Of a stretch of DNA of 64,000 nucleotides, positions 1 through 64,000 are shown piece by piece (positions within the stretch are counted from its first letter, which is position 1; each line of letters starts with the position of its first letter). Source of the stretch: Candidatus Marinacidobacterales bacterium (GTDB taxonomy: Bacteria; Acidobacteriota; Vicinamibacteria; Marinacidobacterales; SMYC01); contig OZ250169.1 in assembly GCA_965237955.1 (NCBI GenBank), forward strand, positions 6,688,001 to 6,752,000, given 5' to 3'. The notes beneath the pieces were generated by a model, which was not told the origin of the DNA, ran no database searches, and saw only the letters and a list, made by a program, of their open reading frames with translations. The translations under genes were made by a program, and so were the position numbers.

Positions 1-973
1 CGAGCGCGCGCGTGCCGACCGGCACCGAGAACCCGGCTTTGTCAGCAATGAACGGCGCGCTCTTCCCGACAATTTCCGGGTTCGCGAGCCGTGATGGCAG
101 CACCGCGATTTTGGCGAGCGTCGCCACTTGATCCGGTGTCAGAAACACGCCGCCTTGGTTGGTAACTTCTTGGCGAACCTGAGATTCGATCGACTGGTCG
201 CAGATCAACGCTTGCTCGGAGCAACACAGGGTTCCGTTGTCGTAACTCTTTCCGGTAATGATGTCGCGTACCGCCTTGGGAACGTCGGCGCTAGACTCGA
301 TGTAGGCGGGCACGTTTCCTGGTCCCACGCCGAACGCCGGTTTGCCGGAGCTGTAAGCGGCGCGCACGAGCCCCATGCCGCCGGTGGCGAGGATGACCGC
401 CGTCAGCCGATGGCTCATCAGCTCCCGAGTCCCATCGAGCGATACCTCGGTCATGCAGTCCACGATGCCTTCGGGTGCGCCGGCAGTCACGGCCGCCTTT
501 TTCATGACCTCCGTCGTCCTGCCGATGCAATCCTTCGCCGAGGGGTGCGGTGAGAGCACGATGCCGTTTCGCGACTTGAGCGAGATGAGGATCTTGTAGA
601 TCGCCGTCGACGTCGGGTTCGTCGACGGGACGACGGCGGCGACGACACCGAGCGGCTCGGCAATCTCACAGACCTTTCGCTCCGGAATCTCGCGAATGAT
701 GCCGACCGTTTTCATGCCGCGGATGAACTCGTGGACATCGTCGGCGGCAAATTTGTTCTTGATGAACTTGTGCTCGACGACACCGTAGCCGGTCTCATCC
801 ACCGCGAGCTTCGCGAGCTCGTAGGCCGCATCCGACGCCGCCTGCGCGCACGCTCGGACGATGCGATCGACTTGCTCCTGGGTGAAGTGTGCGTAGCTCT
901 CCCACGCTTTGTGTGAAGCGAGCACCATGTCGCGTGCCTGCTGCACCGAGCGAAGATCGTTGTCGCGGACCAC
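1..973 (-). CDS. CoA-acylating aldehyde dehydrogenase (EutE/PduP/AdhE N-domain type), BMC-associated; runs off the window edge
   Basis: Not in the ORF track because there is no stop inside the window. Manual translation from GTG at 973 gives MVRDNDLRSVQQARDM...ETGYG...EPLGVVAAVVPSTNPTST...SPHP...ATGGMGLVRAAYSSGKPAFGVGPGN...SYDNGTLCCSEQ (catalytic Cys region). It lies 3 nt downstream of a BMC shell gene. Confidence 0.92.
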   Translation of the reverse strand, partial: MVRDNDLRSVQQARDMVLASHKAWESYAHFTQEQVDRIVRACAQAASDAAYELAKLAVDETGYGVVEHKFIKNKFAADDVHEFIRGMKTVGIIREIPERKVCEIAEPLGVVAAVVPSTNPTSTAIYKILISLKSRNGIVLSPHPSAKDCIGRTTEVMKKAAVTAGAPEGIVDCMTEVSLDGTRELMSHRLTAVILATGGMGLVRAAYSSGKPAFGVGPGNVPAYIESSADVPKAVRDIITGKSYDNGTLCCSEQALICDQSIESQVRQEVTNQGGVFLTPDQVATLAKIAVLPSRLANPEIVGKSAPFIADKAGFSVPVGTRAL

Positions 974-976
974 GCC

Positions 977-1261
977 TTAGTCGTCTCCCGGCAGCACGGC
1001 TTCGATGTCCTCGAACGGCCTGGGAATGACGTGCACCGCGACGAGCTCGCCGACACGCCGCGCCGCTGCGGCACCCGCGTCCGTGGCCGCTGTCACCGCG
1101 CCCACGTCTCCGCGCACCATCACCGTAACCAAACCGGCATCGATGCGCTCGAGGCCGATGAGATCGACTCTTGCTGCTTTCACCATGGCGTCCGACGCTT
1201 CGATCGCGCACGTCAACCCTCGTGTCTCCACCATGCCGAGAGCATCGCCCTTCGCTGACAT
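977..1261 (-). CDS. Bacterial microcompartment hexameric shell protein (BMC-H, EutM/PduA-like)
   Basis: 94 aa with [27 protein letters not shown] and HVIPRP motifs. Confidence 0.95.
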
Positions 1262-1510
1262 AATCTAAGGAAGCATCCAGATTTCGGCGGACTCGGGGAG
1301 CTCTCGCTAAGTCGTTCTGAGAACTAGTCCTAACTCTGCCCGATCTGCAAAGACTATAGCAAAGCCCTTTGAACCAGGTCAAGAATTCACGTCGAGCAGC
1401 CGCCAGCTCACATTTTGTTGACGGGCGAATGGACGCATGACATACTGCCGGACTTGCTTGTGGGGGAAATGCGCACAAACAACCTGGCACCACCAAGGGC
1501 CACAAGGAGT

Positions 1511-2434
1511 ATGAGGGGCATGCAACGACAGAACTTGAGCATCAACACCATCCGATGGGCAACGACCGCGTTGCTCGGACTCGCTGTGGGATTCGGGCTC
1601 ACCGCCTGCGGCAGCGACAAGACCTCGGAAAGCCGTCCCATCACCGCTAGCGTCGACACCAACAAGCCGAGAGCACCCATTGGTAGTCCCATCGAGATCA
1701 CGTACCGTTTCGACGTCGGCGCCCACTCTGCGCCCATCGACAAAGACTACCGGGTGTTCGTTCATTTCCTGGACTCGCACAACGCGCTCCTGTTCAACGA
1801 CGACCACGATCCGCCGGAGCCAACGAGCTCGTGGGAAGCAGGCTCAACGCTCGAGTACGAGCGCACGCTGTTCATCCCGCTGTACCCGTATCTCGGAACC
1901 GCGTCGATCAATGTGGGCCTCTACATTCCCGAAACCGGCGAACGCCTTGGCCTCACCGGCACCGGCGATGGCAACCTCGCGTTTCAAGCCGGACAGATCG
2001 AGCTCCTCGACCAGAAAGAGAACATTTTTCTGGTGTACAAAGAGGGCTGGCATCAGCTCGAGAACGATCCGGACAACCGCTCGATGGAGTGGCAATGGAC
2101 GAAGCAAGAGGCCGTGTGCTCGTTCCGCAACCCCAAGAAGGAAAGCGTTCTATTCCTGGAAGCGGATACGAACCTCCATGCATTCGAGGAGCCTTTGGAA
2201 GTCGCGGTGATGATTGGCGAGAACGAGATCGCCAAGTTCACCGTGGAAGAGCGCGATCCGTTTCTGAAGAAGATCACGATCCCTGCAGGCGCTCTCGGGG
2301 ACGAGGACTGGGTCGACCTCCGGCTCGTAAACAGCCAGTCGTTCGTGCCGGCCGAAAAGAACATCGGTGACGACACCCGGGAACTAGGCCTAAGAGTCCA
2401 CCACCTTTACGTCGATACGTCCTCAGGAACCTGA
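1511..2434 (+). CDS. Hypothetical lipoprotein
   Basis: AAGGAG RBS before ATG 1511; hydrophobic signal ending in lipobox LTA-C; beta-rich mature part. Confidence 0.75.
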   Translation: MRGMQRQNLSINTIRWATTALLGLAVGFGLTACGSDKTSESRPITASVDTNKPRAPIGSPIEITYRFDVGAHSAPIDKDYRVFVHFLDSHNALLFNDDHDPPEPTSSWEAGSTLEYERTLFIPLYPYLGTASINVGLYIPETGERLGLTGTGDGNLAFQAGQIELLDQKENIFLVYKEGWHQLENDPDNRSMEWQWTKQEAVCSFRNPKKESVLFLEADTNLHAFEEPLEVAVMIGENEIAKFTVEERDPFLKKITIPAGALGDEDWVDLRLVNSQSFVPAEKNIGDDTRELGLRVHHLYVDTSSGT

Positions 2435-2499
2435 TTCGGCAAAGCCGAATTAAGTTCCTGTCCCGTGCCCGATCCGGTGCCCGACAACCTAAGGGCCCG

Positions 2500-3780
2500 C
2501 TAACCGTCGCCTTCTTCCTCGATTAACTCGATCTCCAATCTAACCTTCGCCCGAGCCCCCGGCTCAATAGCTGGAAGCTCCACCTTAATCGCCCCTGGAA
2601 TCAAGTGATTAGCCCCGTCCCCGACAAGCTTCAAGTCCACCAGAATTCCCGAGGCTTTGCCAAGTACCCCTTTCGGCACCTCCGCCGTCCCTTCCCCCTC
2701 CGCAAAGATTGTCGTCGACGGCTCCTCGGCCTTCTTGGACCGCCCCAGACCAAACGCCATTTCGCGAAGCTTTCCTAGCTCGCGCTCGATGTCGGGCGTC
2801 GACTGCGTGGCGACTTTATCGGGATTCGCCGCGGACTTCCGAGCGGCGTCGTCGATATCCTGAGTGACTTCGGGGTTCGCAGCGAACTCGACTTTCACTT
2901 CGGCGGTCGACGCTTCTGGCCCCAGCTCTTTTTCAACCGGTGGGGGCTCGGCGACGGCCACTTCGGTGATGGCGACGGCTTCGGGGTCGAGGTCGTCTTC
3001 GAGCTCAGCGAAGAGCTCGTCGCTCGTCTGAGGAGCTTCGGCGGCATCGACAACCGGCAGAGGCGCGGCATCCCCTGACGGCCCTGACGGCGGTGGGCTG
3101 GATGGAGCCGAAAGCTCGGCCGTCGTTGGCGTTTCCTCTTCCATGGAAACTTCTCCTAGTGAGCCCACGAGAACGGGAGCTTCCCCGTCGCCCGAGATCT
3201 TTCGGTGCACCGCCGCGAGCGTTTTTTTCGAGATCGATTTCAAAGTCTCGAAAACTCCGACGCCGTGGAGCGCCGCGCCTTCGAACGCGTCGAAGCCATC
3301 GTGGTTGAGATGCCTGTTGAGCGCTTCCACGGAGAGGATGTTACGCAAATCTCTCTTGTTGTATTGGAAGATAAACGGAATCTTGCCGATAGGTTGGTTC
3401 AACTCTTCCAAGTTCCGTTTGAGATTATGAAAGCTTTCGATGTTGGCGTCGAGCGCCGGTTCCTGAGAATCCGCGACGAAAACGATGCCGTCGACGCCTT
3501 TGAGCACGAGCTTCCGTGTCGTGTTGTAGAAGACCTGGCCGGGAACGGTATAGAGCTGAAGCCGAACCCGCATCCCACCAATCGTCCCCACTTCTAGAGG
3601 CAACAGGTCGAAGAACAGCGTGCGATCCGCCTCGGTCTCGAGGCTCACCATTTCTCCACGCGAGCCCGGGTCGGTGCGCGAGTGGATTTGATGCAGATTC
3701 GTGGTTTTCCCGCAGAGGCCGGGACCGTAGTACACGATCTTGGCCGACACCTGCATCGTTGTGTAGTTGAAGAAAACCAC
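2500..3780 (-). CDS. mglA: MglA-family small GTPase with long acidic, Pro-rich C-terminal extension
   Basis: KIVYYGPGLCGKTTNL (G1), RTLFFD, LYTVPGQ, FVADS and QYNKRD motifs, followed by about 230 extra residues. Confidence 0.88.
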   Translation of the reverse strand: MVFFNYTTMQVSAKIVYYGPGLCGKTTNLHQIHSRTDPGSRGEMVSLETEADRTLFFDLLPLEVGTIGGMRVRLQLYTVPGQVFYNTTRKLVLKGVDGIVFVADSQEPALDANIESFHNLKRNLEELNQPIGKIPFIFQYNKRDLRNILSVEALNRHLNHDGFDAFEGAALHGVGVFETLKSISKKTLAAVHRKISGDGEAPVLVGSLGEVSMEEETPTTAELSAPSSPPPSGPSGDAAPLPVVDAAEAPQTSDELFAELEDDLDPEAVAITEVAVAEPPPVEKELGPEASTAEVKVEFAANPEVTQDIDDAARKSAANPDKVATQSTPDIERELGKLREMAFGLGRSKKAEEPSTTIFAEGEGTAEVPKGVLGKASGILVDLKLVGDGANHLIPGAIKVELPAIEPGARAKVRLEIELIEEEGDG

Positions 3781-3877
3781 AGCGGTCGCCTCTTATTCTT
3801 TTGAAAATCAAACAGATAGGACCAGTTGTGATCTTAACGAGCGGAACGACGATCCGTCAAGGAAGCTGCCATGCGGG

Positions 3878-3911
3878 GACGGCTGATGGCTGATGGCTGA
3901 TGGCCGACGGC
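3878..3911. repeat. Heptamer tandem repeat (GGCTGAT/GGCCGAT family)
   Basis: gacggctgatggctgatggctgatggccgacggc; the same family recurs across the window. Confidence 0.85.
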
Positions 3912-3915
3912 AGCA

Positions 3916-5652
3916 TTATCGCGGCTTCAAAATCGCATACACCGGCAACCCGACCCCTTCGAACCGCTTGATCACCTCGCGCGCCGGCGACGCCTCGGGA
4001 TCCTCCGCTTGGAACTTGACCTTCACGTAGTCCTCGAGCCGTGCCGTCACCTCTGGATCCTTGAAAGTCGTCTTGTCCATGGTGAGGCAGTTCTTGCACC
4101 ACGTGGCCCACACGTCGACCAGAACCATCTTGTTCTCGGCCTTCGCCTGCGCGAGCCCGGCGTCCAGTGAAGGCATCCAGCCTTCTTCGATCTTCTCCTG
4201 AACGCTCGCGGCGACTTCGGTCGCGTCGACGAAGCGCTGGCTCACGATCTCGTACCCGAGATATCCGTAGTAGGCAGCGAACCCGAGGATCAGGACTCCG
4301 AACGCTTGTTTGACACGAACCATCCACGTGCCCGGGCGCGGCAGCAGCGAAATACCCGCTCCAGCAATAGGCCACGGGATGGCCATCCCGACGCCGAGCA
4401 GGAATGGAAGCGCGAGCGCCATCACCTGCCCCTTCGAGTAGAGAGCGCTCGAGAACACCACGACCTGGATGACGACGGGCGCGACACAGGCACCGGCAAG
4501 AAGCGCCGCGACCGCTCCCATCCCGAACGCGACGAGGTACTTCCCACCTTTTTCGGAGAAGGAGACTTTCGATTGCAGACTCGAGAAATCGATGGTGATG
4601 ATGTCGAACATCGCGAGCGCAAGGACGACGAACAAGACAGCAATGGCAAGGTTGAACCAAGCGGACGCATTGATGGTGCCGAACGTTCCAGCGGTGAGAA
4701 TCACGACCAACCCGAGCGCACCATAGACGAGTGCCATCGCCAGACCGTAAGCACCTCCGAGCATGAAGCCCTGGGCGCGAGAGCCGCCGTGCGCGCCCGC
4801 GCCGATGATGCCTAGATTGATCGGGGTCATCGGGAGAACGCACGGTGTCAAATTGAGCGCGAGTCCTCCGAGAAGCACGATCGCGACGATGGCGAAGGCA
4901 CCCTTGCCCTCGAACCAGCCTTGCCGGACGCGCCCCGCTTCGGCGTCGTCGATGAACTCGATGAACGCCTTGCTTCCGAGGAAGCCGCCCGTCGTTCCGA
5001 CGACGGCGAAATCATTGAGCGCAGTCAACACATCTCCGACATCTCCACTGGCGACAGAGACCACGTCCGCGAGATTCAATTCCGGCGCTTTTGCGAGGAC
5101 TCCGGCCGGCGTCGTCTTCGTGAAGTCGATCGCATCGAAGACAGCCGCGCTCGTCGGGCTCAGCGTTTGATCGGCTCCGACGACGTTGAACGCCACTTGA
5201 ACCGTCAACTTGTCGGGCCGGTAGCAAACTTTGTCGTCGCATGCCTGGTAGTTGAGTTGTCCTAAAAGGACGTGCTCCCCGGTCGCGAGGGCCGGATCCA
5301 GTTCCATCGCGACACCGATCGCGAACTCTTCTTCGAAAACTGCGAGCGGCGTCTCGGAACCGCCGGTGACCAGAAGAATAGGTTCGGGGTACGCGAGCCC
5401 GTTCACGTTCACGCCCGGTAACGGCGCGAACTCGAGCGACGTGGGAATCAGATACTGCTCGAGCGGCTCGTTCGAGTTGACGTGAAAGCCCGGTTGAAGC
5501 CGAACCTGCACGACCGCGCGCGGACTCGTGCCCGCGTGCACCCTGTCCGACTCGACGAGCGGCCGAACGTCAACCTGGATGCGCCCCAGCTGAGCCGCGG
5601 CGGCGACAGGCAGCACGATCAACGCAATCGCAAGCAACGATTTCATGCGCAT
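3916..5652 (-). CDS. dsbD: Thiol:disulfide interchange protein DsbD (cytochrome c biogenesis)
   Basis: Signal peptide, N-domain YQACDDKVC, transmembrane domain with LTPCVLP and ACVAP, C-terminal thioredoxin WCKNC. Confidence 0.92.
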   Translation of the reverse strand: MRMKSLLAIALIVLPVAAAAQLGRIQVDVRPLVESDRVHAGTSPRAVVQVRLQPGFHVNSNEPLEQYLIPTSLEFAPLPGVNVNGLAYPEPILLVTGGSETPLAVFEEEFAIGVAMELDPALATGEHVLLGQLNYQACDDKVCYRPDKLTVQVAFNVVGADQTLSPTSAAVFDAIDFTKTTPAGVLAKAPELNLADVVSVASGDVGDVLTALNDFAVVGTTGGFLGSKAFIEFIDDAEAGRVRQGWFEGKGAFAIVAIVLLGGLALNLTPCVLPMTPINLGIIGAGAHGGSRAQGFMLGGAYGLAMALVYGALGLVVILTAGTFGTINASAWFNLAIAVLFVVLALAMFDIITIDFSSLQSKVSFSEKGGKYLVAFGMGAVAALLAGACVAPVVIQVVVFSSALYSKGQVMALALPFLLGVGMAIPWPIAGAGISLLPRPGTWMVRVKQAFGVLILGFAAYYGYLGYEIVSQRFVDATEVAASVQEKIEEGWMPSLDAGLAQAKAENKMVLVDVWATWCKNCLTMDKTTFKDPEVTARLEDYVKVKFQAEDPEASPAREVIKRFEGVGLPVYAILKPR

Positions 5653-5786
5653 GACAGGTTCATTCTACTGCAAGCCAGGCGCGCGCGCGGTGAAGCGTTC
5701 AACAGGTTCGGTCTGCTCCCGAGAGACGGCCGATGGCGGAATTCCTCTTGATCCGCAGCCCAGATCAAGCTAATTTCTCGCAACTC

Positions 5787-6269
5787 ATGCGGTTGGGAAT
5801 CGTGCTCCTTCTTGGTCTCGTCACGCTTGGCGCCACGGCGTGCGGAAACGCTGGCGCTTCACCCGAACAACCCATTGCGTTTCCTCACAAGCCGCACGCC
5901 GATGCTCAAATCGACTGCGTGTTCTGCCACGAGTTCTTCGACAGCCAAGCGGCGGCGGGAATACCCCGGACGGAGCTTTGCGGGACGTGCCACAGCGCGA
6001 TGTCGCAGGAGAGCGAGGCGACCCAAAAGCTGATGGAGTACGTCGACGCCGAAGAAGTGATCCCTTGGGTGCGGTTGTATCAGCTGCCGCAATACACGTA
6101 TTTCCCGCACAAGTGGCACGTGCGCGCCGGCATCGAGTGCGGCGAGTGCCACGGTACCATCGGCGCAAGCATGACCGCGGTGCGCCACCGTGTCCTCGAC
6201 ATGCAATGGTGCCTCGACTGCCATGAACCCCGTCAAGCATCGGTCGATTGCGTGACCTGCCATAAGTAG
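5787..6269 (+). CDS. Pentaheme cytochrome c, ActA/QrcA-like, probable lipoprotein
   Basis: Five CxxCH motifs (CVFCH, CGTCH, CGECH, CLDCH, CVTCH); QPIAFPH and YFPHKWH motifs; lipobox-like ATAC. Confidence 0.9.
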   Translation: MRLGIVLLLGLVTLGATACGNAGASPEQPIAFPHKPHADAQIDCVFCHEFFDSQAAAGIPRTELCGTCHSAMSQESEATQKLMEYVDAEEVIPWVRLYQLPQYTYFPHKWHVRAGIECGECHGTIGASMTAVRHRVLDMQWCLDCHEPRQASVDCVTCHK

Positions 6270-6289
6270 AGCACCTGACATGACCTCTC

Positions 6290-8274
6290 ATGAATAGACG
6301 CGAGTTTCTCGGGACAAGCGTGTTCGCCGCCACCGCGGGCCTCGCGCTCGACGCGTGCGCGCCCGAAGCGTCTCAACTAATCCCGATCCTCATTCCCGAA
6401 GAGCCGTTCGTTCCCGGCGAAGAGATCTGGATGCGCTCGACGTGTTTCGAGTGCGCCGCCTCGTGCGGCATCGAAGTGCGCAAGATCGATGGACGGCTCG
6501 TCAAGGTCGAGGGCAATCCCGAGCATCCCATGAGCCAAGGCGGGCTGTGCGCGCGCGGGCAGGCTATTCCTCAAGCGATGTACCACCCCGATCGCATCCA
6601 AACTCCTCTCGAAAAACAAAGCGGCGGGAGTTGGACCGAGCTCAGCTGGGACGACGCTCTCGACCGCGTTGCATCCGCACTTGGCTCACTCGGCGCACTC
6701 GGCGCGTCCACCGACATCGCGTTTCTGACCGGGGCCGCGACCGGGCACCGGCGGGAGATCGTTCACCGGTTTCTGCAAGCCTTCGGCTCGACCCGTCACC
6801 TCGTCCACGACCCGTTCCCGCTCCATCGCCCGGTGAGCGACGTCGATATCGACAACGCGGGCTACGTCGTCTCGTTCGGCGCGGAGATTCTGGAATCCCA
6901 CGTGTCGCCGGTGAGATTCGGACGCGGCCTGGCCGCGCTTCGTCAAGCTCGCCCGGGACGACGCGGCAAGTTCGTGATGGTCGGGCCGCGGCTGTCATTG
7001 ACCGCGGCGAACGCGGACGAGTGGATTCCCGCTCGTGCCGGCGAAGAGCTCGAGGTGGCACTCGGCATCGCTCACGTCCTGATCCGAGACGGTCTTTACA
7101 AGCTGCAAGGGGGCGAAGACGCGGATGGCTTTGCCGAGCTCAGCGCCCTCGTCGAATCCATCGAGCCGAGCCCCGAGGTCGAACGCCTTGCACATGAAAT
7201 GGCCGAGCACCGACCGGCCGTTGCCATCGCCGGTCGAGGTGCAGCGCTCGCCGCCGCGGTATCGCACTTGAACGCACTCCTCGGAACGCGACCCGCATCG
7301 GCAAGCGCGCCACCGTTCGAACCGTGGCCGGCGATTCCAGGAGACGCGCCCGAATCGTTGTCGCTGAGTTTAACGAGTGCGCTCGACGACGAACCACCCC
7401 CTGTGTTGTTCGTCGCCGATACGAATCCACTCTACAGCCTCCCGCCCTCGTTCGAGCTCGACGATTGGCTGTCATCGATCCAGCTCAAAGTGAGCTTCGC
7501 ATCGATCATGGATGAAACGAGCGCAGCATGTGACCTCGTGCTCCCCGAGTCGATGTCGTTCGAGCGCTTCGAAGACGCCGTCCCGCAGGGCGCGCCCGTT
7601 CCCATGGCAACACTGTCACAGCCGCTCCTCGTCCGGCCGTTGTACGACACGCGCAGCATGCCCGATGCTCTCATCGACATCGCCAAACGCGCGGAGCACG
7701 GCGAAAGCTTCCCATGGAGCTCCTACGAAGCGGCTCTCCGGGCAGCCTGGTCGAGCCTCGGGTCATGGAGCCAGGCACTCGCCCGCGGCGGGTGGTGGGA
7801 CGAGAGCACCACGCCTGAACGTGATCCGGTACGGTATCGATTCGACACCACGGCGCTCGCGTTTCGGCCCGAGCGCGCTGAAACCAATCTCGAGCTCCAC
7901 GTGTACGCGTCGACGGCGCTCGGCGATGGCCGGAGCGCTCGCTTGCCGTATTTGCAAGAGCTTTCGGATCCGATCACCGGCGTCCGCTGGGGAAGCGTCG
8001 TCGAGATCGGGCCCGAGCGCGCCGACGCCCTCGGCATCACCACTGGCGACCTCGTCGAGGTGAGCTCGGAGTGGGGCACCGTCGAAGTGGCCGCGTTCGT
8101 CACCCCGGGGATCCACCCCGATGTCGTTGCCCTCGCCGCGGGACAAGGTCACACCGGAAACGGTCGTTACGCCAACCGTCGTGGTGTCAACGCATATTCG
8201 CTGATTGGACGCAACCCGGACGCCGACGGCGCTATCCTCACCGGAACCAGCGTGACCATTAAAAAGGTTGCATC

Positions 8275-8278
<4 letters not shown>
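6290..8278 (+). CDS. Molybdopterin oxidoreductase-fold subunit (QrcB/ActB1-like), Tat-exported
   Basis: NRREFL twin-arginine signal with LDAC; CFECAASC...GNPEHP...LCARG Fe-S motif; DETS...DLVLP; C-terminal dinucleotide-binding-like domain. Confidence 0.88.
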
Positions 8279-8991
<713 letters not shown>

Positions 8992-10317
8992 GGACACGCT
9001 GCTTCGACACGTCGTCGAGACAGGCTCCGGCTTCTACATCGTCCTGGTAACGCTCCTCGCCATCATCGCGGTCGGCGGCTTCGCGTGGATGCGCCAGCTC
9101 GAACACGGCCTCGGCGTCGCCAGCATGAACCAACCGGTATACTGGGGCCTCTACATCACAAACTACATCTTCTTTATAGGTATCTCTCACGCGGGCACGC
9201 TCATCTCCGCGATCTTGAGACTCACCGGTGCTGAGTGGCGCCGACCGATCACCCGCGTCGCCGAAGTCATCACCGTCGTCGCCCTCCTCATGGGTTCGAG
9301 CAACATCCTGTGGCATCTCGGGCGACCCGAGCTCATCTACCTACCACTGATCGAGCCGCAGTTCCTGTCTCCGTTGATCTGGGACGTCGGCGCCATCTCC
9401 TTGTACATGGCCGGCAGCATCATTTATCTGTACTTGCCGCTGATTCCAGACCTCGCGCTCCTGCGGGACCGGAGCACTCGTTTCAAAGGCATCTACCGCG
9501 CACTCGCCCTCGGCTGGCGCGGAACGGAGCGACAACACGCTCGTCTCGAAAAAGCAATCTCGTTCATGGCGGTCGCGATCATTCCCGTCGCCGTTTCCGT
9601 CCATACGGTTGTGTCGTGGACGCTCGCGATGATGCTCGTCCCGATGTGGCATACGGCCATCTTCGGACCGTATTTCGTCGTCGGCGCCATCTTCAGCGGT
9701 ATCGCCGCGCTCATGGTCGCGATGGCGATCTTGAGAAGAGTCTTTCACCTCGAGGAATATATCGGCCCGTTGCAGTTCAACAACCTGAGCTTGTTGCTCG
9801 TGACCATGTCGTGCCTGTGGGCTTACTTCACGTTGGCCGAGCACTTGACGGCCTGGTACGGGCACGAGCACGCGGAGATGGCGGTCCTCGATAGCCGGCT
9901 GAGCGGCGCCTTTGCTCCCTACTTCTGGACAATGATCATCGCGTGCTTCGTCATACCGATGGCGACCCTCTCGTTCAAGAAGACGCGTACTATCACCGGC
10001 TCGGTGATCGCGTCGATCTCCGTGCTCATCGGCATGTGGCTCGAGCGGTTCATCATCGTCATCAGCTCAGCCTCACACCCGCGCTCGCACCAGATGTGGG
10101 ACGCGGGCACCTACAGTCCGTCGTTCGTCGAGATCGCGGTAACGGCGTCGGAGTTCGCGGCGTTCATTCTGTTCTACGTCGTGTTCGCGAAGCTCTTTCC
10201 GCTCGTCTCGATTTGGGAAGTCAAAGAAGCTCCTCTTCCGAGCAAATCATTTGGCGGGATTTCGGATCGGGGCTAATATATGGGCGTTTTTGTGAACATC
10301 GAGGGAGGCGCGAAGAC

Positions 10318-10722
10318 ATGAATAAGGTTTTGGCTCTGGTCGCAGTTGCTTTCGCGGTTTTTGGCGGACTCGCGCTCGCGCAGGACGAAGGCTCGAGCTG
10401 GGAAGTCCCGCCTGAGGCGACAGCGGTGGAAAACCCGCTCAAGAACACCCCCGAAGGAGTGGCCGCCGGGGAAGCGCTTTACGGGAAACACTGCAAGATG
10501 TGCCACGGTGACGCCGGCAAGGGCGACGGAGCGGCAACGCAGTTCATCAAGCCCGCGCCTCCCGATATGACCACCGCGGAAGTCCGGGACGGCAACACCG
10601 ACGGTGACATTTTCTACAAGATCACGACGGGAAAGCGGCCGATGCCCGCCATGCAGCGAAAGCTCAGCGAGGAAGAGCGCTGGCAGGTCGTCCTGTTCGT
10701 CCGTAAGCTACAAGCGAACTGA
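10318..10722 (+). CDS. Monoheme cytochrome c (ActE-like)
   Basis: GGGAGG RBS, signal peptide, CKMCH and distal Met in MPA. Confidence 0.88.
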   Translation: MNKVLALVAVAFAVFGGLALAQDEGSSWEVPPEATAVENPLKNTPEGVAAGEALYGKHCKMCHGDAGKGDGAATQFIKPAPPDMTTAEVRDGNTDGDIFYKITTGKRPMPAMQRKLSEEERWQVVLFVRKLQAN

Positions 10723-10755
10723 GCCAACCGGGCACTGGGCACTGAGCACCGATCA

Positions 10756-11265
10756 ATGCAAGCGCAAGCGCGAGCAACGGCGGTCCTCGCTCTCGCCCTG
10801 GCCGCGGCCAGCGGTTGTAAGCCTGAAAACGCCGCGCCCGAGCTCGTCTTGGACAACGTCGACGGCAGCGGGACGGTATCGCTGTCGGAACAACAGGGCA
10901 AGGTCGTGCTCGTCGACTTGTGGGCGACGTGGTGCGCACCATGTATCGCCGAGCTTCCGCACTTGCAGGCGATGTCGGACGAGCTCGCCCCCGACGATTT
11001 CATGATGCTCGGAATCGTGCTCGAATCCGGCGAGCGCGACGCAGTCGTCGAGTTTCTCGCCGAAAACGAAATCACGTACACCCAGGTTATGGGCGAGGAA
11101 GAGACGGGCGAAGCGTTCGGGCCGTTTCTCGGCTACCCCATGAAGTATTTGATCAACCGTGACGGTCGCGTGGTGAAACGCTATTTCGGTATTATCGGCG
11201 AAGAGCTCCGAGACGATGTGGAGACGTTGATGGAGACCGGGGTGCTGGAAGACTCCGGCGAATAG
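10756..11265 (+). CDS. TlpA/ResA-like thioredoxin lipoprotein
   Basis: Lipobox ASG-C; GKVVLVDLWATWCAPC. Confidence 0.9.
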   Translation: MQAQARATAVLALALAAASGCKPENAAPELVLDNVDGSGTVSLSEQQGKVVLVDLWATWCAPCIAELPHLQAMSDELAPDDFMMLGIVLESGERDAVVEFLAENEITYTQVMGEEETGEAFGPFLGYPMKYLINRDGRVVKRYFGIIGEELRDDVETLMETGVLEDSGE

Positions 11266-11300
11266 CGCCCGAACGACGCCCCACACGGAAGCGTCTGCAC

Positions 11301-11332
11301 GCTGATGGCTGATCGCTGATGGCCGACGGCCG
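11301..11332. repeat. Heptamer tandem repeat (GGCTGAT family)
   Basis: gctgatggctgatcgctgatggccgacggccg at the end of the operon. Confidence 0.8.
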
Positions 11333-11492
11333 TGTGAAAAACAAGCTACTGGCAACTCGACCGCCATCATTGTATATTTCTTGTATAGGCTATCGATCGT
11401 CCTCGATAGCCTCTTCAGCTCGATTGAATTCCTGAAGATCGTAGGCCCTTCATCTCCGGCGGGTCGTTTCACGCGAGACAAGATCGAGGAGC

Positions 11493-11855
11493 TTGAACAA
11501 CGTGGCGAACGAGCAAGAGACGGTTCTAGCCGCCAAGGCGAGCTTCGACGGGAAGCTCGAGGGCGCGAACATCACTCTCCAAGGTCGTTTTCGAGGCGAT
11601 CTCAAAGCGAGCGGGCTCGTCCGTATTCTCGAAGGCTCGGACGTCAACGCGAAAGTCGAAGCCACGACGGTCGAGATCGGCGGAAAGTTCGAAGGTGATG
11701 TGCAGGCCGAATCGCTCCGGCTTCTGGGACCAGCTCGCGCCATCGGTACGTTTCGCGCCAATAAGCTGAGCGTCGAGGAAGGCGGCCAGCTGGATGGCGA
11801 GTTCGAAATCGGCGACGGGCCACCCGAACGCATGGTGCGGAACGCGCCACGCTGA
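11493..11855 (+). CDS. Bactofilin (polymer-forming cytoskeletal protein)
   Basis: Beta-helix repeats FDGKL, GRFRGDL, IGGKFEGDV and LSVEEGGQLDG. Confidence 0.9.
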   Translation: MNNVANEQETVLAAKASFDGKLEGANITLQGRFRGDLKASGLVRILEGSDVNAKVEATTVEIGGKFEGDVQAESLRLLGPARAIGTFRANKLSVEEGGQLDGEFEIGDGPPERMVRNAPR

Positions 11856-11890
11856 GCTCACTCAAAGCGCTACCAGAGGATAGTCGACCC

Positions 11891-12361
11891 GTGGCGAAGA
11901 AGAAGACCAAAAAGACGACGAAGAGGAAAAAGGCGCCTGCCAAGAAGTCCGTCAAGGCTGCCAAGAAAGCGCGCGGCGCAAGAAAGCCTCGCGATCACAC
12001 GACCGAGATCGTTTTCTCCTACGCCGAAATCGATTTTCTGCGGAAGATCACGGGCAGGGACGTCGACGCGTCATCACCCAAAGGGCGCCGCGCGCGGCTA
12101 TCCCTTCGGGACAAGTTGCTCGATATCAACTTCGGTGTACCGACTGCGGGTGGCGGCGGGCTCATCGTCCTCGTGCTGTTGCGCCCCGAAGTCGACTTCT
12201 TGCAGCGCATCACCAAGGAAGTCTATAGCTTCATCACCGCGGAAGAACGGCGCGCGCGTTTGATCCTGCGCGAGAAAATCCTCATCGCCGTAGAAAAAGT
12301 CACGGGCAAGAAGATCCGCACTACTGTTCCACAAACCTACAGAAATCCGGTTCGTAGCTGA
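11891..12361 (+). CDS. Hypothetical basic protein with histone H1-like Lys-rich tail and an internal duplicated motif
   Basis: KKKTKKTTKRKKAPAKKSVKAAKK tail; repeat EIDFLRKIT...RRARLSLRDKLL and EVDFLQRIT...RRARLILREKIL. Confidence 0.7.
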   Translation: MAKKKTKKTTKRKKAPAKKSVKAAKKARGARKPRDHTTEIVFSYAEIDFLRKITGRDVDASSPKGRRARLSLRDKLLDINFGVPTAGGGGLIVLVLLRPEVDFLQRITKEVYSFITAEERRARLILREKILIAVEKVTGKKIRTTVPQTYRNPVRS

Positions 12362-12987
12362 ACGTCACGACCGTCGAGCTTTCGTTGCCGGCCTGCAACA
12401 CTTCGAGCTCGACGCCACCAGTGGTGGATTCGCGGAAGACCGCGGCTAGATCGGCATCGCGCGATGCCAGAAGCGTCGGGTCCGTCGCCGCCGCGAGGAT
12501 CAACACGTCGAGCTGGTCGGCAAGACTCTTCAGTTGCGAGACGACCTTCCCGGCGCCACCGTCACGCGCCACTTTCTCGAGCAAGTCGATGACGACGAGG
12601 CACGAAGACTCGGCGTCAGCGTCGAGGAGCTTTTTGACGAGCTCTCGTACCAGGGCGAGCTCGAGCTCATCCTCGACCTCGAACACGAAAACGCGTTTGA
12701 GCCACGAGGACGCTTTGCGACCTTCAGCATCGATTCGCTTCCAATCCGAGGAATCTTTCTTGACTCTTCCCTTTTCGAGCTCCTGCAGGGAAACACCGGC
12801 AAGCCGCGACAACGTTCTGAGCCTCAACGCCGACTTGGGAAGCTCGCTCGCGATATAGAGGCATCGCAGCTCGCCTCCGCTCGCGAATTGGTCGGTGATC
12901 TGCTTCATGAAGTTGAACAAGCGCTCTCGATCTTCGTCGACGAGAAGCATGAGGCCAGGGCTGAGCCCTCCCAATCCCTCATCGAGC
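12321..12987 (-). pseudogene. 5'-truncated DnaB C-terminal/RecA-fold protein with degenerate Walker A
   Basis: LDEGLGGLSPGLMLL, LVVIDLL and LKSLADQLDVLIL resemble DnaB helicase motifs; its 5' end abuts the broken transposase. Confidence 0.6.
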
Positions 12988-14066
12988 CGGACAGCTTCTT
13001 GTGGTTCACCCGCAACGAGAAGCCGAGCTGTTTGAGCAGTCGACCGACGGTTTTGCTGCTGACGTTCACACCGAGGCTTCTTAGCTCGCAAGCAATCTTG
13101 TCGGTGGTCCGCCGCGTCCATTTCACTCCCGTCATCGGATCGCCCGCGGTGTCGTGCTTCATGAGTTCTTCGATCTTGGCGATGACTTCTGGCGTTTTTT
13201 TGCACGGCGCGCCGTCCGCCACCCTTTCGCCGAACTCCGTCGAGCTCAACATCTCTCATTAGCAATTCCCTACGACCTCTGGCTACCGTGCTCGGATCCA
13301 TCCCGAGCAGTTCGGCAATCTGTTGGTCGCCACCGTGACCGAGCTTCATGGCCTCGACTCCCGCGTAGAGACGGCGCTGCTTTTCATCGAGCAGGCTGTA
13401 GAAAAGAACGATCGCAGCCTTCAACTCCACGGGGAGCACGCGGACTCCCCCGACCCAGCCCAACGTGGAAGGTGACGCCTCATGTACCTGGCGGGCCGAG
13501 AGCTGTTGCTTGCGCGTGCTCACATCGGTGGCCAGATACAGATATCGGCCGAACACCTGCTCGCGCGCCAATCTTTTCTCTCGGACCAGTTTCAACAGAG
13601 GAGCCTTGACGTCAACCTGCACCACGTCCTCGAGCTCGTCGACGTAGTAGCCTGCCTCACAGGCCGCGACCAACGCTTTTACCGTCGCAAGCAACGTCCC
13701 GTACTTCGAGAACCACACTGAGCGCAACGACCAAAGACCTTTTCGATCGAACTGGGCGATCTCGTCCAACGTGTAGTAGCTACCACGGTGGGAGTAGCTT
13801 GTCCGATACGCCAACTCATTGAGCTTTCGGAAGACGGTCGAGTCCACATCGGTACCCAACACTGCCTTCAAATCATCGAGGGTAGCTATTTTGTGCTTCC
13901 TCAACAGGCGGTCGAGATCTTCAGACTGATAGCTCGTAGGTCTCATAATAGGAGAAGTGCTCCTTGATAGGCGTAATCCTCCCTAAAATGAGGACCGTTT
14001 GTCAAACACGCGCTGGTTGCTGAAGATCTACAAATGTTCCGTTTCTAGGGAGCTTGCCAGGCTCTC
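12988..14066 (-). mobile_element. Truncated ISAzo13-family insertion sequence (N-terminal ORF plus start of the -1 frame transposase; DDE domain lost)
   Basis: ORF from 13946 contains LDEKQRRLYAG...TVARGRREL...RRKGGGR; the -1 frame continues with TAGDPMTGVKWTRRT...TVGRLLKQLGFSLRVNHK. A7 slippery run at 13195-13201; lower GC. The outer end near 14066 is tentative. Confidence 0.8.
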
Positions 14067-14220
14067 GTGATGCCAGACGACATCGCGATCACGACCTGAA
14101 ACAGGAAGAGTGTGCTCAAAACTAGACAGTTATTTTGTCGGCGGCCCTTAGGGCCGTGCTTCGAAGATATAACTGGGGTATACTTGGCTGTTAAATCTTG
14201 CAAAATCAAGGCACTAGGCC

Positions 14221-16813
14221 ATGGAGCTCAGCAAGAAAAGCGAGTTGACGCTAGGTTCTGCCTCGTACGTGATCAACACCGAGCTGGCCGGCGACGAGTC
14301 GCAGTCCATCCGCACCCAGGTGCTCGGCTCCGACGGCTCCGTTGCATTCGAAACGTCGCAGGATATCTCTGCCCTGAGACCTATCTTCCAAAACAGCCAG
14401 AAGGTGTTCGCGGTCTGGAAGCGCAGCATCAAAACGTGATCAAAGAGCTGAAGCAAGGCCGTCTGGGCGACTCGCAAAACGCTGAGCCGCCAGCCGCGGA
14501 GCTCAGCGCGTGCGATCGCGAAACCGATGCGCTCGAGCATGCTGTGTCGCTCCTGGGCGGTGGCAACTTCGAAAAGGCGACCTCGACCTCAGAGCGGTGC
14601 TCGAGACGTACCCGAATTGCAGTGAAGCACGCGAGCTTCTCGAAGTGGCTTACAAAGCGTCGTCCGATACCGGTCTTCCGGTCGATCTCGTCGAAGCGCT
14701 GAGACGTGGTACGGAAGCTTTCGCCGCTGGACGCCAGAGAGATGCGATCGACAGCTGGAAGCAGTGTCTCATCAAGGAGCCGGGTAATCGATTGCTCCAG
14801 CTGCTCGTCATGCTCGCGACGACATGGTCCCAAGAGAGGCGGCAATACTACGCCCACGAAGTCCTCGCGGCCGGAAGCACGTCGCTGAGCGCGGGACGGC
14901 CCGAAGAAGCTCAAGCACTTTTGCTGATCGCGCAAACCGTCGATAGCGAGCAATCTCCGGCGATGCCGCCGACGCTTATGACACCCGCGCCGGCTCCCCC
15001 GCCGTCCGCTCCTCGGCCACCGATCGGCGACGTGGCCGCGAACCTGGAATCGCTCGTTCCCGACGTATCGGAGACCGTCGTCGTGACGAGCGACACCCCG
15101 ACAATGGGCAGGCCTTCGAGCGACGACGCTCCCGCGGTAATGGAAACAACTCAACCGGAACCGGCCGCCCCATCGCCGCCCGAAATTTCGGTCGTGCCCG
15201 AGATTTCAGTCATAGATGACGCACCCGAGTCCCCGCATAAAGCCGCACCCAACCCGCCCCCAATATTCGGAGACCCCGAGCCCGCTGTGCAGGCTGTGGA
15301 GGCACCACCAGCGGAAGACACCTCGGTGACGATGCCACCGGAATCGCCGCGCCCAGCGACACGGCGTCCGATGGGACGCGCCAAGAGCCGGTCGGTACCA
15401 TGGCCGCTGATTGGCGGCGGCGTTGCCGCACTGCTCGTTATCGGAATCGCGGTGGCGTGGTTCCTCTCCGGAGGAAACGCGGTTCCGCAGGACCGTCTCG
15501 AACAAGAGGCTAACTTCGTTGGCAACGGTGAGTACGCGCAGGCTATCGCCGCGTACGATGGGCTGATCAGTGAGTTCGGAGACCACGCGGAGACCTATCT
15601 GGGACGAGGCCGCGCACGAGTCGCGTCAGGTGACACCGACGGCGGCCTCAGCGACCTGAGGCGCGCGCGCGACCTAGAGCCCGACGCGACCGCCATCGCC
15701 GAAGAGATCGGCGCCGTGTACTACTCCAGTGGCAACTACCGGGAAGCGATCGAGAACTATCAAAGAGCTTTCGAGAGCGGCTCCGGCAGCGCCGAAGGAA
15801 GGTACAGGCTTGCGGCGAGCTTCGTCGAACGCGATAACGGCGACGCGGCGCTCGAACATCTACGAGCGGCGATCACGGCCGACCCGGAGCACGGCGAAGC
15901 CCAGTTTCTCTACGGCGACCTTCTGAACGAGCGTGCCCGTTTTGTCGAAGCCGAGGGAGCGCTTCGCGCTGCCGAGCCACATGTCGAAGCCGGCAGTGAT
16001 TTTCTTTCGGAGCTCACGATCGCACTTCTCGGCCAGGAAAAGCTCGACGAAGCCGAGGAAGTGGCTCGCACGTTCCTCCGCAACTATCCATCGGATGCAC
16101 GCGCCCACTCTCTCCTCGGTGAGGTGTATTTGAGCCGGCGTCAGTACGAGCAGGCCCGCGCCCAGCTCATCCGGGCTTTGCGGACGGACCGCAACGAGCC
16201 CCGGGCACAAATCGCTCTCGGCCGAACATGGCTCGCCATTGGGAAAACTCGTGGTGATCAGGGGGATCTCGCCAAGGCGCGACAACTCCTGACGAGTGCA
16301 ACCGGGGTGCATGAGGGACAACGTCTGCTGGCGCTCGGGCAAGTTTCTCTCGCCGAAGGCGATTTGGAAGGGGCGGAGCGACTTTTGCGGCAATCACTCG
16401 AGCATGGAGCAGCGGAGCTTCCGGTGCATCTCTCGTTGGCGGAATCGAAAGCTCGTGGCGAAGACCTCGTGGGCGCCGCAGAAGAAATGCAACGAGCGTC
16501 GGGTTTGGCTCCTGAAGATCCAGCGATCTCGCTATCGCTCGCGATCGCTTATTCGCAGCTCGAAGAGGCCGACCGCGCGGCAGAGCAATTTCTGAAAAGC
16601 ATTCAAGGTATCGGGCTCGTGACCCCACCCGGCCCGGACGCAGGACCGGTCATGCTCCCGGCGCCGTACATTCCCTTGCCGGAGAGCTTTGATGTCAATC
16701 GCGCGATCCGAGACGCCTACCAACAAGTGCTGGAGACGCGCGAGAACGATCCGTCCGCGACCGAGCTCCGGACGCTCGCGGAGTCGACGACGTTCGTCCT
16801 CGGAACAGGGTAG
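14221..16813 (+). CDS. Membrane-anchored TPR-repeat protein, interrupted by two frameshifts (about 14410 and 14580)
   Basis: Three consecutive frames join sensibly (MELSKK... / LEAQHQNVIKELKQG... / DLRAVLETYP...); Pro-rich linker, one TM helix and many TPR repeats. Confidence 0.75.
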
Positions 16814-16821
16814 CTTTAAGC

Positions 16822-17607
16822 CTAACGCGCCCGCGCGCGACAGGCGCCGCGCTCGCTTCCGCGAATGAACGCGACGAGCGTTCCGACTAGCTCGTTCTGC
16901 AGACCCTCGAGAAGATCGAGAGCCTCCGCAAGCGACCGCTTCTCTCGATAGAGCATCCGGTATGCTTGCTTCAGCGCGCGAACATTTTCGTCGGACACAC
17001 CACCGCAGCGGAGGCCCACCGAGTTCAACCCCACCGCCCGCGCGGGCACCCCGTCCACGGTCATGAACGGCGGCACGTCGAGGTTGACTTTGGAGCCACC
17101 GCCCACCATAGCGAGCTCGCCGATCTTGGAGAATTGATGGATAGCGACGCCGCCCGAAATGAAAGCGTTCCGTCCAACGTGAATATGCCCCGCGAGCGCG
17201 GCGTAGCTCGCGATAATGGCGCCCTCACCGATGTCACAATCGTGGGCCACATGGCCATAGCACATGACGAAACACCCGCGCCCTATTCGCGTGGTGCCGT
17301 TTTTGTGGACGCTTCTGTGAATGGTGGCGAACTCGCGGATGACGCTGTCGTCCTCGACCACCGCAAAGCTCGAAACGTTTTTGAACTTCATGAACTTCAT
17401 GTCTTGGGGCGGACCTCCGAGCACGGCGCCTTCGTGAACCGTGACCCGAGATCCGAGGCGCAGGCCGGACTTCAAGACGACATGCGCGCCGATGCGAGTG
17501 CCTTCACCGACCTCGACGTCGTCCTCGACGATGACGTAGGGTCCGATCTCGACATCGGAGGCGATCCGTGCCTCAGGGCTCACGATGGCGGTGCGGTGGG
17601 TCGACAT
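16822..17607 (-). CDS. lpxA: Acyl-ACP--UDP-N-acetylglucosamine O-acyltransferase
   Basis: Hexapeptide repeats, PPQD, IREFATIHR, HVAHDC, AIHQF, DVPPF and GLNSVGL. Confidence 0.92.
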   Translation of the reverse strand: MSTHRTAIVSPEARIASDVEIGPYVIVEDDVEVGEGTRIGAHVVLKSGLRLGSRVTVHEGAVLGGPPQDMKFMKFKNVSSFAVVEDDSVIREFATIHRSVHKNGTTRIGRGCFVMCYGHVAHDCDIGEGAIIASYAALAGHIHVGRNAFISGGVAIHQFSKIGELAMVGGGSKVNLDVPPFMTVDGVPARAVGLNSVGLRCGGVSDENVRALKQAYRMLYREKRSLAEALDLLEGLQNELVGTLVAFIRGSERGACRARAR

Positions 17608-17617
17608 TGAGGGTCAT

Positions 17618-18859
17618 TCATGAACTGGTCGTGAACTCCCGGGCGATCTGTTCGATCTCCTCGTCTTCGAGCACACGATTCGACGCTTTCGCTTTTTCGA
17701 ACACGGTCCGGACCAGTTCATCGTCGACGGGGAAGCCGCGTGAGCTGAGCCAATACTGCACGTTGGAGAACCCGCTCATCGGGCCGACTTCGATGGTCTG
17801 CTCGAGCCCGAACTCCCCCGCGGGTACTCCGGAGTAGACACGGTCGGCAAGCCAGCTATCGTTTTTGTTCAATGCTTTGATCACTGCCGCAGCGTGCACA
17901 CCCGTCCCCGTTCGGAACGCATCCTCCCCCACGACTGGGTAGTTCGAGGGGATGGGAACACCTGTCGCCTCGGAGACGAGGTGACAATACTCGGCGATGC
18001 GGCTCAAGTCGTTGTCGATCCACCCGAGGAGCTTCAAGTTCACGAGAAGAATATCCATGGGCGTGTTACCGCAGCGTTCACCAATGCCGAGCGCGCACGC
18101 ATGGACGCGATCGACACCGGAACGTACGGCCGCGATGCTGTTCGGTATCGAGAGTCCACGGTCGCGGTGTCCGTGCCAATCGATCTTCACGTCCTCGCCG
18201 GTGTCGGCAACGACCTCCTTCATGAAGCTCACGAGCGCTGTCACCCCGGCAGGGGTCGCGTGGCCAACGGTGTCGGTAAGGACGACGCGACGAGCACCGC
18301 ACTCGATGGCGGTCGTGTAGAGCTTTCGGATCGTTTCCGGCCGCGCCCGGATCGTATCCTCGGTGACGTACATGTTGGGAAGACCATTTTCGACGGTGTA
18401 GCTCACCGCGTCGGCGGTGTGTTTGACGAGCCGGTCGAGCTCCCAGTTCTCCGCGTATTGGCGGATCGGGCTCGAGCCGATGAAGGTGGCCGCTTCAATC
18501 GCGATTCCCACTTTCTGCGATATCGCGACGATCGGCTCGATATCGGCTTCGAGCGTGCGCGCCGCGCAGTTCGGAGTGAGATCGAGTTTTTGATCGACGA
18601 TCTCTCGAGCTAGACGGGTCACATGCTTTTGTGCATGGGGGCCCGCCCCGGGAAGTCCGATGTTGACCGCGTGGATCGAAAGCGCCGCCATCAGGTGCAG
18701 CAGCTCGACCTTGTTCTCGATCGGGGGCGAAAGAACCGACGGGCTCTGGAGCCCGTCCCGTAGCGTTTCGTCGTCGAGCTCGATCGCCTGTGGCGGTTTC
18801 GCGCTCGCTGCCTCGTCGATGAGGTTCCAGTCGTAGATCAGATCGCTTTCGCGCGACAA
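17618..18859 (-). CDS. DRE-TIM Claisen-like synthase (2-isopropylmalate/homocitrate synthase family) lacking the regulatory domain
   Basis: DETLRDGLQ, DTVG, WHGH, GIGERCGN and GVHAAA motifs; 413 aa. Confidence 0.88.
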   Translation of the reverse strand: MSRESDLIYDWNLIDEAASAKPPQAIELDDETLRDGLQSPSVLSPPIENKVELLHLMAALSIHAVNIGLPGAGPHAQKHVTRLAREIVDQKLDLTPNCAARTLEADIEPIVAISQKVGIAIEAATFIGSSPIRQYAENWELDRLVKHTADAVSYTVENGLPNMYVTEDTIRARPETIRKLYTTAIECGARRVVLTDTVGHATPAGVTALVSFMKEVVADTGEDVKIDWHGHRDRGLSIPNSIAAVRSGVDRVHACALGIGERCGNTPMDILLVNLKLLGWIDNDLSRIAEYCHLVSEATGVPIPSNYPVVGEDAFRTGTGVHAAAVIKALNKNDSWLADRVYSGVPAGEFGLEQTIEVGPMSGFSNVQYWLSSRGFPVDDELVRTVFEKAKASNRVLEDEEIEQIAREFTTSS

Positions 18860-18875
18860 CCTGTGTCTCCTTGAG

Positions 18876-19409
18876 TCATTTCAAGGCTTCGCGTATCTGC
18901 TCGACGAGCCTCTCCTCGTTCAACTCCAACGCTTCATCTTCGCCAGCTTTCTGGTGTAACCAAGACAATGGTTTCGGCGGAGCATCCCCCCACTCGGCCG
19001 CTTCGTCATACACGACATACACGTCCCACGCCATCTTCGCGCGGATGCCTAGCGTGGGCGACAACGCCTCCCCCAGCGCCTGAGCACCATCCCAATAGTG
19101 GCGAGCGCGTTCGTCGGGGATGAGCATCATCGCGTTCTCGGTCGCCTCGAACCGATCGCTCTCAATCGCGGGAATCCATACGACGAAGACGTCGATCGGT
19201 TCGCCTTCGAGCTCTTCGAGAACACGTTGCACCACCCGGGCGCCGTAGCGGCAGTTGTGTCACGTGGGCGAGAGCACGGTGACGAAACGAACGCGCCCAT
19301 CGGCGGCGCGAAAATTGTCCAAGAAAGGTTGATGCTCGAGGTCGAGCCGCGCGATCGGTGACGGCGCGAGCCCGAGAAGTAACAGAGAAACGAGACCCGT
19401 ATTTTTCAT
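18876..19409 (-). CDS. Putative exported thioredoxin-fold selenoprotein (UxxC), 177 aa with TGA read-through
   Basis: Two same-frame ORFs are separated by a single TGA (19260-19262): RFVTVLSPT-U-HNC-RYGARVVQRVL. N-terminal signal peptide; hairpin directly after the TGA. Confidence 0.8.
19223..19259 (-). promoter_or_regulatory. Candidate bacterial SECIS element
   Basis: Immediately after TGA: CAC-AAC-TG-C-CGCTAC-[GGCGCCCGG]-GTGGTG-CA-AC-GTG can fold into a stem with an apical loop starting with G. Confidence 0.55.
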
Positions 19410-19432
19410 GACAGCGCTCACGTTACACGATT

Positions 19433-20611
19433 CTAACGCGCTTCGGAAGACGTTCGCACCGGCGCGGACACGACGTTGCCGGCAGCGCGAAGAACGAGCG
19501 TAGCCGGCGAGATCCGCTCGACCTCGACCTCGAGCGTTCCCGGAAGACCGTGGCTCAGCGAAACCGGAAAAGCGTCGGGCTCGTCGAGGGCGAGCTCCAC
19601 CCGGACGGTGCCGTTTTGGGGCTCTTTGCCGACGCGGTGCACCGTTGCCGGCACGCTTCCGTACTGCACCCACGAGAACCCCGAAAGGCGCAGCTTCGCT
19701 TGTTGGCCCGGCTGGATTCGTCCGAGCGCTCGTTCGGGGGCGAACTCCGCGACCACCCGAACCTCGCCCGACGGGATCACGGTACCGAGGTGGACGCCTT
19801 TTTCCACGAACTCCCCGACACGAAGGCTCAGCCGGTCCCCGATCCGGCCGGACACCGGGGCGCGGACCGTATGCAACGACAGGTCATACTCGAGACCATC
19901 CATGTTGGCGTGGAGCCGGCGGATGTTGGACTTCATCTCGGCCGCGCGGCCCTCTAGAGACACGACCTCCGCTTCCTTTTCGCTTATCTCGATACGGCGG
20001 TCACCCTCCATGCGCTCGAGAGACCGCCCCCGCGCCTCCGCAGCTTTCAGCTTCTGGCGGTGCTCGGTCTCGGCGGCGTCCGCTTCAGCTCGAGACACCA
20101 AGCCTTCTCGGTGGAGATTCTCTTTTCGTTCCGCTTCCTGCTCGGCGAACCGAGCGGACTCGAGCGCTTCCTGATGGAGCGCCTGGGACTCCTCCAGAGC
20201 CGCCTGGGCAGCATGTCGCGCATCGACGAGAGCTTGATCCTGCGCCACGATCTCGCGCTTTGCTTGTTCGAGCTGCTCCGCGAGTCCAGCGGCTTCGGCG
20301 CGCTTTTCTTCGAGCTGGAATCGAACTTCGTCGGCGTCGAGCTCGACGAGAACATCCCCTTCCTCGACCGCGCTGTCCAAATCCATCGCGCTCCGCAACA
20401 CGCGCCCGGAGACGAGACTCATCACCGCATGGGGCTCGCGCCCGACTTCGAGCCGAGCCTGATCGGAGACTTCGTAGAGCGCCACGCGAGCGAGAAAGAA
20501 CCACGCGACCCAACTCGCGAGCAGAAGAATCCCTACGACGATACCGACAAGACTCCAACGGAAGCGATCGGCTTCGAGCGAGCGAAGAGATCGGGAGAAA
20601 CTCGTGGGCAT
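19433..20611 (-). CDS. HlyD-family periplasmic adaptor protein
   Basis: N-terminal TM helix, lipoyl-like halves (VEEGDVLVEL, VRAPVSG), long coiled coil and beta-barrel. Confidence 0.9.
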   Translation of the reverse strand: MPTSFSRSLRSLEADRFRWSLVGIVVGILLLASWVAWFFLARVALYEVSDQARLEVGREPHAVMSLVSGRVLRSAMDLDSAVEEGDVLVELDADEVRFQLEEKRAEAAGLAEQLEQAKREIVAQDQALVDARHAAQAALEESQALHQEALESARFAEQEAERKENLHREGLVSRAEADAAETEHRQKLKAAEARGRSLERMEGDRRIEISEKEAEVVSLEGRAAEMKSNIRRLHANMDGLEYDLSLHTVRAPVSGRIGDRLSLRVGEFVEKGVHLGTVIPSGEVRVVAEFAPERALGRIQPGQQAKLRLSGFSWVQYGSVPATVHRVGKEPQNGTVRVELALDEPDAFPVSLSHGLPGTLEVEVERISPATLVLRAAGNVVSAPVRTSSEAR

Positions 20612-20625
20612 GTGGGGACTATGTT

Positions 20626-20782
20626 AGCAGTTCAGCATCCAGCATTCAGCATCCAGCATTCAGTTCACATCACGCCCTGCCCGTAAGTGGCGTGGCGCAT
20701 ATCGAGCACCGTTCTGCCGTCAAACGACGCACCCGTTACAAGCACAGAGCGAACTGAACTGAATGCTAAATGCTGGATGCTT
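20626..20782. repeat. Inverted pair of heptamer arrays (AGCATCC/AGCATTC)
   Basis: cagcatccagcattcagcatccagcattcagttca ... tgaactgaatgctaaatgctggatgct. Confidence 0.8.
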
Positions 20783-21689
20783 AAACTGGCGTCAGTTGAG
20801 GCGCTTCATGCGTAAGCGCCGTCAATTCCGCAAACAGCGCATCCATCGAGGCGGGTCGGTCCGACTTCTGTTTCGCGAGCATCCGGAGGACGAGGTCCTC
20901 GACGGCCGGCGAGACACGGATGAGCGGATTCGTCTCCGCTAGAGGCTTCGGCTCTTCGGTGAGGTGTTTGGCGAGATAGGCTTTCGAGGTTTTGGCCTCG
21001 AACGGTTTTGCTCCCGTCAGAAGCTCGTAGAACGTCACCCCGAGCGAGTAGATGTCGGTGCGACCGTCGAGGGTCTCGGAGTCGTCATCACCCGTGGGAG
21101 CGCAAATCTGCTCGGGGGCAACGTACTCGGCTTTGCCGACGAGCTTCATCGTTTGCGTAATCTTGCGTGCGTCGGGCGACATGCTCTTGGCGATTCCGAA
21201 GTCGATGACCTTCACAATCTCTTGACCGTTTTCCGGCACCATCAAGATATTGTCGGGAGAGATATCACGATGCACAACGCCGAGCTTGTGAGCCTCGACG
21301 AGCCCGAGTGCGACCTGCTGAACGACACGGATGGCCTCGGCCGTGGGAATCCAACCGTTTCGACGTAAGCGCTGCCGCAAGCTCTCGCCTTCGAGATACT
21401 CCATAACGAGGAAAAAGAGCTCGTTACCCACGGTGCCGAACTCGTGAAGCAGCACGAGATGCTTGTGGCGCAAACGAACCATGATTTGGGCTTCGCGTTG
21501 GAACCGCGCGATGCATTCCTGGCGCTCGCGAAGCTCTGTCCGCAGAAACTTGATGGCGCGCACTTCGTCGAGCAGGGAGTGGCGAGCCTTGTAGACCTTC
21601 GCCATGCCTCCTTTGCCGATGAGCTCGAGGATCACGTACTCCCGCAGCAAACGCTTACCAACGAGCGGATCCTTTTTCGGCGGACTCAT
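20781..21689 (-). CDS. Hanks-type Ser/Thr protein kinase (kinase domain only)
   Basis: GKGGMAKVY, AIK, HRDISPDN, DFG, YVAPE and DIYSLG motifs. Confidence 0.93.
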   Translation of the reverse strand: MSPPKKDPLVGKRLLREYVILELIGKGGMAKVYKARHSLLDEVRAIKFLRTELRERQECIARFQREAQIMVRLRHKHLVLLHEFGTVGNELFFLVMEYLEGESLRQRLRRNGWIPTAEAIRVVQQVALGLVEAHKLGVVHRDISPDNILMVPENGQEIVKVIDFGIAKSMSPDARKITQTMKLVGKAEYVAPEQICAPTGDDDSETLDGRTDIYSLGVTFYELLTGAKPFEAKTSKAYLAKHLTEEPKPLAETNPLIRVSPAVEDLVLRMLAKQKSDRPASMDALFAELTALTHEAPQLTPV

Positions 21690-21928
21690 GACAAAAACCC
21701 GATGGCATAATGAAGCAAGATTCGTTCCGCTGCCTCCACCGAGAGCTTGTCGCCTAACTCGCCGCAACACAGAACTTAGAGCTCAGAGACACCGTACCTT
21801 GGGTCTGCGAGTCATACTCTCCACCCGCGGACGTAGTGGAAGGCCCACACGCTAGGGGTGTTTTCCGTCAGCGCTCCAAATCATTGACGACAACCGATCG
21901 TGCCGGTATGCTGTCGGCCGAAGACATC

Positions 21929-23323
21929 ATGGCGGACACGACCACGACTGGTTTCGCAAGAAAATCGCTTCTGGACTACGCGGAGTCGCAACGCGCGAGC
22001 TTCGAGAAGACGCTCTCGGAGCTCGTCGAGATCCCAAGCGTGTCCGCCGATCCGCAGCATAAAACCGACGTGTCCGAAGTCGTGTCGCGCGCGGCCGACC
22101 TGATGCGACGCATGGGCGGCGAGGCGCGCGTGCTCGACACCGGCGGGCATCCGATGCTCCATGGCCGCTTCGAGCAAAGCTCGGACTATCCAACGGTCAC
22201 GGTTTATAACCACCTCGACGTACAACCGGCCGAGATCGCTGACGGGTGGCACACCGAACCGTTTCGCTTCATCGCGACCGACGATCGTTATTGGGGCCGC
22301 GGTACGACCGACGACAAAGGCCCGGCGCTCACAGCTCTTTGGGGCTCGAAGTACGCCCTTGCACACGGGGCGCGTGTCAACATCCACTTCTTGTGGGAAG
22401 CGGAAGAGGAGATCGGGAGTCCCAATTTCGAATCCACCATCAAGAAGGAAAAGGATCGCCTCGACACGGATTCCGTCGTCGTCTCCGACACGGTTTGGGT
22501 CTCTCGAGCGCGTCCCGCGTGTCCGGCGGGACTGCGCGGCCTTCAGGGCTTCCGGTTCATGCTCGAGACGGGCGAGACCGATCAGCATTCGGGCACATCG
22601 GGTGGAGCCGCGCGCAATCCGGTCGCCGAGCTCTGCCAGCTCATCGCCGATTGCTTCGACGCGAAGACTGGTGACGTTAAAATCCCAGGCTTCTACGACG
22701 ACGTCGTCGAGCCCACGAAAGCCGAAATCCGCGACTTGAAGAAATCCGGATTCAGCACGCAGACGTTCAAGAAGGATCATCAGTTCAAGTCGCTTCGCGT
22801 TACCGATCCGGTCGAAGTCATGAAACGGATTTGGTGCATGCCGACGTTCGAAGTGCACGGAATCGCCGGAGGCTACCAAGGTCCCGGAGTCAAGACCGTC
22901 GTTCCACCTCGGGCCACGGCAATCGTTTCCTGCCGCTTGGTGCCGGACATGGACGGGCGCAAGATCGTCAAGATCGTGAAGCAGTTCGTGAAAGAGAAAA
23001 ACCCCGACGTCAAAGTCGAGGCGGAGCACGGGCTGCCCGCCTACCAGGGGCACACCGAAGGCCCGCATCCGGATGCCATTCGCGCGTCGATGAAATTCGC
23101 GTTCGGAAAGGATCCGGTGTTCGTCCGCGAAGGCGGCTCCATCGGCGCGGTGGTGTCGATGGAGAAAGTGCTCAAGGCACCGGTTTTCTTTCTCGGACTC
23201 TCTCTCCCAGAGCACGGCTATCACGCGCCGAACGAGAACTATGATTGGCAGCAGGCAGAGGGCGGCATGATTGCTTTTGCGGACTACTTCCGCCGCGTCG
23301 GAGAGATGGAACCGGCGACGTAG
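21929..23323 (+). CDS. M20/M25/M40 metallo-dipeptidase
   Basis: HLDVQP, GRGTTDDKG, EEEIGS, GGSI and HAPNE motifs. Confidence 0.93.
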   Translation: MADTTTTGFARKSLLDYAESQRASFEKTLSELVEIPSVSADPQHKTDVSEVVSRAADLMRRMGGEARVLDTGGHPMLHGRFEQSSDYPTVTVYNHLDVQPAEIADGWHTEPFRFIATDDRYWGRGTTDDKGPALTALWGSKYALAHGARVNIHFLWEAEEEIGSPNFESTIKKEKDRLDTDSVVVSDTVWVSRARPACPAGLRGLQGFRFMLETGETDQHSGTSGGAARNPVAELCQLIADCFDAKTGDVKIPGFYDDVVEPTKAEIRDLKKSGFSTQTFKKDHQFKSLRVTDPVEVMKRIWCMPTFEVHGIAGGYQGPGVKTVVPPRATAIVSCRLVPDMDGRKIVKIVKQFVKEKNPDVKVEAEHGLPAYQGHTEGPHPDAIRASMKFAFGKDPVFVREGGSIGAVVSMEKVLKAPVFFLGLSLPEHGYHAPNENYDWQQAEGGMIAFADYFRRVGEMEPAT

Positions 23324-23432
23324 GGCTGAACCCGGGCGCGCCACCGCAGCAGCGCGCAGCGCGCGCCGCGCACGAGTCGCGAGCACACCTCGTCCCGATC
23401 GATGTCTCGCGCACATGACAAGAAGGAGAGAT

Positions 23433-25355
23433 ATGCGACGATCCGCACGACGATGGCTAGGAGTAGCGATTCTGCTAGCGAGCACGACCGACGGGTTCGC
23501 CCAACAGGGTGTTCTCGATGGTCAATGGCGACATTCGAACGGCGACGCCGGAGCCACGCGATACTCCGACCTCGATCAGATCAACCGGGACAACGTCGAG
23601 AGCCTTCGCATCACCTGGCGGTGGGACAGCGGGAACTATGGACCCACTCCCGAGTTCAAGAACGAAACGACGCCTCTGATGGTGGACGGCGTCCTCTATT
23701 TCACTGCCGGCTTTCGGCGGGACGTGGTCGCGATCGATGCCGGCACCGCCCAAACACTATGGATGTATCGGTTCGATGAGGGAGAGCGAGGCGTCGCCGC
23801 ACCCCGAAAAAACTCCGGTCGCGGCGTGTCGTACTGGACGGACGGTCGCCGCGATGAGCGGGTCTTCGTCATCACCCTGGGGTTTCATCTCGTAGCGCTC
23901 GACGCCAAAACCGGCAGACCGATTCCCGATTTCGGAAACGACGGCGTCGTAGATTTGAAGCTGGGCTTTGACCAGACGGTGGAGCTCGATGCTAAGAACC
24001 TCGGGTCGAGCTCGCCTTCGAGGATTTGATCATCATCGGCCCAGCCATGGCCGGCTCCGCCAGGCCCAGGTCGAAAATTGGCGTCCCCGCCCACGTGACC
24101 GCCTGGGATACGAGGACCGGTGAGCGTCGTTGGATCTTCCATACCGTTCCCAAGACCGGCGAGCTCGGCTATGACACCTGGGAGAACGATTCGGCGAAGA
24201 TTGGCGGCAACGCCGGGGCGTGGGCGCCACTCGCACTCGATGAAGAGCTCGGCTACGTGTATCTTCCCGTCGAAGTCGCGACCAGCGACTACTACGGTGG
24301 CCATCGGCTCGGCGACAACCTGTTCTCGTCCGCCTTGGTCTGCGTGAACGCGCGAACGGGTGTGGCACTACCAGATCGTGCACCACGACATCTACGAGTA
24401 CGACAACCCCTCGGCGCCGATCCTCATGGATGTCACCGTGGATGGAAGTCGTATCCCAGCGGTGGTGCAGCTCACCAAGCAGGCATTCGCATTCGCATTC
24501 AACCGCATCACCGGAGAGCCGCTTTGGCCCATCCACGAACGCCCCGTTCCTCGGTCGGACGTGCCCGGCGAGCGCGCGTCGCCGACGCAACCGTTTCCGA
24601 GCAAACCGACCGGCTTCGATCAGCAGGGCGCAGGCGTTGACGATCTCATCGACTTGACGCCCGAGATCCGAGCCGAAGCGCTCGAGATCGCTCGCCAGTA
24701 TCGCCTCGGCCCCCTGTACACCCCGCCGTCGCTCGCGGACGACGATGATGGCACCAGGGGCACGATTCAGGTTCCAGGGACCGGCGGTGGCGCACTTTGG
24801 GAAGGCGGCGCGATCGATGTCGCGAACGGGATCCTATATGTGGGCACGACCACGGGCGCAACTTTGTTGGCGCTCACGCACGACGCCGACTATTCGGACG
24901 TCGCTTACGTCTCTGCCGGGCTGAGCGTCTCCGGACCTCAAGGCCTGCCGCTTTTCAAGCCACCGTTCGGTCGCATCACCGCCATCGACATGAACACCGG
25001 CGAGCACGTGTGGATGAAACCGAACGGAGGGACGCCACCCGCCATTCTCAACCACCCCGCGCTCGCGACCGTCGACTTCGAGCTCGCACCGACGGGCTCT
25101 CGGGCGCGCGCCGTGCTGCTCGTCACCAAGACCTTGCTCCTTGCCGGCGAAGGCTGGTACGGTCAACCCTACTTTCGCGCCTACGACAAGCGCACCGGCG
25201 AGATTGTTGCGGAGCTCGAGATCCCGGCTCAGGCCACGGGTCTACCGATGACGTACATGCACGACGCTAAGCAGTACATCGTGTTTGCCGCCGGCGACGG
25301 CAAGACCGAGCACGCCGCGGAGCTCATCGCGTTGACACTCCCCGATTCTCAGTAA
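23433..25355 (+). pseudogene. PQQ-dependent (quinoprotein glucose dehydrogenase-like) dehydrogenase split by two frameshifts (about 24020 and 24360)
   Basis: RYSDLDQIN, ETTPLMVDG, RGVSYW, WHYQIVHHDIYEYD and KPPFGRITAID spread over three frames; GAAGGAG RBS. Confidence 0.85.
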
Positions 25356-26054
25356 GGCTCGAGCACGGGTGAGTTTTCGTCGAGAACGTGCGTGCTCGCA
25401 CTAGCGCCGGTGTGAGCGCGCACCAGCTCCTGAAGCTCCGCCATTGCCTCTTGGAGCTCGCTCCGCGTCACTGGCGGGAGCGCTTCGAGCACGAGCACCG
25501 CGCGTTTGGTGTCCTCGGTGAGCTTGGTGCGGTCCGCTTCTTTTCCAGTTCCATCGGCGGCAAATCGCGCCTCGGGCGTCCGTGTAGATGACTTCCCCGA
25601 CCTTCGGCGCGCGCTCTTCTTTCTCGCGCAACAGCTGAATCGCAGGCTCGTTCTCGCCCGCGCGCGTCAGTCGAATATCGCCTTCGACGCGATCGAGGTC
25701 TTCACCGCCAACGGGAAGCAGATGTTTCAGCGAGACGATGTTCCCCAGGTCGACGAGCGGATTGATCGCTCGCAGCGACTCCCCTCTGAGCGTCCGGCGG
25801 ACGAGGTTCTCGATCGACGACGGGTACTTCTTCGGTTTCGCGCCGAAAGCGCGATACGCCTCCCGCCAACAGCGGATGCGAGGATGCTCGGTGACGTTCA
25901 CACCATCGAGCGTTGAGCGCACCTGTTCTCGAGCGCGCTGAAGCTCAGCCGCGAAGCGCTCTCCGGATCGATTGTCGACGTTTTCGAGAGCGAGAACACC
26001 GATTCGAACCTCAGGAAATGCGTTCAGAACATCTTGTTCGATAACAAACTTCAT
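25349..26054 (-). CDS. B3/B4 domain protein (PheT editing-like), frameshift near 25543
   Basis: WREAYRAFG..PKKYPSSIENL, INPLVD, GGEDLD and CRRWNW; the shifted frame continues EADRTKLTEDT to TGA at 25349. Confidence 0.82.
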
Positions 26055-26062
26055 TTTTTTTC

Positions 26063-26149
26063 AACGCAAAGGCGCAAGGACGCCAAGACGCAAAGTGAGT
26101 GAGCTCGGATACTTTACTTTGCGCCTTTGCGTCTCCGCGCCTTTGCGTT
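26063..26149. repeat. Octamer-based palindromic intergenic repeat (CGCAAAGG/CCTTTGCG)
   Basis: aacgcaaaggcgcaaggacgccaagacgcaaag ... ctttgcgcctttgcgtctccgcgcctttgcgtt. Confidence 0.85.
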
Positions 26150-26158
26150 TCGCTTTTT

Positions 26159-26950
26159 TTAGGGCGCGGCGAGGGTGCTTCCGAGAATGTGATAGCCGCC
26201 GTCGACGTAAATCACTTCCCCGGTAACACCGCGCGCGAGGTGCGACACGAGAAATGCCGCCGTGTCTCCAACCTCCCCTTTCTCGGTGTTTCTTCGAAGC
26301 GGTGCATGGGTTCGATGGTGCTCGAGCATGCGCGAGATGCCGTGAACACCCGACGACGCGAGGGTTTTGATCGGACCGGCGGAAATTGCATTGACCCGGA
26401 TCGCTTTCGGCCCCAAATCGGCCGCGAGATAGCGCACCGACATCTCGAGTGCCGCCTTGGCCACACCCATCACGTTGTAGTTCGGTACGACACGCTCACC
26501 TCCGAGATACGTCAAGGTTACGATACTCCCGCCGCCGTCTTCTGCCGAAGGCATGAGCGGCACGACGCGACGACTGAGCGCGGTCAGCGAGTACGACGAA
26601 ATGTCCTGCGCGACGCGATATCCTTCGCGTGACGTATTCACGAACTCGCCATCGAGCTCTTCTCGCATCGCAAACGCCACCGCATGGACCATGAAGTCGA
26701 CTCCGCCGAGCTGGTCCTTGACGGCCGCGGCGACCCCGTCCATGTCGTCGTCGCTGGTCACGTCGCAGGGGACGATGACGGGATCGACGAGCTCGTCGGC
26801 CAGCTTTCTGACGTTCCTCTCGAGACGCTCTCCCTGATACGTCACCGCGAGACGAGCGCCTTCGCGGGCAACCGAGAGGGCAATGCCCCACGCGAGAGAG
26901 CGTTTGTTGGCGATCCCGACGATGAGACCACGCTTTCCTTCCAACAGCAT
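26159..26950 (-). CDS. fabI: Enoyl-ACP reductase
   Basis: GIANKRSLAWGIA, YNVMGVAK and ISAGPIKTLA. Confidence 0.96.
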   Translation of the reverse strand: MLLEGKRGLIVGIANKRSLAWGIALSVAREGARLAVTYQGERLERNVRKLADELVDPVIVPCDVTSDDDMDGVAAAVKDQLGGVDFMVHAVAFAMREELDGEFVNTSREGYRVAQDISSYSLTALSRRVVPLMPSAEDGGGSIVTLTYLGGERVVPNYNVMGVAKAALEMSVRYLAADLGPKAIRVNAISAGPIKTLASSGVHGISRMLEHHRTHAPLRRNTEKGEVGDTAAFLVSHLARGVTGEVIYVDGGYHILGSTLAAP

Positions 26951-26969
26951 CCAAACCTCCGACGGCGGA

Positions 26970-28313
26970 CTATATCACCGGCCGACGCTGCCACCACGGC
27001 TGAGATTGTTCGTAGGCGTATGCGACCTGCAGCAAGCGGGCCTCGTGGCCGGGTGCCGCGGCGAGCTGCAGTCCGATCGGACGACCGTCCTCGGTGAAGC
27101 CGCACGGAAGAGACATTGCCGGAAAACCCGTCGTATTGAACGGGCCCGCCAGACGCAGCAGGCCGGTGCGAAGCTCCTCGCCGTTGTCGAGCACCTCGTC
27201 CTCGATACGGGGCGCCGCTGCCGCCGTCGCCGGTGCGGCGAGCACATCGATGTCGCGGAAAGCCTTTGTGAACGCGCGCACGACCCGTCGGCGGGCACGA
27301 AGCGCGGCGAGATAGTCGGTCGCCGAGATCGTCAACCCGAGGCGCAAAAGCTCCCGCGGACCCTCCCCATAATCTTCCGGTCGACGTCGGATGTTCTTCT
27401 CGTGAAACGAAGCGGCTTCGGCAAACGTAATGATGTTCCTGCACTCGGCCTGAAGCTCGATCTCGGGAACATCCATGGGTACCAGCTCCATCCCGAGCGA
27501 TTCGAGCTCGACGATCGCGGCGCGCACCGAAGCTTCTACTTCGGGATCGATGTTGTCGAAGAAGTAGCTCTCGTGCACACCGAGCTTGAGACCCTTGGGC
27601 TGCTCGTTCAAGCCGGAGGCGGAGTCTTCGCCGGTAAGGACGTCGTATAGCACTGCTTGGTCCTCGACCGTACGTGCCATCGGACCCACATGATCGAGAC
27701 TCCACGACAGGGGTGTGACCCCTTGCCGGCTCACTTTTCGGTAGGTGGGCTTCAGCCCGACGGTGCCGCATAACGCCGACGGGATACGGATCGAGCCCCC
27801 GGTGTCGGTCCCGATCGAGCCGAGCCCGATGCCCGCGGCGAGCGCCGCCGCCGAACCACCACTCGAGCCTCCGGTCATCCGCTCGGTATCCCACGGATTC
27901 CTTGCGGGACCGTAATGCGGGTTGCCGTTCGAGACCCCGTACGCAAACTCGTGGAGATTGGTCTTTCCCAGCAGGACGGCGCCCGCGTTGCGCAGGGAGG
28001 CGAGACACGGCGCGTCCTCCTTCGGCACGAAATCAGCGAAGATTTTTGAGCCCGAAGTGGTGCGGACGCCGGCCGAATGGACGATGTCCTTCGCGGTTAC
28101 CGGTATGCCGTGAAGCGCGCCCAGAGAATCACCACGGGCCGCCGCTTCATCCGCTCGCCGAGCCGCGGCGAGAGCCTTATCGACACAGACGGTAATAAAG
28201 ATGCCCAGCGATGCAAGGGCCTCCGCCTTGTCGAGCGCGGCTCGTACGAGCTCCTCGGAGCTCACTTCCCGCCGCCCTAAAGCATCCCGGACGCTGCGGA
28301 GCGTCTCGCTCAA
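26970..28313 (-). CDS. Amidase-signature enzyme (GatA/AtzE-like)
   Basis: KD, GKTNLHEFA, GGSSGGS and GTDTGGSIRIP; GGAGGAG RBS. Confidence 0.93.
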   Translation of the reverse strand: MSETLRSVRDALGRREVSSEELVRAALDKAEALASLGIFITVCVDKALAAARRADEAAARGDSLGALHGIPVTAKDIVHSAGVRTTSGSKIFADFVPKEDAPCLASLRNAGAVLLGKTNLHEFAYGVSNGNPHYGPARNPWDTERMTGGSSGGSAAALAAGIGLGSIGTDTGGSIRIPSALCGTVGLKPTYRKVSRQGVTPLSWSLDHVGPMARTVEDQAVLYDVLTGEDSASGLNEQPKGLKLGVHESYFFDNIDPEVEASVRAAIVELESLGMELVPMDVPEIELQAECRNIITFAEAASFHEKNIRRRPEDYGEGPRELLRLGLTISATDYLAALRARRRVVRAFTKAFRDIDVLAAPATAAAAPRIEDEVLDNGEELRTGLLRLAGPFNTTGFPAMSLPCGFTEDGRPIGLQLAAAPGHEARLLQVAYAYEQSQPWWQRRPVI

Positions 28314-28465
28314 GATTCCTCCTCCAGATCCATGATGTTGGATAGAGGTTCCTCACCCTCGGCAGCCTCTCGCAGCCGGGGGAGGACGGATCGGAGCCTC
28401 TCTCGACGTTCGTCCAGGCGTTCACGCTCGGCCGGATCGAGCTCGAAATTATATTCATATTGCAT
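28310..28465 (-). CDS. Small 51-aa protein, candidate amidase partner (GatC/AtzG-like position)
   Basis: MQYEYNFELDPAERERLDERRERLRSVLPRLREAAEGEEPLSNIMDLEEES; its TGA overlaps the amidase TTG start. Confidence 0.55.
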   Translation of the reverse strand: MQYEYNFELDPAERERLDERRERLRSVLPRLREAAEGEEPLSNIMDLEEES

Positions 28466-28783
28466 TATTTGACCGTCTCTATGTCAACATATCGCGCTGG
28501 TAATTGTCCCTAAATTTCTGATATAGTACAGTTATCATGGAAGGTAAGTTCGCTCCGCCAGCTCGCCCCCGTTGACCCGTGGCTCAACTGCCCAGTCCAA
28601 AGCGAGGTGCCAAGTTCCACGTGTTCCACCGGCACGATCTAGCGCTCCACAAGGGACGCGCGACACTGGTGCCGCGGCTGCCGACCGTCTAAGCGACAAA
28701 CGCGCTCGTTGATCGAAGGAGTTCCATGGGGTCGAGCTACGAGAACGCATGGTGCGAGCGCTATGCATGAGCAGGAGGTGTCA

Positions 28784-30157
28784 GTGGCATTACTTCAGAG
28801 CTATTCTGCGGTTTCTGATGGCGAGACCGCGCCCGCCAAGTTCAAGGTCTTTACCCGCAAAGACATCGACGACATCCGCGAGCTCCAATCGCTTTCCGAG
28901 GAAGAGCGCCTCAGTATGAAGGCAGTCTCCGCAGTCCTGCCGTTCCGCGTGAACAACTACGTCATCGGAGAGCTCATCGACTGGAACAATATACCGGCGG
29001 ACCCTATTTTTCAGCTCACCTTCCCACAGCCCGGCATGCTGGAGAGGAAGGACTTCGAGCGCATGCTCGAGCTCGTCAAGAAAGACGCTGCCGCTGACGA
29101 TATTCACAAAGCGGCGCGCGAGATTCAGAACAAACTGAACCCGCATCCGGCCGGTCAAATGGAGCTGAATGTTCCGAAGTTGGGCGAAGAGCCACTCGCC
29201 GGTATGCAACACAAGTACCGGGAGACGGTCCTGTTCTTCCCGGCAGCGGGTCAGACCTGTCACGCCTATTGCACGTATTGCTTCCGCTGGGCGCAGTTCG
29301 TCGGTATGGACGAGCTGAAATTCGCCGCGCGGCAAGCCGAAGCCCTCGTCGATTACGTCCGCCAGCATCCCGAAGTCCGCAGCATCTTGTTTACCGGCGG
29401 CGACCCGATGGTGATGAAGGCCAAAGTGTTGAGGCGCTACATCGAGCCCTTGCTCGATCCGTCTCTCGACCACCTCGATAGCATCCGCATCGGCACCAAA
29501 GCACCGGCGTACTGGCCCTACAAGTTCGTCACCGACGACGACGCCGACGACGTGCTGGCACTGTTCGAGCAAGTGGCGGAAGCCGGGCGCAACCTAGCGG
29601 TCATGGCGCACTTCACGCACCCTCGTGAGCTGGAAACACCGATCGCCAAAGAAGCGGTCCGCCGCATGCGTTCCGCCGGTGCGGTCGTGCGCTGCCAGTC
29701 GCCGATCATCTCGCACGTGAACGATGACGCCGACGCGTGGGCGACGATGTGGAAAGAGGAAGTCAAGCTCGGCGCGATCCCCTACTACATGTTCGTCGAG
29801 CGCGACACCGGGGCGAAGCACTACTTCGCCCTCCCGCTCGAAAAAGCGCTGACGATTTTCAACGACGCCTACCGTCAGGTCTCCGGGCTCGCACGCACGG
29901 TGCGCGGCCCCTCGATGTCCGCAACGCCCGGAAAGGTGCTCGTCGACGGCATTAACGAAGTAAACGGTGAGAAAGTCTTCATCCTCAAGTTCCTCCAGGG
30001 TCGCGACCCGTCCTGGGTGGGCAAGACGTTCTTCGCCAAGTACGACCCGCAAGCAAGCTGGCTCGACCACCTCGAGCCCGCGTTCGGCGAGAAGGAGTTT
30101 TTCTTCGAAGAAGGACTCCGCGAGATCAAGAAAACGCACCTGCCGAAACCCGCGTAA
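28784..30157 (+). CDS. KamA-family radical SAM enzyme (lysine 2,3-aminomutase-like)
   Basis: HKYRETVL, CHAYCTYCFR, FTGGDP, RIGTK, HFTHPREL and PYY; AGGAGG before GTG 28784. Confidence 0.9.
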   Translation: MALLQSYSAVSDGETAPAKFKVFTRKDIDDIRELQSLSEEERLSMKAVSAVLPFRVNNYVIGELIDWNNIPADPIFQLTFPQPGMLERKDFERMLELVKKDAAADDIHKAAREIQNKLNPHPAGQMELNVPKLGEEPLAGMQHKYRETVLFFPAAGQTCHAYCTYCFRWAQFVGMDELKFAARQAEALVDYVRQHPEVRSILFTGGDPMVMKAKVLRRYIEPLLDPSLDHLDSIRIGTKAPAYWPYKFVTDDDADDVLALFEQVAEAGRNLAVMAHFTHPRELETPIAKEAVRRMRSAGAVVRCQSPIISHVNDDADAWATMWKEEVKLGAIPYYMFVERDTGAKHYFALPLEKALTIFNDAYRQVSGLARTVRGPSMSATPGKVLVDGINEVNGEKVFILKFLQGRDPSWVGKTFFAKYDPQASWLDHLEPAFGEKEFFFEEGLREIKKTHLPKPA

Positions 30158-30182
30158 AAGCGATTGGCCAATGAGTCGCGCG

Positions 30183-30762
30183 ATTCGGCTGGACGTTCGA
30201 GCGCGTCACCGACGACGACACCTAGACGCTCATTCTCAAAGACGACAAGCCCATGGGCGGCATCGTCTTCCACGATCAACTGAACGACGTTTCCGAGTAA
30301 CGTTGGGTGAGCTACCTCTCGGTGCCTGACGTGGATGACGCCGTCGCCATCGTACGCGCCCAGGGCGGTGAGATCTACGTCGAGCCGCGCAATGTTCCCG
30401 ACCGTGGTCGACTCGCCGTCATCGCCGACCCTCAAGGCGCAGTCCTAGCGCTCCTCACGGCGAAAGAAGGAGACCCGCCTCCCGATCGGGTGCCTGGACC
30501 CAAGCAATGGACGTGGATCGAGCTCTGGACCACCGATACCGACCAAGCGTTCGCGTTCTACGAAAAGCTCGTCGGCTACGAACGTCAGGAGTTTGGAGAG
30601 GTTGAGGGTGAGCCCTACCAGTTGATGCGCCGTGACGGCCGCTTCCGGAGCGGTATGGTACGCATGCCGTTGGTCGGGTGTCGAGCCGAACTGGCTTCCC
30701 TACGTTCTCATCGACGATCCTTCGGGCGCCGCGTTCGCCATCCAGCGTCGACCGGTCCGTGA
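30183..30762 (+). pseudogene. Decayed VOC/glyoxalase-family gene
   Basis: FGWTFE...*...MGGIV...*RWVSYLSVPDVD...GRLAVIADPQGA...WIELWT; in-frame TAG and TAA, missing 5' end and a C-terminal frameshift. Confidence 0.8.
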
Positions 30763-30774
30763 GGCACCCGCCGG

Positions 30775-30965
30775 ATGACAAATCTCTGGAAATTCGCCTT
30801 GCTCGTCATACTCACTGGGCTTTTCGCGCTCATTAGCTTCGGTTGCGCGGGAAGCCACGTCAGCGTCGGCGTCGGCGTTGCCGTTCCCGGCCCGTGTACG
30901 GCTACCCCGGACCCTACGGCGGACCCCCGGTGTGGGTAGGACGACCTTACCCCGGATACTGGTAG
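30775..30965 (+). CDS. Small Gly/Pro/Tyr-rich lipoprotein (one frameshift near 30895)
   Basis: MTNLWKFALLVILTGLFALISFG-C-AGSHVSVGVGVAVPGP; the shifted frame gives YGYPGPYGGPPVWVGRPYPGYW*. Confidence 0.55.
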
Positions 30966-31888
30966 CGCTCAGCCGTTCCGCTGGCCGCTACTTCGCACTC
31001 TGGGTCGTTCTCGGAACGATCCTGGGTTCGATACGTCCCGAGCTCGTCACTTGGGTCGGGCCTCACATCCCATTCCTCCTCGGCGTGATCATGTTCGGGA
31101 TGGGCATGACGCTCTCGGGGTCCGACTTCAAGAACGCCCTTCGGCGACCACGGGAAGTCGCGGCAGGTGTCCTCGCTCAGTTCACGATCATGCCGCTGGT
31201 CGCCTACGGGCTTGCTCTCGGTTTGAAGCTTCCACCCGACCTCGCCGTCGGGGTCGTCCTGGTGGGAGCGTGTCCTGGCGGGACTGCATCCAACGTGGTG
31301 ACCTATCTCGCCCGCGGCGACGTCGCGCTATCGGTATCGATGACGTCGATCGCGACGCTACTCGCGCCCGTGCTGACACCGATGCTGACGCTCGGGCTTG
31401 CGGGTCAATGGATTCCCGTCTCCGCTGGAGCGCTCTTCCTCTCCATCGTCAAGATAGTGGTCCTGCCGGTCGCGGCCGGAGTTCTCGCTCATCGCTTCTT
31501 GTCGAAGATCGTCGCGCAACTGACGCCGCTGCTCCCGCTCGTGTCGGTGAGCGCGATCGTACTCATCGTCGCCTTCGTCGTGAGCGCCAACTTGGATCGC
31601 ATCCTTGCCACCGCCGCGACGGTCTTCGTTGCCGTCGCACTCCACCACCTCTTCGGACTCGGGTTGGGCTTTGCGTTGGCGCGCGCGCTCGGGATGGAGG
31701 AGTCGAAGACCCGCGCCGTCACGATCGAAGTCGGGATGCAAAACTCCGGGCTCGCCGTTTCGCTAGCCGCCTTACACTTCAATCCAGCCGCGGCGATCCC
31801 GGGCGCTCTGTTCAGCGTGTGGCACAACCTCACCGGGCCCGCGCTCGCTACCTACTGGGCGCGCGAGCCGCCCGATCAAACGTACTGA
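30878..31888 (+). CDS. Bile acid:sodium symporter family transporter (PanS/YocS-like); start uncertain
   Basis: IMFGMGMTL, AQFTIMP, CPGGTASNV, EVGMQNSGL and FSVWHN. Confidence 0.92.
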   Translation: MPFPARVRLPRTLRRTPGVGRTTLPRILVALSRSAGRYFALWVVLGTILGSIRPELVTWVGPHIPFLLGVIMFGMGMTLSGSDFKNALRRPREVAAGVLAQFTIMPLVAYGLALGLKLPPDLAVGVVLVGACPGGTASNVVTYLARGDVALSVSMTSIATLLAPVLTPMLTLGLAGQWIPVSAGALFLSIVKIVVLPVAAGVLAHRFLSKIVAQLTPLLPLVSVSAIVLIVAFVVSANLDRILATAATVFVAVALHHLFGLGLGFALARALGMEESKTRAVTIEVGMQNSGLAVSLAALHFNPAAAIPGALFSVWHNLTGPALATYWAREPPDQTY

Positions 31889-33399
31889 GGTCTGGTCGGC
31901 GGTGGTACCTGGAGATCCGGCATCGGTCGCGTGGTGAACACCCGACGACAGGGTTTCGCGAGCCATCGTGCCCATCGGCGGGCCCGGTCTCCCCGCGCGC
32001 TGTCGGTGGCGAGACCGGTGTTCGCGTACATCTGCGGAAACAACATCGAGATGAGAACGTAGGCGAGCCGGTCGCGTAGCTTGTTGGTGACGCGCGAGCG
32101 TTTCCAAACCGCCGACAGATCGTAGAATTTGTTCCAGACTTCCTGCGTGCGCACGCGGATCTCGTCCATCGTCATCGTCGGGTGCGGGAGGTAGAGTTTG
32201 GGTCGTTTGCTACGCGGGATGAGCCAAAACCGGTTGAGAGGAATTCCCTCGACGGTTTCCTTGGCCTGATCGATCTCCTTCTCCCACTTCTGAAAATCGA
32301 CCGTTCCCGGAAACGGCGTGAGCGTGACGAACTGCGCGAAGTCCAGGCCTGCCTTGCCCGCGAGCTCCACCGTTGCGTCGAAAGTATCCTCTCGGTCCGT
32401 CGACAATCCAAAGATGAACGAGCCCAAAATATGAACATCGTGCTCGACGAACTTACGTAGCTGGCGAACCAGGTCGTCACCGGCAACGTTGAAGTCCTTG
32501 AAAACCGCTTTCAAGCCCTCCTCGGTGACCGACTCCACGCCCACGAGCGCGCCCTTGACGTTCGCCCGCTTCATCGCCTCGAGATACTCCGTATCGTCGG
32601 CGGCCTCCATGGTGATCTGAGTAAGAAACACCATGTCATGCGGGAGCTCGGCGAGGCGATCCATGAGCTCGAATCTCTCCGCGCGAATGTCCTTGAGCTC
32701 TTGAAGGCGAGGCCCGTTCCGACGCTCCTCGAGCTCGATGTCCTGAATGGTAACGGGATAGAAGTTGTCGTCGGCGAGCAGAATGAAGCGAAACCCCTTC
32801 CGTCGGAGCTCGACCACTTCCTGTACGACGACATCGGCCAGGCGTTGCCGCGGACGTTGCCCGTCGGTGCGCCACACCGAGCAGAAAGAGCAATGCTTCG
32901 GACAACCGCGCACCGTCTGAACGGACGCGATCATGTAGCTGTCAGTCGGCATGAGATCCCAGCGCGCCGGCAGAAATTGATCGCCTTCGATGCGACCCCC
33001 GTCGTAGATGCGTTGCTGCTTGCCTTCGCTGATGTCTTCGAGGACATGGCTCCAAATGTGGTCGCCGTCGCCGGTCACCACCGAGGTAGCTCCACCATGC
33101 TCGAACGCTTCTTCCGGATAGAGCGTAGGATGGGAGCCGCCGAAAACGACGTGGGCGCCTCGTTCACGCGCCTTGCGACCGAGCGTGTATCCCCGCAATG
33201 CGTTCAGCGTGTGGATGCCGATCCCCACGACGTCTCCGGGTTCGACCGTATCGAAATCCATCTCATCGAGAGTTTCGTCGACGATATTGGGCGTACCGAA
33301 CCGCGCTGGTGTGGCCGATGCCAGAACATAGAGCCAGCGAGGCACGATGATGCCTATCCCGAAGGACGTATCGTTAGGGTTAATCAGATGGACGTTCAT
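31876..33399 (-). CDS. Cobalamin-binding-domain radical SAM protein
   Basis: N-terminal B12-binding-like domain (VFGGSHPT), RGCPKHCSFC, DDNF, GVES and TPFPGT. Confidence 0.9.
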   Translation of the reverse strand: MNVHLINPNDTSFGIGIIVPRWLYVLASATPARFGTPNIVDETLDEMDFDTVEPGDVVGIGIHTLNALRGYTLGRKARERGAHVVFGGSHPTLYPEEAFEHGGATSVVTGDGDHIWSHVLEDISEGKQQRIYDGGRIEGDQFLPARWDLMPTDSYMIASVQTVRGCPKHCSFCSVWRTDGQRPRQRLADVVVQEVVELRRKGFRFILLADDNFYPVTIQDIELEERRNGPRLQELKDIRAERFELMDRLAELPHDMVFLTQITMEAADDTEYLEAMKRANVKGALVGVESVTEEGLKAVFKDFNVAGDDLVRQLRKFVEHDVHILGSFIFGLSTDREDTFDATVELAGKAGLDFAQFVTLTPFPGTVDFQKWEKEIDQAKETVEGIPLNRFWLIPRSKRPKLYLPHPTMTMDEIRVRTQEVWNKFYDLSAVWKRSRVTNKLRDRLAYVLISMLFPQMYANTGLATDSARGDRARRWARWLAKPCRRVFTTRPMPDLQVPPPTRPQYV

Positions 33400-33538
33400 G
33401 CAGGAGTCTCCGCAAGTGGTCGCGTTCACGTGAAAGGCGTTGCCGGCCAAACGGGACCATAGCCCGATCGCAAGATAGGCGAGGATACTGGAGCCCGGAC
33501 CCGGTGTCAACGAATAGCGACATGATAGGATTCCGTGG

Positions 33539-33961
33539 ATGGTGCATGGGGATTCAACCGACGTCGACGGTCTCACGATTCTCGGCGGCGGCAAGACGAC
33601 CTTCCCGTCGAGCCCAGACGAAGCGACCCTCGAGACGTTCGCGAACGCCTACCCGGACCGCAACTACAACATCCTGCTGGATTGCCCCGAGTTCACGTCG
33701 CTTTGCCCGATGACGGGGCAGCCGGATTTTGGCCGCATCGTCATCGACTACGTGCCCGGCGAGCGGTGCATCGAGAGCAAGTATTTGAATATGTATTTGT
33801 TTTCTTTTCGAAACCACGGCGGTTTCGGCGAAGCGATCGTGAATCGCATCCTCAACGATGTTGTCGCGGCGTGTATACCGAGACGCGCCACCGTGCGTGG
33901 AAGCTTCGCTCCGCGCGGCGGGATCAGCATCGAAGTCACCGCGAGCTTTCCCGAGGAGTAG
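33539..33961 (+). CDS. queF: NADPH-dependent preQ0 reductase, type I
   Basis: PEFTSLCPMTGQPDF, ESK..MYLFSFRN and PRGGI. Confidence 0.88.
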   Translation: MVHGDSTDVDGLTILGGGKTTFPSSPDEATLETFANAYPDRNYNILLDCPEFTSLCPMTGQPDFGRIVIDYVPGERCIESKYLNMYLFSFRNHGGFGEAIVNRILNDVVAACIPRRATVRGSFAPRGGISIEVTASFPEE

Positions 33962-33967
33962 AACCGG

Positions 33968-34255
33968 ATGGCTGCTTATCTAATCGCGCGCGTCGAGGTC
34001 ACGAACCCGGACGTTTACCAGAACTACAAGAAGCTAGCGGCCGAGGCGATCGCGAAATATGAAGGACACTACCTCGCACGGGGTGGCAACATGGAAACCC
34101 TGGAAGGTGACGAGGAGTCGCGGCGGGTAGTGATCGTCGCGTTCCCCACCCTCGAACAAGCGAAGACGTTCTACAACTCGCCGGAGTATGCAGAAGCCAA
34201 AGCAGCCCGCGAAGGCGCTGCCAAGGGGCAGTTCATCGTCGTCGACGGCATTTAG
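33968..34255 (+). CDS. DUF1330 family protein
   Basis: YLARGG...LEG...RVVIVAFP...FYNSPEY. Confidence 0.88.
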   Translation: MAAYLIARVEVTNPDVYQNYKKLAAEAIAKYEGHYLARGGNMETLEGDEESRRVVIVAFPTLEQAKTFYNSPEYAEAKAAREGAAKGQFIVVDGI

Positions 34256-34261
34256 CAGCTG

Positions 34262-34471
34262 ATGACCGGCGGCCTCAAGCGCCGAAAATATGGCCACCGA
34301 GACACAGCGACCCAGTTTGCTTCGGAGCCGTCGAACGCAGCACACTTGGCCATGCAAATCGCGAGCTCGACCCGTGTCCAAAAGAGCGTGCAGAAAGACG
34401 TCATGAAGAACATGCAGGGTGATCTCGACGCGAGCAAGACCGCCATCGAACGCTACTACAGGGAACGCTAG
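34262..34471 (+). CDS. Hypothetical 69-aa protein
   Basis: Follows DUF1330 after 6 nt and fills the gap up to the sortase stop; no recognised motif. Confidence 0.4.
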   Translation: MTGGLKRRKYGHRDTATQFASEPSNAAHLAMQIASSTRVQKSVQKDVMKNMQGDLDASKTAIERYYRER

Positions 34472-35163
34472 TCGTCTGTCGCGATCGCGCGCACCACGTA
34501 AGCGTTCGGGCCCGCCGGGAACGACCGCATGGAAGGGAAAACACGTCACCAGCGTCAGCATCTTGTCGTCCGTCGGCTCTAGAACCCATAGATCGTTTTC
34601 GTCGACGACGAGCGTGGTCTCGACGCGATAGCGATGTCGCTTCGAGTCTGGCGTGTCGATGACGAGCTCGTCACCCGGCGTCAAATGCTCGAGGAACGCG
34701 AAGTGGGTGTCGCGGTGACCGCTCACGACCGCGTTCGATGCACCGCCCAACACGTCCGAGCTCCCTACGTGCGTCGGCCCGAACGCCATGTTGCGGCCGC
34801 TCGCGCCGGCGAGAACGAAGTAGTCTTCAGATAGCCGGGGCGCTCTCAAGAGCGCCACCGGCCAGGTGTCGGCCCAGGGCCAGGGCTTGGGCTCGGCCGC
34901 CCCGGCGACCCGTTGTTCCCAAGCCCGAGTCAGGAGGAGTTGGGCCAACTGTGCCTTGGCGAGAATCCAAATGCTCTCGCCGAAGAGCGCAAGCGCAGTC
35001 CCCTGTATCAGAACAAACTAGATAAAGCAGAGCTTGCCGGAACCCTTCTAAGTGCATGAATCTTATGAATATTATGGGCTGGCGAAAAGCCTAACTTTGT
35101 ATAGTAATCAAAGATCCAGGGGACTAGGGCGATGAAGAATAAACCGAACGCTCGTCTTTGCAT
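34468..35163 (-). pseudogene. Class GN (marine proteobacterial-type) sortase interrupted by a MITE, with a C-terminal frameshift
   Basis: AKAQLAQLLL, KPWPWADTWPVA, SGHRDTHF and LTLVTCFPF; the N-terminus MQRRAFGLFFIAL lies on the other side of the MITE. Confidence 0.85.
34999..35123. mobile_element. 125-bp MITE, copy 1
   Basis: TCCCCTG...CAGGGGA terminal inverted repeats; near-identical to 41977-42101 and 50856-50980; CTAG on the right flank and CAG on the left. Confidence 0.88.
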
Positions 35164-37301
35164 GATTTGTCGCCGCTCCAATGAATCAACAGACCGATAA
35201 TGAGAAGAAGAAACCCTAGAAGCGCGAGCAACTGGGCCGGCGTACTTCCTTGGGGCAGCGTTCCCACCGTGTGCTGGTAGCTCCAGCCTGCGGGCAGTTG
35301 CGTGGGCACCGCCTTCGTCATCCCCTTAGTCATCGGTGTACCGTGAGGTGCCGTCGGAGTGACGTCGACCGCGACAAGGCTCGTGAACCTCGACACCAGG
35401 TGGTGTTGTAGTGCCACATCGACCACCTGCGCCCGAACCTCGTCTCGGTCCGCCCCCTCCGTCATCGAATCCATCGAATCCACGCCTGCGGCAATTTTCC
35501 TGCGTGCCCACAGTTTGGCAACGCCGGAGTGCGTCTTACCGCCTCGAAGTTGAAACCCGATCCCCCAGGGCTGATCACCTCGTTGTCCCCTAACATCCAG
35601 TCCGCTGGAGACGTCGGGCAGCCGTGCGGTCACGACCACCGGCTCGCCCTGATAAAGATCGGGTATCCGCTTCGGCCAGACTTCGACGCGATCGTCTTCG
35701 AAGTCGAGCTCGATTCTGCTCAACACCGGGCTTTCGATCTTCCGAAAGAGCTCGCCCATCTTTTCGGAGACTTCACCCACGGTCCCGACGTAGGTGAACG
35801 TCCCACGACCGAACTTCGCCGCGCGCGTCATGAAGTGCGAGTTCGGTGCCGAGCCGATGCCGACGGTGAACAGGCGTCGCTCACCCAAGTTTTCTTGAAT
35901 GTAAGCAAACAGTTGCGCTTCGTTGCCAACGCTGCCGTCGGTAATAAAGATGACCTGGCGCACGCGATTCGATTCGAGGTCCCCTCTCTGCGAGAACGCC
36001 GCCGTCAGCGCGGACAACATCTCGGTGCCAGCGTTCGCGCCCAAACGCTCGACGTAGGCGCGTGCCCTCCCGATCGCCGGTCGGCCAGCGGCTACGGGCT
36101 GGTCGAAGAGCTTCGACGTCCGCGAATTGAACTGGATGACGTTGAAGGAATCCTCCGGCTGCAGTCGATCGAGTGCCATGAGGAGTGCCCGACGCGCTTG
36201 CTCGATCGACGTTCCGTGCATCGAGCCCGAGGTATCGATGACGAAGATCGTCTCGCGCGGCAGCCGTGCTCCCTTCCCTTCGACCTGCGGCGGGAGGAGC
36301 ATCAACATTATGTAGTTGTCCCCATCCACGCTCTCGGTAAACAAAGCCGCGCGGGGCGCGTCGCCCACCTCCGGCTTCCAACTCAACGTGAAGTCACGGT
36401 CCGCCGGCGTCGGCGTCTCCGAAAGCGAGATGCGGTAGCGAAAGCCGCCTTGATGCTCCACCCGGATGCGGTGCGAGGAACTGTCGATGCTCGGAAGCGG
36501 CATGCCCAGTCCAAGCTCGACCTCGAGATCGACGAGATTCTCGCGTTCCACACTCGGGTGGAGCACCGGCGGCGTCACCCTGCCCGCGTCAGGAACTATA
36601 TCGGTCGCCGCCCCCCAACCTGTTCCCGAGAACGCAACCTGTTCCGTGAGGGGCTTGCCGGGAATGTAGCGAGGCCCCACCACCATCGGGAAGCGCAAAT
36701 CGAACCGACCGGCTTGGTAGCGAATGTCTTCCTGGTATTCGAGCTGCACTTGCACCTCTTCGTGAGGCCCAATGTGCGCCACCGACATGGTGAAAATGTT
36801 CGGACGCTCTTGCTCGAGAAGCGACGCCTTCTTTCCAGCCTTCTTCGCCTTCTCGTAAGTTTGGCGCGCCTTCTGTTTTTCCTGGATCTGAGCCTCGATC
36901 ACCCGCTCGCCAATCACCATACGGAGGGTGTCGACCGCCGAGCGTTCGGGCAGCGGGAAAACGTAAACGCCTTCGACCCACTCACCCGAGGGATTGCGGA
37001 AGGTTTGCACCACCCGAGTCCGACCGATGAGCCCGGTCACGTGGATGCGCACTTTCGTCTCCACGGTGGGTGCCGGGACATACCCGCGGTCCACGTCCGT
37101 GCGCAGCAACAAGCTCCCCATCTGAACGTTGGCGGGCGTGACAGTCTGAGGCCGCGCCCGCTGCTTCATCGACGCCCACCCGGACGCCGCAAAAGCGGTG
37201 ACGATCGCAAAGGCGATGATCCGCTGGCTGATGGCCGATGGCCGATGGCCGATGGCCGATGGCCGACGGCCGATGGCGCTGCAAATGAATGTCCTCCTCA
37301 T
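35124..37301 (-). CDS. VIT + vWA domain sortase target protein
   Basis: VIT domain (EGVYVFPLP), MIDAS DTSGSM, ITDG, HHLVSRFTSLVAVD and C-terminal LPQGS followed by a TM helix; GGGAGGA RBS. Confidence 0.92.
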   Translation of the reverse strand: MRRTFICSAIGRRPSAIGHRPSAISQRIIAFAIVTAFAASGWASMKQRARPQTVTPANVQMGSLLLRTDVDRGYVPAPTVETKVRIHVTGLIGRTRVVQTFRNPSGEWVEGVYVFPLPERSAVDTLRMVIGERVIEAQIQEKQKARQTYEKAKKAGKKASLLEQERPNIFTMSVAHIGPHEEVQVQLEYQEDIRYQAGRFDLRFPMVVGPRYIPGKPLTEQVAFSGTGWGAATDIVPDAGRVTPPVLHPSVERENLVDLEVELGLGMPLPSIDSSSHRIRVEHQGGFRYRISLSETPTPADRDFTLSWKPEVGDAPRAALFTESVDGDNYIMLMLLPPQVEGKGARLPRETIFVIDTSGSMHGTSIEQARRALLMALDRLQPEDSFNVIQFNSRTSKLFDQPVAAGRPAIGRARAYVERLGANAGTEMLSALTAAFSQRGDLESNRVRQVIFITDGSVGNEAQLFAYIQENLGERRLFTVGIGSAPNSHFMTRAAKFGRGTFTYVGTVGEVSEKMGELFRKIESPVLSRIELDFEDDRVEVWPKRIPDLYQGEPVVVTARLPDVSSGLDVRGQRGDQPWGIGFQLRGGKTHSGVAKLWARRKIAAGVDSMDSMTEGADRDEVRAQVVDVALQHHLVSRFTSLVAVDVTPTAPHGTPMTKGMTKAVPTQLPAGWSYQHTVGTLPQGSTPAQLLALLGFLLLIIGLLIHWSGDKSCKDERSVYSSSP
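37225..37277. repeat. Heptamer tandem repeat inside the VIT gene signal region
   Basis: About seven GGCCGAT units, translated as IGRRPSAIGHRPSAISQ. Confidence 0.85.
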
Positions 37302-37463
37302 TGGATCCTCCCGAGTGGCGCATTGTTCCGATGTCCCTACACCCCTATTTAAGGGCGCCGGTGCGCTCCGGGAGCGACAGACGCGTGGCGAATCGATGGA
37401 ACAATGTGGCAATCCCGTGGCAGGGGTAGCCGGCCTCGAAACCATGCGCTACATTGGAATTAC

Positions 37464-38180
37464 ATGGCAAAGCACATGGCTTCCGTCGCCATCGTCGACG
37501 ACGAGGAGAACCTCCGGGAGACGGTGGCGTACGCGCTCCGGCGTGAGGGCTACCACGTGGATCTCTACCGCGACGGCCAGGACGCATGGGAGAGGCTCGA
37601 GGGCGATCTCCCCGATGTCGCCGTTCTCGACATCTTGATGCCGCGGATGGACGGTCTCGAGCTCTGCCGCAAGCTCCGTGGCCAATCAGAGCTTCTGCCC
37701 ATCATCTTTCTCACCTCGAAAGACGAAGAGTTCGATCGTGTGCTCGGGCTCGAGCTCGGCGCAGACGATTACCTGTGCAAGCCTTTTGCGATGCGGGAGC
37801 TGGTCGCGCGGATCAAAGTTCTATTCCGCCGCCTCGCTCTCGCCGGCGCCAATGCGGACACCGACGGCGAAGAAGTCGTGAGCCTCGGCTCCCTCTCCCT
37901 CGATATGAGGCGCTATCAAGCGACGTGGAAGGACACGCCGTTGTCACTCACCGTCACCGAGTTCATGTTGTTGCACGCTCTCGCGCGCCGTCCCGGCCAT
38001 GTCAAATCGCGGGCGCGGCTCATGGAAGAGTGCTATCCGCACGACGCCTACGTGAGCGAGCGCACCATCGACAGCCACGTCAAGAGGCTCCGCAAGAAAT
38101 TCGGCCACATCGATCCCGACTTCGACGAGATCGACACGGTGTACGGACTGGGCTACCGTTATCGTGAGCACCAAAGCTGA
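37464..38180 (+). CDS. OmpR-family response regulator (ChvI/PdsR-like)
   Basis: VDDE, LDILMP, FLTS, ADDYLCKPF and a winged helix with RTIDSHVKRLR and TVYGLGY. Confidence 0.94.
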   Translation: MAKHMASVAIVDDEENLRETVAYALRREGYHVDLYRDGQDAWERLEGDLPDVAVLDILMPRMDGLELCRKLRGQSELLPIIFLTSKDEEFDRVLGLELGADDYLCKPFAMRELVARIKVLFRRLALAGANADTDGEEVVSLGSLSLDMRRYQATWKDTPLSLTVTEFMLLHALARRPGHVKSRARLMEECYPHDAYVSERTIDSHVKRLRKKFGHIDPDFDEIDTVYGLGYRYREHQS

Positions 38181-39747
38181 CCGCGCTCCCCTCCTGGGCA
38201 TCCGGCGCTTCGTCTCCCGCATCTCGATCCGACTGCTCGCGTTCAACGTTCTTCTCGTTTTCCTCCCGCTCGCTAGCGTCTCGTACCTGGAAATCTACGA
38301 ACGAAAACTCCTGCAAGCGCAAGAGCAATCGATGGTCCAGCAAGCGCGCGTGCTCGCCGCTGCACTTTCCGAGCGAGGAGCAATCGCCGAGACGCTGGTC
38401 GAGCCTATCCTCGTCCGTCTCAATCAGCGAACGACATCGCGTATCCGTGTCATCAACCAAGAACACCGGCTCGTCTCCGACACCAGCCTCCTCGGACCTC
38501 AGCGCGAGCCCGGACGGGACGCTAGAGAAGACGAAAGCGTGCGCTCGAGCTGGATGTACCGGCTCGGCTCGTCGCTATTTCGATTCGTCGATACCATCAT
38601 CGCCGGACCCGGACCCGTCATCGGCGAGGAGTTCTACTCGGCGGAGCGTCGCTTCGACGGCGCCGAGATCGAGCTCGCGTTCAACGGACAATACGGCGCC
38701 GCGACGCGCATCACGCCCGGAGGCCAGCGTTCGGTAACGCTCTACAGCGCGCTCCCGGTCGAAAACGACGGAGCGGTCACAGGCGTCGTTCTCGTCTCTC
38801 AGTCGACGTTCCAAATTCTCCAAGACCTCTATGAAGTTCGACTCGAGATCTTCCGTTTTCTTCTCGTGGCCGTCGGTGTCGCCGCGGTCTTGAGCCTTTT
38901 GGTATCGACCACCATTTCGCGTCCGCTGAAGCGTCTACGTCGTCAGGCACTGGCGATTCTCGACCGCCGCGGACGTCTCACCGGCCGTTTCAAAGGCTCC
39001 GAACGCCTCGACGAGATCGGCGATCTCAGCCGCTCGCTCTCGGAGCTTTCCTCCCGCCTCGAAGAGCGAATGCATTTCATCGAGTCCTTTGCCGCGGACG
39101 TTTCGCACGAGTTCAAGAATCCCCTCGCCTCGATGCGCTCGGCGGCGGAAATGCTTGCCGAGGTCGAAGACCCCAAAGAGCGCGAGCGTTTCGCGCGCAT
39201 CGTCGAAGTGGACATCGCGCGGCTCGAGAAACTTCTTTCCGAAGTCCGGGAGATCACGCTTCTCGACAGGTCGACAGCTGAGGATGACGCTGAGGATGAC
39301 GGGCTCCCCGGCCCCGTCGATCTCAACGCGGTCCTCAGAGGGGTGGCGGGACGAGAACGCTATGAGTCCGTCGAGCTCGAGCTGGATCTCGCCGAGGGTG
39401 AAGTCGTGGTCGCGGCCGGTCCCGATCGGCTAGCGCGCGTTTTCGAGAACTTGATCGATAACGCCGTTGGTTTCTCGAAGGACGGTCACGTTCGGGTGAG
39501 CTCGAAAGTGGAAGGACGTGAGGCTCTCGCCGTGGTCGAAGACAACGGGCCCGGCATTCCCGAAGAACACGGCGACAAAGTGTTCGACCGCTTCTTCAGT
39601 TTCCGACCCGACGGGACACCGTCCGAGCACAGCGGCCTCGGTCTCGCGATCGTGAAGGCGATCTTGGAGCGACGCGGCGGCAGCATCCGCACCGTGGCCT
39701 CGACGCTCGGCGGCGCCGGCTTCGAAGTCCGGTTGAAACTCGCTTAG
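38164..39747 (+). CDS. Sensor histidine kinase (ChvG/PdsS-like)
   Basis: Two TM helices, HAMP (DEIGDL), HEFKNPL, NLIDNA, DNGPGI and GLGLAI. Confidence 0.94.
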   Translation: MSTKADRAPLLGIRRFVSRISIRLLAFNVLLVFLPLASVSYLEIYERKLLQAQEQSMVQQARVLAAALSERGAIAETLVEPILVRLNQRTTSRIRVINQEHRLVSDTSLLGPQREPGRDAREDESVRSSWMYRLGSSLFRFVDTIIAGPGPVIGEEFYSAERRFDGAEIELAFNGQYGAATRITPGGQRSVTLYSALPVENDGAVTGVVLVSQSTFQILQDLYEVRLEIFRFLLVAVGVAAVLSLLVSTTISRPLKRLRRQALAILDRRGRLTGRFKGSERLDEIGDLSRSLSELSSRLEERMHFIESFAADVSHEFKNPLASMRSAAEMLAEVEDPKERERFARIVEVDIARLEKLLSEVREITLLDRSTAEDDAEDDGLPGPVDLNAVLRGVAGRERYESVELELDLAEGEVVVAAGPDRLARVFENLIDNAVGFSKDGHVRVSSKVEGREALAVVEDNGPGIPEEHGDKVFDRFFSFRPDGTPSEHSGLGLAIVKAILERRGGSIRTVASTLGGAGFEVRLKLA

Positions 39748-39844
39748 ACCGAACCCGCCTTCTCCCTCGCCGAAGCTTCACATGAAGGCTGGTGGGGGCG
39801 CCGGGCACCAGATTCGGGTGGCCGTGTGGCGTCGTGCTTTGGAC

Positions 39845-39864
39845 AACTGTGTCCGGACACAGTT
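39845..39864. repeat. Perfect 20-bp palindrome, with degenerate copies at 40577-40596 and 41141-41158
   Basis: AACTGTGTCC-GGACACAGTT. Confidence 0.8.
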
Positions 39865-40095
39865 AGGCGTGAACGCTCGATAAAAAAAGTTAGAGAGAAA
39901 CTATTTTTTTCTTGACAGCTTTTTCGAAGCGCTTTGATAAAAAGTGCGGGTCCGATCTGTGATGTGTCTGTGCGCGCGTCAGAGCAACGATAGACGCGTT
40001 GTTTTTACTGTCGAGACTTTGAAAGACCCTTTATGTCTTTGCGCTTGATGTGAGCGAACCACAGGCGACAAAAAAGTCCATGCTATAAGAGGCTC

Positions 40096-41160
40096 ATGAA
40101 TAACAAAGACGATTTGAAATCGCTTTCCGACGACGAGTTGCTTCGTCGCTTGTCGGATGTGTTGGCGCAGTCGCGACGCGTGGAGTGGGTTCTCGTTGCA
40201 CACATCGCTGAAGTCGATGCGCGTCGTCTGTATGCGCGCGAGGGCTCGCCTTCCATGTTTCAGTACTGCCAAGACGTATTGCATTTGTCGGAGTCGGAAG
40301 CCTATCGACGTATCGCTGCCGCTCGTGTCTCACGCAGCTACCCCGTGATCCTGAAGATGCTCGAGGATGGACGCCTTCACTTGGCCGGCATCTCGGTGCT
40401 GAAAAAGCATCTAACGGATTCGAATTACGAAGACGTTTTGACTAGAGCAACGCACAAGACGAAGAGTCAGATCGAAGAGCTCGTGGCCGAGTTGGCTCCA
40501 AAGCCGGATGTTCCACCGAAGATTCGCAAGCGACCGCAACGCATAGCCAAGTCCGAGTCGCCGAAGTCTGTGCCCGAACTAATTCCGGACACAGTTGAGC
40601 AAACTGCTCCGGCAACGAAGCCAGAGCCTCCGGCGTCCCTTGAGAAGCCGGCCACCGTCGAGCAACTGGCACCAGCTCGCTACAAAGTGGAGTTCACCGC
40701 GAGCGAGGAGCTCCGCGACAAGCTCAGGCGACTCGAAGCACTCATGCCCGACTGCAACCTAGCCGAAGTCGTCGAAGCGGCCGTGATGGAGAAACTCGAG
40801 CGTCTCGAAGCCAAACGCTACGGCAAGACGAATAAGCCGAGAAGGAACCTCGAAGACGCCGATACGTCACCGGGCGTGCGCGGCATCGCCGCTCCCGTCA
40901 AGCGCGCCGTGTGGGAGCGCGACCGTGGCCAATGCACTTTTATCAACGGCAACGGCAAACGCTGCCCCGAGCGCTACAGGCTCGAGTTCCACCACGACGA
41001 GCCCTACGCGCTAGGCGGCGATCGAAGCGCAGACAACATCCGGCTGCTCTGTCGAGCCCATAATGCCTACATGGCGGAGATGGACTACGGCAAAGCCAAG
41101 ATGGACCAGTTCCGCGCCTGCGAACCCAAGCCTACGTTCGAACTGTGTCTGGAAGCTTGA
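40096..41160 (+). CDS. DUF222-like/HNH endonuclease
   Basis: LVAHIAEVDARRLY..SMFQYC...LSESEAYRRI N-domain; VWERDRGQC...C...EFHH..P...GG...NIRLLCRAHN HNH domain. Confidence 0.88.
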   Translation: MNNKDDLKSLSDDELLRRLSDVLAQSRRVEWVLVAHIAEVDARRLYAREGSPSMFQYCQDVLHLSESEAYRRIAAARVSRSYPVILKMLEDGRLHLAGISVLKKHLTDSNYEDVLTRATHKTKSQIEELVAELAPKPDVPPKIRKRPQRIAKSESPKSVPELIPDTVEQTAPATKPEPPASLEKPATVEQLAPARYKVEFTASEELRDKLRRLEALMPDCNLAEVVEAAVMEKLERLEAKRYGKTNKPRRNLEDADTSPGVRGIAAPVKRAVWERDRGQCTFINGNGKRCPERYRLEFHHDEPYALGGDRSADNIRLLCRAHNAYMAEMDYGKAKMDQFRACEPKPTFELCLEA

Positions 41161-41436
41161 GACTCCGCCGATGCCATCGCGGCGGCCCCGCGGCCCTACA
41201 ACCTGTTGCCCGGAGCACCCGCTGCCCATCGCCCACACATCGAATCACCACGGCGCGCAGTCTGTGTCAAGGTCGGCGAAGCCGCCGAGCGAAGCGAAGG
41301 TAACCTTGACACGCGCGAGCACCGTCTTATCGGGCGATGGCCTGTCGGTTTCTCATGGACGGGCGCCGAGAAGGCGCGCGGGCAAATTCCACTATCAGAA
41401 ATCGCTCGGGAGTTTGTTGTGCGGATTCAGAAGTAA

Positions 41437-41960
41437 CAAAAAAGCCAGATACAAGACCTGCACACTACCTCGAATTCCTCTCAAAGCTTTACAAGCTCGC
41501 TGCCGATTTTGATCAGAGGCAATTGATGTGAATTCGAGAGACTGCCGCCAAAGAGGACAACGATATCGTTGCCAGTATTGCGGCAGCGTTGCTGCGCCTC
41601 CGTACTCCCACCAAGCCGGCACGCGTGTCTTCAGTGCCTTCTAGGCGGCACGGAGATTCCGGCGTCGACGGCCTACGCGAAGTTCTTTTGTCGAGGAAGA
41701 TATTCCCGTCTAACTCAAAACTTCTATCGCTCGCGCATCGTTATTTTGGCCTACCCCCGAAGCCGAAGGAGTCTCGTGAACGTCTCGCTGGACGGATTCT
41801 TCGCGGAATCGAAAAGGGCACGGTTGTGCAGCAAGAGTCGTTCCGCCATGCGCTTGAACAGCATATTGCGAAACAGAACGTCGGCTCCGACTTCGTTTCT
41901 CGCTGGACAAAAGTGATCCGGGATCTCCAACCCCACACGGGATGTCGCGAAACAAACTGA
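41437..41960 (+). pseudogene. Hypothetical gene with an internal TGA (41529-41531)
   Basis: Same-frame ORFs join as YLEFLSKLYKLAADFDQRQLM*IRETAAKE...LREVLLSRKIFPSN...FVSRWTKVI; lower GC. Confidence 0.5.
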
Positions 41961-41976
41961 GCGCGAGGGCCTCTAG

Positions 41977-42101
41977 TCCCCTGGATCTTTGATTACTATA
42001 CAAAGTTAGGCTTTTCGCCAGCCCATAAGATTCATAAGATTCATGCACTTAGAATGGTTTCGGCAAGCTCTGCTTTATCTAGTTTGTTCTGATACAGGGG
42101 A
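41977..42101. mobile_element. 125-bp MITE, copy 2
   Basis: Terminal inverted repeats with CTAG on both flanks (41973-41976, 42102-42105). Confidence 0.9.
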
Positions 42102-42271
42102 CTAGCGACTTTGAGATCATATGGTCGCGCTATTCTGGAATTATCGACGACCGAATTGAAGAGCCAAGTAAAGTAAAGGCGCTTGTTCGTGCAGTTCACA
42201 AATTCGCCTTCGTAACTACAATCCTGAGTAAGATCGAAGTTCTCCGCCCAGAACACCAGCGTCTCTTCCTA

Positions 42272-42498
42272 TACGCCCAGCTTGCTGAAGACGTTCAAGG
42301 ATTCCTTGCTCGGTTACGCTCTTCGACTGGCATACTGAGCATCAGAGAAAGGCAACGAGTTCTTCGTCTGCTCGTAAAGGAGGTGCTGGTCAGCCTTGAA
42401 GCCATACACATCAAACACTCTATCCCTGTCCCTCCCACCGCATTCCGGGAGCGTCGTCGCGATGGGGCTCCACTCCAAGTAATCTTTTGCGTTCGGGG
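42272..42498 (+). pseudogene. C-terminal remnant of a large serine recombinase
   Basis: Manual translation LAEDVQGFLARLRSS...RERQRVLRLLVKEVLV...IHIKHSIP resembles the tail of recombinase-family proteins. Confidence 0.6.
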
Positions 42499-42587
42499 CG
42501 CCAAGACGCGAAGGCGCAAAGAACCCGAGTCGAGTAAACCAAAGTGAACCCGAACCCTTTGCGTCTTTGCGACTCTGCGCCTTTGCG

Positions 42588-42589
<2 letters not shown>
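42499..42589. repeat. Octamer-based palindromic intergenic repeat
   Basis: cgccaagacgcgaaggcgcaaag ... ctttgcgtctttgcgactctgcgcctttgcgtt at the ligA 3' end. Confidence 0.85.
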
Positions 42590-44823
<2,234 letters not shown>

Positions 44824-44878
44824 CGCGTTTCGAGCCAAACCGTTGGCGCGCTGACGTCCGAGCCCGGCCTCCCTCGAC

Positions 44879-45892
44879 TCAGACTCCGCTACGATAGTGT
44901 GGAACGGGAACATCGATCATCGAGCGAACACCGGGCTCGAGCTTCGATATCGACGGGACGGTAGCGACCAGCATAGCGATCGTCGCCTCGTCGCCAGCAA
45001 CACCGTTCTCGAAAAAGACGTTGACGTTCGGGTTACCTTCAATCGTGATGCGATCGCTCGGTTTCTTCGCACCTACATATATTTGCAGGTCGAGCGACAC
45101 GACTTCCTTGCGATTCTTGAAGCCCTTGACGACGTGATGGATACCCGCGACTTGGCCAACCTGCACCGTCAGGTGCGGTGTGCGCACTCGCTTTTTCCCT
45201 ACCACCGGTCTGATCTTCTCGTCGACCTTGTCGAGTGACCAGCCGAGGCCCTCCGCCACGAGATGCATCGACTCCCTGAGCCCCACATGGCCGAGCTCTT
45301 CTTTCTTGACGCCTCTGCGAAACTGAGCGGTGGTCAAGCCTGCGCCGACTTTCTTTTGGAGGTTCTCGCGTCGCGTCGTCGCGTCGACGACGCGCTCGAT
45401 CTTCACGGATTTCAAGTCCAGGCACGGCGCGGTCGCCGCGAGCACCATGGTATCCATGACGAAACCCGGGTTCACGCCGGTCCCAAGAACTGCGACGTCA
45501 CGTGATTTCGCGAGCTTGTCGAGCTCTCGCGTCTGCGCGGCGAAGCGCACATGCGGCAGGAGGAGCTCTTCGCACGAGCTGATGACGTTCGTGCGCGCGT
45601 TCACACACTCCTTGATCTGCGGCAAGACTGCTTTGAAACGCGATCCAGTCGTCAGGATCACGACGTTGGGCCGTGTGACCCCGAGAACGTCGTCGGGGCG
45701 ATCCGACACTCGCACGCCGGAGGGACGCGTCATCCCGGCAAGGTCGGCGACGTCCCTCTGAAGTTTCGCAGGATCGCTGTCGATGACCCCCACCAGCTGA
45801 AGATCGCGGCGACCGAGTATGACTTTTGCAGTTTCCAGACCAATTTGACCAAGGCCGTAGATCGCGACTCGGATCCGCTCCAGGGTTTTCAT
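44879..45892 (-). CDS. 2,4-diaminopentanoate dehydrogenase / DapB-like NAD(P)-dependent oxidoreductase
   Basis: YGLGQIG, NVISSCEEL, GTGVNPGFVMD and GHVGL; GGAGGAG RBS. Confidence 0.85.
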   Translation of the reverse strand: MKTLERIRVAIYGLGQIGLETAKVILGRRDLQLVGVIDSDPAKLQRDVADLAGMTRPSGVRVSDRPDDVLGVTRPNVVILTTGSRFKAVLPQIKECVNARTNVISSCEELLLPHVRFAAQTRELDKLAKSRDVAVLGTGVNPGFVMDTMVLAATAPCLDLKSVKIERVVDATTRRENLQKKVGAGLTTAQFRRGVKKEELGHVGLRESMHLVAEGLGWSLDKVDEKIRPVVGKKRVRTPHLTVQVGQVAGIHHVVKGFKNRKEVVSLDLQIYVGAKKPSDRITIEGNPNVNVFFENGVAGDEATIAMLVATVPSISKLEPGVRSMIDVPVPHYRSGV

Positions 45893-46010
45893 CGAACGCT
45901 CCTCCGATTCAATTAGGGACGGGATAACGTCGCAAAATTTTATACCAAACCCGATGCGCCCGTCCAGCTTTCGTGAGCCTTGGCGAGCCTCCTGATCTAT
46001 AGTTGCAGTC

Positions 46011-47252
46011 ATGACGCCGAATTCGTCCGAGCCGCCGCGCTACCCACAACCGGCCGGGGCATTGGTCCTGTTCATGGCCGTCGTCGGCATCGGCCTGGCC
46101 GTAGGTTGGGCCCTCCCCGAGGGCGCGGCCCTCGTCGCCATGCCCGTCGCAATACTGTTGGCGACGATCCTCGCCGTCATCGGTTTCAAAGTCGATCCCA
46201 AGGAGACGCTTCTCCTGAGGCTCCCGAGCGCGACCGATTTCCTCATGGCGATCCCGCTCGCGATCTCGTTTTTCATTCTGGACGACCAGATCGCCGGGCT
46301 CTCCCATGCACGCTTCCCCGTATCCGAAGCCACTCTAGAGTACTTTCGACGTACGCTCACCGTGCAAAGTCCCTGGGATTGGGTCGAGAAGATTGCTCTC
46401 ATCGGTCTCGGCGCGGCGGTGTCCGAGGAGCTCATGTTCCGCGGGTTCATGCAGACAGCGTTCCTGCAGCGCCTGCGGCGACCCGCTGCGATTACCCTTA
46501 CAGCGGGGCTTTTCATGCTGCTCCACGTCCAATTTCTGCCGGTGCTCGCCGCGGGGATCGTCCTCGGCTTCGTCGCGCTCGCGACCAAAAGCATCGTCAT
46601 CCCGATGTTCTTTCACTTCACCAACAACGTGATCCAGCTGTTGCTGTTCAACCTAGCGGGGCTCGAAACGCTGGGCGATCCGGTTTGGATTCCGCCGACG
46701 ATCTTGTTGCCGGCGCTCGCGATGTTCGCGTTGTCGTGGGGCTATTACCTGCGGCGTCTCGAGCCCGAGCCGGAGACTCCCGCCGACGCGGCAAGCGAGC
46801 CCGCGAGCGAACGGATAACCATGCCCCACGATCCGACGTCGATCGGAAAGGAGCTGGCATCGGTTCCGCAAGGCCGGCGCCGGCTCGGCTGGCTCGTCGT
46901 GGCCGCGGCGGTAGTGGCCGGTGTCCTCGTGCTAATAGGACTCTTCGGTTGGTCCGTGTACTACATACATCCTGAGCGCGTGCACGCGCGCGGCATCGAA
47001 CTGTTGGAGCGTCGTATCACCGCCACCCTCGAACCGGGGGCCTCGGACAAAGCGGCTCGGATCACGTCGGCCTTCCGTGCGTTGACAGCGTTGAACGAGA
47101 GCGGTCAGTTAGAGCTACGTGATCTAGCAACCGTCCGGCAGAGCTATCGCGAGCTGAGCGCGGACGGAGGCCTGGACGCGCAAGACGCGGACACGTTGGT
47201 GGAAGCAATCCACGAAATGGTCATGGATCGGACCAGGCTGCGGACTTTCTGA
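46011..47252 (+). CDS. CPBP (CAAX/Abi) intramembrane glutamic protease with C-terminal extension
   Basis: EELMFRG, FMLLH and HFTNN; extra TM helix and helical domain. Confidence 0.88.
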   Translation: MTPNSSEPPRYPQPAGALVLFMAVVGIGLAVGWALPEGAALVAMPVAILLATILAVIGFKVDPKETLLLRLPSATDFLMAIPLAISFFILDDQIAGLSHARFPVSEATLEYFRRTLTVQSPWDWVEKIALIGLGAAVSEELMFRGFMQTAFLQRLRRPAAITLTAGLFMLLHVQFLPVLAAGIVLGFVALATKSIVIPMFFHFTNNVIQLLLFNLAGLETLGDPVWIPPTILLPALAMFALSWGYYLRRLEPEPETPADAASEPASERITMPHDPTSIGKELASVPQGRRRLGWLVVAAAVVAGVLVLIGLFGWSVYYIHPERVHARGIELLERRITATLEPGASDKAARITSAFRALTALNESGQLELRDLATVRQSYRELSADGGLDAQDADTLVEAIHEMVMDRTRLRTF

Positions 47253-47266
47253 GACGGCGCCGCGCG

Positions 47267-47776
47267 CTAGGAATCTCTCTGCGGCTCGGTAAAAAGGTCT
47301 GTGTAGAACGCCGGCAACAGGAACGACCCGACGCCTATTGCGAGAAGCGCCAGGCCGAGAGCGATATTTCGCTGGAACGTAAAAAAACCAATCGTGAGGA
47401 AGTGAACGATCAAGCTTCCGTAGAACCCGAGAAACAAACACCGCGTAACCGTCGGGGCCGCGTTCATGGCAATAAGTGCGAGGAAATCGACCACGAGCGA
47501 GACGAGAAAACTCGCTCCCATAATCGTCCAGAACGAATCGAGATCGATCGGAAGGCCAATCGCTTGCCAAGAGAACGTGGCGAGGAGAGCGGTCGCGTAG
47601 GGGTTTCTTCCGCCCAACCGCCGATAGGTGATGCCTTTGACGGGAGTAAAGCAAGCGATGAGAAACAGCGCCCCCCCGGCATCCTCCCATGACGATCCGC
47701 CCAACATGGCGAACACGAGTGCGGCGCCGTCGAACACGACAAGGAGCATCAATAGCACCGGGCGCAAAGAAGCCAT
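47267..47776 (-). CDS. Hypothetical integral membrane protein
   Basis: Several hydrophobic segments; 3 nt downstream of lysA. Confidence 0.7.
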   Translation of the reverse strand: MASLRPVLLMLLVVFDGAALVFAMLGGSSWEDAGGALFLIACFTPVKGITYRRLGGRNPYATALLATFSWQAIGLPIDLDSFWTIMGASFLVSLVVDFLALIAMNAAPTVTRCLFLGFYGSLIVHFLTIGFFTFQRNIALGLALLAIGVGSFLLPAFYTDLFTEPQRDS

Positions 47777-47779
47777 CGT

Positions 47780-49033
47780 TTACCTTCTTCCCAGCTCGCG
47801 AGCGACGAGCTCAGCTTCACTCTCGGCCTCACGGACGACGCGATGCTCGGCGCCGTTCACGACAACCTCCGCAGGACGAGGCCTCAAATTGTAGTTCGAG
47901 CTCATCGCAAAACCGTATGCGCCGGTATCGAGAATCGCAAGAAGCTCGCCTCGCTCGAGCTCGGGAAGCTCGCGAGCGCGAGCGAACACGTCCGAGCTTT
48001 CGCACACCGCGCCGACGATGTCGACCCGCGGTGTCGAAGCCACGCCCTCCGCCAACGGAACGATGCTGTGATAAGCGTCGTAGAGCGCCGGACGGATCAA
48101 ATCGTTCATCCCGGCGTCGACGACGACGAAGCGCCGGCCGTGAACGCTCTTCACATAGAGCACCCGGACGACGAACGCGCCAATCGGACCGAGGAGTGCG
48201 CGTCCCGGTTCCGTCAGGATCTCCACGTCGAGCGCACTCAGAGGCGGGATAACGCTTTCGGCGTATTGGTCGAACCCGGGTGTGTCGTCGCCTTCGTAGG
48301 GGATCCCGAGCCCGCCTCCGATATCGACGAAGCCGATCGGAACCCCGGCGTCTCGAAGCTCCTTCACCCAAGCGCCCAGCATGGCGGCGTTCTCGGAAAG
48401 CGGTCGGATCGAGGTGATTTGAGAGCCGATGTGAGAGTGGACTCCAACGAAATCGAGGTGGGCGAAATCACGGTGGCGTCGGTAGAGCTCGCGCGCTTCG
48501 TCGGGGTCCACGCCGAACTTGACGGCCGCCACGCCGGTAGCGATATGGGGATGGGTTTCCGGGTCGATATCGGGATTCAGCCTCAGCGCGACCGGAGCTT
48601 TCCCGCCCTCGGCAGCGGCCAGGCCATCCAAGACGTGAAGCTCGGTCTCCGACTCCACGAGAAACATCCGGATCCCGGCACGCACGCCGGAAACGAGCTC
48701 CGGTTCCGTCTTACCGACTCCGGAGAACACGATGCGAGACGGAGGGAAACCCAGCTCGAGCGCAAGCGCCAACTCCGCACCCGAGACGACTTCCGCTCCC
48801 GCTCCTTCAGCGACAAGCGGTCGCAACAGCGCCGGCTGACTGTTCGCCTTCATGGCAACACAATGCAGGTGACGCGAAGACGCGAACGCGCTCTCGAGAT
48901 CGCGATAGCGTTCGACGAGCGTTCCTACCGCGTAAAGATAGAACGGCGTCGGAACGGTATCGGCCACTTCCGCAACGACCACGTTCTCGACGGCAAGCTG
49001 ACCGTCCCGGTAGTGGAACACATCGCGAGGCAT
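47780..49033 (-). CDS. lysA: Diaminopimelate decarboxylase
   Basis: AMKAN, HSHIGSQ, DIGGG, EPGR, GAVCESSD and GAYG..MSSNYN. Confidence 0.96.
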   Translation of the reverse strand: MPRDVFHYRDGQLAVENVVVAEVADTVPTPFYLYAVGTLVERYRDLESAFASSRHLHCVAMKANSQPALLRPLVAEGAGAEVVSGAELALALELGFPPSRIVFSGVGKTEPELVSGVRAGIRMFLVESETELHVLDGLAAAEGGKAPVALRLNPDIDPETHPHIATGVAAVKFGVDPDEARELYRRHRDFAHLDFVGVHSHIGSQITSIRPLSENAAMLGAWVKELRDAGVPIGFVDIGGGLGIPYEGDDTPGFDQYAESVIPPLSALDVEILTEPGRALLGPIGAFVVRVLYVKSVHGRRFVVVDAGMNDLIRPALYDAYHSIVPLAEGVASTPRVDIVGAVCESSDVFARARELPELERGELLAILDTGAYGFAMSSNYNLRPRPAEVVVNGAEHRVVREAESEAELVARELGRR

Positions 49034-49087
49034 GGGCGGGGATTATACGCGCGCGGAGCGGTTGGGGGGAATCCCGCGCGCGCCGCG

Positions 49088-49222
49088 GTCGCCATCAGCT
49101 ATCGGCCATCAGCCATCAGCAGGCCTCAGCATTGCCCCTCAACTCAACCCGGAGCTGAGTTTAGCTGAGGACATCAGCATAACTCCCCGCCGCTGATGGC
49201 TGATGGCTGATGGCCGATGGCG
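49088..49222. repeat. Inverted pair of heptamer arrays (GCCATCA / TGATGGC)
   Basis: gccatcagctatcggccatcagccatcagc ... gctgatggctgatggctgatggccgatggc. Confidence 0.85.
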
Positions 49223-49240
49223 CGACGAAGTTCATTCGCC

Positions 49241-49606
49241 CTATGGGCGAATGAACTTTCTCAAATCTGTATGGCCTTCATGAACGACTACGATGGCACC
49301 GTCTCTCAGGTCTTCGTCGAAGAGCTTCAACAAGTTGAACAGTGTCGACGTAATTTGATTGTCTTCCATCTCCTCGGTGCGGAAAAAGATTACCGATGGC
49401 CACACACCGGAATCGGATTCGACGAGGCGTGCAAGGCTGCGATTGCGGGTGACGACGATGCGCTCCTCAAACGCTGCTAGGCGGAGAAACTCGCGAATGG
49501 GGAGATCGGCGGCGCCGATCTCGACCGCATGCGCGGCGTCGTAGCCGGCGTCGTTGAGATCCTGGACAACTCCTTCGGGAAAAAACGGGTCGGCAAGAAT
49601 CTTCAT
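49241..49606 (-). CDS. DUF5615 PIN-like protein with a degenerate active site
   Basis: MKILAD...L..AGYDA.H..EIG...A..EERIVVT...PSVIFFR...GAIVVV pattern. Confidence 0.75.
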   Translation of the reverse strand: MKILADPFFPEGVVQDLNDAGYDAAHAVEIGAADLPIREFLRLAAFEERIVVTRNRSLARLVESDSGVWPSVIFFRTEEMEDNQITSTLFNLLKLFDEDLRDGAIVVVHEGHTDLRKFIRP

Positions 49607-49610
49607 GCCG

Positions 49611-50828
49611 TTATCCCGAAACGGCCGCCCGGTGCGGGGCAATCTCGTGCAACGCGTCGGCGAAACGCTCGATTTCCTTCTCGGTGTTGTAGTGCAAAAG
49701 GCTCAGCGCGCAACCGCCCTCGTCGACCGGTAGACCGAGAGCCTTCATCAACCGTGGCGCTCCGGCGTTCCCGTGGCTCACGCGAACGCTTTTTTCCGCC
49801 AAAGCGGCAGCGACGGCCTTTGGTTCGAGGCCGTCGAGCCGGAAAAGGATATGAGGTATGCGGTGCGCGGCGTCGTCGGGATCGCTGATTCCGTACACTG
49901 TGGCACCGGGTACAACCTGCAGCCGACGCAGCGTGAGGGCCGTGAGCGAACGTTCATAATGTCGGATCGCCTGCATACCGCGCCGCATGTGCCGCCGCCG
50001 GCCATAGTCTTCGGACGGCTGTAACTGCATTTGTTCCGTGATGAGACCGAGCTCTTCGATGTAGCTGAGCGCCGCGCCAAAGCCGGCGAGTGTTTTCGGC
50101 TCGACGCTCGCGCCGTCGAAAAGCTCGGGACCGTCTGCACGCAACGACCGCATGCGCTCCCGGCTGCCCCATAGGAAGCCGACGTTCGCGCCAAAAAAAA
50201 GCCGAGTCGACGCAATGAGAAAATCCGAGCGCAGGAACCGGACGTCGATGGCGCCGTGCGGAAGAAACGCGGACCAGTTCACCAGCAACGAGCTCTCGTG
50301 GCCCTGCACTCCCAACGCCACCGGCAGAAGCTCCACAATCGATCCGGCAGCGCTCGACGCTTTGGACATCACCACGAGCCGGGTGCGCTTCGACAGCATG
50401 TCGCCGAGGCGGTCGGTATCGATGCCGGCGTGTTGACGTTTGATCGGCCAGTGCTCCAGTTTCATGCCGTTCGACTCGAGCGCGAGCCACGGCACGAGAC
50501 TTTCTTCGTCGCCGAGCTCAGTGGTCACGATCTCGGAATTAGGTGGATAGCTCTTGGCGAGCGCCCGGCTCAAACGATCGGCGAGCTCGGTTGCATCGGA
50601 CGCTATGAGAATCTCTTCGCCGGCCCACTCGACGTTGGAGTTCAGGAAGAAAGCGAGACTCTCTCGCGTCTCTCGCAACAACTCGTCCGCGTCGCCGTCG
50701 AACCCGACGTCCTCGAGCTCCCGTACCGCGCCCAAGGACTGTGGTGCTTCGTTGTTGTCGAAATAGATAGTGTCCGAGTCTTGGAGTGACGGAAAGCATC
50801 CGCGGACGTAGTCGAGGGGGAAATCCAT
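49611..50828 (-). CDS. Class V aminotransferase / cysteine desulfurase-like protein with a degenerate PLP site
   Basis: VRGCFPSL..IYFDN, RTRLV, PHGAIDV and SLLHYNTEKEI; AAGGAG RBS. Confidence 0.82.
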   Translation of the reverse strand: MDFPLDYVRGCFPSLQDSDTIYFDNNEAPQSLGAVRELEDVGFDGDADELLRETRESLAFFLNSNVEWAGEEILIASDATELADRLSRALAKSYPPNSEIVTTELGDEESLVPWLALESNGMKLEHWPIKRQHAGIDTDRLGDMLSKRTRLVVMSKASSAAGSIVELLPVALGVQGHESSLLVNWSAFLPHGAIDVRFLRSDFLIASTRLFFGANVGFLWGSRERMRSLRADGPELFDGASVEPKTLAGFGAALSYIEELGLITEQMQLQPSEDYGRRRHMRRGMQAIRHYERSLTALTLRRLQVVPGATVYGISDPDDAAHRIPHILFRLDGLEPKAVAAALAEKSVRVSHGNAGAPRLMKALGLPVDEGGCALSLLHYNTEKEIERFADALHEIAPHRAAVSG

Positions 50829-50855
50829 GCAGTACTCCTTGCAGTGGGACACTAG

Positions 50856-50980
50856 TCCCCTGGATCTTTGATTACTATACAAAGTTAGGCTTTTCGCCAG
50901 CCCATAATATTCATAAGATTCATGCACTTAGAAGGGTTTCGGCAAGCTCTGCTTTATCTAGTTTGTTCTGATACAGGGGA
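50856..50980. mobile_element. 125-bp MITE, copy 3
   Basis: Terminal inverted repeats with CTAG on both flanks (50852-50855, 50981-50984). Confidence 0.9.
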
Positions 50981-50998
50981 CTAGTATAGTACGTTCAT

Positions 50999-52054
50999 AT
51001 GACGGATGACGTGGGCAAGACCGAGCCGGCGAGTCAGATCGCGTCTTTCTTTTCTTCCCGCTCGGAAGACTTCGAAACGCAGTACCACGCCGCCATGGAC
51101 GCTCGGGTCGTCATCGACCGCTCGCACCTCGTCCGGGTCGCGGTTCGAGGCGCTGACCGTACAACTTTTCTCCACAACATGCTCAGCGCTGATATCAAGA
51201 ATCTTCCCCTTGGCGCCGGGACCGAAGGCACGTTTCTCACGATCAAGGGGAAGCTCGTCTCGAATCTCACCGTGTTCCACGAGGACGACCGCCTCCTCAT
51301 AGAGATGGAGTCGGGGCGCGTGAACGCTTTCATCGAAGGACTGTCACGCTACATCATTTCCGAAGATGTCACTCTCGAAAGTCTCCAGGGCGACGAAGCG
51401 TCGTTTTCGGTCGAGGGCCCGGGCGCGAGCGAGCTTCTCGCCAAGCTGACCGGTGGTAGCGCGTCCAAATTCAACGGGCTCGACAGGCTCGCGCATCTCG
51501 GCGTCGTGAGCGCCGATGGTGTGAGGATCACGGCACGACGTCACGATCCGAGCCCGCGGTTCGACGTAGCCGCGCCCGCGATCAAAGCTCTCGAGCTTCT
51601 CGAGAACGCGCGCGAGCTGGGCACGGTGGTCGGAAGCTCCGCGCTCGCGGAAACGCGTCGCATCGAGGCCGGCCGGCCGCGGTTCGGAACCGACATGGAT
51701 GAATCCCACATGCCGCTCGAGGCGGGTCTCGACGAAGCCATCAACTTCGACAAAGGTTGCTATATCGGCCAGGAATATGTCGTGCGACTCGCCCACCGGG
51801 GCCACCTCAACCGAAAGCTCGTCGGCATCAAGATCGCCCTCGAGCACGCCCACGGCCGCCCCGACGTCCCTTCCGCGGGGTCCAAGGTAACCGCCGGCGA
51901 CAAAGAAGCTGGAGCGCTCACGAGCGCTGCCTATTCACCGACGTTGGGCGTCGTCGTGGCGCTCGGCTACTTGCGGAGAGAATTCTTCGAGCCCGACACC
52001 AAAGTCACCATCGACGGCAAGACCGGCGTCGTCACCCCTCTACCGTTCGTCTGA
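50999..52054 (+). CDS. YgfZ/GcvT-family folate-binding protein
   Basis: GADRTTFLHN, RIEAGRP and the KGCYIGQE signature. Confidence 0.92.
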   Translation: MTDDVGKTEPASQIASFFSSRSEDFETQYHAAMDARVVIDRSHLVRVAVRGADRTTFLHNMLSADIKNLPLGAGTEGTFLTIKGKLVSNLTVFHEDDRLLIEMESGRVNAFIEGLSRYIISEDVTLESLQGDEASFSVEGPGASELLAKLTGGSASKFNGLDRLAHLGVVSADGVRITARRHDPSPRFDVAAPAIKALELLENARELGTVVGSSALAETRRIEAGRPRFGTDMDESHMPLEAGLDEAINFDKGCYIGQEYVVRLAHRGHLNRKLVGIKIALEHAHGRPDVPSAGSKVTAGDKEAGALTSAAYSPTLGVVVALGYLRREFFEPDTKVTIDGKTGVVTPLPFV

Positions 52055-52090
52055 AGCTCTTCATCACGGTGGAAGAAACTCAACGGTAGA

Positions 52091-52120
52091 TGCGCCTTCG
52101 CGACTCTGCGCCTTTGTGTT
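52091..52120. repeat. Half copy of the octamer repeat
   Basis: tgcgccttcgcgactctgcgcctttgtgtt followed by a T run, between convergent genes. Confidence 0.7.
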
Positions 52121-52162
52121 GAGTTTTTTTTCGTCAACATGGTACCGTGACCCTCTACAGGG

Positions 52163-53044
52163 TCAGCTCAGACTTGCCAGGAATTCCTTCCAAACCTGCC
52201 AATACACATCTCGACCGACGAGGAACGCGTCCGAGTGGCCCGCGCCGTCGATGGGAAGAAACCGCTTCGGTTCGTTGGCGGCCTCGAACAGATTCTTGCC
52301 GTGAGCGAACGGAACCGTCTCGTCGTCGGTTCCATGAACCACGAGCAAGGGCATTTCGAGCGTAGGGATTTTTTCGATGTTCTCGTAGCGCGTCCGCACC
52401 CAGCCGTTGGGGATGAACGGATAGGCCTCTTTCGCCATGTCGCGGATCGATGTGAACGGCGCTTCTAACACGAGCCCGGCGGCTCCCACCTCTGTCGCGA
52501 GCTGTAGCGCTACCGCAGCGCCGAGCGATTCGCCGAACAGCACGATGCGATCTTCGGCGAGCCCACGTTCCTCGACGAGGTAACGGTACGCGGTGCGAAC
52601 GTCGTCGTAGGTGCCCGCCTCGGTCGGCCGGCCGGAGCTCTGCCCGAAGCCACGGTAGTCGAACAGCAAGACGTCGGTTCCGAGGTTCGAGTGCATCAAA
52701 AGCACCCGGTCGAGGCGGTGCGAGATGTTACCAGCGTTACCGTGGCACACGAGGACGGTGTAGCGCTTTGCCGCCGGCTCGACATGCCCGACAGGATCAA
52801 CTGGGGAAGGCAAAAACCACGCGTGGAGGCGATGGTCGTCGGGCGTCACCAGGGTGAGCTCTTCGTGACGAAGCCCGAGTGCTCGAGGCGTCACCTCGAA
52901 ATCGTCGGATGGAAAGTAGATCAGCCGCTCTTCGAATATCACAGCCATCACCACCAGGAAAACAAGAGATGCTAGGATGGTGAGCACGTTTCTTCCTAGC
53001 CGAGGAGGAAACTTCACGATTCCATTATGGCAGAGGGCACGCAA
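52163..53044 (-). CDS. Alpha/beta hydrolase (YfhR/ABHD13-like); start uncertain
   Basis: HGNAGN, DYRGFG, GESLG, HGTDDETVP and GH. Confidence 0.92.
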   Translation of the reverse strand: MRALCHNGIVKFPPRLGRNVLTILASLVFLVVMAVIFEERLIYFPSDDFEVTPRALGLRHEELTLVTPDDHRLHAWFLPSPVDPVGHVEPAAKRYTVLVCHGNAGNISHRLDRVLLMHSNLGTDVLLFDYRGFGQSSGRPTEAGTYDDVRTAYRYLVEERGLAEDRIVLFGESLGAAVALQLATEVGAAGLVLEAPFTSIRDMAKEAYPFIPNGWVRTRYENIEKIPTLEMPLLVVHGTDDETVPFAHGKNLFEAANEPKRFLPIDGAGHSDAFLVGRDVYWQVWKEFLASLS

Positions 53045-53046
53045 AG

Positions 53047-53883
53047 GTGAGCGCCACCAGCCATCGCGCGAGTTTCACCGAGCTCGTCCAAACAGGCGGC
53101 GACGGCTTTGCGCTCGACCGGGCCGCACTACTCATCGCCGCCGAGGAGTATCGAGAGCTATCGATCGAGAGCTATCTCTCGAAACTGGACGGCTTGGCCG
53201 AGCGCGTCGCGTCCCGCCTTCATGGTGACGCAGGGCCGCACGAAACGCTGACGCGGATGCGGACCGTCCTTGTCGAAGAGGAAGGCTTTTCGGGAAATAC
53301 GGAGGATTACAACGATCCTCGCAACAGCTTTTTGAACGACGTCCTCGATCGCCGGCTGGGGATCCCCATCGCGTTATCGACGGTGTACATGGAAGTCGGC
53401 AGACGCATCGGGTTCTGCTTGCAAGGGATCGGCTTCCCCGGTCACTTTCTCATCAAGCATTGCACCCCGTCCGAGGAAATCGTCGTCGACCCGTTCCACA
53501 CAGGGCGGATCATGGCGGACGCGGACTTGCAGTCCCAGCTCGACACGAACTTCGGCGGGAGGATTCGCCATGAGCCCAAGCTCCTCGCAACGATTACGTC
53601 GCGCGAGTTTCTGTTCCGAATGCTGTCGAACCTGAAATCCATATACGTACGCGCGCGAGATACAGAGCGCGCCCTCGCGGCGGTCGAGCGTATGCTCGTT
53701 CTGGCGCCTGAAAACAGCCGAGAGCACCGGGACCGGGGCGTGCTACTGGCCCAGCTCGATCGGCCGCTCGAAGCGCTCTCAGTGCTGGCCAAGTATCGGG
53801 AGTTGGAGCCAGACGCCAATGACGCCGACGGCGTCGACTCTCTGATGAAGCAGCTAAAAGTGAAGATTGGGATGAATAATTGA
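53047..53883 (+). CDS. SirB1-family (transglutaminase-like + TPR) protein
   Basis: NSFLNDVLDRRLGIPI, GFPGHFL, DPF, RMLSNLK and RDRG. Confidence 0.9.
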   Translation: MSATSHRASFTELVQTGGDGFALDRAALLIAAEEYRELSIESYLSKLDGLAERVASRLHGDAGPHETLTRMRTVLVEEEGFSGNTEDYNDPRNSFLNDVLDRRLGIPIALSTVYMEVGRRIGFCLQGIGFPGHFLIKHCTPSEEIVVDPFHTGRIMADADLQSQLDTNFGGRIRHEPKLLATITSREFLFRMLSNLKSIYVRARDTERALAAVERMLVLAPENSREHRDRGVLLAQLDRPLEALSVLAKYRELEPDANDADGVDSLMKQLKVKIGMNN

Positions 53884-53906
53884 TCCAGCTGCAACGCGGC
53901 GCCGTC

Positions 53907-53935
53907 TTGACAGGCCTCCGGCGCCGAAATAGAGT
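53907..53935 (+). promoter_or_regulatory. Sigma70-type promoter upstream of the CarD-like gene
   Basis: TTGACA-N17-TAGAGT. Confidence 0.65.
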
Positions 53936-54127
53936 ACACAGGTAGCGCAGTTCTAGCCCAACCGCCTCGGTGCTCATCCGGCAGCGGGTGGTGCCGCCCT
54001 CGCCCTGACATCCGGGCCCACCACAACTACCCGGTGACCCTCGCGCCGGTCTGCGGACGGACGGAGTTGGCGGCCCCGGGTCCAACGGAAATCGTGATAT
54101 GGTTATGACCGAACAAGGAGGTGCACG

Positions 54128-54835
54128 GTGGGCCAGGAAATTCGCGCCCTTGCGGGGCTCCCGGAACCTGGTGAGCCAGTCTTCTATCCCAAGGTAGGCC
54201 ATTGTATCTACCGCGGCGTCACGGAAGATCGGGTGGCGCCAGGAACTCAGCTTCTGGAGCTCGAGGATCTCGAGGAGGGTAGCCGTATCCTCATCCCGCT
54301 GCCGAGAGTGCCGCAGCTCAACCTGCGCCCGGCCGGAACCGCCTTCCAAGAGATCCAAGAGGTCCTCGCGGCGGAGTTCGAGGAGCCTCTCGAAGACGAG
54401 GACGAGCTCCACAAGCTCGTCGAGACTCTGATAACCGACGGCTCACCGCGAGCATTGGCGCAATCCCTCAAAAGACTCCACTTGCTGCGACAGACCACGG
54501 GGCTCAGCCGCGAAGAAGAGCAGACGCGCAAGAAGATTCGCAGCTGGCTCGCTGCCGAAGTCTCGATCTCCAAAGATTGCACTCGGGCCGAAGCGCAGGC
54601 GTTCATGACGCGTATCCTGCAGGAGACGATGGCCGAGCACGAGAAGAAAGAAAAAGAAGAAGCCAAGGAGCGACGCCGGGCGGCCCGAGAGCAGAAGAAA
54701 GCTGAGGAGGCCGCAGCGGAGGCCCTCGCGGCCGGCGCTTCGAACGTGGCAGATGTCTTCGGGCCTCCTGTTGGAACCGAGGAACTCAAGCACGCTGGAC
54801 AGGCTGAATCCGCCGCTGCGGTGCCCGATCAATGA
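54128..54835 (+). CDS. CarD/CdnL-like transcriptional regulator
   Basis: GEPVFYPKVG...ILIPL....LRP N-domain and helical C-domain (LAAEVS); AAGGAGG RBS. Confidence 0.78.
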   Translation: MGQEIRALAGLPEPGEPVFYPKVGHCIYRGVTEDRVAPGTQLLELEDLEEGSRILIPLPRVPQLNLRPAGTAFQEIQEVLAAEFEEPLEDEDELHKLVETLITDGSPRALAQSLKRLHLLRQTTGLSREEEQTRKKIRSWLAAEVSISKDCTRAEAQAFMTRILQETMAEHEKKEKEEAKERRRAAREQKKAEEAAAEALAAGASNVADVFGPPVGTEELKHAGQAESAAAVPDQ

Positions 54836-55132
54836 TCACACCCACGAGCCGGAATCGACTGAGCCAATTGAGACTGCCGAACAGACCAAACTGGCCGAAC
54901 AGGTCCAACAGGCCGAGCCCGGTGATGGCGTCGAGCCGGTTGAACCCGCGGAACCGGTCGAAAGCGCAGCGCACACGGAAGTCGTCCCGCCACAGACGCC
55001 CCCTGGCACGCCCGATGTCGCGCCCGAGAACAACGAGGCCACTCCACGCCGAGCGGAGGAAGAAAGCCCCCCCAGGTTAAGGCATTCGACGTCGTCTCGA
55101 ACCGATAAGTCGTTGCGTGTGCAATCTTCGGT

Positions 55133-56845
55133 ATGTCGCAATATCCAGCGCTTCTCGTCAAACCGCTCCACGGCGAGCCGTTCCACGTCTCGCTCGACAA
55201 AAACGTCATCAGCATTGGTCGCTCGAAGCGGAACGATCTAGTCCTGGCGGACCAGTGGCTCTCCCGTCACCACGCTGAAATCCGTAACGCGAGCGGCTCG
55301 TTCTCGATCGCGGACCTCAAGAGCCGAAACGGCACCTACGTCAACGGACAGCGGATCGATGGCACGGTGCAGCTCAAGAACACCGACGTCATCACCCTAG
55401 GAGACCAGCAGATCAAGTTCCTCGACGAAGCGTCCGGAAGCGTAATCCTCACCGAAACCCCGGCTGGCCTCGACCTCGAAGGTACCATGGTCGTTCCAAC
55501 CGCTCAGCTCCTCGCGGCGGCGCGTGCCCAAGAGGACACATGGGACAACATGGGCGGCGAGCGCCCTTCCGTCGCCAAGCCGGTCTCCGGCGACGATTCC
55601 GCTCGCATCAAAAAGCAGAATCAAATGCTGATGACGCTCAGCGACGCGAGCATGGCCCTCATCAGCAACCGGCCGGTGAACGAGCTCCTCGAGTTCATCC
55701 TCGAGCTCGCGTTCAAAGTGATCAAGGCCGAGCGTGGCGTTCTCATGATCAAGAGCAACGGCGAGCTCACGCCCAAAGCGGTACGGACCGCAAGCGGCAA
55801 CAATCCCCGCGAGGAGATCAGTTTCAGCCGGACCATCGCCGACAAGGTCACGGCGGAGAAAGTCTCGATTCTCACCAACAACGCGCTCAGCGATCCCCGC
55901 TTCGATAAGGAGGAATCGATCGTGTCGCTGGGTATCCGCTCGGTGATGTGTGTTCCCCTCTGGCACGACAACGCCGTTACCGGACTCCTCTACGTCGACA
56001 GCCTCCGTCGTGAAAACGTGTTCAGCGAGGACGATCTCACTCTTCTTACGTCGCTCGCCAACGTCGCTGCCGTCAAGCTCGAGAACGCAAGGCTAGTCGA
56101 GGAAATGATCGAGAAGAAGCGGATGGAGCGCGAGCTCGAGCTCGCGCACGACATCCAGCAAGGTCGGTTGCCGAGTGAAGCACCCGATGTGGAGGGATGG
56201 GATCTCGTAGGGACGAACACCCCGTGCTACACCATCGGTGGTGACTACTACGACTTCATCGAGCGACCCGGCGGGCTCGCGGTCGCGCTCGGCGACGTCT
56301 CGGGAAAAGGCGCCGGCGCCGCGCTCATGATGATGGTGCTCCGCGCGACGATACATTTCGCGAGCCAGCGCGAGAAGACGGTCACGGACATCATTACCCA
56401 GGCGAACGGTGTCATTTACGACAACTCCCCGCCGCAGTTCTACGCCACGTTCTTTCTCACCGACGTGAACACGAGCACGGGGAAAATGCGCTACATCAAC
56501 GCTGGGCATATCCCCCCGATCCTCTACCAGAAGTCGTCCGACTCGATCGTGCGCCTCGAAGAGGGCGGAACGGTCCTCGGTCTTTTCGATATTGCGCAGT
56601 TCACCGAAGGCGAATCCGAGCTTCAACCCGGCGACGTCCTCGTTATTTTCACCGATGGCATCAGCGAAGCGTGGGGCGCCAACGACGAAGAGTTCGGTGA
56701 GGATCGACTCGCCGAGCTCGTCCGCGACAACGCGTCCCTCGAGGCGGCCGAGCTCGAAGAGCTCATCCAAAAGGAAGTCGACACCTTCACGGACGGCGCC
56801 CCGGCCACGGACGACAAGACGATTATTGTTGTTAAGCGAACTTGA
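55133..56845 (+). CDS. FHA-GAF-SpoIIE (PP2C) Ser/Thr phosphatase
   Basis: GR..SRHHA..SRNGT (FHA), RSVMCVPL (GAF), GGDYYD, DVSGKG, NAGH, TDG and DD. Confidence 0.93.
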   Translation: MSQYPALLVKPLHGEPFHVSLDKNVISIGRSKRNDLVLADQWLSRHHAEIRNASGSFSIADLKSRNGTYVNGQRIDGTVQLKNTDVITLGDQQIKFLDEASGSVILTETPAGLDLEGTMVVPTAQLLAAARAQEDTWDNMGGERPSVAKPVSGDDSARIKKQNQMLMTLSDASMALISNRPVNELLEFILELAFKVIKAERGVLMIKSNGELTPKAVRTASGNNPREEISFSRTIADKVTAEKVSILTNNALSDPRFDKEESIVSLGIRSVMCVPLWHDNAVTGLLYVDSLRRENVFSEDDLTLLTSLANVAAVKLENARLVEEMIEKKRMERELELAHDIQQGRLPSEAPDVEGWDLVGTNTPCYTIGGDYYDFIERPGGLAVALGDVSGKGAGAALMMMVLRATIHFASQREKTVTDIITQANGVIYDNSPPQFYATFFLTDVNTSTGKMRYINAGHIPPILYQKSSDSIVRLEEGGTVLGLFDIAQFTEGESELQPGDVLVIFTDGISEAWGANDEEFGEDRLAELVRDNASLEAAELEELIQKEVDTFTDGAPATDDKTIIVVKRT

Positions 56846-56851
56846 TCCGAT

Positions 56852-57014
56852 CCGCCATCATCCGTCAGCCATGGACTCGCGTTGGATCCGCCATCCGCCA
56901 TCGGCCATCAGCCATCAGCAGGGCTGGCGCTTTTGTGACGCTCCTGCCGGCAACCAACACCGCGTCACAGCCAAACGACGGCTAGCTGACGGCTGATGGC
57001 CGATGGCCGATGGC
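56852..57014. repeat. Inverted pair of heptamer arrays
   Basis: gccatccgccatcggccatcagccatcagc ... gctgacggctgatggccgatggccgatggc. Confidence 0.82.
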
Positions 57015-57088
57015 GCATCGAATGAAGTTCCATTGACGCGTGCAAAATACTGTGTTAACTTGATTTCTATCTCTTTCCACGAGGCACA

Positions 57089-57565
57089 ATGGTCCAAAAA
57101 CGGGGCGCGCTTTCCGATGTTACGAGTCTGCAGAAAGACATCAACAAGCTCTTCGAACAACTGGCTCATCTCGACAGCACCGAGGCCGGCATCGGTCTCG
57201 GCGAGTGGTTCCCCCGGGTAGACGTTCTCGAGACGAAGAACAGCGTCGTCGTCAAAGTCGAAGCTCCGGGGTTCGAAGAAGACGACCTCGAAGTAGTCTT
57301 CCGCGGCCCAAAAATGATCTTGTCGGGAGAGAAGAAGCAGTCGAAGGTCGACGAGTCCGTGCGCGGTTATCTGTGCCTGGAGAGAAGCTTCGGCAAGTTC
57401 TCTCGCTCGCTCTACATCGATCAAGCCGTTGACTTGACGCGTGCATCCGCTCGACTCGTCGATGGGGTTCTCACCGTGTTGATTCCGAAGCTCGAAGATC
57501 GGCGAGGAAGCGAGTTCCGTCTCGAGATCGAAGGCCCGGCGTCCGAAAGCTCCGCCCAGCAATAA
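57089..57565 (+). CDS. Hsp20/alpha-crystallin small heat-shock protein
   Basis: WFPRVDV.E, ERSFGKFSR and DGVLTV.IPK. Confidence 0.93.
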   Translation: MVQKRGALSDVTSLQKDINKLFEQLAHLDSTEAGIGLGEWFPRVDVLETKNSVVVKVEAPGFEEDDLEVVFRGPKMILSGEKKQSKVDESVRGYLCLERSFGKFSRSLYIDQAVDLTRASARLVDGVLTVLIPKLEDRRGSEFRLEIEGPASESSAQQ

Positions 57566-60000
57566 TGGATGTAGAACAGAACGAAGCAGAAGAGCCTCTA
57601 TTGGTGCCGGAATCGCTTCCGGTGCTCCCGTTGCGGGACATCGTGATCTTCCCGTTCATGATCGTCCCGCTGTACGTAAGCCGCGACAAATCCGTCAAAG
57701 CCGTCGACTTCGCTCTCGCCGACAACCGGATGATCTGCCTCGTCGCGCAAAAAGATCAGGAACGGGAAACTCCGGCGACCGACGATTTGCACCGCATGGG
57801 CACCGTGGCCGTGATCATGCGCATGCTCAAACTTCCCGACGGCCGCATCCGGGTGCTCGTTCAGGGCATGAACCGAGCCCAAGTGAACGGTTTCCGTCAG
57901 GACGATCCGTATTTTCTCGCGAACTTGACGTCGGTCGATGAAGAGGATTGGGAACAGGACTCCCTCGAGCTTCAGGCGCTGATGCGAAACGTCAAAGAAG
58001 CTCTCGAAAAATCAGTCAACCTCGGCAAATCCATTTCGCCGGAAGTGATGGTCATAGCCGCGAACCTGGAGGATCCAGGAAGGCTCGCCGACCTCGCCGT
58101 GTCCAACCTGGATCTCAAAGTCGAATCCGCGCAGGAAATCCTCGAGACCATCGACCCCATCGACCGTCTGAATAAAGTTCACGAGCTCATCGCCAAAGAG
58201 CTCGAAGTCCTCACGATGCAGCAGCAAATCAGCTCGCAGGCACGTGGAGAGATGGATCGAACGCAGCGTGAGTTCTTTCTTCGCCAGCAGCTCAAAGCGA
58301 TTCAGTCCGAGCTCGGCGAAGGCAACGAGCTCGCCGAGGAAGTGCGCCAGTTCCGGAACAAGGCCCGCAAGGCGAAGATGCCGAAAGACGTCTATAAAGA
58401 GGTCAACCGGCAGCTCGGAAAGCTCGAGCGCATGCACCCCGACGCCGCCGAGACGGCGACGCTCAGGAATTACCTCGAGTGCATGGTGAACTTGCCGTGG
58501 AACAAGCACAGCCGCGACAACCTCGACCTTGTCGCCGCCCTCGCCATTCTCGACCGGGACCACTACGGGCTCGGGCGCATCAAGGAGCGCATCATCGAAT
58601 ACCTGGCGGTGCGCAAGCTCAAGAAGAAGATGAAAGGTCCGATCCTCTGTTTCGTCGGGCCTCCTGGCGTCGGTAAGACTTCACTGGGACGCTCGATTGC
58701 GCGCGCGGTAGGACGTAAGTTCCACCGAATCTCTCTCGGTGGCGTGCGCGACGAAGCCGAGATCCGAGGTCACCGGCGCACCTACGTCGGCTCGATGCCC
58801 GGCCGCATCATCCAGGGAATCCAACAGGCGGGAACTTCGAATCCGGTTTTCATGCTCGACGAAGTCGACAAGCTCGGCTCAGATTATCGAGGCGACCCGA
58901 GCTCCGCGCTTCTCGAGGTCCTCGATCCCGAACAGAACAACACCTTTCGCGACAACTACCTCGGGCTTTCGTTCGATCTCTCGAACGTCATGTTCATCGC
59001 GACGGCAAACCAGCTCGACCCGATCCAGCCCGCTTTTCTCGACCGCATGGAAGTGATCCAACTGACCAGCTACACCGAAGAAGAAAAGCTCCAAATCGCG
59101 ACCCGGCACCTCCTACCCAAACAGCTCGAGGAGAACGGGCTCACCACCGAAACCATCGGTTTCAGCAACGAGTCGGTGCGGCAAATGATCTCGCGCTATA
59201 CGCGCGAAGCGGGTCTCAGAAACCTCGAGCGCGAAGTGTCACGGGTATGCCGCAAGGTCGCGAAGCGCGTAGCCCAAGGGCGCGAGGAGCTCTCTCGGAT
59301 CACGGCAGGGAATCTCTCGAGCTTCCTCGGCCCTGCCAAGTACACGCCGGAAGAAAATCTGGAGCAAGATCAGGTCGGCGTCGCGACTGGGCTCGCGTGG
59401 ACCCCCACCGGCGGGGACATCCTCTTCGTCGAAGCGACCGCCATGAAGGGTAAAGGCGAGCTCATCTTGACGGGCACGCTCGGCGATGTGATGCGCGAGT
59501 CAGCCCGGGCAGCGCTTTCTTACGCGCGCTCGCGCGCGGCGCAGTTCCAAATCGATGAGAGCGTGTTCAGTACCCACGACATCCACATCCACATCCCCGA
59601 AGGGGCGATCCCGAAAGACGGGCCCTCGGCAGGTGTTACTATGGCGCTTGCGATGATCTCGGTGCTGACAAATACTCCCATCAGAAGGAACGTAGCGCTC
59701 ACGGGCGAGATCACCCTACGCGGCAACGTGCTCCCCGTCGGCGGCGTCAAAGAGAAAGTCCTCGCGGCTCGGCGCGCCGGACTCGACACCGTCGTACTGC
59801 CCAGAGTCAACGGCAAGGATGTGGACGAGCTTCCCCCGTACGTGAAGCGTGACCTCCACTTCCAACTCGTGGATCAAGTCGAGGAAGTCTTGAAGGCGGC
59901 CCTCATCGATCACGGCAAGATCTTCCGCTTGCCGTCAACGCCGGCTCGCATTTCGCGCCGGTCTTCCTCGTCGCGGAGCACGCGGACGGCCCTCAAGTGA
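57565..60000 (+). CDS. lon: ATP-dependent Lon protease
   Basis: LPVLPLRD, GPPGVGKTS, LDEVDK, PKDGPSAG and GGVKEK. Confidence 0.98.
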   Translation: MDVEQNEAEEPLLVPESLPVLPLRDIVIFPFMIVPLYVSRDKSVKAVDFALADNRMICLVAQKDQERETPATDDLHRMGTVAVIMRMLKLPDGRIRVLVQGMNRAQVNGFRQDDPYFLANLTSVDEEDWEQDSLELQALMRNVKEALEKSVNLGKSISPEVMVIAANLEDPGRLADLAVSNLDLKVESAQEILETIDPIDRLNKVHELIAKELEVLTMQQQISSQARGEMDRTQREFFLRQQLKAIQSELGEGNELAEEVRQFRNKARKAKMPKDVYKEVNRQLGKLERMHPDAAETATLRNYLECMVNLPWNKHSRDNLDLVAALAILDRDHYGLGRIKERIIEYLAVRKLKKKMKGPILCFVGPPGVGKTSLGRSIARAVGRKFHRISLGGVRDEAEIRGHRRTYVGSMPGRIIQGIQQAGTSNPVFMLDEVDKLGSDYRGDPSSALLEVLDPEQNNTFRDNYLGLSFDLSNVMFIATANQLDPIQPAFLDRMEVIQLTSYTEEEKLQIATRHLLPKQLEENGLTTETIGFSNESVRQMISRYTREAGLRNLEREVSRVCRKVAKRVAQGREELSRITAGNLSSFLGPAKYTPEENLEQDQVGVATGLAWTPTGGDILFVEATAMKGKGELILTGTLGDVMRESARAALSYARSRAAQFQIDESVFSTHDIHIHIPEGAIPKDGPSAGVTMALAMISVLTNTPIRRNVALTGEITLRGNVLPVGGVKEKVLAARRAGLDTVVLPRVNGKDVDELPPYVKRDLHFQLVDQVEEVLKAALIDHGKIFRLPSTPARISRRSSSSRSTRTALK

Positions 60001-60004
60001 CGCA

Positions 60005-60805
60005 GTGAAGCTTCTCGTCGCCGGCGACATCGTAGGGAAAGCCGGCCGGAACATCCTCAGGTCCGGCCTTTTACACCTCCGCTCCCAGGAAGATTTCGAC
60101 CTCATCGTCGTGAACGTCGAAAACGCGGCGGCCGGCTTCGGCGTCACCCCGGACATCGCGGGCAAACTCTTCGACCTGGGCGTCGATGTGCTCACCACCG
60201 GAAACCATGTCTGGGACAAAAGAGAGATCTTCGGCTACCTCGAGCGCGAGCCCCGCATCTTGCGCCCAATCAACTACCCGGATCCCTGCCCCGGCGCCGG
60301 GTCGTTCGTGGCCACGACCGCGAGCGGTATCGACGTCGCGGTGATCAACCTGCAAGGACGCGTCTTCATGCCGCTCATCGATTGTCCGTTCCAAGCGATC
60401 GATCGTGAGCTCGAGGCCCTGAATCAGACGATGAGCAAGAAGACGAGACACGTGCTCGTCGATCTCCACGGCGAAACCACCTCGGAGAAGATGGCGATGG
60501 CGTGGTATCTCGACGGCCGGGTCTCGGCGGTGGTGGGAACGCACACGCACGTGCCGACGGCCGACGAGCGGATTCTTCCCAAAGGGACCGCGTACATCAC
60601 CGACCTCGGCATGTGTGGCCCGTACGATTCTGTCATCGGCATGGCGCCCGAGACTTCTCTTCCCCGGTTTCTCACCGCGATGCCCACTAAATTCGAGCCG
60701 GCCAAGGCCAATCCGTGGATGTGCGGCGTGGTCATCGATGTCGACGAAGACACCGGGCTCGCCCGCGACATTCGCCGATTCAAGATCACCGAAGCAGATT
60801 TGTAG
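60005..60805 (+). CDS. YmdB/TIGR00282 metallophosphoesterase
   Basis: GDIVG, NVEN, TGNH, DLHGETTSEK and GTHTH. Confidence 0.93.
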   Translation: MKLLVAGDIVGKAGRNILRSGLLHLRSQEDFDLIVVNVENAAAGFGVTPDIAGKLFDLGVDVLTTGNHVWDKREIFGYLEREPRILRPINYPDPCPGAGSFVATTASGIDVAVINLQGRVFMPLIDCPFQAIDRELEALNQTMSKKTRHVLVDLHGETTSEKMAMAWYLDGRVSAVVGTHTHVPTADERILPKGTAYITDLGMCGPYDSVIGMAPETSLPRFLTAMPTKFEPAKANPWMCGVVIDVDEDTGLARDIRRFKITEADL

Positions 60806-60809
60806 AATC

Positions 60810-62183
60810 GTGTCTCGCTCGCAAGCGAACCGTGATACCGAGAGAACGATCCACTCGGTCTCAGACATCACCCGCCACATCAAGCTCGACCTCGAGCGCA
60901 CGTTCAATAACCTCTGGGTTCAAGGCGAGCTTTCGAACGTCAAACGTCCATCTTCGGGGCATTTCTACTTCACCCTGAAAGACGACAAAGCGCAGCTCCC
61001 CGCCGTCATGTTCCGGGGGAAAGCGCGCCACCTGCGGTTTCGGCCCGATGACGGTACCGCCGTTCTCGTGTGGGGACACATCACCGTCTACGAACCTCGT
61101 GGCGCGTACCAGATCATGGTCGAGCGGATGGAGCCGCGCGGCAAGGGAGCCCTTCAGCTCGCGTTCGAACAGCTCAAAGAGAAACTGGCCAAAGAGGGCT
61201 TGTTCGATCAAGAGCGCAAGAAATCCTTAACCCTCCTTCCCCAGAGACTCGGGATCGTGACGTCGCCTTCCGGGGCGGCGATTCGGGATCTGTGCCGGGT
61301 GCTCCACCGTCGCTATCCGAACCTCGAAGTGCTGGTGTACCCGGCCCAAGTGCAAGGAGACCTCGCGGCGGCGGAGATCGCCAAAGGCGTGCAGGTGCTG
61401 AACCGTCTCGGTGGTTTCGATGCCATCATCGTCGCGAGAGGCGGCGGCTCGATCGAGGACCTCTGGCCCTTTAACGAGGAGTCGGTGGCGCGAGCCATCG
61501 CGGCTTCAGCGATCCCGGTGGTAAGCGCAATAGGCCACGAAGTTGATTTCACCATCGCGGACTTCGTCGCCGACGTGCGGGCGCCGACACCGTCGGCGGC
61601 AGCCGAGATGGTGGTCCAGCGTAAAGAAGATTTCCGCGAGCACGTCGCCACGCTGTTCGGGCGGCTCGACAAGGGCGTGCGCTTCCGACTCCAGGAACTA
61701 GGACACCGCTGGTCGCGGGTCGCGACCCATCAGGTGTTCGCGGCCGTCGGCCACGGAATCGAGCGGCGCGGGCAACAGGTCGACGAAGCAAGCTTTTTGA
61801 CCCGTGCGACCATGGACCGGCGCATCGCCGCGCTCTCGAAGCAACTCCAAGATACCGCGAGAAGGCTCGATGCCCAGCGTCTCGACCACAAGCTCGGCAA
61901 AGCCGCCGCCAAGCTCGCCGGGCTTCGTGGGCGGCTCCACGCCTGTGAGCTCGCGGCACGCGCGATCGGACAGCAATCGCTCGCATCGGTAGCGGCGAAG
62001 CTCGAGGCGCTCTCGCCACTCGCCGTCCTCGGGCGTGGCTATAGCTTGACGTGGACAGCTCAGGGTAAACTTTTGCGCCGTTCCACGGATGTATCAATAG
62101 GCGACGCGGTGCGCGTCGACCTGAACCAAGGCCGACTCGACTGTCGCGTCGAAGCGGCCACTGAGCCTGAGATTGATGAATGA
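60810..62183 (+). CDS. xseA: Exodeoxyribonuclease VII large subunit
   Basis: SGHFYFTLKD, ARGGGSIEDL, GHEVDFT, RAPTPSAAA and LSPLAVLGRGY. Confidence 0.96.
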   Translation: MSRSQANRDTERTIHSVSDITRHIKLDLERTFNNLWVQGELSNVKRPSSGHFYFTLKDDKAQLPAVMFRGKARHLRFRPDDGTAVLVWGHITVYEPRGAYQIMVERMEPRGKGALQLAFEQLKEKLAKEGLFDQERKKSLTLLPQRLGIVTSPSGAAIRDLCRVLHRRYPNLEVLVYPAQVQGDLAAAEIAKGVQVLNRLGGFDAIIVARGGGSIEDLWPFNEESVARAIAASAIPVVSAIGHEVDFTIADFVADVRAPTPSAAAEMVVQRKEDFREHVATLFGRLDKGVRFRLQELGHRWSRVATHQVFAAVGHGIERRGQQVDEASFLTRATMDRRIAALSKQLQDTARRLDAQRLDHKLGKAAAKLAGLRGRLHACELAARAIGQQSLASVAAKLEALSPLAVLGRGYSLTWTAQGKLLRRSTDVSIGDAVRVDLNQGRLDCRVEAATEPEIDE

Positions 62184-62206
62184 CGAATGATGAATGACGA
62201 GCCAGC

Positions 62207-62470
62207 ATGAAAGATGACGTAAAACCCAAAGACTTCGAGGACGCGCTCGGAAAACTCGAAGGGATCGTGAAAGAGCTCGAAGACGGCGAGCTCAGCCTCG
62301 AGAAATCGCTCGCACGCTACGAGCAAGGCGTGCGACTCGCTCGATTCTGTAACAGCAAGCTCGAAGAAGCCGAAAAGCGCGTCGCGATGTTACAGACTAG
62401 TGACGAAGGCGATCCCAAACGGGACGCGTCGGGTGCAATTCGGCAGACTCCGTTGGAGTTTGACGAATGA
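62207..62470 (+). CDS. xseB: Exodeoxyribonuclease VII small subunit
   Basis: FEDALGKLEGIV..LE.G.LSLE.SL..YE.G. Confidence 0.95.
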   Translation: MKDDVKPKDFEDALGKLEGIVKELEDGELSLEKSLARYEQGVRLARFCNSKLEEAEKRVAMLQTSDEGDPKRDASGAIRQTPLEFDE

Positions 62471-63390
62471 ATTCTGCCTTCAGCCATCGGCCGTCGGCCA
62501 TCGGCTCCGACTTTGATGCTTACCTTGCCGGGCGGCGCGCGCTTGTTGAAGAATTCTTGGACGCTTGTGTGCCTTCGGAAGAGACGCCGCCTGTGACGAT
62601 TTCGCGGGCGGTTCGGTATAGCCTCTTTCCGGGTGGGAAGCGGCTTCGGCCGATTCTTGTTCTCGCATCGGCGGAAGCCGTCGGAGGTCTGGTCGAGGAT
62701 GCGCTACCCGCGGCGGCCGCGTTCGAGATGATCCATACGTATTCGTTGATCCATGACGACCTGCCGGCGATGGACGATGACTCGCTGCGTCGCGGAAAGC
62801 CGGCGTCCCATGTCGTCTTCGGGGACGCGATCGCGATCCTCGCCGGTGACGCGTTGCAGACGCACGCGTTTCGAGTCCTCGCCGAAGGCGAGTCTCCCGT
62901 CTCCGCCGAGAGACGGATTCGCGCCATAGCACTTCTCGCCGATGCCGCGGGCGCGTCAGGCATGGTGGGAGGCCAGGTCGCGGATCTCGAAGCGGAGGGT
63001 CAACCGGTCTCGAGCGACGGTCTCGAGTTCATCCATCGACACAAGACCGGCGCGCTCATCCATGCGGCGTCCGAGGTTGGAGCCGTCGTCGGAGGTGGCA
63101 GCGACGACCACGTGGCTCACCTCGCGCGCTATGGCGAGAACATCGGGCTCGCGTTTCAAATCATCGACGACATTCTCGACGTCACCGGAAACCCCGAGAC
63201 GCTCGGGAAGTCCACGGGAAAAGACGAGACGGCTGGTAAAGCAACCTATCCCCAAGTCCACGGCATCAAAAACGCCAACGCGCGCGCATCGAAGCTCGTG
63301 ACCAGCGCTCTCGAGGAGCTCGCACCCTTTGGAGACCGAACGGAACCCCTGTCCCGACTGGCGCAACGGATTCTCGATCGCAATTCCTAA
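62467..63390 (+). CDS. ispA: Farnesyl diphosphate synthase (polyprenyl synthase)
   Basis: GGKRLRP, HDDLPAMDDD..RRG, GQ..D and FQIIDDILD. Confidence 0.93.
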   Translation: MNSAFSHRPSAIGSDFDAYLAGRRALVEEFLDACVPSEETPPVTISRAVRYSLFPGGKRLRPILVLASAEAVGGLVEDALPAAAAFEMIHTYSLIHDDLPAMDDDSLRRGKPASHVVFGDAIAILAGDALQTHAFRVLAEGESPVSAERRIRAIALLADAAGASGMVGGQVADLEAEGQPVSSDGLEFIHRHKTGALIHAASEVGAVVGGGSDDHVAHLARYGENIGLAFQIIDDILDVTGNPETLGKSTGKDETAGKATYPQVHGIKNANARASKLVTSALEELAPFGDRTEPLSRLAQRILDRNS

Positions 63391-63439
63391 TCCACCGAGG
63401 CCAACCGTAGAGTTCCCCAATGCCAAGCGTTCTCTTTTC

Positions 63440-63559
63440 AACGCAAAGGCGCAAAGACGCCATGGCGCAAAGAGCGACCTCACTCATTTCGCCGTCTCCA
63501 ATCTTGGTCGCGAGCAGCTCCGTACACTTTGCGTCCTTGCGACTCTGCGCCTTTGCGTT
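63440..63559. repeat. Octamer-based palindromic intergenic repeat
   Basis: aacgcaaaggcgcaaagacgccatggcgcaaag ... ctttgcgtccttgcgactctgcgcctttgcgtt. Confidence 0.85.
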
Positions 63560-63574
63560 TTGTTTTTAGCTATC

Positions 63575-64000
63575 ATGGGTCGCCAACGCGTCGACAAGCT
63601 CGTCGTCGAGCGCGGGATGGTGCCCACTCGCGAGAAAGCGCGGCGGCTCATTCTCGCCGGTGAAGTGCTCGTCGACGATGCACCCGTCGACAAGCCCGGC
63701 ACGCTCGTGCCCGAAGATGCCGAGCTTCGCTTGCGAAATCCTCCCAAGCCCTATGTCGGTCGCGGTGGCGAAAAGCTCGCGGGCGCACTCGACGTGCTCG
63801 AGCTCGACGTCTCGGGGTTGCACGTCCTCGACGTCGGCGCATCGACCGGCGGTTTCACCGACTGCCTCCTGCAGCGCGGCGCGGCCGAAGTGACGGCGCT
63901 CGACGTCGGTCGCGCTCAGCTCGATTGGAAGCTCTACTCGGATGAGCGGGTGCACGTCATCGAAGGCGTGAACGCGCGCTACATCCAGCCCGATGATTTC
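63575..64000 (+). CDS. tlyA: TlyA-family rRNA methyltransferase; runs off the window edge
   Basis: Manual translation: S4 domain RVDKLVVERG...REKARRLILAG, YVGRGGEKL and LDVGASTGGFTDCLLQRGA. Confidence 0.93.
   Translation, partial: MGRQRVDKLVVERGMVPTREKARRLILAGEVLVDDAPVDKPGTLVPEDAELRLRNPPKPYVGRGGEKLAGALDVLELDVSGLHVLDVGASTGGFTDCLLQRGAAEVTALDVGRAQLDWKLYSDERVHVIEGVNARYIQPDDF

Follow-up and report, generated by a model that had tools for sequence, protein, structure and literature searches.

A predicted exported selenoprotein of the thioredoxin fold in Candidatus Marinacidobacterales, from a family with a possible role in soft-metal binding

The gene at positions 18876–19409 on the minus strand of the window (the whole stretch of 64,000 nucleotides analysed here) contains an in-frame TGA codon which, to judge from its homologs and from the genome around it, very likely encodes selenocysteine. 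As to the function of the product, the best explanation, to which we assign a probability of roughly 0.45, is that the Sec50-x-x-Cys53 motif of this predicted exported selenoprotein, likely together with Asp129, captures soft metals in the periplasm, for example Hg(II) or Cu(I). A role as a reductase fed by DsbD is nearly as likely, and the two are not mutually exclusive.

The interval comprises 177 codons followed by a stop; the only TGA inside it is codon 50, and both ends of the 177-residue product align with those of homologs. The internal TGA (19260–19262, on the minus strand like all features described below) occupies the first place of a U-x-x-C motif in the context LSPT-U-HN-C, the second place of which is Cys53 (19251–19253); a Cys stands three codons after the TGA in all 95 of the family genes that contain one. 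The preliminary description had recognized that this single TGA splits the gene in the open reading frame list (into 19260–19673 and 18876–19235), had quoted the read-through protein correctly, and had proposed that the joined gene fills the space between its neighbours, from which it is separated by 23 nucleotides on the side of the HlyD-type gene (which ends at 19433) and by 16 on the side of the LeuA/homocitrate-synthase-like gene (which starts at 18859). The product begins with a predicted signal peptide of approximately residues 1–20 (19350–19409), which has a Pro-rich end and an uncertain cleavage site. A hydrophobic N-terminal stretch is present in 83 of the 95 TGA genes, by a crude measure for which the start is chosen so as to maximise it, and from this hydrophobicity the protein is predicted to be, as is likely, an exported one.

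If the TGA were a nonsense mutation, a sequencing error or a codon read as Trp or Cys, then the locus would be a pseudogene or two short genes, a reading that can hardly be credited. The codon is unchanged in the contigs of four other sequencing runs from four studies and, since these contigs cover it without difference, it is not an assembly error; the TGC or TGT in the reads which the preliminary description had named as a ground for doubt did not appear. Across those runs the gene varies at 16 positions (7 silent, 9 missense), none of which introduces a stop or a frameshift or alters the TGA or the hairpin-forming positions +10 to +35 behind it, which again argues against a pseudogene. A reading of TGA as Trp or Cys is opposed by the terminator of the gene itself, which is also TGA (18876–18878), and by the finding that the only tRNA with a TCA anticodon detected in the genome is tRNA-Sec. 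What can be said for decay is that the gene is deleted in a sister population, that its hairpin, taken singly, is not unusually stable, and that all 73 close database hits are pieces of 110–134 amino acids which cover at most 67% of the query. Such short hits are to be expected, because pieces are called after the TGA. The deletion is found in contigs of three runs (X2, X4 and X14), in which 18881–19402 is missing and 18880 is joined to 19403 through 15 other letters, so that the start and the stop of the gene remain; the depth of these contigs is about half that of the intact allele. Because this stretch has been replaced there, the gene must be dispensable in the related population.

The distribution of codons across the family bears more generally on the same question. 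Homologs occur in 68 of 401 sampled Acidobacteriota genomes (a tally that includes G000, the genome carrying the window, and G024) and in 18 of 41 close relatives, whose 30 matches have a TGA without exception. The set of genes compared comprises every match from the 401-genome search apart from the G024 match and three that are partial; 122 profile hits, less 4 duplicates and 1 without the site, leave 117 distinct genes. At the Sec column these genes have TGA in 95 cases, TGC or TGT in 19 and another residue in 3, and TAA or TAG in none, across sequences of about 30% identity, which is not the pattern of a pseudogene; the possibility raised in the preliminary description that no other homolog would have TGA at this position has thus lapsed. 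In four members (L096, L097, L099 and L095) the active site has been lost, with Ser, Asp or Thr at the column or, in one of them, no motif at all, while the rest of the domain is kept. Many Cys members (P0078, P0079, P0084, P0089, P0091 and similar ones) are approximately 300–330 amino acids long and have at their N-terminus a further domain, some 130 amino acids in size, that has no Pfam match.

A representative protein library contains 1,398 clusters (at 50% identity) related to the family at E ≤0.001, and of 147 representatives examined 129 show CxxC, another 13 fail to span the site and the last 5 deviate there. Two of the close database hits are labelled Vicinamibacteria, and a GTDB scan with the single protein produced one relative, 75% identical. 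A scan of metagenomic DNA for the pattern detected at least 122 loci, and 98 of those listed match the family profile; on viral contigs none of 115 pattern loci does so, and two queries against plasmids gave no match.

The machinery for selenocysteine insertion, the absence of which the preliminary description had allowed for, is complete in G000, a closed genome of one contig (8.13 Mb, 97.96% complete): selA, selB and selD score above curated cut-offs and tRNA-Sec (selC) is intact. Of the 65 genomes that carry a TGA gene, 62 also possess selA, and the remaining three have tRNA-Sec, two of them with selB. This co-occurrence is a weak test, because the base rate is already 75% (selA in 60 of 80 genomes of the phylum without a match); selA is also present in 12 of 12 genomes with only non-TGA homologs. 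A paralog in G000, of about 30% identity, has TGA in the same column (G000:C1:5825260). Its locus (G000:C1:5825104–5825660, L078) lies behind a nitrilase-family gene; its signal is lipoprotein-like and it shares the apical hairpin. It falls in a different Sec-only clade, one that includes merT-linked members, and a lipobox-like Cys is found in that clade. Other likely selenoprotein genes stand on G000:C1 at 6965657, 5874459, 2331049, 5975183, 6649240, 7474999 and 3572937. Two of these are deiodinase-like (PF00837), and the others are, to judge from their motifs, FdhA-like (U-H-G-P), DUF3179-like (two), Prx-like with UxxC and Grx-like with UxxT. SelD (G000:C1:4040942–4041856, L014) lies in a stop-free frame of 750 amino acids with a CGGC motif after a long N-terminal part, and so resembles the Ndh-SelD fusions named in the portion of PMC2398784 covered here. 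ARAGORN also reports a tRNA-Cys with an ACA anticodon (G000:C1:1295353–1295426) and an odd tRNA-like element of 91 nucleotides, a possible pseudogene (7889963–7890053).

A bacterial selenocysteine codon should be followed by a SECIS hairpin, for which the model given in the consulted parts of PMC13188914 specifies a loop of 3–9 nucleotides with a G in one of its first two places, a distance of 16–37 nucleotides from the UGA, a stem of 4–16 base pairs and an energy of at most -7.5. The SECIS-like hairpin predicted here by folding and family covariation (+10 to +35, 19228–19253) lies within this model in its loop of 3 nucleotides, its G in second place, its spacing of 17 nucleotides and its energy of -13.9 kcal/mol. 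The upper stem consists of three uninterrupted pairs (18-26, 19-25 and 20-24) followed by a bulge, and the predicted apical loop is C-G-C at +21 to +23 (19240–19242). The hairpin claimed in the preliminary description is therefore retained, but not the G-initiated loop that was claimed with it, since G stands second and would come first only with the top three pairs unpaired. Rfam has no match within the window.

Taken alone, the hairpin is no more stable than shuffled sequences (60 nucleotides, -16.4 kcal/mol, z +0.77); it rises above chance because of covariation across the family and not because of the stability of a single sequence. When 89 of the 95 TGA genes (86 distinct) are aligned without gaps, a family stem of seven pairs (+14 to +30) is 86.9% paired, as against 66.3% in shuffles and 38–65% when the register is slid, and double changes occur at six of the seven pairs; in 17 distinct Cys genes the same stem is 32.8% paired, no better than shuffles. 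The covariation score is 0.59 against 0.25 for shuffles in the 86 TGA sequences and 0.10 against 0.13 in the 17 Cys sequences, figures to be read with the knowledge that the structure was derived from the sequences on which it was scored and that kin are not independent, although the Cys control was taken in the same register. This confinement of the covariation to the TGA genes is a further argument against a pseudogene. In the subclade of the window gene only four of the seven family-register pairs form (16-28, 18-26, 19-25 and 20-24), the lower stem being offset. Pairs 19-25 and 20-24 are present in 93 and 92 of the 95 TGA genes and in 4 of the 19 Cys genes, and the three apical pairs together with the loop G are present in 72 of the former and in none of the latter, the background rate of this combination being 2.9% over all 216,010 TGA triplets of the genome. 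A looser scan of suboptimal folds passes 90 of the 95 TGA genes but discriminates less, because 9 of the 19 Cys genes also pass. Two TGA members (L050:1567 and L053:1570) have another SECIS register, with a 7-bp stem and a G-G-U-G loop 21 nucleotides after the UGA; no signal peptide is present in them, and MerR, HMA or MerA-like genes are close by.

In a quick tree of 149 rows, from which three short TGA genes were omitted and in which every third representative was included, Sec and Cys members are interleaved, and well-supported branches force at least seven switches between them. The window gene is placed in a Sec-only clade of 14 members (SH-aLRT 98). Tandem copies also occur: a Sec copy stands beside a Cys copy at L091:2636 and 3246, and two Sec copies stand near merR and merB at L271:1510 and 2710.

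The thioredoxin layout suggested in the preliminary description is borne out by an AlphaFold2 model from 67 rows, which has this fold with a pLDDT of 96.3. Its best structural matches are DsbE/DsbF, ResA, CcmG and SdbA (Z 12.8–13.3, rmsd 2.6–3.3, 122–131 residues), headed by 1lu4 (Z 13.3, rmsd 2.9, 122 residues aligned), and they are followed by GPx, Prx, Sco and deiodinase, with Z of 10.4–11.6 for GPx, Prx and deiodinase. In profile comparison the closest family is TlpA (E 1e-5, probability 82), followed by a deiodinase-like profile (E 1.2e-4) and GPx (E 0.012). With the extracytoplasmic thioredoxins TlpA, ResA, DsbE(CcmG) and DsbF (PDB 1lu4, 2f9s, 3or5 and 3gl3) the family shares an extended thioredoxin fold, a (U/C)xxC motif at the first helix and an N-terminal export signal, here a predicted one; it differs from them in its identity of only 8–17%, in having SPT-U-xx-C where they have W-C-xx-C and Trp-Asp where they have the cis-proline, and in a loop rich in Trp and Pro that precedes the last strand. 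Conserved positions of the family include W78-x-P80 after the second core strand (19170–19178; the consensus of the alignment, with the Trp in at least 90%) and W128-D129, the AWD motif before the third (19023–19028).

The Asp of A-W-D is present in at least 90% of the 67 rows and the third core strand of the model starts at the next residue, so that a near-invariant Trp-Asp stands where the cis-proline is usual; a local profile alignment sets this Asp on the TlpA proline, with low confidence there, and a global alignment sets the proline elsewhere. In thioredoxins and cytochrome-maturation proteins the cis-proline is more conserved than CxxC itself, and it may prevent metal binding (PMC2757866, in the parts covered).

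The selenoprotein could be a general periplasmic thiol-disulfide reductase or isomerase, in which Sec50 attacks, Cys53 resolves and DsbD re-reduces the pair, and this is nearly as probable as the capture of metals: its closest folds and closest profile are those just listed, most copies stand alone, and a full DsbD, the only DsbD-type gene of the genome, is located 13 kb away at window positions 3916–5652. Selenocysteine in the attacking position is moreover the usual mark of redox catalysis, which counts against a metal clamp. Against the reductase stand the lack of the cis-proline and of a WCxxC motif, and the failure of a DsbD N-domain query to find a match in 8 of 16 genomes of the same family, where another type of DsbD is possible. 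The window region 3916–11265, 8–15 kb from the gene, contains besides DsbD a set of QrcB/QrcC/DsrP-like respiratory subunits, a small cytochrome c and a TlpA gene, and in the relative G406 a DsbD lies 11 kb from the ortholog.

An unlikely reading is that of a selenoenzyme for small molecules, a peroxidase or deiodinase-like protein with the conserved Trp 78, 128 and 140 as its substrate pocket. The structural matches to GPx, Prx and deiodinase and the deiodinase-like profile speak for it, as does the replacement of the cis-proline in peroxiredoxins too (PMC2757866, as far as covered); the GPx profile is however weak, no member matches PF00837 or PF00255, the true deiodinase-like selenoprotein genes of this genome are elsewhere, and the invariant resolving Cys at +3 is the signature of a dithiol. 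The bacterial deiodinase-like selenoproteins are thus alike in the Sec after Ser-x-Thr and in a similar fold (Z 10.4), and unlike in their PF00837 hit and in lacking the resolving Cys. A Trp-Asn tetrad of the GPx type was considered and rejected, the profile match being weak and out of register. The family bears some resemblance to the N-domain of Selenoprotein P, but kinship with that domain is not supported: PF04592 has no hit at the family loci in five genomes, and it is absent from the best 25 of the 33 Pfam families matched with E values of 10 or less and from the Atlas matches listed. The SelP-like "Prx-like 2" sequences of the partly covered GOS set differ from the family when compared by eye.

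The family is real and probably uncatalogued, a variation on a type of selenoprotein that is already known. The curated cut-offs of PF08534, PF00578 and the NCBIfam TlpA, ResA and DsbE models are not reached, and below E 0.004 no model of Pfam or of NCBIfam 20.0 is matched by any of the 67 members; the best values are 0.0084 for Redoxin (in 5 of 67 members when E values as high as 10 are admitted) and 0.053 for NF047696 (in 1 of 67), and among the numerous seleno models of NCBIfam 0.068 for NF053656 and 0.081 for NF041057 (67 members). A sequence search of the PDB gives no match below E 0.015, and the nearest Atlas entries are 20 clusters of "hypothetical protein" without names. The preliminary description had called the family poorly annotated and possibly undescribed, and with no curated model matched this still holds. 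It was not found in the covered parts of the 2026 review (119 families) and of BSepDB, nor were the motifs SPTU, AWDV in its family context and HYWD found in the covered parts of the deep-Sep and GOS supplements; no description was found in the literature, and lists outside that scope may include it. With the UxxC selenoproteins catalogued in the covered part of PMC13188914 the family has in common the UxxC motif, the thioredoxin fold, an N-terminal signal, here too a predicted one, and a SECIS right after the UGA. Visual comparison places nearest to it the "thiol-disulfide isomerase-like protein" MDP6341533.1 (SPN-U-GQ-C; Table 1 of that source), which is assigned to pfam13905 and keeps the proline before the third strand, a difference judged by eye only; for this group and for the Redoxin, GOS_C and Prx-like 2 groups, the comparison with the available representatives consisted of visual inspection and a motif search.

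The genomic neighbourhoods are mostly unrelated (of 290 cluster representatives, 279 neighbour ORFs were scanned), and heavy metals are the only recurring theme. In 23 of the 117 loci a MerR-, MerT-, HMA-, MerA-, MerB- or CsoR-like gene lies within approximately 1.5–1.9 kb, a count to which the MerR and MerA profiles, built from single sequences, can contribute matches to other regulators and to flavin reductases. The neighbour is MerT-like in 14 of these loci, and the metal-linked loci are spread over several clades; no metal gene is found nearby in the other 94, 13 of which have short flanks. Among the metagenomic loci listed, 17 of 51 TGA genes with at least 600 nucleotides upstream directly follow a MerT-like gene on the same strand, often with merR and a DF-family gene as well. 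Fusions to HMA, MerT or DF-family domains occur in 20 of the 147 representatives, and there are also non-metal fusions, to aspartyl protease, DUF4097 and AhpC-TSA. Soft-metal binding is the best guess because about one fifth of the homologs adjoin merR, merT or HMA-type genes, and the loss of the cis-proline combined with these mer-type links points at least as much to metal binding as to an oxidoreductase. In such operons a reductase would merely maintain the paired cysteines of MerT or of HMA domains in reduced form, so that the repeated link requires an extra assumption.

The copy in the window is a stand-alone one. The upstream neighbour, an HlyD-type periplasmic adaptor (19433–20611), is common only to the closest relative, and the LeuA/homocitrate-synthase-like gene downstream (17618–18859), followed by an lpxA-like gene, is directly downstream in 8 of the 14 clade members, with no evident functional tie. 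No metal gene was found within 8 kb of either copy in G000, nor was MerT found anywhere in this closed, 98%-complete genome. Contigs from four RNA-labelled runs include no close one across the TGA; one contig of 218 nucleotides spans 18796–19013, which is no demonstration of transcription, and a scan for promoters and terminators gave no promoter-like site on the minus strand.

The metal-binding explanation can be stated as a sequence of steps of unequal strength. SelB would almost certainly bind the hairpin behind the UGA, so that tRNA-Sec could insert selenocysteine; the N-terminal signal very probably exports the protein, which would adopt a TlpA/ResA-type fold in which U-x-x-C opens the first helix. 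That the selenolate-thiolate pair then serves as a metal clamp, with the cis-proline gone and a conserved Asp in its place, has at best an even chance. Where the gene directly follows merT, the protein might stand in for MerP and hand its metal to the transporter; in the present genome it might be a lone periplasmic sink or shuttle, kept reduced by DsbD.

The gene merP usually stands after merT. In a minority of relatives the family gene has that place, and some members are fused to HMA or MerT; unlike MerP and HMA, the family has a thioredoxin fold, and its domain gives no match to PF00403. Metal-transport proteins that contain selenium are already known (PMC13188914 and the Haft and Gwadz preprint, each in the parts covered). 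The Sec-containing MerT and the MerT/CopZ fusion (NF045683) combine selenium with metal transport, whereas the window copy is without a mer context, and SaoT of the SAO system, at about 85 amino acids, is unrelated by NCBIfam. It is conceivable, though less likely than not, that this is a widespread family in which a thioredoxin fold, its cis-proline exchanged for aspartate, became a selenium-based periplasmic trap for Hg or Cu, a non-homologous MerP beside MerT and a solo protein here.

The recoding in itself is no surprise, because UxxC selenoproteins of the thioredoxin fold are a familiar kind. What is new is a large family which is cut in two by gene callers and is absent from the catalogues checked, and which offers a natural contrast, in that covariation of the hairpin is seen in the genes with Sec and the hairpin is gone from those with Cys, across at least seven switches between the two. 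Because two Sec copies persist in a genome where merT was not found, the work of the family is not confined to mer operons. If the metal-binding explanation is true, then selenium would be tied to the periplasmic handling of mercury or copper in abundant bacteria of soil and sediment, and the family would provide a natural test of the proposal that the cis-proline keeps metals off CxxC.
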